DNA of 64,000 bases from Octopus bimaculoides (Eukaryota). The position numbers and the translations under genes are program-made. The notes beneath the pieces were generated by a model. It saw only the letters and a list, made by a program, of their open reading frames with translations, was not told where the DNA came from and did not search any database. Positions 1-64,000 of this stretch are shown here, piece by piece (positions within the stretch are counted from its first letter, which is position 1; the number at the start of each line of letters is the position of its first letter). The stretch spans positions 85,783,111 through 85,847,110 of the forward strand of contig NC_068989.1 of NCBI RefSeq assembly GCF_001194135.2. Direction: 5' to 3'.

Positions 1-511
1 ACAGACAGGGGAGATAACTACAGCAGCACCATCAGCAGCAGCAACAACAACAACAACAGCACACAGAGATCAGAACAAAGACATGAGTCACAGACACACA
101 GACATGTAATTTCTTTCTTAGGCACTAGGCCAATTTTCGTAAGGTGGAGAGGAATACCGAGTCGATTGAATCAACCAACCCCAGTGCAATATTGGTGCTT
201 GTCTTATCGACCCCTGGATTTTTGCTTTAGAATAAATTATGAAAAAAAAAAATCAATAAACAAATATTGCACTTCTCATTCATTCATATATACATTTGTG
301 TTCGCGTGCGCGTAAATTAAACTTGACTGGAATCTACTATAAGTAAATATATATGCATAAAAAGAGGGGGAAATTAGTAAATTTCAAAATATACCTTCAT
401 GTCTTTGGTTATGTTTCTTCATTTTTTTCCCAATATGATCGATAAAATATCTGGCAGATTACAATGATGTTGCTAGGATTTGAACCCACACATGACTATA
501 TATAATCGTTT

Positions 512-549
<38 letters not shown>

Positions 550-2060
550 CGAAACCAATCACCGTAATGGGAGATCAATAACGTTGTCGACTTCGCCGTC
601 AGTAAAGTTACAGCCAACAGAATAATTTAGAAAACAAAATACAGAAACGTGGAGAGAAGAAAGTAAATGAGTGACTGTACACAGAATATATGAATTGGCG
701 TGTGACTGTAAGAGGAGTAACTATTTCCAAAGTGGACTTATTGATTCTAAACGGAGTTGAAATTCAAGGGAGATAACTTTATATATTTTCATTTTATTTA
801 AATATAAAGGTTTATTAAATATGTAGTTTATGTTATTTTTACGGGACAGACAGATAGATTTTATAATGCTCCTGCCTTTTCCGAGATTATTAGTAGCATA
901 ACCGAATCGAAGGCATTGAAACTTCGAATCGGAATCCGAACACAGAATCGATTACTGCCACATCACTGCACGCACCAGAGGATTAAAGTAACGATATTGA
1001 TTTATTGTTGTTTCTGTTGTTGTTCGGCATAGGGCCAAATTTTGCAAGTGATGGAGAGTACATACAGTCAATTGAATCGACCACATTAGATTAATAATAA
1101 TATTTATTTATCGACTACACAGGATTCAAAGGCAGAGCTGACCCCGGCGGGATTTGAATATAGAAGTGCGTGCGTGTGTGCATGCTCACACATGTGTGCC
1201 TGCGTGTGAGTGTGCGTCAGACATCAAAGTGTATAGTGTTATAAACATTTAGACCAGCTTGCCTTTAACACAGCAATAATATCGATCGCTTACACAGACG
1301 GCACAAAACCCCGGATTTATTGAGAGAGAGAGAAATAGGAGAGGGAGTGATAGGGGGAGGTAATGGGAGTGTGTGACGTGTGTCCCTTTCTCAAGGGCAA
1401 TCATGAAGTGGAGTGAAATGGCTTCATATGAGAATGAAAAGTGGGTCGTGGACTCAGTTAACTGGTGTGGGGGAACTTCACTGCTTGCTATTCTCACACT
1501 GCAGTATTGATTCTCTCTTTTCACTTGGCACAATGCCCCCTCTTTGTAAAAGAAGGAGTGGTGGAAAAAATAAGAGTCTTTAGCCGACTGACTCAATATT
1601 ACTAAATAGGTTTCCCTTGAATCTTGGTGGTGCCTGAACACACACACACACACACATACACATTCTTGCAGCATTTTACTGTGAAGTATAATGTGAATAA
1701 TCACACACACACACATTCTTGTAATGGTATGTGTTTTAAGCAATTCAACTATGATGTACAATGTAAATAACAACAAACACACAAACATATACCAACACAC
1801 ATTCTTTCAGTGGTATGTATTTCAAACAATTCAAAGTGTGGTGTGAATAACCACACACACACACACTATGTTATTCTAGACACACAAACTGTCCATATTT
1901 TGCAACATGGTCAAGTTCTTGTAATCCCCATTACCTTCTCCAATAAATGGCTCTATGCAAAATGTCACTCTACTTCATTTCATGCCACACCAACATTATA
2001 ATTCTTGTCTTCATTACAAATCCACATCCTGCTGCTTTAGACCATCACTGAACAATCCTT

Positions 2061-2062
<2 letters not shown>

Positions 2063-2130
<68 letters not shown>
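2063..2130. repeat. (TA)n microsatellite
   Basis: Pure AT dinucleotide run; similar runs at about 23160, 29970, 56768 and 59787. Confidence 0.95.
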
Positions 2131-2134
<4 letters not shown>

Positions 2135-2835
2135 CAATAAGAAAATGGAGGGGATATCTGAAGTTGATGAGTACCACATATTCCCCTCCATTTTCTTATT
2201 GCTATATAAATTAAGGGTAAAATTTCCTTTTACCCGGACCCATTTATTGCACTTGGTAAAAACACTAGTGTAATAGTAATTGGGTATCCTTCCGGCAGTA
2301 TATTGAATAGATATTATCCCTTAGTGGGTTGGATTCACAACCTCTAACTTTCTTGGATTATATATATAGCAATGCTGAATGTTTTACAAAACTGCAAAAT
2401 ATTTGATTCCATAGACTGTAATACACAGAGGAATAAGGATCACAGTTGCAATATCTTTGATCATAGGTCTGCTCAACCAGAATTGACCCTGGGTTAAACA
2501 ACAAGGGAACTTCTATGTGGTTATGCAACCTGCTAGAAATGGCAATCAAATCTCTTTCAAACTTATTCCCTATCATTTTTCAAAAAGATCACCTCTGATA
2601 ATATTGTGTAGAGTCCAATATTTCTGAAATAAAAATGGGATGGGCACGGTTTTAACATCTTTGTTTAGGTTTGCACAGTCAGAACCAACTTGGGGATAAA
2701 CAATAATAGCAAATAAAGAAATGAAGAATTAAAATAAAAATTATTAAAAGAACTCCAGCTTGTTAATAGAAAATATAAATAGGGAACTTATGTTTTTGAA
2801 TCTGGCTGAACTAATGAATATTTCTTCATGTATAG

Positions 2836-3089
2836 CAGTGGTTCTCCACCAAGGATCCATATGAGCCTTGGGGTCCGTATAAGACTGTTGTTCAAAATTT
2901 ATGTGCAATAAATTGGTTGTACTTCTACAATACACAAAATAATTTAACAATTTATTTTATGCAATTCCTAATAATATTTAATCATAAAAATATAACAAGA
3001 TTCTTTAAACATCCAATGGCTGTGAGGGTCCACCTGAATAAAATGGGATTCAAAGGGGTCCATAGGTAAAAACTGGTTGAGAACCACTG
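2836..3089. mobile_element. hAT-type MITE
   Basis: TIRs CAGTGGTTCTC...GAGAACCACTG; 8-bp TSD ATGTATAG/ATGTATAA. Confidence 0.85.
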
Positions 3090-4845
3090 ATGTATAATAT
3101 GGACATAGTTGATAGATCAAGCTTTCATATGTCAACAATGGAACCTCTACTTTGTTGCTTAAACTGCAAGAGATAGCAACTAAATCTCCCTTAAATTTAG
3201 CTTTAAAATTGAAAAACAAAAAGATACATCAAATAATGTAGAGCTCTGTAGTCTCTACATATAAAAAAAGGATGGTTATAACTGAAATGCTGGTGACCAT
3301 AAGTCTGCTTCCATATTCAATCGACACATTTAGTGAGCCAACAAAGAAGTCTTTATGCGACTGCTTGACCTGCTATAAATAACAGTTAAATCTCCTTTAA
3401 GCCATATCAAAGAAAAGCAACTCATGGTTAATGTAGTCTGGGGTACACTTTTGTTGGAAATGGAGTAGATGTGTCAAGGTCAGAACACCTTTGCTCACAG
3501 GTCTATTCAAAGAGGGCCAACAACAGATAAATTCAACTAAAACATTTTCTAAATACATATAAAACAATCGATGGTCCTTCTGGGTTACAGTTACAAATTC
3601 CAACCCTGTTATCTATTAACTTTGTGAAAACAATGATATAATCAAGATAGATTACAGATGGTCTGTATCAACCAAAACTGGACTGGAAGTATGAACTGAA
3701 GACAGACATGTGCCAGGTCACAAAACAATGGCTAATGTTGTATGCAGAGTCCTTTGTCTAACAAAGGAATCTACCTACAACATTAGTCTGCTTCATTAAC
3801 AGAGTTACCTTTTCTGGTTGCTGTAGTTGTTGTTTTTTTTTTAGCCCCAAGCAATTCCAATGGAGCAGACCCATGGAGCATAGGTAGTCAAATGACTTGA
3901 CTATGTGCAATCCACAAAAGCATTACTTTTTCTTATTCAGATGATGTTCCAGATACGAACATTGTGTCTTTTTTTATATTTTTATTTTGACAATGTGTAT
4001 CTGGGAGTACATCATATCTAATGTGTCTTTCTGTTAAGACAAAAGGTGTAATCTGAAGGAAATTTGACTACAAATTCTAGCAAGTAAATTAACTACATAG
4101 AGACTCACACCTTTTCTAGTGTTTGTGACAGTAGTAGTAGAAGTAGTAGTAGTATACACCTTGAAATTCTGGATAAGCTCTGGCCACATCAGCCAGTAGG
4201 CTTGAAGCAGAGTTTTTTTTTTTACCATTAATAGGAAGAGTATGTGGGGTAGCAAGATTTTGTGTTACTTTAATCTTAAATTGACTGATCAAATGCTAAA
4301 GAGATTTTTCTGCAAACAAAACCAAAGATCAACTTTTGAATTTCTGCATTTTGAGATTAGAGGACAAAAGAAGAGAAGTAAACATTGCTAGAAATAACTT
4401 ACAATTACTGATACTCCTCTCATAGTAGTGGTCATATACTTCACCCATGCCATCATGATGATAATAATAATGATGGTGGTGGTGGTAGTAGTGATGATGA
4501 TGATGATGACGATAATGACAACAACGACATAGTAAAAACTCAATCGTAAAGTCAAGCAGTCCTCTTCAAAGTCAGAATATACCTCAGTTCCAAACAGTTG
4601 TTGACTCTCTTACAAAGCTTATATTGGACTTTTATTGGAGTGCTGTTCCTACACCTAAGATAGTGCAGTGTGAACATATATGAAAGACTAAAACCATGTC
4701 CTATAGGAAGCCATCAACTTGTCATTCATCAACACACTTTAAATTCTAGCCCAAAGATGGGTTGTTTCCTCATGACTTTGCCTCTTCTAATAATACAATA
4801 ATGAACTTATTATATAAGATAATAGAATGAACTTATTGTATACAG

Positions 4846-5230
4846 TGGAAGCGTAATGGCCCAGTGGTTAGGGCAGCGGACTCGTGGTCATAGGATCGCA
4901 GTTTCGATTCCCAGACCGGGTGTTGTGAGTGTTTATTGAGCGAAAACACCTAAAGCTCCACATGGCTCCGGCAGGGGATGGTGGCGAACCCTGCTGTACT
5001 CTTTCACCATAACTTTCTCTCACTCTTACTTCCTGTTTCTGTTGTGCCTGTAATTCAAAGGGTCAGCCTTGTCACATTGTGTCACGCTGAATCTCCCCAA
5101 GAACTACGTTAAGGGCACACGTGTCTGTGGAGTGCTCAGCCACTTGCAAGTTAATTTCACAAGCAGGCTGTTCCATTGATTGAATCAACTGGAACCCTCG
5201 ACGTCGTAAGCGACGGAGTGTCAACAACAT
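4846..5230 (+). mobile_element. tRNA-derived SINE
   Basis: A box TGGCCCAGTGG, B box GTTTCGATTCC, (CAA)-type tail, approximate TSD ttgtata(c)agtg. Confidence 0.8.
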
Positions 5231-6057
5231 TGTATAGTGTTCAGGTGCACTACAACGCATCAGAATAAATATCCCAAAGTGCTAACAACTGTTGCGAAAC
5301 TGTTTAGGACTGTAATATTTTAATAGTGGTGGGTTGCTTTTACAATATTTGGTTACATCTCTTTCCTGAGTTCAATTCCCTCCAAGCCCAACTGTGCTTT
5401 TTTATCCTTCTGGAGCTGTAAAACTGTTCAATACGAATATCTGGGGGTCAATATAATAAGCTATTCTTCCTCTGAGCCTGTGTCATAAATCAATATTTTA
5501 TGACCCTTAAAAAAGAAAACCAACCATGTTTAAGATTGCATCAATAAATCTGTAAAACACAACTACTTTAAATATACAGCTGTGAATATGAGATATTTGA
5601 TGTTTCACCCATTTCCACTGCTTGGAGACATATTAAGATCATCTTACACACACACACACATACATACATATAGGAAGACAGAAAGTATTTTTTAAGTGGA
5701 CTTACAATTTAGTTAGATAAGTACAATTCATAAAACTCTGGGTCCTTGAGTCACTTATGTAACTTCACATCTGAGTGTGCTTGTATGCTTGTGTGTATGT
5801 GTGTGTAGGGCTGATTGTCAACATCATCATGACTTAATGTCCACTTCTGCATGCTTGTATGGATCGAACAAAATTTGTTGAGGCAGATTTTCTACGGCCA
5901 TATGATCTTCCAGTCCCCTACCTTCATCTGTTTCTAAACAATGTAATTTTCCCCAGTTTTTCAAACACAAGCAAAAAAATTGGCTGGTTATATCAACATG
6001 GAAGATTGTAAACAAACGACCCAGTTTGCATGGCAGTGGTACTTCTTTACAATTAGT

Positions 6058-6541
6058 GCAGGAGTGGCTGTTTGGTAAGTAGCTTGCTTACGAATCTCAT
6101 GGTTCTGGTTTCAGTTCCACTGCATGGCACCTTGGGCAAGTGTCTTCCACTATAGCCTCGGGCCCACCAAAGCCTCGTGAGTGGATTTGATAGATGGAAA
6201 CTGAAAGAAGCCCATCATACATATGTGTGTGTGTGTGTGTCTGTATTTGTCCCCCAACATCGCTTGACAACCGATGGTGGTGTGTTTACGTCCCCATAAC
6301 TTAGCGGTTCGGCAAAAGAAACCAATAGAATAGGTACTAGGCTTACAAAGAATAAATCCTGGGGTCGATTTACTCGACTAAAGGTGGTGCCNNNNNNNNN
6401 NCCCATAACTTAGCGGTTCGGCAAAAGAGACCAATAGAATAGGTACTAGGCTTACAAAGAATAAATCCTGGGGTCGATTTACTCGACTAAAGGTGGTGCC
6501 CCAGCATGGCCGCAGTCAAATGACTGAAACAAGTGAAAGAG
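6058..6541 (+). mobile_element. Octopus-type SINE, family A (contains a gap-duplication artefact)
   Basis: Head caggagtggctg..ggtaagtagcttgc, internal (GT)n, tail gactgaaacaagt. Confidence 0.85.
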
Positions 6542-7799
6542 TAATCTCAAGACAAGGAGACACACAAACGCATATCCCCAATCATCCAGTCCCTTGTCAT
6601 CTCCTCCAAAGGTTCAAGGTCCTGAGATCAGTCTTCACCACTTTGTCCCATGTTTTCCTGAGTTGCCTTCTTCCACAGGCTCCACTCACATGATGTGATT
6701 AGCACTTACTTACATAGCTATCCTCACCCATATACATGACATATTCATGCCAAAGTAGTTTTCTTTCTTGCACAACACATCTGATTCTCCTTATGCCCAG
6801 GTTTTTCTCTCAGTACATTTGTACTATGTTGTTCATAAGCACTTACACTACATGTCCCATGAAGTATGCTTGTCTCATTTCTTTCCTGTTTTGTCAAGCC
6901 CTCTACATTCAAGGCCAAGTCTTACTACCATGCAGCATTGCTGTTCTAACACAAGAGTCATACAAACAGTCATTCCTCTTATACCCAGTTTTTCTCTCAG
7001 CACATTTGCACTATGTCATTCCTGCACACATTGCACACCCAATGGAGCATGCTCACTGTATTTCTTTCTAGTTTTCTCAAGTCCAAGTTGACCTCTATAT
7101 TCCTGGCCCATGTCTCATAAACATGCAACATCGCAGTTCTAGCACAAGCATCATAGAATCTCTCTCCTTTACTCAGCAGGAAAAATCTTTTGTCACCAGG
7201 AGCAATAGAAACTCACTTAATGTTTTCCAGCTTGTTCTTAACCTGGCTACTATACTTTCAGAGCACTCACCTCCCTGCTAATTACATCTAAATAATGAAA
7301 GCTATTGACTACTTCTACTGAGCGATTCAGGTATTTAAGAATTTCTATTTTGGTGTGTTCAGTGGACATCCAGCTCCAATGCATCTATCATATATGAAGC
7401 TTGCTTTCTCTGATAGTTTACTTCTGATTCCATTGCATCTCTTGTGTGACTATAGATTACATAGGTTGCAGCATATGGGGTTCATAACTACTCCTTTTCT
7501 ACGTATTGAGTAAGGAAATTTCGCTGAAGGTACCATTTTTTTTTTCTGCTTTCCCCAAATGAACAATACAAGGTGCATCCAGAGATTTTGAGACTTTTTT
7601 TTTTAGAAGAGGTAATCATAATTGTTCTAGATTACTCTAATCATAGTATAGCAATACTATACATTTAATAATCTGATCAACCAATTTTTTTTTTTTTTTC
7701 CAGATTGAAGGAGACGACTGTAACAGCACTTTAAACATACTATTAAACACTGCTTGTCACTGCTGATAGGTTTGCAGAATGAAGTCAGAATGTGAAGGC

Positions 7800-8620
7800 A
7801 ATTTGGAATCTTGTTATGCAATAAATTTTGTGATAAACAGGGTAAAAAAAATGCCACAGAAACTTATGAAATGATCCAGACTGGTCATGCATTGACTTGT
7901 ATAAGCTAAGCATCTGTTTTTTCTACTGGCACAAGTGATTTAAAGACAGCAGAGAAGAGGCAGGAGACAATGAGAGGTGTGGGAGGGAGTGAGGCATCAG
8001 AACCTCAGAGCTGGTTGATATTATTTAGTTCTCTCGATGAAGACTGTCTATCAAAACAAGAAGCATAAAGTCTGATGTGGCGACTCTACACAGATTTATT
8101 CATGAAAATCTGAACATGCACAAAATTTGTGCAACGTTTGTTCCCAGGGCACTCAGTAACAAACAGAAGAAAGATGCATTGGTGAGAACTAGGAGATAGT
8201 TGAGTCCATTACCTCCAAACCAAGAGTACTTAAGCATCTGGTGACTGTGACAAGAGTTAGATAAACTGTTATGATCCAGAGACCAAGAGACAACGTGCCC
8301 AATGGAAGCATCCTGGCTCCCATCCACAATTCTATTCTGGTAACCAACTATTTGACAGATATGGGCATCAAAACTGTTCCTCACCCTTCCTACAGTCCAA
8401 ACTACGCTCCCTGTGACTTAAGGTTATTCTTCCCCAAACTGAAAGGGAACCTCATGAGCAGCCATTTTGAAAACATTGAGAAGATGAAGGCAGCTGTGAC
8501 AAAGGTCCTGGACACCTTCACTTTGGAGGACTTTCCTGGGGCCTTCACAAAGTTGCTGGAGCACTACAAGTGCATTGAAGTCAGAGGATAGTACTTTGAA
8601 GGAGATTAGTGTTTTTGCAC
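7800..8620 (+). mobile_element. Degraded, internally deleted mariner
   Basis: N-terminal relic YAIKFC...GKNATETYEMIQT near 7820-7885; C-terminal relic PIHNSILVTNYLTDMGIKTVPHPSYSPNYAPCD...KCIEVRG at 8271-8591. Confidence 0.8.
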
Positions 8621-10389
8621 TTCTTTGAAATTAATAAATGTCTCTCCTGAAAAAAAAATAGTCTCAGAGCTTCAGGAGTGCACAATATAGCAGTTTATTT
8701 TCAGCCAAGTATTTCTCTTACAGTTGCCTTGCTGGGAAGATTGCATTTGTGTTGCCTCTTCCTGGCACAAAGCCAAAAGGCATCTCATCTAGGTCTACTC
8801 TATCTTAGATCAATTCAGACCTTCAGAAGCTGGTTTGATTCCTCTTTAGCTGCTGTGCTCTTAGGTATCTCCTTTGCCTTTGTAGCAGTTTACACTGATA
8901 CATACACACACACACACATACAGAAGGGGGTGGATGGGTAGAATTATTATAGTCTCTGTCTGGGTTCAAATCCCACTAGGGTAAACTATGCTTTTTATCC
9001 CTCCGAGTTTGATAAAATAAAGTACCTATCAAGTACTAGCATTGATTAATCAACTACATCCTCTGCCAAACTTTGTGTAATGTTTCAATATGAGAAATCA
9101 ATATATATTACATTATAGTTGTAGTTGAGAATTTAAACATTACATCTACAAGATCTGAGAAGCAAATAACAACACGAACAAACAGAAGTATGAAATAATT
9201 AATTTCCACTTTAAAGAAATAATACGCAAAATATAACATCAATAAAAGTTTGGTTGTACATAAACGTCTTGTAGAGAAATATGTTTATCATGCTTGTACA
9301 AGTAAATTGGATAATTCATGAGTTATGTAAATAGTATCATTAATATATGTGACCAGTTGGAAAGAGATAATGCTGTTCAGTGTTTTGTTCAGTTAAAATG
9401 TACTTCCTACTGATATAACTGAAAGAGAGTAGAAATACCATGGTGCTTCTTTTCAGAGCGAGCAAATTGCATTATTGAAGTAAAATAAAAAAAACCTACA
9501 AGAAAAAAACTTGTGCAAGGATGTCTGATGCTGATGAAAGAGCTAAGAATGTGAGACAGGTTTGCATTTTGTTCATATAACCAAAATGACCGATAGTATA
9601 ATGGTTTCTCATTGGTCCAAATAAAACTGGTGGAAAACATAGAGAAAGATCAAAAGCTTCACCTAATTGAATGAGATTGCTACAATGGTGAAATGTTCTT
9701 TTTCCTAGAACAATGGACCTGATTAAATCAGCTACCCTCATGGGGCTCCTGTCAACTCTTTTAATACTCATAAATAGTTATATCTAACTTCAGTGCAATA
9801 CCATAAATTTGGGGATGGGGGCAAAGATCCTAAATTTTACTAGTCCTTAAATAATGAGAAGCAAAGTCAATCTCTTGGGATTTGAACAAAGAATGCAAAG
9901 AAATGTCATTAAATAGTGCAAACCGTTTTGCCTGACACTACTGATTCTGCCAATCACCTTTTTATTTTTATAAGAGTCCAGATAGAACAGACAGTACTCA
10001 TGACCCTTGCAGACCCTCTAAGACTGGTGAGATTCATGCAGTTGAACATCATCAAGTAATATCTACAAAAAGGGAAGCAGGTGTGTGGGCAAATGCTTGC
10101 AACAGAGTGAAGTCTGCTAAAGACACTCAAGGGTCCAATATCATTTAGCTGCAGGTCAGATCTAATCAAGCTGATCTCTATGATTGATAAAAACGAATCT
10201 CGCCTTCTCATCTTGCTTTTTATTTATTTTTTCAAACAACATGTATCTAAAAAATCCTTTGTTTTTTTGTTGACAGTAAATTATGATTTAAGAGATTTGG
10301 CTGCTATTTCTAGAAAGTCAAATGACCACATAAAGGATTCTCCATTAGTTATTACTGTTGTTTGGCCCCAAGTGCATCTACCCATTGAC

Positions 10390-11080
10390 TTTGTTTCCTC
10401 ATAACTTCCAGAGAAATGGATATGTTTTAATGAAATTTCCTACAAATACGTTTCAGATGATGAAGACTCCAATCATATCGGAATTTGTGGCGAAAAAATA
10501 TTTCCGATGTGGGGAGAGGAGTTTCGGAAAATTCACAAGAGTTGGCTTTGTTTCTTCATAACTTTCTATAAATGAGTATTTTTAAATGACTTTGTACAAA
10601 TACTTTTTAGATGGTGTAGACGACGATTATATTGAAATTTAACATGGACTGAAGACCCCCCCCCTCAAAAAAAAAAACTGGTGGGTTCGCACACATACAT
10701 ACTCGCACACGTCATTTGAAACTTGAAATTACGGGAAAAAATCGATGTGCATCAGTATGTATGTGTGCGTGCTCATCACTTTTCTTTTCTTCTTCTTATT
10801 TTTTTTACATTAAATTCCGATATATTCGTAATCTATACACTCTGAAAGGTATTTGTAGAAAATTTCATTAAAAAAATACCCATTTTCTGAAAGTTATAAG
10901 GAAACACAACAGACTCGTTTGAATTTTCCGAAACTTCTCTCCTCACCACTCGGAAAATTTTTTTTTTCACAACAAATTCCAAGATAAACGGAATGTACAC
11001 CAACTGAAGCGTATTTGGAAAAAGTTTTATTGATAGATACCTATTTTTATGGAAGTTACTTTGTGTAAGTATGCCTTTTA
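10390..11080. mobile_element. Element with long imperfect inverted arms built from subrepeats; related copy at about 62870-63310
   Basis: ggaatttg..gaaaaaa..gagtttcggaaaattca..tcataacttt occurs forward at about 10480-10600 and reversed at about 10850-10990; the same motifs recur at 62870-63310. Confidence 0.55.
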
Positions 11081-11879
11081 AATATAAGAGAATAAGTAAA
11101 AAAGATGAAAATTGAACGAGAACAGAATAGGTGTTGAAAAGCCGGCGAAATTTCAGAAAAACGATTCACATGCCACGAGGAGAAAGGTACTTTTTGCTTT
11201 TATTTTTAAGTAGCGAGTATTACAGGCAACAGTAATTATGATTAAATTTTTTTTTCCAAAAATTTTAATTACTTATATATTTTCTCCTCCGTCGATAATC
11301 TCTTCCTACCCTTGAAATATGGGACATCTATTTTTAACGCCACTTAAATACCCTTGGTTACCCAGGTAAATAAACACAGAATGTGTTGTGTACGCCCACC
11401 ACCACAGCTATACGGCACACCCACACAAAACATTTCCAGTGTTTTCTAACACGCGCAAAACATGGAAATACTTTTTGAAAATATCTAAAAGTATGTTATG
11501 GTTTTCACAAAATGGAGAACTTTCAACAAATGAAACATTAAGAAGGCAGAAGAGAACTTCACATTTGAATGCCTGGAAGGCGGATACTATGTATAGTGAA
11601 AAAATAGCAAATGTTTGTCAACAAGAATGTAAACAAAACAACGAAATACTTACAGAGAGAACATAAACGAAGGTTTATATGAGCTCAAGACGTGTGAACA
11701 GATAAAGTAGTCTTAATTTTAATTCAGCTGACAATATAAGATGATTATGTAGTTTTTTTTGCAGTATTATTTAATGAAGTTCCCTTGGGGTCTCAGTTAA
11801 TAATATCCTAAAATAAGGTCCGACGTGTTTTTAACTTCAGCAAACAGAGTAGAGGACAGATAAGGGAGATAACTACAAG

Positions 11880-12480
11880 GTACTGCGTGGACAACACTAA
11901 TTTTATCATCACTGCCAACGTCTGCATCAAAATCTCCTTGTAGGACAAATGGCTAGGTCTTAACTACATCTAAAACTGCAGTAACTTCGTCAAGGAAGGA
12001 TTTGTATTTTGGTGTATATATCTGCAACAACCACAGCGGGCCTTCTTTCAACTTAAGTTGAAATCCACTCCATAACACAATCCGACAGCCGAGTGCTTGT
12101 GCTTAGCTATGCAGACATAGTTGGTACCACACCTGCATAGTGGAGTTCGCAACCTCCATCAAAATCTGCGGTACTTGAAACCGCTGAACCTTTTAGAGGA
12201 GACACTGACTATATCTAACCAGTAGCGTTTGGCTTTCTGCATTAGTTCCCGTTCTTTACCCGTAAGAGTTGTGACATTCCAAATCTCAATCACTAACAGT
12301 TGTTCCTTCCTGAACTCACTTTGTGGGGCTGGGACACGCATTCTTTGTGTTCCCACTCCACGCCTCCCAGAATAAGTTGCGGACTTATTGTTGGTTGTAC
12401 TGGCATTGGGAGAAGACTGCAATACATTTTTCGAACTGACCTCTGTAGCTAAGGTCCGAATTCAACCCTCGCTAATCTGT
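11880..12480 (-). mobile_element. RTE-clade LINE 5' fragment (APE endonuclease relic)
   Basis: WNVTTLTGKERELMQKAKRYWLDIV, and a GDFDADVG-like motif at about 11905-11935. Confidence 0.75.
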
Positions 12481-12699
12481 GCGTCGGACGATGCTGTATG
12501 GTTATTCTTTCGAACCCTTTTCATATTGCAGCTTTTCGAGGTCTTACTCACTCCAGGCACCAAACTGGTATTTCTGTTGGACCTGCTGCTGAGTTCTGTA
12601 AAACAAGAATGAGAATTAGTAATGCAAAGATCGAGACATTGGTCCTAAGAAAGTCTCCCCAGTACGCTCTGCATATTAATAGATCACTGAAGCAATTGC

Positions 12700-13330
12700 T
12701 TAAGTGAAGAGATTTAAGTATTATAGAACCGTGTTCACGAGTGATTGGAAGCAGGATATTGAATTAGATGCAGGTGCTAGCACAATAACGCACCAGCTTC
12801 AGAATTCAATCAATAGAAGGAGAGAGATTGATAAAAAAAAAATTTTTTTAAACCAACTCGCTATCTTCGATTTGGTTTTCGTAGCTAACCTCACCTACGG
12901 TTATAAATGTTTGGTAATGACTGAAAGAGTACGATCGCGAATACAGGTGGCAGAAATGGGATTCCTCTAAATAATCTCTGAGAAACGTTATTCAACAAGG
13001 TACGAAGTTTGGCAGTCAATGAGTCTCTCCAGATGGTGTCGCTATTTCTCCGCATTGAGAGGCCACAGCTCCGGTACTAAGAACGTATGATTAGAATGTT
13101 GCAAGACAGATTCTTCAAGCAGATCCAAATAGTGCGAGACCTAGGGACAGACCAAGAACGAGACGGTTGGATAACATCCATAGTCTCAGTTGGTCGCGCT
13201 TGGAAATCCAACTGGAAAGTTTAATGACAGTTGCATCTGATAGGACCCGACGGAAGAGGTGCATAAGGTTTCTACCCTCACAGGAATAGTGGGTGGAGAA
13301 AATGGGTGGGTGGCTGGATGCTGTCAAAGC
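12700..13330 (+). mobile_element. RTE-clade LINE 3' fragment (RT C-terminus)
   Basis: VKRFKYY..VFTSD...LTYG...VMTERVRSRIQVAEMGFL, continuing in broken frames. Confidence 0.8.
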
Positions 13331-14051
13331 TATCAACTTTCCACCAAAGCTATCAGTTATTTGGCAGCATCATGTGTCAAGAAGCGCAATGCTAATCTAT
13401 GTATACTATGGTTGTGTAGGTAGAGGTCACAGTGCATTGCTTTGCCCGGGGCCTATAATACTGTTAAGACGGCTCTGACAGGAAGTCTGCAAAAACAGTA
13501 CAGAAACTTTTGAGCTGTGTTCAGAATTTTAAAAGGCGGCAGCGTATCATTACTCAGTTTCGTGTATCTTTCAAAACAGAGGTGAACTTGAGAAAAATGA
13601 GCTTATTAGTAAAATCGGTATCTTGAAAAGTTTCCAAAGCTTGGGATCCGAAGAAAAATTCATATATATAAAGATATTTGGTAGTGAAAAGGTTGGAAAC
13701 CGCTGCTCTTTGTGAAAGCTCTACCAGCTACTAATAGCAGCCAAATATTCCCTTAAAAAAAAAGGACATTGTATAAAGTTGTCCTAGATACACTGTATAT
13801 GCAAGTAAGACGGTATAGTCACGGCTGGAATGCCTTTGAGCATAGCTCTGCTTGACTGGGGCTAAACAGCAATAACTCTCCTTCATCAATGTTGATAAAT
13901 GGCAGAAGACTTAAAACCTTGGACAAAATACTGTGTAGCATTTAGATCAGTGTTTCACAAGCTATTTTCCTCCCAGGCTCCACTAAAACTTTCCAGAAAA
14001 ATCTATGCCCCACAGGTAATTGGAAATTTTTTTTATTTTTAATATTTTACC

Positions 14052-14435
14052 ACAGGAGTGGCTGTGTGGTAAGTAGCTTGCTTACCAACCACATGGTTCC
14101 GGGTTCAGTCCCACTGCGTGGCATCTTGGGCAAGTGTCTTCTACTATAGCCTCGGGCCGACCAAAACCTTGTGAGTGGATTTGGTAGACGGAAACTGAAA
14201 GAAGCCCGTCGTATATATGTGTGTGTGTTTGTGTGTCTGTGTTTGTTCTCCTAGCATTGCTTGACAACCGATGCCGGTGTGTTTATGTCCCCGTAACTTA
14301 GCGGTTCGGCAAAAAGAGACCGATAGAATAAGTACTAGGCTTACAAAGAATAAGTCCCGGGGTCGATTTGCTCGACTAAAGGCGGTGCTCCAGCATGGCC
14401 GCAGTCAAATGACTGAAACAAGTAAAAGAGTAAAA
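14052..14435 (+). mobile_element. SINE family A, full length
   Basis: Same head, (GT)n and tail as the other copies. Confidence 0.88.
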
Positions 14436-14448
14436 TTAATTAATATTT

Positions 14449-16011
14449 TGTGGAAAGTGGGTTATACATCATTAGATGTATACCTGACTTTCCCATATAA
14501 TATTAAGAATTAACGGTACGCTGAACTCCAGACTATCAACACAAACAACATGTATTCAAGGTGGAATATATATATCTTTAGCTCTTGTTTGTTGAGACGT
14601 TGGTATGTAGATGTGAGCGAGCTGTCTAGCGTAAGTTCGAAAGATGGAGAGAGACAGCTAAACACGTCCTTGCTCAATCGCTGGCCAGCAAGAAAGAGGC
14701 AGAATGAAGCGGGAAAGCTTGGTTGTTGAATTCCACGCATGCGTGAGACTACGCTTGCGCACGGCGTTACTACAGGGCTCCCTTGCCAGTGCGGAACGCA
14801 CGATAATATGAAATTCTGTTGGAACGCCTGAGGCAGGATGGCCACTGAAAACCACCCACAAAATGTAGCACAAACACACACAAAGAAAAATGAAAGANNN
14901 NNNNNNNGGAACTGGAATCACGGAATGTGAAAGTCTGAGTGTTTGTTTTTACTGAAAGGAAAGAAAATGTATGAGTGCACTAGTGTGTGTGTGAGAAAAA
15001 ACACAGAACAAGTAAAAGTGTCTGTAACAGACTGTGAAAAGTCTTAAAACACTGAGATGGAGAAAACCAGTTCGTATTAAAATTCCACAAGGAGATAGAA
15101 TGTCCATACGCAGGAAGTTGCGGTCAAGGAGCAGAGCTGTAGTTGAGCGTCGATGCTGGCTGGGACCTGTGTTACCTGGTACTGAATATTCTGGCTGGTT
15201 AGTTCTGGTTCGTTGATCGTGAGTGGAAACATCCACTCTAATAGGTTCGAGATAAAACCGCGCTTGTTGATGTTGGTTGCTTGTGTACGTGTAGAAGTCA
15301 TGTTGACGATGTTGGTAGTACGTAGAGTCGTATTGCTGCTGGCGACGTCGGGGGCGATGCTTGTAGTTCGTAGTGGTTGTTGATGTCGTCGCTGTAAACT
15401 GGCTGTAGCTGTGTGGTGGTAATGATGTTGACAGTGGTGTGTGGTGTTTGAAAAACGAGCACGTCGTACACGAAAGTTGAGAGTTTGCCAAGGTACGCTC
15501 CTTTCAGACAGTCGACAGACACAATTTCCGTACGACCATTAGCGTCGACCTTGAAAAACTTTGGAGTGCGAGAAAGCACACGATAGGGTCCTTTGTAGGG
15601 AGAAACAAGGGGTCCCCACTTTATAGGAAAGTGGGTTATACATCATTAGATGTATACCTGACTTTCCCATATAAAATTAAGAATTAACGGAACGCTGAAC
15701 TCCAGACTATCAACATGAACAACATTTATTCAAGGTGGAATATATACATCTTTAGCTCTTGTTTGTTGAGACGTCTTCTGTGTGTGTGAGCATGGTTGTT
15801 GGTATGTAGATGTGAGCGAGCTGTCTAGCGTAAGTTCGAAAGATGGAGAGAGACAGCTAAACACGTCCTTGCTCAATCGCTGGCCAGCAAGAAAGAGACA
15901 GAATAAAGCGGGAAACGGTGGGGCATCTTCCCCACGTTGGGAATCACCGAGTTCAAATCTTCGAAGCCAACTTTGTATTTTATCCTTCTGCTATCAATAA
16001 ACGAAAGTACA
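14449..16011 (-). mobile_element. Internally deleted Gypsy-type LTR retroelement
   Basis: 3' LTR 14449-14774 with TG...CA ends; 5' LTR about 15622-16011 sharing about 250 bp with it; PBS-like AGTGGGGACCCC next to the 5' LTR; purine-rich CACTGGCAAGGGAGCCC before the 3' LTR; integrase C-terminus SPYKGPYRVLSRTPKFFKVDANGRTEIVSVDCLKGAY. Confidence 0.82.
15298..15606 (-). pseudogene. Gypsy integrase C-terminal (GPY/F module) relic
   Basis: PYKGPYRVL...VSVDCLKGAY matches the pattern PYxGPF/YxV...VSxDRLKPAY. Confidence 0.78.
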
Positions 16012-18659
16012 AGTCAAGTATTCGAATCAGTTTACCTTATTAAAATGAATCCTAGGTGTGAATAGAATTTATAATAGATTTTCACAGTCCCACAGTGCAG
16101 CACCTTTGGCAAGTATTTTCTACAAAAGCCTCATAGCCTCGGGCTGAGCCGTGCCTTGTAATTAACTTTGGTAGAGAGAAACTGTGAAAGCTCGTCACAC
16201 ACACACATGTATGTGTGTGCGTTTGTTCCCCACAATCGCTTGACAATCGGTATTGGTTTGTTTACCTCCCCGTAATTTAGCGGTGTTGTGAAAGTGGCCA
16301 ATAGAATAAGTACCAGACTTGGGAAAGCAAAATCCCACAAAACGTAAGTACCGGGGTCAATTTATTCGACACCTTTCAACGTGGTGCCCCAACCTGGTCA
16401 ATTCAATGAACTGAAACTAGTAAAGAATAAAAAGAAAGGTAAAAAAGATGTCATGCATATCAGTGGAAGTTGTTACATGGTCGCTCCTAGTTGCCAAATC
16501 TCTCTCGAGTCGTAATCTCAGACGTCCACAAAAGATGAGATGGCCAAGGATGGAACATCTCTGACTATTTAAAAACAGCAGCCAAATTTACTTCAATTAA
16601 CACCCTTCCGTCTATGTTCCCTCTGTGGGTGTATGCAAAAATGTTCTAGTGAGCAAATTATGTGCATACCCATATGAGTAACCATCACTCAAATTTCTTA
16701 CATAATATTTTAAAAAGTACAATTTCATCTTGAAAACCCATATATGCGCATTCTTTCCTCTCCAGGTTGTAAAACGTGAGGCGCGCCCACCTTAAAAGGA
16801 ACACTGCCAACCCTCTTGAAAAGGGAGGATAAACTAGATAATGTAGACTTGGATACATCTCCTGAATAAATGGTGTGATGATCACGGTTGGAAGGTCTTT
16901 GAATATAAATCTGCTTTATCAGGATGCTTGGGGACTAAACATCATTATCACCACCACCGTCAACAAATTACGACGGAGCCTCAATGTAGTCATTAAAATG
17001 ATTTGAAATAGCAACCAATGAGATACAAAAATACGTGATGGTCATGGCTGGGATACCTTTGATCATGCGTCTGTTCAGTCAGAGTCGACCTAGGAATAAA
17101 TAACTTGTAAGAAATATATAATTTGGAGAATCACACACGTGTTACGACGAAAAAAAAAATTCCTCGAGATTAAATTCTTAATTCGGAATTATAATTAAAT
17201 AATGTTTAATCTTTTTTTTGCTACCCACTATGTAATTTTAGCGATAATATATGCCAAATGTAGCAGAGTTGTGATGATATTTCTATGGATGATATCTTAA
17301 ATGATTATTAAGAAGATGACCGGCGCAAGAATTTATACGTTATGTATTGGTCGTTGGTCAATGGGCCGCTTTGCGTGGCGTATGAATTCATATGTTAAAA
17401 GATATCAAATTAATGAACAACAGACTTAAAGATCGAATGCGTTCTAACAGCACCAATACTACTTTTCATTTTTTCAGACATAATGTAACTACGACTACAT
17501 TATTGAATATGTATCTGTTGTTTAAACCCAAATCGATAAAATCGAACCAGATTGATATAAATATGGGGGTCGATATGATCGATTAAATTCTCTTGAAGGC
17601 AGTGCTCCAGCATGGCGACCATCCGATGAATAAAACAAATAGACGATAGTGTAACAACCGCTATTGTTTTATTCCTTAACAGTGGAGACGTTTTGTAACC
17701 TAATAGGGGTTTATTAGCTTGCTGCGCTGGGATCAAACAAGTTTTCACTTTCGATACACGACTTCAGATCAAACCACTTGCTAATAAAATACAACTCCTA
17801 ACTATTGTTTTTTTTTTCCCTCACCCCACTCTTTTTTTCCCCCACAAATGGTTTCAATACAGTTTTAGCAGAAGGTTTTTAAAAAAATTGAAGAAAATTT
17901 GGGGCTAATGCAGAATCACACCTCTCCTTGAAAAATGCATTTAAAAATAAAAATTCGGATTCCTGTGTTTTAGATGTCGGGGATTACGAATATGCAAAAA
18001 AAAACAACAAAAAAAAACACCTTTTCAAATNNNNNNNNNNNNNNNNNNNNNNNNNNNNNNNNNNNNNNNNNNNNNNNNNNNNNNNNNNNNNNNNNNNNNN
18101 NNNNNNNNNNNNNNNNNNNNNNNNNNNNNNNNNNNNNNNNNNNNNNNNNNNNNNNNNNNNNNNNNNNNNNNNNNNNNNNNNNNNNNNNNNNNNNNNNNNN
18201 NNNNNNNNNNNNNNNNNNNNNNNNNNNNNNNNNNNNNNNNNNNNNNNNNNNNNNNNNNNNNNNNNNNNNNNNNNNNNNNNNNNNNNNNNNNNNNNNNNNN
18301 NNNNNNNNNNNNNNNNNNNNNNNNNNNNNNNNNNNNNNNNNNNNNNNNNNNNNNNNNNNNNNNNNNNNNNNNNNNNNNNNNNNNNNNNNNNNNNNNNNNN
18401 NNNNNNNNNNNNNNNNNNNNNNNNNNNNNNNNNNNNNNNNNNNNNNNNNNNNNNNNNNNNTTTAATTATTATTTAAGGTAAACACAAGTAAAATGCAAAT
18501 AATTTTCATTTTAATGTTTTTATCTATATTTAATTTCGATTACTATATGTTTGTCAATTTGCTAAGATCTCTTTAAAGTAAACAAAATCAAAATTTTAAA
18601 TTGAGGGAGGGGGATTGAAATTTGAAAAGGCATTTTTTGGAAACTGAAAGAAGCCCATC

Positions 18660-18960
18660 GTATCATCATCATCATCGTTTAACGTCCGTTTTCCATGTTA
18701 GCATGGGTTGGACGGTTTGACCAGGGTCTGGGAAGCCAGGAGGCTGCACCAGGCTCCAATCTGATCTGGCAGTGTTTCTACAGCTGGATGCCTTTCCTAA
18801 AGCCAACCACTCTGTGAGTGTAGTGGGTGCTTTTTACATGTCACCGGCACAGGAGCCAGAGGAGGCTGGCAGCAGCCACGATCGGTTGGTGCTTTTTATG
18901 TGCTACTGGCACGGAAGTCAGTCAAGGCGGCGCTGGCATTGGTCACGTTCAGATGTTGCT

Positions 18961-18995
<35 letters not shown>

Positions 18996-19205
18996 CTATA
19001 TATGTGTGTGTGTCTATATGTTTGTGCATCTGTGTTTGTCCCCCCAACATTGCTTGACAACCGATGCTGGTATGTTTATGTTCAGCAAAAGAGACTGATA
19101 GAATAAGTACTAGGCTTACAAAGAATAAGCTCTGGGGTCGATTTGCTCGACCAAAGGTGGTGCTCCAGCATGGCTGCTGTCAAATGACTGAAACAAGTAA
19201 AAGAA
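18660..19205. mobile_element. Family C repeat (minus, (CAT)n tail) nested in a family A SINE
   Basis: catcatcatcgtttaacgtcc..ctggatgcctttcctaaagccaacc is inserted where the family A microsatellite lies; the family A tail resumes at about 19020. Confidence 0.7.
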
Positions 19206-22200
19206 AAAAAAATCTTTCTTATCAGGCAATGTGACAGCTACATGTTTCAGACTTCATCAGTGAAGAAGTATCTTCTTAAACCAGCTTTGATTAGGGGACA
19301 GAGATTTTTACAAGAGTTAACCAGAATTTCAGGTAATGGATATGTAGCAAACAGTCACCAAATACCTAAGCCAGAATTTGAAATCGAATCCACATTAAAC
19401 AAGTGTTCAACCTATTGTTTTAGCCTATTGCTCTAAGAATTTTATGAGAATAAGCTGATCTTTTGATCTTTTTTAAGGCATTCATCAGTCAAAGCTGATT
19501 AGAGAGGAGACATCCTTTGTTTTCACCTGACCTAATTTAGCTATGAAGTATATAAATATGTAAAGACAAATAGCTTTATTTCTCTTTTGGTCAACCATCT
19601 TTGGTCAAAGAGCAACTTTTTCTGTATACTGATCAATGTACGAAAGTAGATTTATCACCCTCTCTATTAACCTAGGCTATTATTCTGTCTCTCTTTAGTA
19701 TTAACTCACAGATGAAGCTAGCTACCATGCACAATGGACATAGAACTAAAGGCAATTTATTTACTACAACAAACAAGCTGTGTACACAAACTAAGAAGCT
19801 GTAGTTTCTATATTGTAATGACTAACATAATAATTGTACAAATAAACGATCATCATAACAAACTAATTAGTAATATTCATTTATATGATGCAACATTGTC
19901 GTTACAAACTGATGACTGATTATCATATTTTTGTTACAGATATTACATAATTAGAGAGATAACAGAATTTTTGTAATTACGCCAATTATTCTAGCCAAAA
20001 TTCTTCATAACACTTTTATTCAACAGGCAAATACTATGTTACAGAAGAGTTGCTTCTCAAAAATCCTGCTGTAACAAGGAGTTTCCTAACACAAAATGTA
20101 TTTTTCTGTTGACTTCCATGTAACACAGGGAAAAATGTGTTTCATTATGGAACTTTGTCAGAACAAGATATTTCAGGCATGCAACACTTTCATAACACAA
20201 GGATGTCTACTCACGTAAAATCACTGCCCATTGATCAATATAGATTTAAAGAAAACTATTCTTTACAGATGTAATCATAACAGGACTCTAGCATGTTCAC
20301 AGCTGTCACCTTACCTGAAAACACTAGGTTTTTCCTTAAACTTACAAATTAAATTTTCTGTGAAATTTATTGTTTTTTTTTTTTTCAAATATTCTCTCTT
20401 TGTTTTATTTCAGTTCCAGTTATAATTGCCATTAGGTATTTGTTTTCTTTCTCCAACTAATTCATTGAGAATTTTTTAAATAGATCACTCAGTGCATCAC
20501 CACCTACCAAAATATCTTCTTTCAGATCAAACATTCTATAATCTAAAATGGTACAGAGAACTAAGTACATGTCCATTTGAGCAGTGGATAAATTGATTTG
20601 TGGAAATGGTTCTGGTACTCTGCACTCTGAATTCAAATCTCACCAAGGTCAGCTTTGTCTATCATCATTTCAGGGTTGATAAAATAATGTGCAAGTCCTG
20701 TACTAGGGTTGAATCTTCTGTTTCCATCATTCTATCCGTTTCTCTTTCTGGAAGAAATCCGCAATGGTCAGACCTAGAGAAGAATGGACTCTATCAGGTC
20801 TAAAACTAGCCATGATAGGGATCAGGACCCTATAACTCTATCAAGAAGTAGGGAGCTGATAGCAAGGCAAGGATTTTTTTTACTGTTCACTGAATTTGTT
20901 AATCATTTAGCTATTATATACCAAAGCTCTGTAAAGTTCTCCATCCTAAAAATTGTTAAATACTATCTTCTTGAAAGCAACCTATACTTAGCAAGCTTCA
21001 CACATTTCATTAGGCTTAGTGCCAAAAGATAAAAAAAAGATAAAATAAAACTAAGGGCTGATTATTTATTGGAAGAAAAGTATTTCCATTCAATACAAAT
21101 ACATACATTTTTACACAGATAAACAGTATAGATAAAGTGACTATTAAATTAAGAACATATTGTTATGGATTTGTTATTCAATAAGAAACAATTTCATTGG
21201 TGAGTAGTATAACGTCTCATGCTGTATATTGGTCAATGGAACTATGTACATGTGTATGAATTTACATAATGAAACACGTTCCCAAACGAGGATTAAAAGC
21301 AGACAACAGCTGGCTCTCACTGAACTTATTGAATTATCAAAACACCATTAATGCTAGACCATTTATTGAATAACTATAAAAAGTAATTTGCTTGAAATCA
21401 CTGCTGTCAAGTTGGGATATCACATCAGACAACCAGTACAGGGAGCGGGATATCAAATTGACAGCAAACAATTTTGATTGGTTATAAAGAGGACACAAGT
21501 ACAACATTCAGCTTGTAGGAATAAATAGATATCCACTCTTTTAAACAAATACTATATTTTGGGCTTATTGAAAACTAGCATTATTTGTGGAAAATTAATA
21601 TAAAATCTAGAATTTTGGTCAGCTCCTTGCTGATACATTGTCAAACTTCTTTTAAATTGTAAGAGACTGGCAGTAACTCTACAGGAAAATTTGGTATAAA
21701 GTGAAAACTGTTACAGACACCCTTTCTTTCATCAAATGTAAACATTAAGAACTGAAACAGGATTGGTAGAGTTGTGGCACGTAAAAAGCACCCACTACAC
21801 TCTCGGAGTGGTTGGCATTAGGAAGAACATCCAACTGTAGAAACATTGCCAGATTAGACTGGAGCCTGGTGCGGCCTTCTGGCTTGCCAGTCCCCAGACA
21901 AACCGTCCAACTCATGCTAGCCTGGAAAACGAACGTTAAACGATGATGATGAATTGAGAGCATAATTTGACTGCTGAAACCCATATGCCCATGCATACAC
22001 ACATGCACACAACACATACTGTTTGACTTTGGCAAAAGTTGCAGTGAAATTGGTGCTAAACATGCCAGTGTATACACTTTTGGATCACACCAACAAGGAT
22101 AAAACTATTATGTCAGCGTTTAGGAAATGTAATCTAATCATTCATGCTAAAAGGAAAATTTCTTCATCATCATTTCATATCCATTTTTCTATGTTCAAAG

Positions 22201-22834
22201 AGTTTCTTGAGGCATATTTTCTCTGGCCAGATGCCCTTCTTGCCAACCTTCATCCATCTCCATGCAAGGTAATATTTCCCCATGGCCAGACATGTTTTTC
22301 ACTGAAGACGGGAAACAAACCTCTCCGCTTGTATAATGGTCATGCTTGTTTACAACCATCACATGGTGTCAAGACTAGGGTACACACAAACACACACATA
22401 CCACAAAAATACATACACACACACACAAAACAGGCTTCTTTCAGTTTCCATCTACCAAATCCACTCCCAATGTTTTAGCTGACCAGAGGAAAATAGTATA
22501 AGACTTTTGCCCAAGGTGTTGCGCAGGAGGGCTGAACCCAAGACCAATATGGTTGGGAAGCAAGATTCTCAACCACACAGCCATGCCTTCAAGAATTTTA
22601 ATTTAAAATGAAATATTTTACTAAAGTGTGGTTTCAGATAGTTTAGCATTAAAAGAGGTTAGAAAAAAATTTGTTTTAATCAATATTTATACAAACCACT
22701 GTATTTCCAAAAAGGAACTGAACTGATTCCAAAATAAGTAATGTCAGATTATAGCAACAATTGGAAAAAACAAGAAACAATTTGACTTGGAGGATCAGAC
22801 TTTCTTTATTAAAAACACTGACTTTGTGTCAATG

Positions 22835-22870
<36 letters not shown>

Positions 22871-23155
22871 CAACGTTATGTCACTCATGTAACATAACAT
22901 GTAACGTCACCATAACATTGCTATGACACATAACATCGCTGTAACACACATGTAACATTGCCATACCACACATGTAATAAATGCTAAAGGACTCACCACC
23001 ACCACCGTCAAAAAAAAAAAAAAAAGAGTATCTATTATAGAGATATGCTTATTTACACAGGAATATTTCTGAAGGGAGAAGTAATTCCACTGTAACCCCA
23101 TAGGATTGTTGATATTACGGCAATATCAAAAGATTCATCTTCACATTGCAATTCA

Positions 23156-23188
<33 letters not shown>

Positions 23189-23423
23189 NNNNNNNNNNNN
23201 NNNNNNNNNNNNNNNNNNNNNNNNNNNNNNNNNNNNNNNNNNNNNNNNNNNNNNNNNNNNNNNNNNNNNNNNNNNNNNNNNNNNNNNNNNNNNNNNNNNN
23301 NNNNNNNNNNNNNNNNNNNNNNNNNNNNNNNNNNNNNNNNNNNNNNNNNNNNNNNNNNNNNNNNNNNNNNNNNNNNNNNNNNNNNNNNNNNNNNNNNNNN
23401 NNNNNNNNNNNNNNNNNNNNNNN

Positions 23424-23467
<44 letters not shown>

Positions 23468-25266
23468 GAATGGAAATTAGTGCATACAAACCTGAGAAAA
23501 ACTTTCAGAACTACAGAAGACAAAACTAAGCTTCCACTTTCTGACCAATTCCTCAATAAATCACAAACAACCAACTTATCACTAAACTGTCCACCATTAA
23601 CTCACACTTGCATTTTATTTATTACACCATGTCAGATTGGTTACTAAACTGTCTGCCACTAAGTCAGTGTTTCTCATAAATCAGGGACTGTGAAGATTGA
23701 AAACAAGACAGAAGACAGACAAGTAGCCATGTTTTATAAAATTAAGATGCTTTACAGACTTGACAGGATAGACAAATTTCAGTTTGAAAACCACTATGCT
23801 AACTTGCACTTTATTTACTAAGCAATATATCCAAATTCATTAATAAACTTTTACACTACAGACTTATACCTATATTCATCAAACAATATATGAGATTCAT
23901 TACAAGGGGTTCATTTGGCATTGAAATCTCCTCTCAAGTTTTAGTGAAGCTATGTTAATGTAATTCATCTTCTGGTGATAGTTTCAACAGTAACATGCAA
24001 ACATTTGTTAATATCTCATTGACTATCAAATATAATGAGGCAAGCTGTAGGCCAACAACAGAATATCATTAACAGTAGAAAATTTAAAAAAACACCTCCA
24101 AAGCAAGGTACAAACACTACTTGCATAACAACACAAATGCCACTTCCATAGAATCACAACAACAGCTTCCTTCAAGCAGACTGTAGCAGTCAAGGGAAGG
24201 AAGCGGAAGACACAGAGATGGTAAAGAAACAGGTCTCCTTGTCTTTGACTATTTACGGAAATGACTATCACAATCCAAAAACTACTGAAGGATCCCCTAC
24301 ATGATCATCTGACTTTAATAGCAGCCAAATCTTTTTCAAATCCCACCTTTACCATTTTTTAAAAAACAGATGAATGCCATATCACAATGTATTCACACCT
24401 CTGATGTAAACTAGGTTTGCAGAGACAAGTTGGTCATGGCAAGAATGTCTTTGATTATAGGTTAAATAAAGCAACTTTATGTCTATAAGAGAGAGAGAAA
24501 GCCAAATCAGACCTAGCAATATGGTCTTATCTGAATTTACTGTGCATTGTTCATTATTAGAGGTAGTAGTAGTAGTAGTGGTGGTGGTGGTGGTACCAAG
24601 TGATCTTGGATCCTAGAATGTGACACAGAATCAATAAGTGAAAATCTGGGCCACTAGTTTGAAATTGGTATCTTACTGAGTCACCCTACAGGGCCATAAA
24701 CCTTATGACTTGGCAGGTTAACATTCATAAGAAAACTGTCATTCAATTTCTGTAACTTTTCCAATTATAATTCCACAGCTATGTGAATTAAATAAGGTAT
24801 ATTTTTTTTTAGATAAAGACTTCAACATTTGTTCACTTTCTAATAAATATATCAGTCAATTTGTGGCTAATAGCATATTAACTTTTTTTCAGACAATTTT
24901 ATGAACATATATCAATAAATTTATTTTACCAAAAATTTTACTTTGGTTTGGTCACTCTTCATTGTAAAATTTGTAAAATTCTTGAGAACTTCACTACAAT
25001 TTTCATTGGCAGAGGATTTCTCCTGTTATATCAATAAATTAAAAAGTAGATCTAAATCTTCATCAAAAGATCGATTCCATGGAAATGCATATTTCCAAAT
25101 AATATTCTTCCTTTGTCAGTGAACTAGGTTGTAGCTTGGGAAGATTGCATTAACAACAGCTTAGTAAAACTTTCACAGAACATGAAATGGTAAATTGTTC
25201 CAACAGGACTCCAATAGGATGGTTTACCACCAATATCACCAGTATTTCCTCAAACAACATCCGTGA

Positions 25267-27426
25267 TTACTGTACAGTTTCCTCACTATTATTCGTCTCA
25301 ATCTTTACAGTAGTTAATGCTCGGTTATCTGACCGCTGGTTAGTTAATGCTTGATCAACCGATGGCTGGTTAGCTGGTGACTGGTTATCCAACAGCTGGT
25401 CCCCGACAAGTTGGTCATCAACTGGCTGGTTAGTTACTTGCTGGTGAGCTGCTGGCTGATTAGCTAATGACTGGTTCTTTGTGTGAGTCTGTTTGTGGCG
25501 AGATAAATTGCTATTCTGGGTAAAGGACTTACCACAGACGTCGCAGTAATATGGTGCTCTCTCTGTGTGAGTCAGTATGTGCCGAGCTAAGGTGTCATAA
25601 CGTGCAAATGCTTTGCCACAAAGGTCACACACATATGGCTTAACTCCACTGTGAGTAATTTGATGAGTAGTCAAAGCACCACTTCGTGCAAAACTTTTAC
25701 CGCAAATGTCACAATGGTATGGTTTCTCACCAGTATGCATACGTTTATGATAAACTAATGCATTTCTCTGTGCAAATTTCCTACCACAAAAATCACATTC
25801 AAATGCTTTCTCACCTGTGTGGGTCCGCCTATGACACTTCAACATACTGTTTTGGGCAAACGTTTTCCCACATATATCGCAATGGTAAGGCTTCTCCCCT
25901 GTGTGAATACGTTTATGGCAAATTAGAACACGATTTTGAGAAAAAGCTTTGCCACATACATCACAGGAGAATGGTTTTTCAGTAGAATGTGTTAGTTTGT
26001 GGCCCCGAAATGAACTTTTGTCTGAGAATGTTTTACCACAGATTTCACAAGCGTAGGGCCGCTCCCCGGTATGGATGCGTACATGAATAGATAAATGATT
26101 ATTTCGATAGAAACCTTTGCCACAGATCTCACAACGATAAGGCTTTATACCAGTATGGGTCAGTTTGTGTCTAATCAAATTGTAAATGTTTGAGAAAGCA
26201 TTACCACAAAACTCACAGACGTATGGCTTCTCTGAAGAGTGAGTCACTTGGTGGGTAGATAAACCACCCTTTCGGGAGAATGCTTTGCCACAGATGTCAC
26301 AGTGGTACGGTTTCTCTCCTGTGTGTGTACGCACGTGTGTAGATAAATAGCTGTTTCGAAAGAACCCTTTGCCACAAATTTCGCAACGAAATGGTTTCTC
26401 GCCAGTGTGTGTTAATTTGTGGGTTGTTAGGGACCCGTTTTGTGAAAAGGTTTTGCCACAAATGTCACAGTTGTAAGGTTTCTCACCCGTGTGAATTCGA
26501 CTGTGACGAGATAAATATGTATTTTTTGAGAATTTCTTACCACAAATGTCACAGGCATATGGTTTGACTCCAGTATGAATCATCTGGTGGGTGGCTAATG
26601 AACTGCTATGAGAGAATGTTTTGCCACACACGTCACAATTGTAAGGTCGCTCACCAGTGTGTATGCGTTTGTGAGCAGCCAGTTGGCTGCTCCAGGCAAA
26701 TGTCTTGTTACAAATGTCACAAGTGAATTCCTTCTCTTTATCATGATTATGCTTATGGCGGAGATAAGACCGTTTTAGAGAGAAAGACTTATCGCACATT
26801 TCACAGTGAAATGGTTTCTCTTCAGTGTGGCTTGCTTTGTGCAGAGACAGATCAGAATTTAGTGAAAAAGATTCATTGCAAATGTCACAGGTATAAGGTC
26901 TCTCTGCTGCATGGACACGGAGGTGCTTAGTCAAATGAGCACTCTGAGAGAATGCTTTACCACAAAACTCACAGACAAAGGGTCTCTCCCCAGTGTGAAT
27001 CCGTCTGTGAATGGATAAAGCACTACGATGAGAGAAAGTTTTCTCGCAAACTTTACACTGATGAATCTTCACTTTTGTATTTAGACATTTATGTTGAGTG
27101 ATATCACTTTTAAGAGAAAATGTTTTCCCACATAACTCGCAATGGTTGGTACTTTCCTTTGACTGACTCTCTTTGTTGCTCATGGTCAACTGGACTTCTT
27201 TATACTCACCCAAACTTTCATGGTTGGACTCTTCCTCTTCTGAGTGAATTTCTTTTCCAGTAGACAACTGGCTATTGTGAGAAACAGACTGACTTTCTGT
27301 GTCACAGTTGAATGGTTTCACATCTGAATGTGTCTGTCTGGTGTTATTCTCAGAAAATGCCTCATCCTGATGGAATGGTTTCACATCCAACAGACCCTCA
27401 TCTTGACTGTCCCCACTGTACTCCAT
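25267..27426 (-). CDS. Tandem C2H2 zinc-finger protein (cephalopod-expansion type), 719 aa, 19 C2H2 plus 1 C2HC-type finger
   Basis: Repeated CxxC-12-HxxxH units with TGEKP linkers in one ORF. The track start at 27456 is a TTG. The first ATG, at 27426, has strong Kozak context (GCAACGATGG) and an in-frame TGA upstream. Acceptor ttttattgtag places the exon start at 27638. Confidence 0.95.
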   Translation of the reverse strand: MEYSGDSQDEGLLDVKPFHQDEAFSENNTRQTHSDVKPFNCDTESQSVSHNSQLSTGKEIHSEEEESNHESLGEYKEVQLTMSNKESQSKESTNHCELCGKTFSLKSDITQHKCLNTKVKIHQCKVCEKTFSHRSALSIHRRIHTGERPFVCEFCGKAFSQSAHLTKHLRVHAAERPYTCDICNESFSLNSDLSLHKASHTEEKPFHCEMCDKSFSLKRSYLRHKHNHDKEKEFTCDICNKTFAWSSQLAAHKRIHTGERPYNCDVCGKTFSHSSSLATHQMIHTGVKPYACDICGKKFSKNTYLSRHSRIHTGEKPYNCDICGKTFSQNGSLTTHKLTHTGEKPFRCEICGKGFFRNSYLSTHVRTHTGEKPYHCDICGKAFSRKGGLSTHQVTHSSEKPYVCEFCGNAFSNIYNLIRHKLTHTGIKPYRCEICGKGFYRNNHLSIHVRIHTGERPYACEICGKTFSDKSSFRGHKLTHSTEKPFSCDVCGKAFSQNRVLICHKRIHTGEKPYHCDICGKTFAQNSMLKCHRRTHTGEKAFECDFCGRKFAQRNALVYHKRMHTGEKPYHCDICGKSFARSGALTTHQITHSGVKPYVCDLCGKAFARYDTLARHILTHTERAPYYCDVCGKSFTQNSNLSRHKQTHTKNQSLANQPAAHQQVTNQPVDDQLVGDQLLDNQSPANQPSVDQALTNQRSDNRALTTVKIETNNSEETVQ

Positions 27427-28689
27427 CGTTGCAATGTGAAAATGTTCTTGTTGCAATAAAGACAGTCAATATAAGGGCAGGAGTCAGACAATAAATGCCA
27501 TGTACTTAACAGGTAACATAGTGCTGGAGGATGCAGAGGGAGACAAACGGTCTTGCTATAGCAATTTACTTTCTCAAAAGTCAATAATTCTGTACGTCTG
27601 AGACATTCAGACAACAAACCAGTTTCCCTTGGCAATTACTACAATAAAAAAAGAAATAAAATGTGTCACCGCAAATGAAATTTTATAACATTGGTATTTA
27701 CAACAAAAATAACATCATAAAAATCCTCATTAACAACACTACTACCAGTAAACAATGGAGCTTCTAATATGGTTGCTCAACCTGCAACAAATAACAGCCA
27801 AGATTTCCTCAAAACACACCACGCTGTCTTGAATAAGAAACACATGCATTAATATATTACACAAACATGTGATTTATTAATTACATATTAGTACTTGTAA
27901 TATAATCAGCAATTATATTGTACAATCAGTACACAATAATATAGCTGTACAAATTTCGAGAAAAGTGTGTACACCAACACATATCAAGCAGGTCACCTAT
28001 TCAGCATGCTTTTTCATTACAATATGTGAACAGATAGGTTCCTTAGAAGTAGATCTGTTAGCATAATTAATTTATTATATATTATGCATGTAATATTATT
28101 TTGAAGTCTTTTATTCTTTAACTAGTTTCAGTTATTGGACTGTGACCATGCTGGAGCACTGCATTCAAACATTTTAATTGATTATATGGACTCCAGAAAT
28201 TTATCTGGTTTCATTTTATCTTATTCTTGAGGAAGAAAGATAAAGCAAGGCAGGTGTAAAGGGAAGGTACTGAGACGGAACCAAATACCACTATGTTTTT
28301 CTGCAGAATTCTGACATCTGCTCCATTACACGCACATCCAGCAAGACACCATTGTTTTAACGTCTACCAAATTTCACAATCAAGGCTATGTCTGACTACA
28401 ATCTTTGAAGTGCTACAGTGGTATTGAACCTAGAAGGACATGATTGTGAATTTCTTAACCAGGCTACCATATCTGCACCATGTTATATATTCACGTGTGA
28501 TTTGGGAAATTTGATTTCAAGCTCTACTTTAAAGAAACTCACCCCACACAGAGATAATTTGTCCATACGTACGAAATGAGTTGTGTCAACCATTGCCTTG
28601 AGATAAAATTACACAAATGTTTATAGTAGGAATTGGTGGATTGTATGATCAAACAGACCTATGACCAATTATTGACACTCACAAAGAAA

Positions 28690-29048
28690 TTATCAAACGG
28701 ACTAAATGGATGCTACAAATGGCCCTAAATGTGAAATGGCAGCAACATATGACAAATGAATGCCTTTATGGTGACCTACCAAAAGTTAGCGAGAAGATCA
28801 GGCAAAGATGGCTGCAATCATCTGGCTCCAATCTGAACTGGAAGATCCAAATTAGGGTTGTGGAACCCACTTTATGGTGATGTAAAAAGGGGAAAATGTC
28901 ATCACACATCAACATCTTGATTGCAGACAGTGGCCTGGAAAGTATCCGGGACCTTGAGACAGTGATAGTGGACTGAGAAGTGTAGTGGGTGGACTTTGTT
29001 GCTGCAGCCTGGGTTGGAACCTGGCCACAATAAAATAATAATAATAAT
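28690..29048 (+). mobile_element. RTE-like LINE 3' fragment ending in (TAA)n
   Basis: MLQMALNVKWQQHMTNECLYGDLPKVSEKIRQR relic followed by a (TAA)n tail. Confidence 0.65.
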
Positions 29049-29351
29049 CAGAGTTCTTCTAGCCATGAGTTTCCATTTTTTCCTTCAGCATGTATCTAGG
29101 ACTACATCATCCAATGCAACTTTCTTTTATAAGATGATGTAGTATAATCTGAAGTCAACCAACCATATCGAAATTCCCCCATTATCTCAATGCCTCTGGG
29201 GCTGGTTAAATGCACAGGCATGGCTGTGTAGTAAGAAGTTTGATTCCAACCACACAGTTCCGGGTTAAATCCCACTGTGTGGTACTTAAGGCAACCAAAG
29301 CTTTGTGAGTGGATTTGGTACACAGAAACTGTAAGAAACTTGTTGTGTGTG

Positions 29352-29407
<56 letters not shown>

Positions 29408-29489
29408 AACATACGGGGTGCAATGGGTAAATTGTTGCCATTTCATATTTTTAATTTCACACATGTGCATTGTTTGCTTTTGATTTTGT

Positions 29490-29930
29490 AGACTACATGG
29501 TATAGTAGTGTCAGTTGGGCACCATCTGGGAGAAAAACAGCACCATGATGCAATTCACTCTGCCAGAAATTTGGAAACGACATGCTGTACTGCTTGGCAT
29601 TCGTGCCGGAAGCTCCAATACAGTGGTGGACACACAGAACAACCGTTGGCTTGCCGTGTCCGCAAAATATGTACTTAGAGTGATAAAAATCAAACATCCA
29701 GTCAACATGTTTGGAGTGATCACTAGTTATGGCGATGTTACACCTCCATTCATCTTCCCACACAGCCTCAGACTCAACACAGAGACCTGCATAAAGTGCC
29801 TGGAGGAGGGTGGCTGCCAGAACACCCTTTGTCTGACAACAGGACTCTGCACCATGTCACACAGGCAGGAGAACCCAGTCATGGCTATCAGACAATTTCT
29901 GTGACCACATCACCCCTAACCTCTGGCGAC
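29490..29930 (+). mobile_element. Tc1/mariner-superfamily transposase relic (deletion derivative)
   Basis: KHPVN(I)MFGVITSYGDVTPPFIFPH.LRLNTE and, in shifted frames, QQDSAPCHT...QSW..DNFCDHITPN. Confidence 0.75.
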
Positions 29931-29968
29931 AACATATTCACAGCATCCTGTATTGTATATATATATAA

Positions 29969-30043
<75 letters not shown>

Positions 30044-31796
30044 TATATATCATCATCATCGTTTAACGTCCACTTTCCATGCTAGCATGGGTTGGACGAT
30101 TTGACTGAGGACTGGCAAGTCAGAAGGCTGCACAAGGCTCCAATTTGATCTGGCAGAGTTTCTACAGCTGGATGCCCTTCCTAATGCCAACCACTCTAAG
30201 GGTGTAGTGGGTGCTTTTATGTGCCACCAGCACGAGGGTCAGTCACACGATACTGGCAACGGCCACGCTCAAAAAGGTGTTTTTTACGTACCACCTGCAA
30301 GGGAGCCAGTCCAGCAGCACTGGCAACGACCTCGCTTGAATGATTATCTAACGCGGTATGTATGTGTGGGTCATTGTTTGTCCCCTGCCACCACTTGACA
30401 ACTGGTGTTGGTGTGTTTACACTCCTGTAACTTAACGGTTTGGCAAATGAGATTGAGGCTTAAAAAAAAAAAAAGTAATGGGGTTGATTCATTCTACTAA
30501 AATTTCTTCAAGGCGGTGCCCCAACATGGCCACAGTCTAATGACTGAAACAAGTAAAGGATATCCTTAATCCTTTACAATTTGACAAAATCAGTTTGGCA
30601 TTTGTTACTTTTACTCTTTTCAGACTAATTTGACAACTTTCCTTCAATTCAATGCTGACATTAGTGAGGGGCGGGGGTGGCATAGACAAACATGATGTGA
30701 AGATGGTAAAGACAAGTTCTGCTGATTACATTTTATTTTGTTTTACAAATAAAATAGAAGAAACCGATTTCCCCCACCCATACTACCAGTCGAAATAGAA
30801 ATATACTCTCTACATAATATCTATAGTTATTGTTGTTTCATCCCAGGTCAACTCTAACTGAGCTATCGTCAAAGGCAGTCCAAATGTGACCATCACCTTT
30901 AATAGTATAGCTTATTATATATTCTTTTATATGTTTAAAACACAGGCGACAGGGCACTGTGCCTATAATCCTTTCCAGAGTCGGTGCAACTGGAAGGCAG
31001 ATAGTTATTCTCAAGCCAAAGACCTGGCCCGAATGCTTGCAACAGAGTAGACCAAACCAAATGCAAAGGACCAGCTGTGGTTTTAAAATCATCGAAGGAC
31101 TTAATACCACATTCACAATACTACTTAATGCTACATTCACAACTAGGATGCTTCAGAGTATTAAATCAACCTCACTACTATGTATTTTACAGACGCCAAG
31201 ATGTAAACTTCGGCGAGATTTAAACTGAGAGGGTAAAGGGCCATAACTAAATAATACATGTCAGTTTATTTGATACTCAACGATTCTGTCAATCCAACAC
31301 GGCCCTTCACGTTCTAAGTTTAAATCTCGCCGGAGTCAACTTTTACTTTCAATATTCCGGGGTCGATAGAATAAAGTACCAGTCAAGTAGTGAGACAATA
31401 TTCCTTCAAAGCATTCTAGATGTGAATGAAATTTTAGCAGAAGGCCATGTCCAACATCAGTTGGATGTTTCGAGCTACATCTGTTTAAAGCGGATCTTTT
31501 CGTACAAGTACACCACAACAACGTTACGTTATCCCTCCGTCATCTTAATATCCGTAAGCCTTTTACATCAGAGACATAAACCTTTCGTATTTACACCCAA
31601 TCCCCATATTTTACACAACAGACTTCCTTACAAAACATTAAATATCAGCTGCTTGCAATTTACTTCGTCTTCTTCTCGTCATATAAGCTTTACAGCTGTA
31701 ACAAGGATTAGTTCTATTTTAGGGGTGTATATGCATGTGTGTGTGTGTGTATACACACACGTATATACATATATATAGATATATATATATACATAC

Positions 31797-31830
31797 TTCA
31801 AACAATCATTTTCAAAGCAGCCGCCATGTT
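31797..31830 (-). promoter_or_regulatory. YY1-like element AACATGGCGGC in a candidate non-coding 5' exon of the ZNF gene
   Basis: AACATGGCGGC (31820-31830) is followed about 23 nt downstream by the donor TGAA|gtatgt at 31797, on the same strand as the ZNF acceptor at 27638. Confidence 0.5.
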
Positions 31831-33875
31831 ATGGAGGGGAAGTAACTGTCTGTGACGACTATAATCCTCTTTAATCTGAACGATAAGCCGTTTTCTTCAT
31901 GAAAGCGTTCCTTTGTCTTTGTAATTGTGAGCCAAACCCATGTAAAAAAGAAAACCTTCGGTATTTTTAACATTTACATGAGAACTCTACAGAATATCTG
32001 TGATGCTGCGGCAGATGCGCAAAGAAGAGTAATAAATTGGCATTTGAACAAAAGGCAGACACCGGGTTTCATGTCAGAACAGCAAATATGTCAACAAAAA
32101 TGTAAATAAAACAACGAAATACTTACAGAAAGAACATGAATGGCAATTGAAACCAGCAGATAGGTGTGAATAGATGAAGCAGTTTTTATCTTAATTTAGC
32201 CGATGTATAAGAATATAAAGTAATTTTCTACATTTCTAATTTGAATGAAGTTCCCCTGGGATCTCAGATAATATAAGGATATAATGTCTGGGATGTTTCT
32301 AACTTCAGTAAACAGAAGAAAGCTAATCAGGGGAGTTAACTAGGGTCACATATTAACCGTATACAGATATCAGTTTTATGTTGCATACTAATGTTTAATA
32401 ATTACCTCCCCTCTCACAACAGTCATCCCTTTCATATATATATGTATATACAGAAGCATGTTTGTAAATATATAATGAGATCGTCCTAAGAACGAGACCC
32501 TCGGTGGTTTCTCTTACCAGGAAAGGGGTGTAAGGTCAGATTTATCCCCACCCCAGCCTTTGTTTCTGCCATGCTGAATCTTGAACAAGAAATCGGAAAC
32601 AACTTTGTAAGAATTATTAAAGTAGGTCGGCCGCATCATCATCACTACGAACAACAATTGTAACAGGTTTTGAATATAAAGATTTGTAGCCCGACGCGAA
32701 ATATAGGGAATAAAGGAGATGGCGGGGTTAGTGAAGCTTGCATGAGAAGGATATTGACGATGGAATCAAGCAGCGATCCGGTCAGTTAACACGAGCTAGA
32801 AGCATAGTTCTATACAACAGGCAATGAGTCATAAGCATGTCTGAAGTTAATCCTGACCAAATCTCGATAGAGATACAACCTGACCTTAATCTGTACAGCT
32901 TGATTTATTGTTTATAGATGGTAAATATATCATCTGTAGCATATAGAGGCTACAGTTTGAACTCAAACTGTCCATTTTTTTTTTACACACTGGATTACTG
33001 TATCCGAGGCATCCTGCGAATGTTTAGTCCTTGAGAAAGTGCGCGCGTGCGTGAGAGAGAGAGAGAGAGAGAGNNNNNNNNNNNNNNNNNNNNNNNNNNN
33101 NNNNNNNNNNNNNNNNNNNNNNNNNNNNNNNNNNNNNNNNNNNNNNNNNNNNNNNNNNNNNNNNNNNNNNNNNNNNNNNNNNNNNNNNNNNNNNNNNNNN
33201 NNNNNNNNNNNNNNNNNNNNNNNNNNNNNNNNNNNNNNNNNNNNNNNNNNNNNNNNNNNNNNNNNNNNNNNNNNNTGAAACAGAAAAGATACAATATGTC
33301 ATAATTTTTTGGAATAGCTCTCCCTCAAAGTCTCATACCTCATGGGAAAGGAAAAGAGTATCTCTCTCCCTTTATTTTTCGGCATAAGGGTGGTGCCCCA
33401 GCATAGCTCCAGCCTCTGGCTGAAACTGATAAAAGAATCCTAGTGTCTTATACAATACAAATTACGATTCTAAAAAAACATTTTTGCCTTCACCGTCTCT
33501 CTTAACATGAACAATAAGACATCACAGGACAGCTACTCTAAAACTTCACTTAATAGAGAATATATTCAACTCTTTGAAATAATATATATATATAGCAAGG
33601 AAATATATTTTTCTTCAAAAGACCTATAATTGATCAAAGATCTTCCAACCATGACCATCCTAACTTTTATTAAATTATAAGAAAGACTACATTATCTAAC
33701 ATGTTCCGCCTTTGTGTTTAGTGAGGTCGAAAAGGTAAATATGCCTAAGGCCCTGGTAATATTATAATCTTCTGGTTTCAAATGAGTCATGATAAAGAGC
33801 ATCAAGTAAAATGAAGATACAAGTTGACTGCTACATATATGAAGACATATGGAAAGTAAACATTCTCATGCACAC

Positions 33876-34090
33876 ATGATGGGGTGCTGAAAAGTTCCTG
33901 GCTTTGGGTAAAAGAAACTACAGGAGGATCAGTTATGATTTTATTCAACATATTCTCCTCTCAGATTCACACACCTATTGCAACAGTCCTTCAGTTTTAC
34001 TAAGCACTGTAAAAGAACTTGGAACATTGGGCCTCCAACTAGACCTTTCGTGATAACCTTAAAGCCAGGAACTTTTCAGCACCCCCTCGT
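33876..34090. mobile_element. Mariner-type MITE, copy 1
   Basis: TIRs GGGGTGCTGAAAAGTTCCTGGCTT ... AAGCCAGGAACTTTTCAGCACCCC. Confidence 0.85.
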
Positions 34091-36217
34091 GCATATACAT
34101 ATATGTATACAATAGCCTTCTTTCAGTTTCTGTCTACCAAATCCACTCACAAGGCTTAATTGGCCTGAGGATATAGAAAATACTTGTCCAAGGTGTCACA
34201 CATTGAAAGTGAACTGAAGACCACCGGCTTCTTAACCACAAGTTCTGGAAGATGCACTGGACAATGTTTAATGGCAGTTAGGAATCAAGACACTGTTAGG
34301 TAGCATGAAAGACAATTGTCTGGGATTCTTTCTACTGAATTTCTTACAATTTCAATGTTCACTTGGACTTACCTAATCCCATGTTGTGTTGTTTGTTATT
34401 TTTATATCAGTGGATACATTGCTCAGTGTATTGTTAAAGATGGCAACAGGGAAAGAGATATGGTCATTTGTAGCAGGTTGAATGACAGCAGAAAAGCATC
34501 CATGTTGGTATATGTTATCATCATTTAGCATCTGTTTTCCATACAGATATTGGTTTGATGGTTTGACATAAGCTGGCAAGGCCAGGAGCCACACCAGATT
34601 CCATAGTCTGTTTTGGCTTGCTTTCCCCAGCTGGATACTCTTCCTAACATCAACCACTTTACAGAATGTATTGGGTGCTTTTTACACGGCACCAACACCA
34701 GTGTTTTTTTTGTATGTGGCACCACCATATGCTTTTTACTTGGTACCAGCAGCAGTGCTTTTTAGGTTGCACTAGCAACAGTGGCCCTCAAATGACACAG
34801 CCAGTTTGGCCATATTTGGAAAATATTCTTGAAGATAAAATGGAGATCATTAAAAAATATTAGTTGTGGGAGAGGGTAGTAAAATAAGTCTGTGGAAAGC
34901 TGCTTTTTATTCACTTTCCTCAATTGAATTAGAAATTATTGAAGAAACCAGAACACTATGCTTAGCCTGCATACATCCTAATCAATGGGTAAGATGTCTC
35001 TCAGATTTTAAAAATATTTTCAGTTTACAAAACAGATTTTTGTTATTCTCTCTATTTGCTTCCTGCTCATTTAAAATAATTATTGGTTCAACATTAGAGG
35101 TACCATGTAAAGAGCAACCATGCCAGCACTGCGTAAAAGGCACCTGTGCTGGCGTCACATAAGGAGCACTCGTGCCAGTGCTATGTTAAAAATGGGCCCG
35201 TGCCAAGTGCCATGTTGGCACCACATAACATATCCTGCTGTCACAGAAAAAGCAACTGTGCCAGTGCTATGTAAAAAGCACCCAGTACACTCTGTAAAGT
35301 GGTTGGCATTAGGAAGGGCATCCAGCTGTAGAAACCATGCCAAAATAGACAATTGGAGTCTGGTGCAGCCTTCCGGTTTGCCAGCTCGTATCAATCCGAC
35401 CACGCCAGGCCAGCATGGAAAACAGACGTTAAATAATGATGATTAGAGGGATTTTCAGAAAGTTGATGACAAAAGAAGTGGGGATTGGATGAAGTAGTTA
35501 GCATTGCGAGACCCAGAATAAGTAGAGGAGGTGGAATGCAATTATATGGAAACTGTTCAAGTAACAGTGATGTGACAGTGCATCTGTAAGTTGGAATGTG
35601 TGATGAGTGAGTTCCTGTTAATCAACCAGATAATGTTTTTTTATTTGGTCAAATATTATCATATTATCATGCATGTAATAGCATCCTTATTGTTGGAGCA
35701 ATGCTTTGCTTTAGTCCCACTGAAGCTGTGTACAGTCAAATGTTAGAAGCTTAATTTTGTTCTGGATCTAAAGAAAGCTAATATATACGATACAGTTTTT
35801 TGCTATGTTATGGATGTCAAATCATCAGAGATTGAAATGACTGACTAGCTTTGTAGTTACTAAAGTGGAGGCACATGGCCAAGTGGTTTAGGGAGTTTGG
35901 CTCGTAATTGTAAGGCTGCAGGTTCAATTTCTAGACTACGTGGCACATTATTTCTTTGAGCAAAGCAATTCATTTTATATTGCTGAAGGCTACACTCTAT
36001 AAAGAATGCCAGCCGTTGCTGATGCAGCCCTTTCTCCTTCTATTTCTTATGTTATAAACATTCCACTGGAACAAGGGTGACACTGGTCTTAAAAGAGAGA
36101 AATATCACAAAGGCATGTTATTATAAAATACGTTTTATACATCTTTGGGGTGTAATTTTATAGGTAATATCAACAGGGATAAAGAATTTTGTTCAAGAAC
36201 AATCCTAATTGTCAGAA

Positions 36218-36414
36218 TCACAGTTCTTTTTTAATTTTTTTCACTACAGGTTCACTATCGTCAAGGCTGCTATCATTCCAATCAATGTCATCGGTTAACC
36301 AGTCAAAATCATCATCAAATTCTTTGCTGAAATCTTCAACTTCCTCATGATCTTTTTTAGTAGGAGTGGTTATTTTGAAATGGGATGCAATCTCTGTTTG
36401 GTGACGCTTGGAAT
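36218..36414 (-). CDS. SMARCAL1: SMARCAL1 last coding exon (acidic tail, basic NLS-like end)
   Basis: ttttgcag|AT, phase 1 matches exon 15; [14 protein letters not shown]...KKIKKEL*. Confidence 0.82.
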
Positions 36415-39400
36415 CTGCAAAATCAATGACAGAGATGGTTATCACAAACTAGAATAACAACAAAAATCAATAGTAACAAGAACAAAAATAGCATTAACAT
36501 GTAAAGCACGACAGGCCACGATCATAGCCGTCAGGCACTGGTCAACAGGCCATGATCGTGGCCCAGATAGATGCGTTTAATTGATGGGCATTTGTTGAGG
36601 TCTAATGTCATTCAAACTGCCCGACACCCACCAGAATGCAAGAGGACTAATAGTTCAACTAAGGCGGTGGGTTGGTAGAAACGTTGGCACACCGGGCGAA
36701 ATGCTTAGCAGTATTTCGTCTGACTTCATGTTCTGAGTTCAAATTCCACTGAGGTCGACTTTGTCTTTCATCCTTTCGGGCTGGCTGGCCCCTTCCCCCA
36801 AAATTTTGGGCTTTGTGCCTAGAGTAGAAAAGACTATATCTTTAAAAGGTGGTGAGCTGGCAGAAATGTTAGCATGCTGGGCGAAATGCTTAGCGGTATT
36901 TCATCTGTCTTTACATTCTGAGTTCAAATTCTGCCGATGTCAACTTTGCTTTTCACATTTTTGGGGGTCAATAAATTAAGTACCAGTTGTGTACTGGGGT
37001 CGATCTAATCGACTACTCCCGCCCCCCCAGTATTGATCTGTAAATCAGTAACACACTTGGTAGTATATTATGGCTGTAAAACTAAATACTGTGTCCTTTG
37101 CTAAGAGTTAATTAGAAAGTTCTGCATCAGAGATGTTTGTTAGCTTGTATTATATAAAACTTATAGGCGCAGGAGTGGCTGTTGGTAAGTAGCTTGCTTA
37201 CCAACCACATGGTTCTGGGTTCAGTCCCACTGTGTGGCACCTTGGACAAGTGTCTTCTACTATAGCCTCGGGCCGACTAAAGCCTTGTGAGTGGATTTGG
37301 TAGACGGAAACTGAAATGAAAGACGCCCATCATATATGTACATATATATATGTATATATGTATGTGTCTGTCCCCCCACCATCGCTTGACAACCGATGTT
37401 GGTGCATTTACATCCCCGTAACTTAGCAGCTCGGAAAAGAAACAGATAGAATAAGTACTAGGCTTACAAAGAATAAGTCCTGGGGTCAATTTGTTCAACT
37501 AAAGGTGGTGCTCCAGCATGGCCACAGTCAAATGACTGAAACAAAAGAATAAAAATAGAGAAATACCTTCATTTTTACCTTGCTTTTTCTCTGTCCCCTT
37601 TTCCTGTACAGACACCAAGTTACCATCAGATACAGCAGCTTTATCGTCCAATATGTCGTCATCATTTATTGAGTTGTCATCAAGATCTGATTCTTCAATG
37701 AAAGACTCCTCAAAGCATTGAAGAATGGTTTTTTGTCGGGGATTCTAGAGAGGGAAAACAATAACAATTATTATAGCATTAATAATTTCTAAATGTTGAT
37801 GCAAGGTCACAAATTTAGGTAGGGATGTAAAGGGCAGTGGCATAGCTAGGGTAAACCGTGCCTGGGGCAAGCCGCAAAAATGCCTTCCCCAACCAGTTAC
37901 AAAATCCACGAGATTATATAGTACTCATTTGCTACAAGTAATTAATGTTTTAAAGCAATATTTTAGGAATAATTACTTTGCCAGGGTTCATTTACTTGCC
38001 GGTTTGGTACAACCGGTAATTCAAAATATATTTTTTGAATGTTTACTTTTACAAAACCTCCTTATTTTAACTGTTAAATGCACCAACCCCCCTGATTGAA
38101 ACATTAAAAAAATTAATGTGTGAAATGAGATGTAATAAAAAAAAATACAGGCACAGGAGTGGCTGTGTGGTAAGTAGCTTGCTTACCAACCAGATGGTTC
38201 TGGGTTCAGTACCACTGTGTGGCACCTTGGGCAAGTAAGTATCTTCTAGAAGATGGAAGTCCATACAAACTTTTAATCATATTGCCAACTAAGTTTATAC
38301 TTCTTTAATATAATAAGGAGAGAAATGAAAAATACAGGAAATTGAATTGAAGTGTTAAAAGTGAATACTTACTTGGAATAGAACTGTGTCTGTTTCTGAA
38401 AAGTCATCTTTAGAAAGACCAGCTTTACCCAAAATATTCAGCTTATTTTTTATAAGAGGCCTAATAAAGGGGAGAGGATTATAGAGGTTTAACAGCGAAA
38501 TTATCATCAATATCATATATATATACTTACATATAAAAGGCATGGTTTGCTCCTGGCATAAGATGTTTTTAAAGGAGAGAGAATTTTCCTCTCAGACATA
38601 TTTATATCTACAAGGAGTGGGGGTGCTGAAAAGTTCCTGGCTTTGAGTAAAAGAAAATACAGGAGGATCAGTTAATTATGACTTAATTCAACATATTCCC
38701 CTCTCAGATTCACACACTTATTGCAGTGGTCCTTCAGTTTTTCTAAGCTCCGTAAAAGAACTTGGACAATTGGGCCTCCAATCAGGCCTTTCACAAAACC
38801 CTTAAAGCCAGAAACTTTTCAGTACCCCCCTTGTAAGAACTTACACATTATTTTAATTCTTTTTTTTATACAAAATAAAATGAAGCTCTTTAGTTTCACA
38901 CACACGCGTAAAGATATAAATGCATAAATATTACCATATAAAATCATCAGCAGTTCCTGTGGCCACAAGATAGTGAATGTTTACTGAATCCATTTGTCCA
39001 ATTCTATGAACTCGATCTTCAGCCTGGACTAGAATCTGCCAAGAAGAATATATAAATTAATACACACATACAAGTATAACACACACACACACACACACAC
39101 ATATACTCTTTTACTTGTTTCAGTCATTTGACTGTGGCCATGCTGGAGCACCGCCTTTAGTCAAGCAAATCGACCCCAGGACTTATTCTTTGTAAGCCTA
39201 GTACTTATTCTATTGGTCTCTTTTGCCGAACTGCTAAGTTATGGGGACGTAAACACACCAGCATTGGTTGTCAAGCGATGTTGGGGGGGACAAACACAGA
39301 CACANNNNNNNNNNNNNNNNNNNNNNNNNNNNNNNNNNNNNNNNNNNNNNNNNNNNNNNNNNNNNNNNNNNNNNNNNNNNNNNNNNNNNNNNNNNNNNNN

Positions 39401-42400
39401 NNNNNNNNNNNNNNNNNNNNNNNNNNNNNNNNNNNNNNNNNNNNNTATATATATGCGCACATATATACGACGGGCTTCTTTCAGTTTCCATCTACCAAAT
39501 CCACTCATAAGGCTTTGGTCGGCCCGAGGCTATAGTAGAAGACACTTGCCCAAGGTGCCACGCAGTGGGACTGAACCCGGAACCATGTGGTTGGTAAGCA
39601 AGCTACTTACCACACAGCCACTCCTGCTTGCATGTAATAACATATGTAATGAAGTAACTCACGAGACAAGACCTCTCAACTGAGTGGGAGAGAAATATTG
39701 AGGGAGGTGGATTGATAGCAAGTGATGAGAGGTTAAAGTATGAGAGAGGGACAGGAACCCGTGCCTCACTACAGAGGAGATACATGGCTAACCCAACTGG
39801 GAAAGAAAGAGGATAGCAGTGAAGATGCATCATGGCATACCCTCAAGTTACAGGAAGATGAATATAAGAGAAGTGGTATGGTGGGGTAAGTAGGTTTGCT
39901 GGACTGCAAGAGGTGAATGGCAGATATAGATGAGGATGAAGGGAAATGCAGTGAGAGATAAACATGGATTAGTACAGAAATACCTTCACTGCAAAACCTT
40001 GAAAAATCAATTACATAAAGAGCTGAAAGGAAAGAAAATATAATCAACAAATAATCGTTGTACTTACTCCTGGGTTCCAGAACAGTTCAGCAAAGATAAC
40101 CAAGGATGCTGCAGTTAAATTTAACCCTGCATTTGCAGCACAGATGGACAGTATTGCTAACCGAATATCTTCATGTTTTTGAAACTGGTCGCAATAGAAC
40201 TTGCGCTGTTGACTAGTTGTTTTCCCATCAATGCGAATGTATTCAATTTTGCACTGGAAAGAATTATAATAAAGACAGAGTGTAATGTTAGCAGAGAGAT
40301 TTTGCCAAAGATAAGAGTTCGTAATTTACTTAATTTGCAAGATCCTCTTATGAGGCGATGCTGAAAAGTTCCTGGCTTTGGGTAAAAGAAAATACAAGCA
40401 GATCAGTTAATTATGATTTTATTCAACATATCCACTTCTCAGATTCACATACATATTGCAGCAGTCCTGTAAAAGAACTCAGAAGGTTGGGCCTCCAACC
40501 AGGCTTTTCGTGATATCCTCAAAGCCAGATATTTTCCAGCACCCCCTTGTACACCCTTTAAACACGTATTTCCAGTACGTACACTCCTGACCCCTACTAC
40601 CTCAAGAATCTCAACCCCTACTATCCCCCCAATCCCAATCTCTCATTTATATAATGCTTTACCATTCCACTTTTCAGCATCAGTATCATCATTTAACGCC
40701 TGTTGTCCATGGTGGCATGGGTTGGATGGTTTGTTTGGGCTGGTACACTAGAAGGCTGCGCCAAGATTCAGTCCGATTTCACATGGTTTTCTACAGCTGG
40801 ATGCTCTTCGTAATGTCAACCACTCCGAGAGTGTAATGGGTGTTTTCATGTACCACCAGCATGGATGCCATTTGCATGACACCAGTATCTGCCATGACAG
40901 CAATTTTGCTTGGCTTGATGGGTCTTCTTCTGAAGCACACAACATAATGCTTCCAAGGTCATTGTTTCCACAAGGCCCAACACTCGAAAGGAGCTCAGCT
41001 ACTTTGCCTCCATGAGCTCCAACATTTGAAAGGAACTCAGCCACCTTGTCTCTGTCAGGCCCAACACTTGAAAGGTACTCAGCCACTTGGCTTCCATGAG
41101 GCACAACGATCACAGGTTGATCTTCTTTACATACCACCAGCATCAGTGCATCACTGGCAACAACCATGTTCGAATGGTGCGTTTTACATGTCACCAGCAT
41201 GGGAGCCAGTCAGGCAGCACTGGCATAAACCATGCTCGAATGGTGCCTTTTACGTGCCACCAGCATGGGAGAGTAATCTGAAGGTCCTCTAATCTGAAGG
41301 TTGGAAAAGCAGTAATTCAGTATAAGACCTAAGACCATAAGAACTCACCCAATCCATACCAGCATGGAAAGCAGATATAAGAATGTTTAGGATGGTCACC
41401 ATGGGGAAGATAAGTCACTAAATCGCTGATCATCATTATTGCCATCATTTTAATGTCCACTTTTCCATGCTTTCATGGATCGGATGCAATTTGTTGAGGT
41501 TGATTTTTTATGGCCAGATGCCCTTCCTGTCATCAACCCTCACCTTTATTCCAAACGGGGTAACATTTCCAGACAGGTTTTCATGAAAGACTGCAAACGA
41601 ATGACACCACTAGCATGATGGAGACACCTGTTTTACAAACTCTCGTAGTAAGTCAAAGCAAGGAGACAGTAAAACGCACACACATACACAATGAGCTTCT
41701 TTTAGTTTCCATCTATTAAAACAACTCACAAGGCTTTGGTCAGTCCAGGGCTTTAGAAGACACTTATTAACTGTGCCATTTGGTGGGACTGAAACTGAAA
41801 CCATGTTGTTAGGATGCAAGCTTCTTTACCACACAGCCACGTCTGTGGCTATACTGATTATTTTCATAAATCAAAACAATTTATTGGCCTCTTAGAAGCC
41901 CTGTAATAAGAGCAGAATGGATAGGTGAGTGGTTTAACAGACTAACCTTATTTTGGACATGCTTTTCAATGGCATCCATCATCACACAATGGTGTGCAAA
42001 TACCAGGAACTTTTGACCAGCTTCCACTCGGTCTGTGATGTAGTCGCTGTGGGATGAAACATAGAATTGATGGAGATGCATGTTTAAAACAGTGACGTGC
42101 GGGAAACATGTAGTAGTGTCAGCTGGATGTAGAATGGACATGGGTTTGTGTGTGGGCATCTTGTAAGAAAAATATACATCTTACATACTAACAAATAGAT
42201 TGGTGGTATGAAAAGGGGACAGAGAAGACAAAAGAGAGGGAGGGAGGGAAGGATGAAGGAAGAAAGGAGAAAAGAAGGAAGTAAAGGAGAGAAGCTAGTG
42301 TAAGGGTGTGAAATAGAAAGCGAATTATTATATTTTCTGGCAAATAAGTTCAAATTTTCAGACCAAAATTTACAGCAAAAACGGTAGGTTGATTCTTACA

Positions 42401-45400
42401 ACAAGATGTCCTTTAAAGATACATAGTTTATGTTAAAACTTCCAAGGTGGTGAGCTGGCAGAAGTGTTAGCATGCCGGGCGAAATACGTAGCAGTATGTC
42501 GTCTGCCATTACGTTCTGAGTTCAAATTCCGCCGAGGTCGACTTTGCATTTCATCCTTTCGGGGTAGATAAATTAAGTACCAGTTACGCACTGGGGTCGA
42601 TGTAATCGACTTAATCCCTTTGTCTGTCCTTGTTTATCCCCTCTATGTTTAGCCCCTTGTGGGCAATAAAGGAATACAATAACCTTGGCGGACCATGATT
42701 TGGAAAGACAGTGACAATGTTTGAATGTTTACACTATAAATTATGTTGATTTCTATGCCAAAAAATACAGTAAGAATAAGTGATGGTAGCAGATGTTAAC
42801 TGAAGTGAGAGTTTGCTGTTGTGGTGTGAATGCATGGAGGGTTAGCTAGAGATAGAGATAAAATATTGACAGACTTACCAAACAGCGGAAGACTTGGCTG
42901 ATGCTGTTTCTTGAAAATATCGAAACAAGAGATTTCGTCTTTCCTGTAAACACAAAAGAAAACAAGAGGTTTGTGTATGTGTACAAAAGGCAAGGTTGAC
43001 CTAGAAGTAAATGGCTGCCAATGATAAAACATATAATTGCAAAAATATACTTTTATTTCTTTACTTGTTTCAGTTATAGGACCATGGCCATGGTGTTTTT
43101 AACCATAGATGGGGTTAGGAAGGGCATCTAGCAGTAAAAACCTTACCAAAACTGACCTTGCCTGTGCTTGTGCCACATAAAAAGCACTAAGTTCACTCTG
43201 CTGAGTGGTTGGTGTTAGGAAGGGTATCCAGCTGTAAAAATCCTGCCAAAACAGTCACAGAAGTCTGGAGCTAGCTTTGGCCTGGCCGGCTCTTGTGAAG
43301 CCATCCCACCCATGCTGAGATGGGTCGGACAGTTTGACCAGACCTGGCAAGCAGGAGTATTGAAAGAAGTACTGAGATATTTCATAAAGCAGTATTGCAA
43401 TGCATAGTTGAGAGGTAACGAGATCTAACATAAAACAGTAGTAAGATGTATCATAGAGAAGCAGTGATTTATATCATAACATGTTACTTACAGCTGATGT
43501 TGATTTCTCTACCAAGGCGGAAACTTTTTTCATGGAGGCATCAGTCTTAATGGCATTGGGATTCAACAATACAGCTTGTCTCCTTTTGGATGGCAACTGG
43601 CTGAGAACATCTTTCTTCATCCGTCTGTAAATAACAATAATTAGAAACAATTATTATTATTATTAATCCTGCCAAAACAGTCATCCCACCCATGCCAGCA
43701 TGGAACACAGATGTTAAATGATGATGATGATGAAACAACAACTACGAAAGTGAAACATTATCTACAACAATTTGTAAGGGTAGTAACAACAGTAACAATA
43801 ACAAGAACAGCAACAGTAAATATTCAACAGTTGGGTACTTACCTGATCATAACCTTCTCTTCCATAAACACCTGTAGTTCAGCCAAGTTGGAATAACCAC
43901 TGAAATCCCAACCCCAGGCATTCTGGGAATGAAATGAATATTTTGTTATAGAAGCATGGATAATATAGGATTACAGGGTGTAGAATGTCTCTCTTGTATT
44001 GTATATAACATGTAGAGTAATCTATATGATATTGTCTGAGGCAAAGTGGCTGAGTTCCCTTTGAGCATTGGGCCTCACAGAAGTGAGTTCCTTTCAAGCG
44101 TTGGGCCTCTTGGAGGCAATGATCAAGACCTTTGGCATTATGTCATGACAGATACCAGTGTCATGCAAATGGCACCCATGCCAGTGGCACGTAAAAGCAC
44201 CCATTACACTCTCGGAGTGGTTGGCATTAGGAAGGGCATTCAGCCACAGAAACCATGCCAACACATTAACATGCATGCAAACACACAACTACATACTCCC
44301 TTTCACACCTGCACACACTCTTACAGATTCACACACACACAGATGTTCAACAAAAACGTGCATATTTGTGTATGCAGCAGACACACATACTAACAATTCA
44401 AACTGAACATTAACCACACTAATTTCATCTGGATATTCCATTATCCCATCCCTTCTCCACCTGACAAGTCAAACAAGAGGAATGGTGCTGATCTGTGGGC
44501 ACTGCATTACCTCTTCACATAGCATCATTGTAATTCAATCTTCGAAAGTTACCAATCTCACTGAGGGGTTTTGCTCTCACACATCCTAAACATAACTTGT
44601 GCTCCTTACCTTTTTGCCATCACAGTAGCGCAAACCATATTCAGTGAAATTAATAGGTCGAAGTACCCCAACAATTTGGGTGAAAAGCTCTGATGGACGA
44701 GACAAAGCAGGTGTCCCAGTCAAAAGGATCACACGGGTAGCATTCTGAAAATATAAGTACATGGATATTTGACAGTGGAATAAAAAAAATCCCTTTCTTG
44801 GAAAACAAGTAAGGACTGGCAACAGGAAAAGCTTCCAACTATAAGATATTGAGTTCAAATTTTGGTACAAGGCCAACAAATTCAGGGAAGGAGTAAGACA
44901 ATTACATCAAACCCGGTGCTCAACTGGTACTTATTTCATCAACCCCATAAGGAAGAAAGGCAAAGTCGACCACAGCGGAATTTGAACTCAGAATGCAAGG
45001 ATGGATACAATGCTACTAAGTATTTTGCCCGGTGTGCTAACAATTCTGCCAGCTAACTGCCATTTATAAAATATTCTTTTCTACTCTAGGCACAAGGCCT
45101 GAAATTTTGGGGGAGGGGGCCAGTCGATTAGACTGACCCCAGTACACAACTGGTACTTAATTTATCGACCCCTGAAAGGATGAAAGGCAAAGTTGACCCC
45201 AGCAGAATTTGAACTCAGAACATAAAGACAGACGAAATACCGCTAAGCATTTCGCCCGGTGTGCTAATGTTTCTTATTTCTTTATTGCCCACAAGGGACT
45301 AAACATAGAGGGGACAAACAAGGACAGACAAAGGGATTAAGTCGATTACATTGACCCCAGTGCATAACTGGTACTTAATTAATCGACCCCNNNNNNNNNN

Positions 45401-48400
45401 NNNNNNNNNNNNNNNNNNNNNNNNNNNNNNNNNNNNNNNNNNNNNNNNNNNNNNNNNNNNNNNNNNNNNNNNNNNNNNNNNNNNNNNNNNNNNNNNNNNN
45501 NNNNNNNNNNNNNNNNNNNNNNNNNNNNNNNNNNNNNNNNNNNNNNNNNNNNNNNNNNNNNNNNNNNNNNNNNNNNNNNNNNNNNNNNNNNNNNNNNNNN
45601 NNNNNNNNNNNNNNNNNNNNNNNNNNNNNNNNNNNNNNNNNNNNNNNNNNNNNNNNNNNNNNNNNNNNNNNNNNNNNNNNNNNNNNNNNNNNNNNNNNNN
45701 NNNNNNNNNNNNNNNNNNNNNNNNNNNNNNNNNNNNNNNNNNNNNNNNATGAAAGGCAAAGTCAACCTCAGTGGAATTTGAACTCAGAACGTAACGGCAG
45801 ATGAAATACTGCTAAGCATTTCGTCCGGTGTGCTAACGTTTCTGCCAGCCTGCTGCCTTGCCATCGATAAAACATTGCCTATAAGTATTCATTAAGTCAG
45901 CATGAAAACGTGGACATAAAAATGAAAAAGCAAATTTCATCATCACCATAATCATTTAACGTCCATGATACATGCTGCCATGGGTTGGACAGTTTAACAG
46001 GATCTGAGGGAGTCCAAGGATGGCACCATTCTCCATTGTCTGCTTTGGCATGGTTTCAACAGCTCAATGCACTCCCTAACGCCAGCTTACAGCATGTACT
46101 GAGGGCTTTTTTTTGTGCCAGCTGCACTATTGAGGTCACTATACAGCTTGCAGGACTATGAACCCTGGGAGAGGCAGGTATCAGCTTCATGCTAGGGGAC
46201 AAGGTGTGTAAGTGTGTATGTATGTGTGTTTTGTGAAAGACAACTAAAAGGTTGGCATCAGGAAAGGTATCCAGCCATAAAATGTGTGGTTCATCTATGA
46301 CAATTACTGTGCTAATTATTAATGAAATAATACACTAACCTGGAGTAGTGGAAGTGCTGCTTTTGTTCTGGCACTCTTGAAATTCTTCAGGAAGTGGGAT
46401 TCATCCTTTTGGAGGAAGAAAAAAAAAATAAATAAAATGTAAAATACACAAAGAAAAGATGATACCAAATGTCAGAGAATGTTGATAAAAATACAAAAGG
46501 AACAAATACTAAGAAAGGTGTAGCATGACTGTTCCAGTACCGCTTGACTGGCCTTTGTGCCGGTGGCATGTAAAAGCACCCACTACACTCTCGGAGTGGT
46601 TGGTGTTAGGAAGGGCATCCTGCTGTAGAAACTCTGCCAAATCAGATTGGAGCCTGGTGTAGCCATTTGGTTTCACCAGTCCTCAGTCAAATCGTCCAAC
46701 CCATGCTAGCATGGAAAGCGGACGTTAAACGACGATGATGATATAAGATGGAGATATCAATCATTATCCTCCTCCTCCTCGCTGCCAACACCGTCATCGC
46801 TGCTGCCGCCACCACCGCGTCTAAAACACCACTGTTCAAATTTCCTTTTATCAATTTCCTTTATAATCCAGCATTCAGCTCCATAGGTAGCTATGATTAG
46901 TCCACATTACTCCATAAGGAGCACAGGGCAAGTTTCTTGTTTTCTCTGGTGCATACGTTCCTCCCTGGTTGCGATACCAGTCTGTCACAGTCTGAGCAAT
47001 GTGAAATGAAGTTCATTGCTCAAGAACACAACACATCATCTGATCCAGGAATCGAAACCACAATCTTACGATCACGAGTCACGCACCTCCATAGGTGGCT
47101 CTGCTAACTATCAATGAATTGAGGCGTTGCTTTTTCGTTTGCAAGGAGACGGCCTTCATCATCATCATTTAACGTCCGTTTTCTATGCTGGCATGGGTTG
47201 GACAATTTGAGAGGAGCTGGTCAACTGGAGATCTGCCCAGTTTCCATGTCTGCTTTGGCATAGCTTCTGCAGTTTAATGCCCTTCCTAATGCCAACCGTT
47301 TTACAGCGGTTGCTATTACACAGCACTGGCACAGGTGCTTTTTACATGGCATTGGCACATGATTAGGTATACTCAGCCGGAGAGGGATGCAGGGGACATG
47401 CCTGTATGCAAGGACAACCATGTATTTACTTAGTTTGACATATCTTCTCAAGCACAACAAACTACCAAAAGTCTTGGCCTGTCATCCCCTAGGTGAGGCC
47501 CAACATCTGAAGATCCTTTTTCACCACTTCGTTCCACATCTTTTTGGGTCTACCCCATCTACACATTCCCTCCACAATTAGAGCTCAGCCTTATTCTTCC
47601 ATATATTGTTCAGTGATATCATGGCATTCTTGGCTATACAGACTCTTCTCTTGATTTCATGGGTGTCATTGTACTCACTGGTAATAAGAATACCAGGGTA
47701 CACAAATTCTTTTACATTTTCAATATTACATTGTTTATCAGTGTCTGTGAACATATATTTACATACAACCAATGCCAATATGAAAAACTGACATTAGAAG
47801 ATGATGATGATGACAACAAACATGCATATATGTATACCCTGACACACACATACACATTATTGACATGGAATCCTACTTACCATAATAACAATTTTAAACT
47901 TCTTGGTTAACAATTCATTTGATTTCTTTGACATCAGATCATAACTGAGAATATTAACCATTCCACTTACACCACTATCTTTGCCTTTCAAGATCACATT
48001 TATCTCTTGTGGATCCAAACTGGGTACCCAGCGTCGAATTTGCTGAACAAAAGAGGTAATGATAATAATAATAATAATAATAATAGTAACCATAAGAGCA
48101 TCACAGCAAACTACAGCACATACTCAAGGTACACAGAGCTGTGCTTGGTAGTGCAGTGAAAGCACGTTATAAAAATAAGACTACTGAATAATAATAATAA
48201 TGTGGTAGATAAAAGAAAAATGGAAACCAAGATCATAGATATTGCCACACCCAGGGATGTATGCATAGATGACAAAGAGCTGGAAAAGATGAAGAATTAT
48301 AGACTACTAAAAGATGAAATTGCAAGAATGTGAGCAATGAGGAGAGAAATTGGAATTGATATGAGGGCAGAGCCAACCCCAAAAACATAATAATATATAT

Positions 48401-51400
48401 AATATACTATAAAATATAATATAACATCAGATAATATAACCAATTTTTAAAAAAAAAACCAAATGTATATATGTCATCATCATTTAACACCCATTTTCCA
48501 TGCTGGCATGGGTTGGATGGTTTGACAGGAGTAATCAAGGACAGGAGCTGCACCAAGCTCTATTGCTTGTTTTGGCATGATTTCTACAGCTGGATGCCCT
48601 TCCTAATGCCAACCACTTTACAAAGTATACTGGATACTTTTTACATGGCACAGATAGAGAGATGGATGGATGGATGGAATGACAGACAGATGGATAGATA
48701 GGGAAGATAAATAGAAAAATAGATAAGATTATATATATATGCATGTATCTAAAAATATGAAAATTGAAATGGAGAAAAATTGTAGTCAGAAACTTTGTTT
48801 GAAGATAAGACACATACCTGAGCCCAGTCAAATCGCACTGAAGAGGGAACAACAATCAGGAGGGGCCACTCATTTCTGTAATAACAGGCAACTGAAATAG
48901 CTTGAAGTGTTTTGCCAAGACCCATTTCATCAGCAAACAAAATCCTGCCTCTCCTTTCAATACTTAATCTGTGAAAAGATTTAATGTATATAATATAAAT
49001 ATTGAGATGAAACTTATCACACTTCACATGAGTATCATGGATATTCTATATAAAATACTATGTTCTGAAGAGCAGGAAGACTACTCGTTCCATTCCCACA
49101 CAAAAAAATAAATATTGAACAAAGAATGACAATAGTTGATATTACGTAGAGTCAAAGAGATAAATGATTATCTTATGAAACTTCATTAGTTTACAGTTGT
49201 CTCTGCAATAAAATGAAGTGGACTCATAGTTGAATAACATCCTACAGCTTCACTGGAGCCTCAAATATAAAGTGCAGTATTTGGAAAAAGGAATTACAGT
49301 TATTCCTTAGTCATGTTATTTTCTTATTACCACTCTGTACCCAACTAACTCTTCATTTTGAAACGAATGTATATTGAGCTCTACACCAGGTTATTAGTCT
49401 CAAAATGCCCAAGCGAAATATATATATCATTAGATGTACTTGTTGTAAGAAACAACTAGGTTTCTTTCTCTCAGCAGTCTCGCTTCCGTGCCGGTGGCAC
49501 GTATAAAGCACCATTTGAGCGCGATCGTTTCCAACTCCGCCTTACTGGCACTTGTGCCGGTGGCATGTGAATAAAACATTGGACTGACTCCTGTGCAGGT
49601 GGCACGTAAAACACTATATATATTTATACGCATGCACACCAATCTCTAACTATGGAGGGAACCTGCAGAAGGAGTAAACCTAAGAAGATATGGGACGTGG
49701 TGGTGAAGCATGATCTTCAAATGTTGGGCCTAGCAGAGGTGATGACAAGTGACCAGGACCTTTGGCAATATGCTGTGCTTGAGAAGACTTGTCAAGTGAA
49801 ATTGTAGCCATGGCCAATGCTGGTGTCATGTAAACGGCATCTATGAATTCGTAATCATGGTCGTTGCCAGTAGCATGATCTTTGAATGTTGGGCCCTACG
49901 GAGGTGATGACAGATGATCAAGACCTTTGGCGATATGCTGTGCTTGAGGAGACTCATCAAAGCAAATGAAACTATACTTGTGACCATTGTCAGTGTCATG
50001 TAAACGGCACCTATGAAATCACAGTCATATCTGTTGCCAGTGTCGTGCTGGTGGCACATAAAAAGCACTTATAACACTCTTGGAGTGGTTGGCGTTAGGA
50101 AGGGCATCCAGCTATAGAAACCAAACCAGATCAGACTGGAACTTGGTGCAGGCCTCTAACTTACCAGTTCCAGTCAAACCATCTAACCCATGTCAGCATG
50201 GAAATCAGACATTAAATGATGATGATGAAGAAGCATACAGGTACTGTATTAACAGTGGTGTATTTGTAAGACAGAACAAGAACATGTCTGTATGACAATG
50301 GTCATAGAATGTTTTAATAAGAGAAAGTATGTCAGTTGGTCAACTGATTATGTTTTATTCTGCTCTACAGGGTGTCCACAAGGTCTGGGTACATGGAGTA
50401 AATAAAATCATAACATAAACAATTAAATACAAGAAATAATAATTTCTTAAAGTATGTGTTAATCTCCATGTACCCAGACTTTGTGGACACCCTGTAGAAT
50501 GTTTGTGCTAACTGATGATGATGATGATGGTTGGGGAAGGGAGAGTTTAAGAATGCAATATACTCACTTAACCCCTTCCAACTGGAATGGCATCAAGCTC
50601 TCCCGAAGGCATTTATCTATTTTAGACAAATCAATATCTGATTTGGTAGGTGACGATGGCAATGATGATGATGATGATGATGATGATGATGGTTGCTGCT
50701 GTTGCTGCTGCGTTCTCATTTTGTGTGCGAAAAACTGAACAATGAAACTTGGCAGCGGTACAACTTTGACATCTGGTTCTAAAACTTTGGCTTGCTTCAC
50801 TGTAATATAAAGAACACGTTAACATCATCATCAGCACCACAATAATTTAATTTAAATGCAGGAAAGAAGACAAGGATTGGGAATCAAGAGAGTATAAACA
50901 GTAATCCCTCAACTACCACAGGTGTAACGTTCCAAAACGATCACCCCCGTGATAGGTGAAAATCTTCAAAGTAGAAACAGTATTGTACTGTATATTTCTT
51001 TTTATTATTTTTGTAATTTGTATATATTTATTTTATTATAAATGCAAAACAACACCACGGAGGAATGGATGTAAACTTAAATAATAAACCATGATATGGT
51101 GAGGGATTACTGTAAAGCGATTGGTGATGATGATGAAGATGCTGATAAAGATGATGTGCCAGATGATGATGATAATGGTAAAGATTCAGACGAGCTCCAA
51201 AGATCCAGAAAAAGGCTCAATGGCACTGTCCTTCCTCCTCTAAATCATTTAAATAAAAAGAGAGAAAAACAACAAATATTTACCTAGTTTATGATATTCC
51301 TGCAAACTGAAGGACCATTTCTTTGTGACAGCATCTGGAGACATTAAAAGACAATGATGCAAAAAATAATAGATATGAATAAATTCATTGATTCAATAGA

Positions 51401-52355
51401 TAATTGAAGGAGGCTATCAATTCTTTTGCTGGATGGAGAATGACCCCCTCCTCCTATGAAACAACAACAACTGCCACCGCCACCATCTATTTACTAGTAA
51501 CTTTTTTTATCAACTCCAGATGGAGTATTCCATATTCCCCAACCTTGTGGGATTTGAACTGAGGACACAAAGAGCAGAATGTTAGGAAAATTCAATGCTA
51601 GAGAGTATTTAGATGGGTGCTGTACCAACTCTGGCAGCTGAATGTTTTCAATATAAATTGGTTGGTGCTAAGAGGAACAAGAAAATAAAGGTTCCAGTTT
51701 TAGTTCCTTCGAGAGTGTGGTGGGTGCTTTTTATGTGCCACCAGCATGGGAGTAAGTCAGGCAGACATACATAGATTTATAAATCACATCCTTCCAACTT
51801 GTAAAAAAGACGCACTGAATGATGTGATCCTGAATACTCTATAAAAACAAAGACAGGATGGTCGTGGAGGGAATGCTTTCAATCAATGTTTGCTAGGGTA
51901 GTACACTATAACAGCATCAACAAAAAGAAAAGTATAAAAGTAAAAAGGTCTTTCTTACCATATTGCTTTGTTTCCATTGTCTTAAATAAATCTATTAGTC
52001 CCTGATAGAATATCACATCAACAAGAAATCTTGACGGAGATTCTAAAATAAATTTAGCTTCAATAACTTTCCTTGGCATGCTTTTAAAAGTGCTATAACG
52101 AGAACTGGTTGCGAAAGAGTTTGTTTTTTGTGGCAACATTCTGCCATCTTTATAAACTGTTTGTGTTTTCGGTGCATAATTATTTTGTGGAACAGATCCA
52201 CTCGATGTAACTGATTGACTTGAAGGAGATTTTACAGAATGGGCTGGAGTTGGTCTTGGTGACACCTGTGCTTTTTTTTCAGCAAGCTTTTGCAGTGCTC
52301 TTTGACGGTTTTCATCGATAATTTTCCTCTGCTCGGAGGTGAGACAACTAGACAT
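36218..52355 (-). CDS. SMARCAL1: SMARCAL1/HARP, SNF2-family annealing helicase; 16 coding exons, 2310 nt, 769 aa (773 aa with the alternative exon-15 donor)
   Basis: N-terminal RPA-binding-type motif [28 protein letters not shown], one HARP domain, Walker [10 protein letters not shown], Walker [48 protein letters not shown]. Exons: 51959-52355, 51284-51334, 50568-50799, 48818-48968, 47881-48042, 46340-46405, 44610-44744, 43843-43922, 43492-43624, 42879-42943, 41947-42046, 40068-40253, 38935-39035, 38373-38460, 37579-37744, 36218-36414. Every junction is GT-AG and phases are consistent through to TGA. Confidence 0.96.
36661..37030 (+). mobile_element. SINE family B, two tandem heads
   Basis: ggtgagctggcagaaa..gttctgagttcaaattc..ctttcatcctttcgggg pattern occurs twice. 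Confidence 0.75.
37165..37550 (+). mobile_element. SINE family A in SMARCAL1 intron 15
   Basis: Full head-to-tail match to the family. Confidence 0.88.
37579..37744 (-). CDS. SMARCAL1: SMARCAL1 coding exon 15 (alternative donor at 37567)
   Basis: ctctctag|[15 protein letters not shown]...EKKQ G|gtaaaa; the start resembles the human DPKQQKIYDLFQKSF segment as I recall it. Confidence 0.85.
38149..38236 (+). mobile_element. SINE family A head only, in intron 14
   Basis: aggcacaggagtggctgtgtggtaagtagcttgc...ggcaccttgggcaagt. Confidence 0.8.
38373..38460 (-). CDS. SMARCAL1: SMARCAL1 coding exon 14
   Basis: ttattag|[30 protein letters not shown]|gtaagt. Confidence 0.93.
38609..38835. mobile_element. 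Mariner-type MITE, copy 2
   Basis: Same TIRs and internal sequence as copy 1; TA-flanked. Confidence 0.85.
38935..39035 (-). CDS. SMARCAL1: SMARCAL1 coding exon 13 (motif VI)
   Basis: ttggcag|[35 protein letters not shown]|gtaata. Confidence 0.95.
39104..39628 (-). mobile_element. SINE family A in SMARCAL1 intron 12 (N gap inside the GT repeat)
   Basis: Reverse complement of the family head and tail. Confidence 0.88.
40068..40253 (-). CDS. SMARCAL1: SMARCAL1 coding exon 12 (IRIDG, motif V)
   Basis: ttccag|[13 protein letters not shown]...FAELFWNPG|gtaagt. Confidence 0.95.
40349..40551. mobile_element. Mariner-type MITE, copy 3
   Basis: Same family; TA-flanked. Confidence 0.8.
41947..42046 (-). 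CDS. SMARCAL1: SMARCAL1 coding exon 11 (motif IV FLVFAHH)
   Basis: cccacag|[19 protein letters not shown]...QNK|gttagt. Confidence 0.94.
42444..42676 (+). mobile_element. SINE family B in intron 10
   Basis: Full pattern through gggcaataaag. Confidence 0.85.
42879..42943 (-). CDS. SMARCAL1: SMARCAL1 coding exon 10
   Basis: tttacag|[23 protein letters not shown]|gtaagt. Confidence 0.9.
43492..43624 (-). CDS. SMARCAL1: SMARCAL1 coding exon 9
   Basis: tttacag|[20 protein letters not shown]...STSA|gtaagt. Confidence 0.93.
43843..43922 (-). CDS. SMARCAL1: SMARCAL1 coding exon 8
   Basis: ttcccag|[28 protein letters not shown]|gtaagt. Confidence 0.94.
44610..44744 (-). CDS. SMARCAL1: SMARCAL1 coding exon 7 (motif III TGTP)
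   Basis: tttcag|[20 protein letters not shown]...YCDGKK|gtaagg. Confidence 0.94.
44810..45858 (-). mobile_element. Cluster of family B SINE copies in intron 6 (about 44810-45056, 45090-45390, 45750-45858)
   Basis: Reverse-complement matches to family B; an N gap interrupts the last copy. Confidence 0.8.
46340..46405 (-). CDS. SMARCAL1: SMARCAL1 coding exon 6 (Walker B DESH)
   Basis: ccaaaag|[22 protein letters not shown]|gttagt. Confidence 0.93.
46510..46742 (+). mobile_element. Family C SINE/RTE-tail repeat
   Basis: gagtggttggtgttaggaagggcatcc..ggacgttaaacgacgatgatg. Other copies at about 21770-21950, 35230-35445 and 50030-50227 (+), and 30052-30345, 47160-47345 and 48474-48650 (-). Confidence 0.8.
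47578..47740 (-). mobile_element. RTE LINE RT fragment
   Basis: [11 protein letters not shown]...[17 protein letters not shown]. Confidence 0.7.
47881..48042 (-). CDS. SMARCAL1: SMARCAL1 coding exon 5
   Basis: gttcag|QIRRWVPS...KIVIM|gtaagt. Confidence 0.93.
48091..48345 (+). mobile_element. R4/Dong-like non-LTR fragments embedded in (TAA)n
   Basis: [41 protein letters not shown] (restriction-like endonuclease pattern), with (TAA)n runs at about 48060-48083 and 48187-48200. Confidence 0.6.
48818..48968 (-). CDS. SMARCAL1: SMARCAL1 coding exon 4 (Walker A)
   Basis: ttcacag|A TTA AGT ... GCT CAG|gtatgt; [12 protein letters not shown]. Confidence 0.95.
49650..49965 (+). mobile_element. RTE LINE 3' end with a local tandem duplication
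   Basis: [35 protein letters not shown]; the segment gatctt..gttgggcc..gacctttggc..tgtgcttgag occurs twice. Confidence 0.65.
50368..50494. mobile_element. Tc1/mariner MITE (127 bp)
   Basis: TIRs CAGGGTGTCCACAA(G/A)GTCTGGGTACATGGAG; TA on both sides. Confidence 0.9.
50568..50799 (-). CDS. SMARCAL1: SMARCAL1 coding exon 3 (end of HARP, Q/S linker, LMPFQLEGV)
   Basis: ttacag| ... GTT AA|gtgagt. Confidence 0.93.
51284..51334 (-). CDS. SMARCAL1: SMARCAL1 coding exon 2 (HARP: [17 protein letters not shown])
   Basis: tctccag| ... CTA G|gtaaat; too short for the ORF track; matches the HARP WxFSLxxY pattern. Confidence 0.92.
   Translation of the reverse strand: MLSQRNGPSVCRNIIN
51959..52355 (-). 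CDS. SMARCAL1: SMARCAL1 coding exon 1 (RPA-binding motif, start of HARP)
   Basis: ATG at 52355; acceptor ttgtag 19 nt upstream (exon starts 52374); ends TAT G|gtaag, phase 1. Confidence 0.93.
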
Positions 52356-52716
52356 CTTTATTCATAGAAGTAACCTACAACAAAAGAAATTTTTAGAAAT
52401 CCTTTTATACCATGGTTATAGATGTTGGATAATGAGTGAAAGAGTATGGTCACAAATACAAGCAGTTTAAATGGAATTCTTTCAAAACATCTCTGAGAGC
52501 AATGTAACTTGACAGGTTGTATGGCACAGAGATCAGGGGGTCTCTTCAGATCAAGCCACTATTTCTCTGCATTGAAAGGTCAAAGCTCTGGTACAATGGA
52601 CACATGATTAAAATCAGTGGTGGGCACCGTTAATTGAAAAGTTAACTGTATTGATCATTAATCCATTAATTCTTTGAAAATGGAAGTTAACATTGATCCA
52701 TTAACGTTAACTTTTA

Positions 52717-53170
52717 TTGAGGAAAGTGGAAGGGGAGGAAAGGGAGGGAAGGAATGGGAGGAAGAGGATCAGGAGAAGAGAAAGGGGAGGATTATGGGGA
52801 GGAGGAGGAGAGGACAGAGAGAGAAGGGTGAGAGTTGCAGTTAGGGTTAAGGAAGGAGNNNNNNNNNNNNNNNNNNNNNNNNNNNNNNNNNNNNNNNNNN
52901 NNNNNNNNNNNNNNNNNNNNNNNNNNNNNNNNNNNNNNNNNNNNNNNNNNNNNNNNNNNNNNNNNNNNNNNNNNNNNNNNNNNNNNNNNNNNNNNNNNNG
53001 AGGGCGGGGGAGGGTTACAGTTAGGGAAGGAGGAGAGGAGGGAAAGGGTTGCTGGAGGAGGAGGGCATTGAGGAGAAGGGAAGGGGGAAGGAGGGGAATG
53101 GGAAGGGAAGGAGGGGAATGGGAAGGGAAGGGGGGAATGGAGAAAATTAAGGAGGAGGAGAGAAGGAAGT
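52717..53170 (+). repeat. Polypurine (GA-rich) low-complexity tract with an N gap
   Basis: Nearly pure G/A sequence upstream of SMARCAL1 coding exon 1. Confidence 0.85.
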
Positions 53171-53767
53171 TTCTTTCTCACTCAGACATCTATTGATATT
53201 TTTCAATATTTTTCTCCCCATAAACAAATTTTATGGAATGATGATGTCAAAATAACACACATGTAGTCCCAACTGAGTGAGGCTGTGTTATGTGTGTGTA
53301 AGAAAAATAAAAATACCTAAAATCATCTTTAGTGTTCATATTAATCTGTCAAATGTAATGCTTATTTGTTCATGTTATTTTGAATTATTCAGGTTCAAGA
53401 GGGGTGTCCACAATATTTGCTTGTAACTTTGTAAATTTTTTTTACATACAGATTTGAAATTTTGTCAGTGGGTGCTTTATATACCACTGGTTTATAGTTA
53501 CATAATTTTAGCTGATCTTGCTGAGTAAATTTGACTTTTATGGGCAGGTAAATTTAATTAACAGGTGTAAAAGCAATAACATCATGGATAAACACTAAAA
53601 TTGAAATTCTTAATGCATCTTACCTGTTTGATTTGTTACTAAAATTATCTCAGATGGCAACCAACAAAAATTTTGCCACTTTTCAAAATGAGATACATTA
53701 ATTTGAATTAATTAAAATACAGGTATAACTGGTACAAGATTTTATTCTTTCGGTAAATATTTCGTAC

Positions 53768-53900
53768 CTTGGTGTGGAATAATATTTTTCCACAGTTTTT
53801 TTCAGGTGCATTTGACGTATCTGACCTCCAAACCCACCGCAAGCTACTTTTTTTTCCGGAAAAGAAAGGTGGGAGTTTTGTTTCATGGGTCTTTTTTTCT
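53768..53900 (-). other. Candidate non-coding first exon of SMARCAL1
   Basis: Coding exon 1 opens with an acceptor, so an upstream exon is needed. CAAG|gtacga donor at 53768 with a CCGGAA (ETS-like) motif nearby. An alternative donor CAG|gtaaga lies at 53624. The upstream boundary is a guess. Confidence 0.3.
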
Positions 53901-56900
53901 TTTCCTGGTTCTTTTGCATGCTTTCAACGAATGTGACATCAAAATCATGCATAAACTTCATAGTTAAGTGTTTAGTACCAAGAGGCACTTATTCAGTCCG
54001 CCACAAAAAAATTCAAGTATATAATAATGGATGTAAAGAAATTGCAATTTTGATGTCGACTTTTCCATGTTAACATAAATCTTTGTTGAAGCTGGTTTTT
54101 CTACAGCCAGATCCTCTTCCCAGAGAACTGCAGACGAATGACGACACTCATTTGAGTGACCGGTAACTGTTTGTTTACAATCAAGACAAAGAGAATATAT
54201 ATTGTCATGTACACACATACACATACATCATCGTCGTTTAACCTCTAATAACTATGCTGGAACTGATGTGATGAAAGGGAAGTTTGGCAGTTATTCCCAG
54301 GACTAATAGCAATCATACGGGGGTGTTGGGTGTTGGGGAGGGGGTCAAAATAATTTTATAGGAGGAATCGCATGACCGTGATATGTAAAACACATTATCG
54401 AAAGCGAAAATCGCCAAAATGAAAAAATAAAAAAGTTACAGCGGTTTTCCCTCAGTGTCTAATCCCAATGTGCACCCAAATTTTTATAGGTAACACAGTG
54501 CTTTGAAGTATTAAGTATTCAAGTTGTGGGTTTGTTTCTATAAGATGTGTAATGTACGTAGCTACTCGTCAGAGAGAGAGATGTCAACGCACATTAAAAT
54601 TATTAGTGAGAGTTGACAACAACGGGCAATATGGTGAAATAGAAAATAGTCGCCAACACCTCAAGACCGTGAAGAAAAGAAGAAAGAGTGTGGCATGTCA
54701 GATCATCGGCAACCATGAACAAAATCAGCATTGAGATGGACACAAACAGAAGAAAGGAAACGTGGCATCGAACCTTTCAGGACCTGAAGCATGTGAACAG
54801 ATACTAGGTAGACATAGAACAAGCAAACAATCAAGAACACTGGGACAGAACTATCGCCCGACGTTCAAACGCGTGCGAGATAGAATGACTGGTTCGCCTG
54901 CAAGTTGTGACATGCGGTTGTATCTTCGAAATGATTTATTACTCAGACTGGAATATTTTCTGGTGCTTAAGAGAAAGTCGCGACGGTTTTATGACTGGGT
55001 ACGGGATAATTATGATAATGAAAACAAAAGTTTCGTTTCTTTCACTTTCTTTAAATAGAGATGATATAATAAATAATGGACAAACATTAGAATAATTAAA
55101 AAAGGTCTCTCTCTAATATTTAAAACTTATCTATACTTACATTTAAAATTAAATAAGCTGGGATTTCTTCATATAAAAGCACTTTCATGTAGGTCGAAGA
55201 GGATTCAAGTCAGCTTCATAAAAGAAATAGCAGAGGGAAGAAATTTCTGATAAGCATATCAAGAATAAATTATAAACTTAATTTTTGTTCTGTTTTAAGG
55301 GAGCAATAATTGGCATTTAACCGTTTAAGTAACAGTTGTAAACACCATATGTGCTCTTTTGGTTATGAGGAAAATAAACTTTAAAACGGACAATCACAGT
55401 ATAAGTTACCTAAATATATTTTTTCCACTAGATTCGTTGGATCGAATTAAAACTTGATAGTTTGCCATTCATTTTTTTTGTACCATTTTTATTTTGTATT
55501 ATTTTTCTTTTCTTTATTTTTCTTACTAAATAATCAAACATATAATCTTCGTGTATATATCAGAGATGCATAGTGAAAAAAAGGTGGTTTTCTATCCAAT
55601 AACACATGTTCAACTTTTAATGCTTTTACTTCCCGATCTTAGGATAGAGGTTGACGGTAAGTTGACAGAACCATTAAGAGCCTCGGAAAAATTGCGATAT
55701 TTAGTTACGACCATTTTCGATCTCGTTTTAAATCCTGTGGAGGTTAACTTTGTCTTTCAGTTCTCTGTGGTCGATATATAAGTACCAGTCACGTACAGAA
55801 ATCTTTACGACTGACTGTTCTCTTTCCCCTAATGTTTTTTTTTATTTGTATCTATATATAAACCTTGTATCTATATAAGAAATCTGTATAAGACACTGGA
55901 ACGGTACTAGATTGGTAGACTCGCAGGACTATCGAATAAAACGATTTGTGATATTGTCGGTTCAATTTATAGTCCGTTTATGATGAATATGCTGAATAAT
56001 CAATAGGAGAAAGCATTATCTTCAACAGTGTTATATGCATGTTATCCATCTATCATACTTTTGCCTCTCAACACTTGGCATAAAGCCATCTTCCTCAATA
56101 CTACTGCCTGACTCAATTGAGAGATTACTTCTTGCAAGTTACTTGGTGACCTTCCCCAGTGCCGGTACCACGAAAATAAAAACAAAAAAAAAAAAACNNN
56201 NNNNNNNNNNNNNNNNNNNNNNNNNNNNNNNNNNNNNNNNNNNNNNNNNNNNNNNNNNNNNNNNNNNNNNNNNNNNNNNNNNNNNNNNNNNNNNNNNNNN
56301 NNNNNNNNNNNNNNNNNNNNNNNNNNNNNNNNNNNNNNNNNNNNNNNNNNNNNNNNNNNNNNNNNNNNNNNNNNNNNNNNNNNNNNNNNNNNNNNNNNNN
56401 NNNNNNNNNNNNNNNNNNNNNNNNNNNNNNNNNNNNNNNNNNNNNNNNNNNNNNNNNNNNNNNNNNNNNNNNNNNNNNNNNNNNNNNNNNNNNNNNNNNN
56501 NNNNNNNNNNNNNNNNNNNNNNNNNNNNNNNNNNNNNNNNNNNNNNNNNNNNNNNNNNNNNNNNNNNNNNNNNNNNNNNNNNNNNNNNNNNNNNNNNNNN
56601 NNNNNNNNNNNNNNNNNNNNNNNNNNNNNNNNNNNNNNNNNNNNNNNNNNNNNNNNNNNNNNNNNNNNNNNNNNNNNNNNNNNNNNNNNNNNNNNNNNNN
56701 NNNNNNNNNNNNNNNNNNNNNNNNNNNNNNNNNNNNNNNNNNNNNNNNNNNNNNNNNNNNNNNNNNNATATATATATATATATATATATAAGGATAGGCA
56801 TAATAAAAGGGACCCGTGGGAAAGCTGATGTGAGACAAGCAAACGTTAAATAATGATGATGAAATTATGCTTTTGTAGTCCCAAATAATTTTTTTCTACC

Positions 56901-57059
56901 AATTACATTCTTTCTACTTCCCTCTCAAAATACTTATGAAATGCCCGGCCTTCTACCTAACTCTAGACATTATCTCAGTACGTAGAAACAAATACTATAA
57001 ACTTATGGTTATCGTTATTTCTCACATACAACGTACGTATGTATGTACAAATGAAAACC

Positions 57060-57480
57060 TAGAGTATGGTAAAAGCCATAGCCACTCATAATAAAAAGGA
57101 GTACTGGTGGAATGTTCCAGTGAAAACCTTAATAAAATGTAAATATCATAGATCTAACATAGTAATTTGGGATGGAGAAGAGAAACTGTGTATGGTTGTG
57201 GAAATCAGCTGCCTAGCAGATGTTAACATAAAGCTAAAGATGGGCGAAAAAGAAAATACCTATGCTGAACTATTGAGGAATCTACAGCTACTCTATCCTG
57301 ATTACGAGTTTATACTTGTAATCATTGAGGGACTAGCATACGTAACACACTGCATAAATACCAATCTTGAGAAATTAGGATTCTCAAAACCAGAAAGGAG
57401 AAGGATGATTCGAAAACTACAGATCCAAGCCATCACTGGAACAATAAAAGTCTGTAAAACTTTCCAGAAGTTTATCCATG
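57060..57480 (+). mobile_element. R4/Dong-type LINE C-terminal restriction-like endonuclease relic
   Basis: (R)SNIVIWD...CMVVEISCLADVN...EKENTYAELLRNLQLLYPDY...RKLQIQAITGTIKVCKTF. Confidence 0.72.
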
Positions 57481-57563
57481 TTTCTGGAGAGATTACGTTT
57501 TTCTTTGGTGGCATTTTCTTTTTTCAATATTGTAATCAAAAAATTATGGACACAGAAAAAAAT

Positions 57564-57820
57564 ACTCCATCCGATGTGCTGCAGCATGCCTTTGCTGATT
57601 TTGAGAAAGTCTCATCTCCCTTCTGTCTTGAGACTCAATCAGACGTGTTGCAGCATGCCTTTGCTAATCTCAAGAAAGTCTCATCTCCCTTCTCTCTCGA
57701 GACTATTTGACGTGCTGCAGCATGCCTTTATTGGTCTTGAGAAAGTCTCATCTTTCTATCTTGAGACTCCATCGGACGTGCTGTAGGATGCATTTGCTGG
57801 TCTTGAGAAAGTCTCATGTC
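57564..57820 (+). repeat. Tandem array of about 66-69-bp units, about 3.7 copies
   Basis: Unit gacgtgctgcagcatgcctttgctggtcttgagaaagtctcatctcccttctgtcttgagactccatc, starting near 57572, 57641, 57709 and 57775. Confidence 0.9.
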
Positions 57821-58298
57821 CCTTAATCTCTATTTTGTAAGCAGTTGTATGTAGCATGTCTGTAATTTTGTATGCAGTGTAAATTAACCAAATGTAAGCA
57901 AATTGTAAATACATTACAACCTTGCGATAATTATGAACTGGTAGCTGAACAGTAGATATGTACGGGTATCTCTGCTAGTATTATATATATGTAAGTATGC
58001 ATATATGTATGCATGCCTGTATATATGTGAGATAATAGTTTCAGTATTAAAGTGAAAATATCTGACATTACAATAGAGAGATGTTATTGTTTCACTTTTG
58101 ACACGTAATAATGCAATAGTGGAGGAGATATGATATGGCTCTGGGCTAGCACTAGGCAAGTTAAATATTTTTTTGGCCTAAGACACTACATGGTCCCTAA
58201 GTATGGCATGTGTAAAATTTGAATGAAATTAGTTGTGTAGTTCTCAAGTTTTAGGGACAGAGAGACAGACACACGCGCACACACACACACGCATTCTC

Positions 58299-59483
58299 AT
58301 TGGGTTGGCAACTATGTTCCCGCCGTTTAAAAAAAAATTTTGGAATGTATTTCTTCCGAGAATTCTATTTTTGAATCATTTTGGAATCTATTTTTTTTCT
58401 AGTTAATTTTTGTTTATTTTCAGATCATTAAAATGAAATGTCAAGTTAAGAAAAACGAGCATTTTCGACACCTCCTACTTTTTGCTTTTAATCAAGGTTC
58501 TAAGGCCGCAAAAGCTGCTCGTGACATTTGTACTGTGTGTGAAGAGGGTGCTATAGCTGAAAGAACCTCTTGTGATTGGTATGCCGGGTTCAAAAATGGA
58601 AATTTTGACCTCAAAGACGCATCTCGCTCTGGCCGTCCAATTGAATTCGATGAAGAGCGATTAAAGCAACTTTTGCACGAAAATTTTCGACAAACGACAA
58701 GGGAACTGGCAGAGAAAATGGAATGCTCTCACACTGCTATAGAGAAGCATCTTCACTCGATGGGAAAGGTTCAGAAGTATGGAGCATGGGTTCCGCATGC
58801 TTTAAGTGACAACAAAAATCAACGAGTTACAATCTCCGCTGGTTTCCTTGCTCGTCACCGCTCAACTCATGGACACAAGAAACGATTTCTTTACCGAATC
58901 GTTACTGGCGACGAAAAATGGTGCCTGTACATCAATATGAAGCAGTGTAAGGAATGGCTAAGCCCCGGTAAACAAGTGACACCACACGTGAAACAAGATC
59001 TTCATCCACGTAAAACGATGTTGTGCGTATGGTGGGACTGGGAAGGGATTATCCATTACGAATTGCTTGAACGGAACCAAACGGTCAACGCGGAACTCTA
59101 TATTCAACAGAAAGAACGACTCAACATGGTTATTCAAGAGAAAAGACCTAATCGGCAGCATGGTGTTCTGCTCCACGACAACGCCCGCTCTCATATCGCT
59201 AATATGACCAAGGAAGCCATTCAAACGCATGGCTGGGAAATGCTGCCACGCCCGCCATACTCTCCTGATTTGGCACCAACGGATTTCCTCCTCTTTCGAT
59301 CTCTTTCAAATGCTATGCGCGGAGTTTCGTTCAATTCTGATGCAGAATTGAGAGCTTGGTTGGATCAATTTTTCGAGTCGAAATCGGGTGATTTCTACGA
59401 ACGAGGTATTGAAAATCTTGTTGAACGTTGGGAAGAAGTTTGTAAACAACAAGGGTGAATACATTATTGATTAATTAGTTGAT
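58299..59483 (+). mobile_element. Mariner transposon, mellifera-like, right TIR missing
   Basis: Left TIR-like ATTGGGTTGGCAACTA at about 58299 followed by the transposase ORF; no reverse-complement TIR found downstream. Confidence 0.9.
58433..59458 (+). CDS. Mariner D,D34D transposase, 341 aa, with a terminal +1 frameshift
   Basis: WVPHAL, IVTGDEKW, LLHDNARSH and YSPDLAPTDF motifs; 34 residues between the 2nd and 3rd Asp. Removing one T near 59440 restores the ending VVNNKGEYIID* (stop at 59474). Confidence 0.9.
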   Translation: MKCQVKKNEHFRHLLLFAFNQGSKAAKAARDICTVCEEGAIAERTSCDWYAGFKNGNFDLKDASRSGRPIEFDEERLKQLLHENFRQTTRELAEKMECSHTAIEKHLHSMGKVQKYGAWVPHALSDNKNQRVTISAGFLARHRSTHGHKKRFLYRIVTGDEKWCLYINMKQCKEWLSPGKQVTPHVKQDLHPRKTMLCVWWDWEGIIHYELLERNQTVNAELYIQQKERLNMVIQEKRPNRQHGVLLHDNARSHIANMTKEAIQTHGWEMLPRPPYSPDLAPTDFLLFRSLSNAMRGVSFNSDAELRAWLDQFFESKSGDFYERGIENLVERWEEVCKQQG

Positions 59484-59491
59484 ACTATTCC

Positions 59492-59615
59492 GGTAAATTT
59501 TCAGATTAACACCCGCACGATTTTCACTAGGGTGTTAGGGTTAGGGACGGAATTCTCTAACCTTAACCCTAACACCCTAGTGAAGATCGTGCGGGTGTTA
59601 ATCTGAAAATTTACC
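59492..59615. mobile_element. 124-bp foldback element with telomeric TTAGGG repeats
   Basis: 55-bp arms (59492-59546 and 59561-59615), 53/55 complementary; GGTA...TACC ends; flanks ACTATTCC and ACTATTAC. Confidence 0.8.
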
Positions 59616-59781
59616 ACTATTACCTTGTAAAATTTGATTTGATTTGGTGGAAACGTTTGAGAAAGCATTGGGAACAGACAAAGAATTTTATATACATAGA
59701 TTAACCAAATAGAAACACATGCACGAACTGCTTATTTAACGATAAATGCCACTATAATTATTATAGATAAATTTCTTAATA

Positions 59782-59871
<90 letters not shown>

Positions 59872-59907
59872 TATTAAGCACGTGTATTAAACGTTAATTT
59901 AAGGGTT

Positions 59908-60192
59908 GGTACTACTAAAGCAGCGCGGACCCGAACGCGCAGTCGCGCGTCCGCGCTAGCTAGTCTTGAGTGGTCGATCCTAACCCTAACCCTAACCCTA
60001 ACCCTGTCCCTAACCCTAACCCTAACCCTATCCCAAACCCTAACCCCATCCCTAACCCGCGCGTGCAAATGAATACGTGTTTAGGGTTAGGGTTAGGGTT
60101 AGGAATAGGGTTAGGGTTAGGATCGACCACTCACGACTAGCTAGCGCGGACGCGCGACTGCGCGTTCGGGTCCGCGCTGCTTTAGTAGTACC
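59908..60192. mobile_element. 285-bp foldback element with a telomeric core and 6-bp TSD AGGGTT
   Basis: 72-bp arms, 71/72 complementary; (CCCTAA)n at about 59980-60058 and (TTAGGG)n at about 60081-60120; AGGGTT directly repeated at 59902-59907 and 60193-60198. Confidence 0.88.
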
Positions 60193-60929
60193 AGGGTTAA
60201 TATGTAACTGTAAATACTTATAACGTTACACCTGCAGCGATAATTATTAACTGGTAATTGAAAGATAAATGTGTATTTTTAAATACCTTGGATTTGGTTT
60301 CATCACATTAGAATTAAAGTGAAACAGCAGTCACTTTTGACACGTAATACCGAACCAGGCTAAAAGATTGTTCCGGGTCCGCGTTAGGCAAGAAGTTGAA
60401 ATTTTTTTTTGACCCATGACACTTCATGGACCCTAAGTAATGCATATGTAAAATTTGAATGAAATTCCAGAAAAAGTTTTTGAAATATGTTACAGAGGTT
60501 TAAAGTTTGATAATTTTTACCCAATCAGAAAACCGGGTTTGTGCGCGATAGCTGTGTATTATAAAACGAAAGTAAATATCGGAAGACGAAGTTTGAAAGA
60601 AAACGAAAGTAATTGCATGGCATAAGAAGAGAGAGGGAGGAGGAGGCAGCGTGTGTGAGAGGTAATACATGTACAGACAAAGAGAGGGTGAATGACAAAG
60701 AGTGAGGTAAATATATAAAGGCGAAGCCGTTAAAAAGAAAATAAGAGAGATTGAAGGTGACAGATAGAGAGTGGGAGAGTTGTCGATCTAAAAGTCGAGT
60801 TCTCGTAGAAAATTATATATTTTTTTTATTATTTAAAGACAAACTTCTCTTTGGGAGACAGATTTCGAAAATCAAATTCATTTTTCTCGAGGACACACCG
60901 TTTCAGAGGTACACTTTATGGAGTTTATT

Positions 60930-61720
60930 CCGACGCGTTTTCTTCATATTAAACAGGGCCATCTCCCTGAAGGGATTTGTGATTTGTTTGTTTTCTTACT
61001 TACTAAGATTTTGGTCTTTACTAAATTAATTCTAAGGCCTTTTAATTCTAGACTTTGCTTCCACACCTGAATTTCCTTCTCTAGTTCTTCTAGTGATTCA
61101 GCTATAAGAACAAGGTCATCAGCATAGAGGAGTTCCAAGGGCAGTCTAAATTCTTCTGTTATGGCCTGGAGGAATGAACAAGAGGGGACTGAGAACCAAT
61201 CCTTGGTAAAATTCCTACATGTATGCTGAATTTATTTCTATTCTCGTTGCCGACTTTCACCTTACTGACAGCATCTAAGTACATGGCTTGTACAACTCTC
61301 ATCAACCACTCATCTATCCCTAGCTTCCGCATTGCCCACCAGATAAGGGAGAGGGGGACCCTGTCAAAGGCTTTCTCCATGTCAACAAACGCCAAGTCCA
61401 GAGGTGTATGTTTGGCTAAGTACTTCTCCTGCAGCTGCCTTGCTAGGAATATAGCATCAATAGTGCTTCTCTCTGGCACAGAACCAGTTCATTATCCAAT
61501 TAGTTGAGCTTTGACCTCTCTGTAACTGTCATCATCTGGTCCAGCAATTTGATACCTCTGTAATTATTTCTGTCTAAGGCATCACCTTTAACTTTGACTA
61601 TAATGCTGCTACACTAGTCATTGGGTATGAGTCCCTTGTGGACAATCTGGTTAATTACACATGTGACTAGACCATATCCCATCCCGCTAGATATTTTAAG
61701 CATCTCAGCGGTGATTCCTT
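60930..61720 (-). mobile_element. RTE-clade LINE reverse transcriptase relic
   Basis: RSTIDAIFLARQLQEKY...AFVDMEKAFDRVP and LLYADDLVLIAES...GLRINLVKTKIL. Confidence 0.88.
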
Positions 61721-63342
61721 AAGCTCTCTGCAGATAAATATACATCAGGCTAACAAAAAAGTCTTGTGATTTGTATCGTATACTTCAGGCAATCCAAAAT
61801 CAAAGTTCGTCACCAATCAAATTTGTAAATCCACCGTTCATTACCCAGTTAAGATGGTATGGTTTTTACACAGTGAAACATAAAATAGACAGATACAATG
61901 GGGTATTTATTTATTATAAGCTTACAGCAGTTTCATATATACGTTTGGGTGCGTTCATTATTTCTGTCATGTATGTCTGTCTGTCATTTTTCAGTTTTAT
62001 TTCAAGATTTCTTGCCAATGGAGAAAGAGCCGCTTTCTAAACTAGATCCAAGGCTCATTCATTGAAATTTCAACAACATCAACAGGATATTTTTGTATGT
62101 ATGTATTTGTGCAGAATTGTATGTTTTGTTTTATGTATGTATTCTCATGCACATAGTCGCATGTCTAGACATGCTCACACATACTTAAATAACAAACATT
62201 CCACCAGCACTCCTTTTTATTATGAGTGGTTTGGGCTTCTACCATACTATGGGTTCTTATTTCTTTGGCCTAGGGTATTCTTCCGACAGATCTCATCATA
62301 CTGTTTACAGTGTCTTAGCCACATCATGTCTTATCAGTAGATAATACCGTGATGTATGTATGTGTGTCATATATATATGTGTATTTATGTAAGTGTGTGC
62401 GTGAGCGTGTGTTCTTTAAAAGGTGTGCCAAAAGTCGGGACATGTTACAAAAGTAGCTCAGTTCCACACTTCACTGTTATGCTCAACGTTGTTTGACAAT
62501 TATCATGACTGCAGATAGGTTAGTGTAAAAATCACCAAACTAAACAACCTGTCAGTATTTCCACGAACTTCAGGCATAATGAAAGAAACATTACAGTTAA
62601 TAGCTTCTCACAGAGGAAGGATAGAGTGAGACACACTATTAGGTATATTAATAGACAACTGTTTAACCTCCAGGTCGCTCGTTGCCAAACGAAATATTAC
62701 TTAGTTGAAAATTGAGAAACTGAAGGTAGGCCTTAATTCTATATGCTTCTCCTTTCTAATTGTTCCTACCGTTGACCAACAGGTTTAAAAAATATATTGT
62801 TTTCAGCTGTTACCATTCCTTCTGCTAAGCTATTCCAAATGTTTACTGTTCTTGTACGGAATGTTTCTTCACCTTTTGGATAATTTTTTATGGGTAAAAT
62901 TTTCACAGTATCCCCACTGTGTTATATTTACCTGAGATCCTACTTCAAAGGTGATGCAATAACTAAAATCCTTTTCATAGTGTTCATTAACCCACATCTG
63001 TTCCCTCACCGATTTTGTTTTCTCATAACTTCCGGAAAAATTAATATTTTGCAATGAAGTTTTCTGTAAATACGTCTCAGATGGTGTAGATCCCAATTAT
63101 ATCGGAATTAGTTGTGAAAAAAAAGTTTTTCTGTGGGTGGGAAGAGGAGTTTCGGAAAATTCAAACGAGTTGATTTTGTTTCCTCATAGCTTTCAGAAAA
63201 ATGAGTATTTTTAAAGAAATTTCCCACAAATAGAGTCTGTAAATTATGAATATATTGGAATTTGATGTGAAAAGAAAAATAGTGAGCATGCACATATACT
63301 GACAGACGTCACAATTTCTTTCGAAATTTCATTTTGTAGGTA

Positions 63343-63522
63343 TAGAAAGAAGTGCTGAAAGGTTCCTGGCTTTGGGTAAAAGAAAATACAGGAGGATCAG
63401 TTAATTATGATTTTATTCAACATATCCCCTTCTCAGATTCACACACTTATTGCAGCAGTCCTTCAGTTCTAAGCCTTGTAAAAAAAACTCGGAAAGTTGG
63501 GCCACCAATCAGGCCTTTCGTG
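63343..63522. mobile_element. Mariner-type MITE, copy 4 (3'-truncated)
   Basis: Left TIR and internal body present; right TIR absent. Confidence 0.75.
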
Positions 63523-64000
63523 TAGTTCCATCGCGTGACTTTTAGAGACCCCTTGCACTTTTTTGTTTCGAGGCCCCATTCCTTCAATCAAAATTCATAA
63601 CCTATGCACCTTTTGTTCATAGCTTTATTTTACTTTATTCTATCTAAAGTTCAGTATTTCACGTTATCATAAAGAACATCTTTAAAAGTACAAGTTAAAT
63701 TTATTTAGGTCCATTACAATTTCAATAAGTAAAACTTCCAGATATGAATAAAAGAACACTTTTATGATCCAGGCAACTTTCAAAGACAAACACGGCGCAC
63801 TTTTCGCTTTGCGAAATCATCGATCAGTTCAGAATAATCAAGGTAAGAGCTAAGTTCGTGTTCAATAGATATCAGAAACAGGTGAGTTTTTCAAAACTAA
63901 AACTGATGAAGAAAACACAGCTACGGTCAACAGTTTTACGAGATAGACCAAATAATTTGGCGAAAATGACATTACAAAAGATAATTTACTTTGAAATGAT

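Follow-up and report, generated by a model that had tools for sequence, protein, structure and literature searches.

Foldback elements are small, non-coding transposons that consist of nearly nothing but inverted arms. In Drosophila FB, in Galileo-like elements and in palindromic MITEs, the arms contain tandem subrepeats, a short loop lies between them, and the insertion is bordered by a target-site duplication. This duplication is 9 bp in Drosophila FB and in MULE-like foldbacks and 7 bp in Galileo. Telomere repeats have been found in mobile DNA of other kinds. TBE1 and Tec of ciliates are telomere-bearing elements with the repeats at their extreme ends. In molluscs, as in other invertebrates of the sea, TTAGGG is established as the telomere repeat (Plohl et al. 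2002). The Terminons and Athena elements of rotifers likewise carry telomere repeats in their own sequence; Terminons are giant retroelements in which a reverse-complement telomere stretch at the 3' end anneals to chromosome ends (PMC6431247).

Here we analysed a 64-kb stretch of Octopus bimaculoides DNA (hereafter, the window) containing a 285-bp element that shares the foldback features listed above. It differs from FB and the Galileo-like foldbacks in that its subrepeat is the telomere hexamer. By the generic definition, a MITE is shorter than about 600 bp, is non-coding, and has terminal inverted repeats (TIRs) next to a short duplication. The octopus element is 285 bp in length and has no ORF above 64 aa, complementarity between its arms covers 71 of 72 positions, and both of its ends adjoin AGGGTT.

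Structure of the 285-bp element

The element begins with GGTAC and ends with GTACC, and its parts are listed in Table 1. The sole mismatch between the arms is T at 59966 versus C at 60134, and this C creates the twelfth CpG of the right arm. An earlier note on this DNA had described an element of 285 bp with 72-bp arms differing at one base, a telomere-type core, these termini and a flanking AGGGTT, and every one of these items was found in its place. The same note had given 11 CpGs per arm; 11 were counted here in the left arm and 12 in the right arm.

The features of the element are far from what chance would produce, and the arms differ from the window in composition. Their GC content was 62.5%, compared with 36.7% for the window, and the observed/expected ratio of CpG was 1.57 in the left arm and 1.64 in the right arm, compared with 0.50 for the whole window. 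Elsewhere in the window, any 72 nt contained at most 9 CpGs. When the sequence was shuffled, 0 matches to a 42-nt arm pattern were expected. Furthermore, the window contained 15 telomere dimers where 0.19 would be expected; with one exception, they were inside this element or the second foldback described below.

The inverted repeat extends past the arms into the arrays, reaching 113 nt at 96% identity. In the C-strand array we observed the variant units CCTGTC, CCTATC, CCAAAC and CCCATC, mostly close to the spacer, and in the G-strand array a single variant unit, GGAATA. The 22-bp spacer showed no structure of its own and had no further copy within the window. When the region was folded as single-stranded DNA, a free energy of −147.5 kcal/mol was obtained (z = −26.5). 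A nested hairpin was also predicted inside each arm, formed by GCGCGGAC...GTCCGCGC in the left arm (−19.3 kcal/mol, z = −2.9) and by its counterpart in the right arm (−20.3 kcal/mol, z = −3.3).

Table 1 Features of the 285-bp element and of its neighbourhood (positions in the window)
Feature	Coordinates	Strand	Basis or remark
285-bp element	59908-60192		termini GGTAC...GTACC
Left duplication copy AGGGTT	59902-59907		direct reading; identical to 60193-60198
Left 72-bp TIR	59908-59979	+	starts GGTACTACTAAAGC; 62.5% GC; 11 CpG
C-strand telomere-type array, (CCTAAC) x 13.3	59979-60058	+	Tandem Repeats Finder: period 6, 83% matches
22-bp unique spacer (hairpin loop), GCGCGTGCAAATGAATACGTGT	60059-60080		direct reading
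G-strand telomere-type array, (TTAGGG) x 6.8	60081-60121	+	Tandem Repeats Finder: period 6, 88% matches
Right 72-bp TIR	60121-60192	-	12 CpG; one base off the left arm (C at 60134)
Right duplication copy AGGGTT	60193-60198		direct reading
Paralogous copy of the flanking repeat	57838-58230		older; without the element
Decayed mariner	58300 to ~59690		5' TIR at 58300; 341-aa ORF; C-terminal frameshift; degenerate 3' TIR
Second foldback	59492-59615		55-nt arms at 96%; termini GGTA...TACC
Reverse-transcriptase fragments	60944-61479	-

Insertion junction and surrounding sequences

AGGGTT directly adjoins both ends of the element, and the two flanks read TTAAGGGTTAAT when joined. The inverted repeat terminates exactly where this perfect 6-bp direct repeat starts, which points to insertion at a target cut with a stagger. 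Since the flanks are repeated directly and not invertedly, a simple local fold-back duplication is excluded. The probability that a 6-bp direct repeat abuts both ends by chance was about 2.3e-4, and permuted forms of the telomere hexamer occupied 0.16% of the positions in the window. The telomere-like match at the target amounts to 7 nt, AGGGTTA, in this one copy.

The junction can also be drawn differently. The bases immediately outside the arms, T at 59907 and A at 60193, are complementary and can be counted as one more base of the inverted repeat; the ends then become TGGTAC...GTACCA and the duplication becomes 4 bp, GGGT.

The flanks of the element belong to a repeat family, and an older copy of this family is present upstream in the window. 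The older copy lacks the element, and its alignment to the joined flanks runs through the point of insertion. Its alignment score was reached by 2 of 500 shuffles for the joined flanks and by 1 of 500 for the right flank alone. The 33-bp left flank alone was not significant (55 of 500), and hence the absence of the element from the paralogous site is counted as suggestive only.

The surroundings are a transposon-rich graveyard. Microsatellites, (AT)26 and (AG)15, are located just upstream of the element, reverse-transcriptase fragments follow it, and a decayed mariner precedes it. The mariner contains the only transposase in the window; mariners produce TA duplications, and the TIRs of this copy are unrelated to the 285-bp element. 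The mariner ORF itself had no record, its best protein relatives were 76% identical, and the closest DNA copy (91%) was on a TARA Oceans scaffold. The contigs with the closest mariners (L001, L002, L123 and L124) had the mariner alone in common with the window, and no related foldback was found on them. A zinc-finger ORF in the window matched all animal groups alike.

A second foldback, unrelated to the 285-bp element, was observed 400 bp upstream of it; apart from these two, the window has no tight foldback of high identity. It also has a telomere-like core, in the orientation opposite to that of the 285-bp element, and no T/A pair stands outside its arms. Two readings of its duplication are possible, an 8-bp repeat in which one base differs (ACTATTCC/ACTATTAC) and a 6-bp repeat (ACTATT) plus two extra bases. 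Since three related mariners lack this foldback at the same position of the 3'-UTR, it is a true insertion.

Further copies and elements of similar design

Several dispersed copies, each with a duplication of its own, also belong to the generic definition of a MITE, as does an empty site in a paralogue or orthologue. No second copy of the arm was found in the window, either by an exact search with 3 mismatches allowed or by blastn-short with a word size of 7. A terminal 21-mer and an inner-arm 23-mer had no exact match in the viral, metagenome and prokaryote collections. The host genome lies outside these collections, and the absence of further copies from them is therefore weak evidence. In full-text literature on telomere repeats inside transposons, we found no description of a telomere-repeat foldback MITE; Repbase and Dfam stood outside this search, so that such an element may still exist.

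The ORFs of the element are all translations of its repeats, and their products had no relatives in collections of 5.8 billion proteins and 1.84 billion representatives. The arm was also translated in two frames, which was meant to catch copies miscalled as small proteins in public assemblies. In the same two collections, these translations gave only unrelated telomere-repeat translations, or nothing. No Rfam family reached its gathering score anywhere in the window. Matches to miRNA precursors were at most 44 bits, far below the gathering scores, and were aligned mainly by stem pairing. Such matches are generic; they are what any long perfect hairpin yields.

A structural scan of metagenome contigs, with loci chosen by their telomere pattern, gave a few low-GC loci of the same design and, for the most part, an unrelated phenomenon in GC-rich marine eukaryotes. 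At many metagenome loci, telomere blocks were arranged head to head between direct duplications of 10-40 nt. Among the loci of the same design, L040 contains two elements with the TIR GGGTCTAGTCCAG, 9-bp duplications and internal telomere arrays. One of the two copies is in a telomere-like target with the duplication CCCTAACCC, and this target is probably the array of an older element. In L044, 52-nt arms surround inverted telomere arrays, a 9-bp repeat flanks the whole, and the end is related to that of L040; L044 was placed in the L040 family by eye. L093 is a 355-bp palindrome whose GC-rich arms enclose (CCCTAA)n, a loop and (TTAGGG)n. In L044 and L093, as in the octopus element, inverted arms enclose (CCCTAA)n, a loop and (TTAGGG)n in this orientation, whereas none of the three loci has sequence similarity to the octopus arms. 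Because the duplications of L040 and L044 are 9 bp and that of the octopus element is 6 bp, the L040 family belongs to a different superfamily. Two of the five readable duplications among such elements were telomere-like (AGGGTT in the octopus and CCCTAACCC in L040), which is a hint and not a test, since the loci are few and were selected by telomere pattern and nesting in array-rich DNA gives the same result.

Origin of the element and its place among known transposons

These results suggest that the element is, with good probability, a DNA transposon of the foldback/MITE type, non-autonomous and moved by cut and paste, with a 6-bp target duplication. The earlier note had proposed a young non-autonomous DNA transposon, and the junction between the TIRs and the 6-bp repeat, the lack of a coding ORF, the difference of 1 in 72 between the arms and the intact CpGs all agree with that proposal. 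The youth of the element is judged from the last two of these observations, the small arm difference and the undecayed CpGs; either the insertion is recent or the arms have been kept alike by hairpin-templated repair. In the proposed mechanism, a transposase encoded elsewhere would bind the 72-bp TIRs and cut the element out, its 3' ends would be joined to a target whose two strands are cut 6 bp apart, and gap repair would then duplicate AGGGTT. Inverted duplication of an end occurs in many foldback MITEs, and the palindrome would most likely have been formed in this way from one transposon end with a subterminal array of telomere-type hexamers. Such a duplication of an end with a single array would give the symmetric (CCCTAA)n/(TTAGGG)n core without a special mechanism, and the two arrays (13 and 7 units) may have drifted apart in length by slippage. 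We infer the transposase and the superfamily, as well as whatever role the telomere arrays may have.

The alternative junction described above corresponds to an element of the same kind with TGGTAC...GTACCA as its true ends and GGGT as its duplication, moved by a transposase resembling retroviral integrases, of the Ginger type or a relative of IS3/IS481, and not by one that staggers its cuts by 6 bp. The inverted repeat gains one base in this reading, GGGT is then present at both ends, and integrase-related transposons typically end in TG...CA, duplicate 4-6 bp of their target and have TIRs of 40-270 bp. It is nonetheless unlikely, because the exact repeat in the flanks extends to 6 bp and not just to 4, and because the neighbouring foldback also has GGTA...TACC termini yet lacks the T/A outside its arms. 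Ginger1 and Ginger2 themselves have TGTNR ends and 4-bp duplications, CCGG or CCGT in Ginger1 and within RTATAY in Ginger2, against TGGTA and GGGT here. A one-off repair event was also considered, in which a double-strand break with staggered ends took up a palindromic or extrachromosomal fragment containing telomere repeats, or a palindrome broke and telomerase extended it. The repair of double-strand breaks is known to insert interstitial telomere repeats (PMC7215372). The duplications of 10-40 nt around metagenome telomere blocks indicate that repair-type insertions with duplications occur, and only a single copy of the octopus element was observed. However, telomerase acting at a central break would produce arm-(TTAGGG)n-(CCCTAA)n-arm, opposite to the orientation of the element, and the CpG-rich 72-bp arms are non-telomeric and have no source within the window. 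A sharp inverted-repeat end at a short duplication is, moreover, a signature of transposition, and a captured fragment would need an origin of its own, most simply an excised transposon. We consequently judge this event quite unlikely.

The extremely stable fold, the nested hairpin in each arm and the sub-threshold miRNA-precursor matches would also be compatible with a host hairpin-RNA locus that gives rise to small RNAs, or with a hairpin-end remnant of a linear DNA virus or plasmid. Both are very improbable: the Rfam matches reflect mostly stem pairing, no viral contig matched, and the target duplication is left unexplained by either origin. A transposon origin and later production of small RNA are, in any case, mutually compatible. 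Finally, palindromes are difficult to assemble and nine runs of N interrupt the draft scaffold that forms the window, so that a chimeric foldback produced in the library or the assembly was taken into account. The element is, however, within 7 kb of gap-free sequence, and the asymmetric 22-bp spacer, the unequal arrays, the one arm substitution and the direct 6-bp duplication in the flanks are not expected of an artefact. No PacBio or Nanopore adapter was noticed at the centre. An artefact is accordingly scarcely credible.

If the cut-and-paste transposon proves to be multi-copy, it would be a DNA transposon with a combination of GG...CC ends and a 6-bp duplication outside the described superfamilies, and a new lineage could be defined if its autonomous partner were found. 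Telomere repeats at interstitial positions are fragile sites, and telomere proteins bind to them. By spreading such repeats in inverted pairs, transposons could seed fragile palindromes, G-quadruplex sites or ectopic binding of telomere proteins. From one copy and one duplication, we conjecture that the arrays have a subterminal binding role and that telomere-like targets are preferred; were this preference real, the element would be among the few DNA transposons whose integration is directed by sequence. It is possible that the arrays act by tethering through telomere-repeat-binding proteins, in analogy with the homing of P elements. That telomere-hexamer arrays are in general a working part of certain DNA transposons, with array-bound proteins tethering the transposition complex and homing it to telomere-type DNA, appears doubtful. 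If it were true, the 285-bp element and the second foldback would be animal cases of a recurrent, convergently acquired design of telomere-array MITEs, and the L040/L044 family with its 9-bp duplications would be another. One copy supports the ordinary reading only, that of a young MITE with an unusual cargo.

The element had previously been described as not assignable to a superfamily. When its ends and duplication length were compared with the published definitions, none of them fitted, and the combination of GG...CC ends and a 6-bp duplication accordingly appears to fall outside the described superfamilies. The hAT superfamily has 8-bp duplications and YARNG ends; here, the last 8 bases of the left flank are TAAGGGTT and the first 8 of the right flank are AGGGTTAA, and the element ends in GGTAC. 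Tc1/mariner elements require a TA duplication, and the flanks read ...GGGTT at the left boundary and AGGGT... at the right boundary. TTAA is present on both sides of the element, as in the duplication of piggyBac. However, piggyBac also has inverted CCC...GGG (CCYT) ends, and the right side reads ...CCAGGG/TTAA and the left side TTAA/GGGTTGG, which are not the inverse of each other. Drosophila Foldback and the MULE-like foldbacks were set aside for their 9-bp duplication, against 6 bp in the element, and Ginger1 and Ginger2 for the ends and duplications given above. IS3EU/GingerRoot agrees in the 6-bp duplication, but its ends are TA...TA, or occasionally TG...CA, as against GG...CC here, and with the TG...CA reading of the element the duplication would drop to 4 bp.

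A 6-bp duplication is relatively rare (PMC6839031). Polinton/Maverick elements have one, together with long TIRs (PMC10045372, PMC6839031), but require AG...TC ends, whereas the ends of the element are GG...CC. Dada elements have 6-7-bp duplications and, similarly to the octopus element, contain short internal repeats identical to the target sequence, which were proposed to guide the choice of target (PMC3706591). They are, however, without TIRs and are located in multicopy small-RNA genes, whereas the element has long TIRs and no RNA gene was found in the window at the Rfam gathering score. The targets of Dada are U6, U1 and tRNA genes and its specificity was recognised from many copies (PMC3706591), whereas the octopus element is one copy. 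By the rule of Repbase, a non-autonomous element should share the duplication length with a classified family, and its terminal positions 1-11 should be alignable to that family with at most one mismatch (PMC4455052).

Among molluscan elements, pearl of oysters and DTC84 of Donax are also non-autonomous and combine inverted-repeat modules with an internal microsatellite-like array (PMC3879986). They have inverted repeats of 10-20 bp, an ACGG microsatellite with satellite monomers and a putative AA duplication, compared with the 72-bp TIRs, hexamers and 6-bp duplication of the octopus element, and are thought to be related to Helitrons or Helentrons (PMC3879986). In Terminons and in TBE1/Tec, telomere repeats are likewise part of the mobile DNA. 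Unlike in those elements, the arrays of the octopus element are internal, behind 72-bp arms, and its site is interstitial. Among the known systems, the element fits best with the foldback MITEs, as one that has an unusual cargo and whose ends and duplication length form an unplaced combination.

Mariner and repeats surrounding the 285-bp telomere-array element

A decayed mariner was flanked by two copies of an unnamed dispersed repeat, the second of which contained the 285-bp element near its start. A tandem repeat with a 69-bp unit adjoined the 5' side of the first copy. The mariner ORF (58433-59458) encoded 341 aa and was truncated 7 codons short of the usual end by a 1-bp frameshift. A copy with 91% identity to this mariner was present on L123, a metagenome scaffold from TARA Oceans, and the similarity suggests that the hosts are related or that horizontal transfer took place. 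Two ORF fragments with reverse transcriptase matches represent a decayed retroelement a short distance downstream of the 285-bp element.

The 3' UTR of the mariner was the insertion site of a second foldback, which was without relation to the 285-bp element. Its telomere-like core, TAGGGTGTTAGGGTTAGGG / 14 nt / inverse, was in the orientation opposite to that of the 285-bp element; its ends were GGTA...TACC and its flanks were ACTATTCC/ACTATTAC. This foldback was absent from the related mariners on L123 and two further metagenome contigs, L001 and L124.

Elsewhere in the window, a C2H2 zinc-finger open frame, an inverted pair of repeat copies split by an N-gap (arms of 134, 110 and 67 nt, 87-96%) and a MITE-like pair of inverted repeats were observed. 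Runs of N occurred at nine sites across 6392-56767, with lengths of 10 to 570 bases; the window sequence is from a gapped draft scaffold.

Features of the window and of metagenome contigs (L-numbers)
Feature	Location	Strand	Details
C2H2 zinc-finger open frame, 729 aa	window 25267-27456	minus	17 fingers in one exon
Repeat copies, inverted pair	window 37183-39626		2.4 kb
MITE-like pair, TCAAATCGTCCAACCCATGCTAGCATGG...	window 46687-47210		55-nt inverted repeats, 89%, 414 bp between
Tandem repeat, 69-bp unit x 3.9	window 57564-57834		about 80% identity
Dispersed repeat, two direct copies	window 57838-58230 and 59875-60466		about 70-87% identical
Mariner, decayed	window 58300 to about 59690		5' TIR TTGGGTTGGCAACTATGTTCCC; 3' TIR degenerate
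Second foldback, 124 bp	window 59492-59615		55-nt arms at 96%
Reverse transcriptase remnants, two ORF fragments	window 60944-61479	minus	RVT_1, E = 3e-7 and 7e-5
Head-to-head telomere blocks, examples	L007 2123-2257; L006 1053-1212; L017 247-432		
Opposed telomere-repeat trimers	L062 1226-1297 and L072 3726-3797		one locus, two orientations
MITE family	L040 291-469 and 533-757; L044 1176-1295		TIR GGGTCTAGTCCAG; 9-bp target duplications
Palindrome, 355 bp	L093 1069-1423		176-nt arms at 93%

Head-to-head telomere blocks in metagenome contigs

The structural scan comprised 120 metagenome loci (L003-L122), about 110 of which were marine eukaryote contigs of 60-70% GC. These contigs contained (TTAGGG)n(CCCTAA)m blocks in head-to-head arrangement, each 40-150 bp long and sometimes several in tandem. 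Direct duplications of host sequence, 10-40 nt in length, bordered these blocks; 73 of the 183 blocks had a duplication of 10 nt or longer at their flanks. Blocks with such duplications look like the outcome of break repair or introner-like insertion, and no description of head-to-head telomere blocks flanked by 10-40 nt duplications was found in the literature.

At the locus represented by both L062 and L072, the opposed trimers preceded an ORF starting MAVGKNKRISKGKKGGKKK by about 250 bp. By eye, this ORF was ribosomal-protein-like, possibly eS1/RPS3A, in which case the trimers would be a candidate telomere-box promoter element.

Metagenome MITEs and a palindrome carrying telomere arrays

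The MITE family of L040 and L044 contained internal telomere-repeat arrays, and one copy had a telomere-like target with the duplication CCCTAACCC. In the AT-rich contig L093, GC-rich and CpG-rich palindrome arms enclosed (CCCTAA)n / AT-rich loop / (TTAGGG)n, and no target duplication was recognisable for this palindrome. The palindrome had the same architecture as the 285-bp element and no sequence similarity to it.
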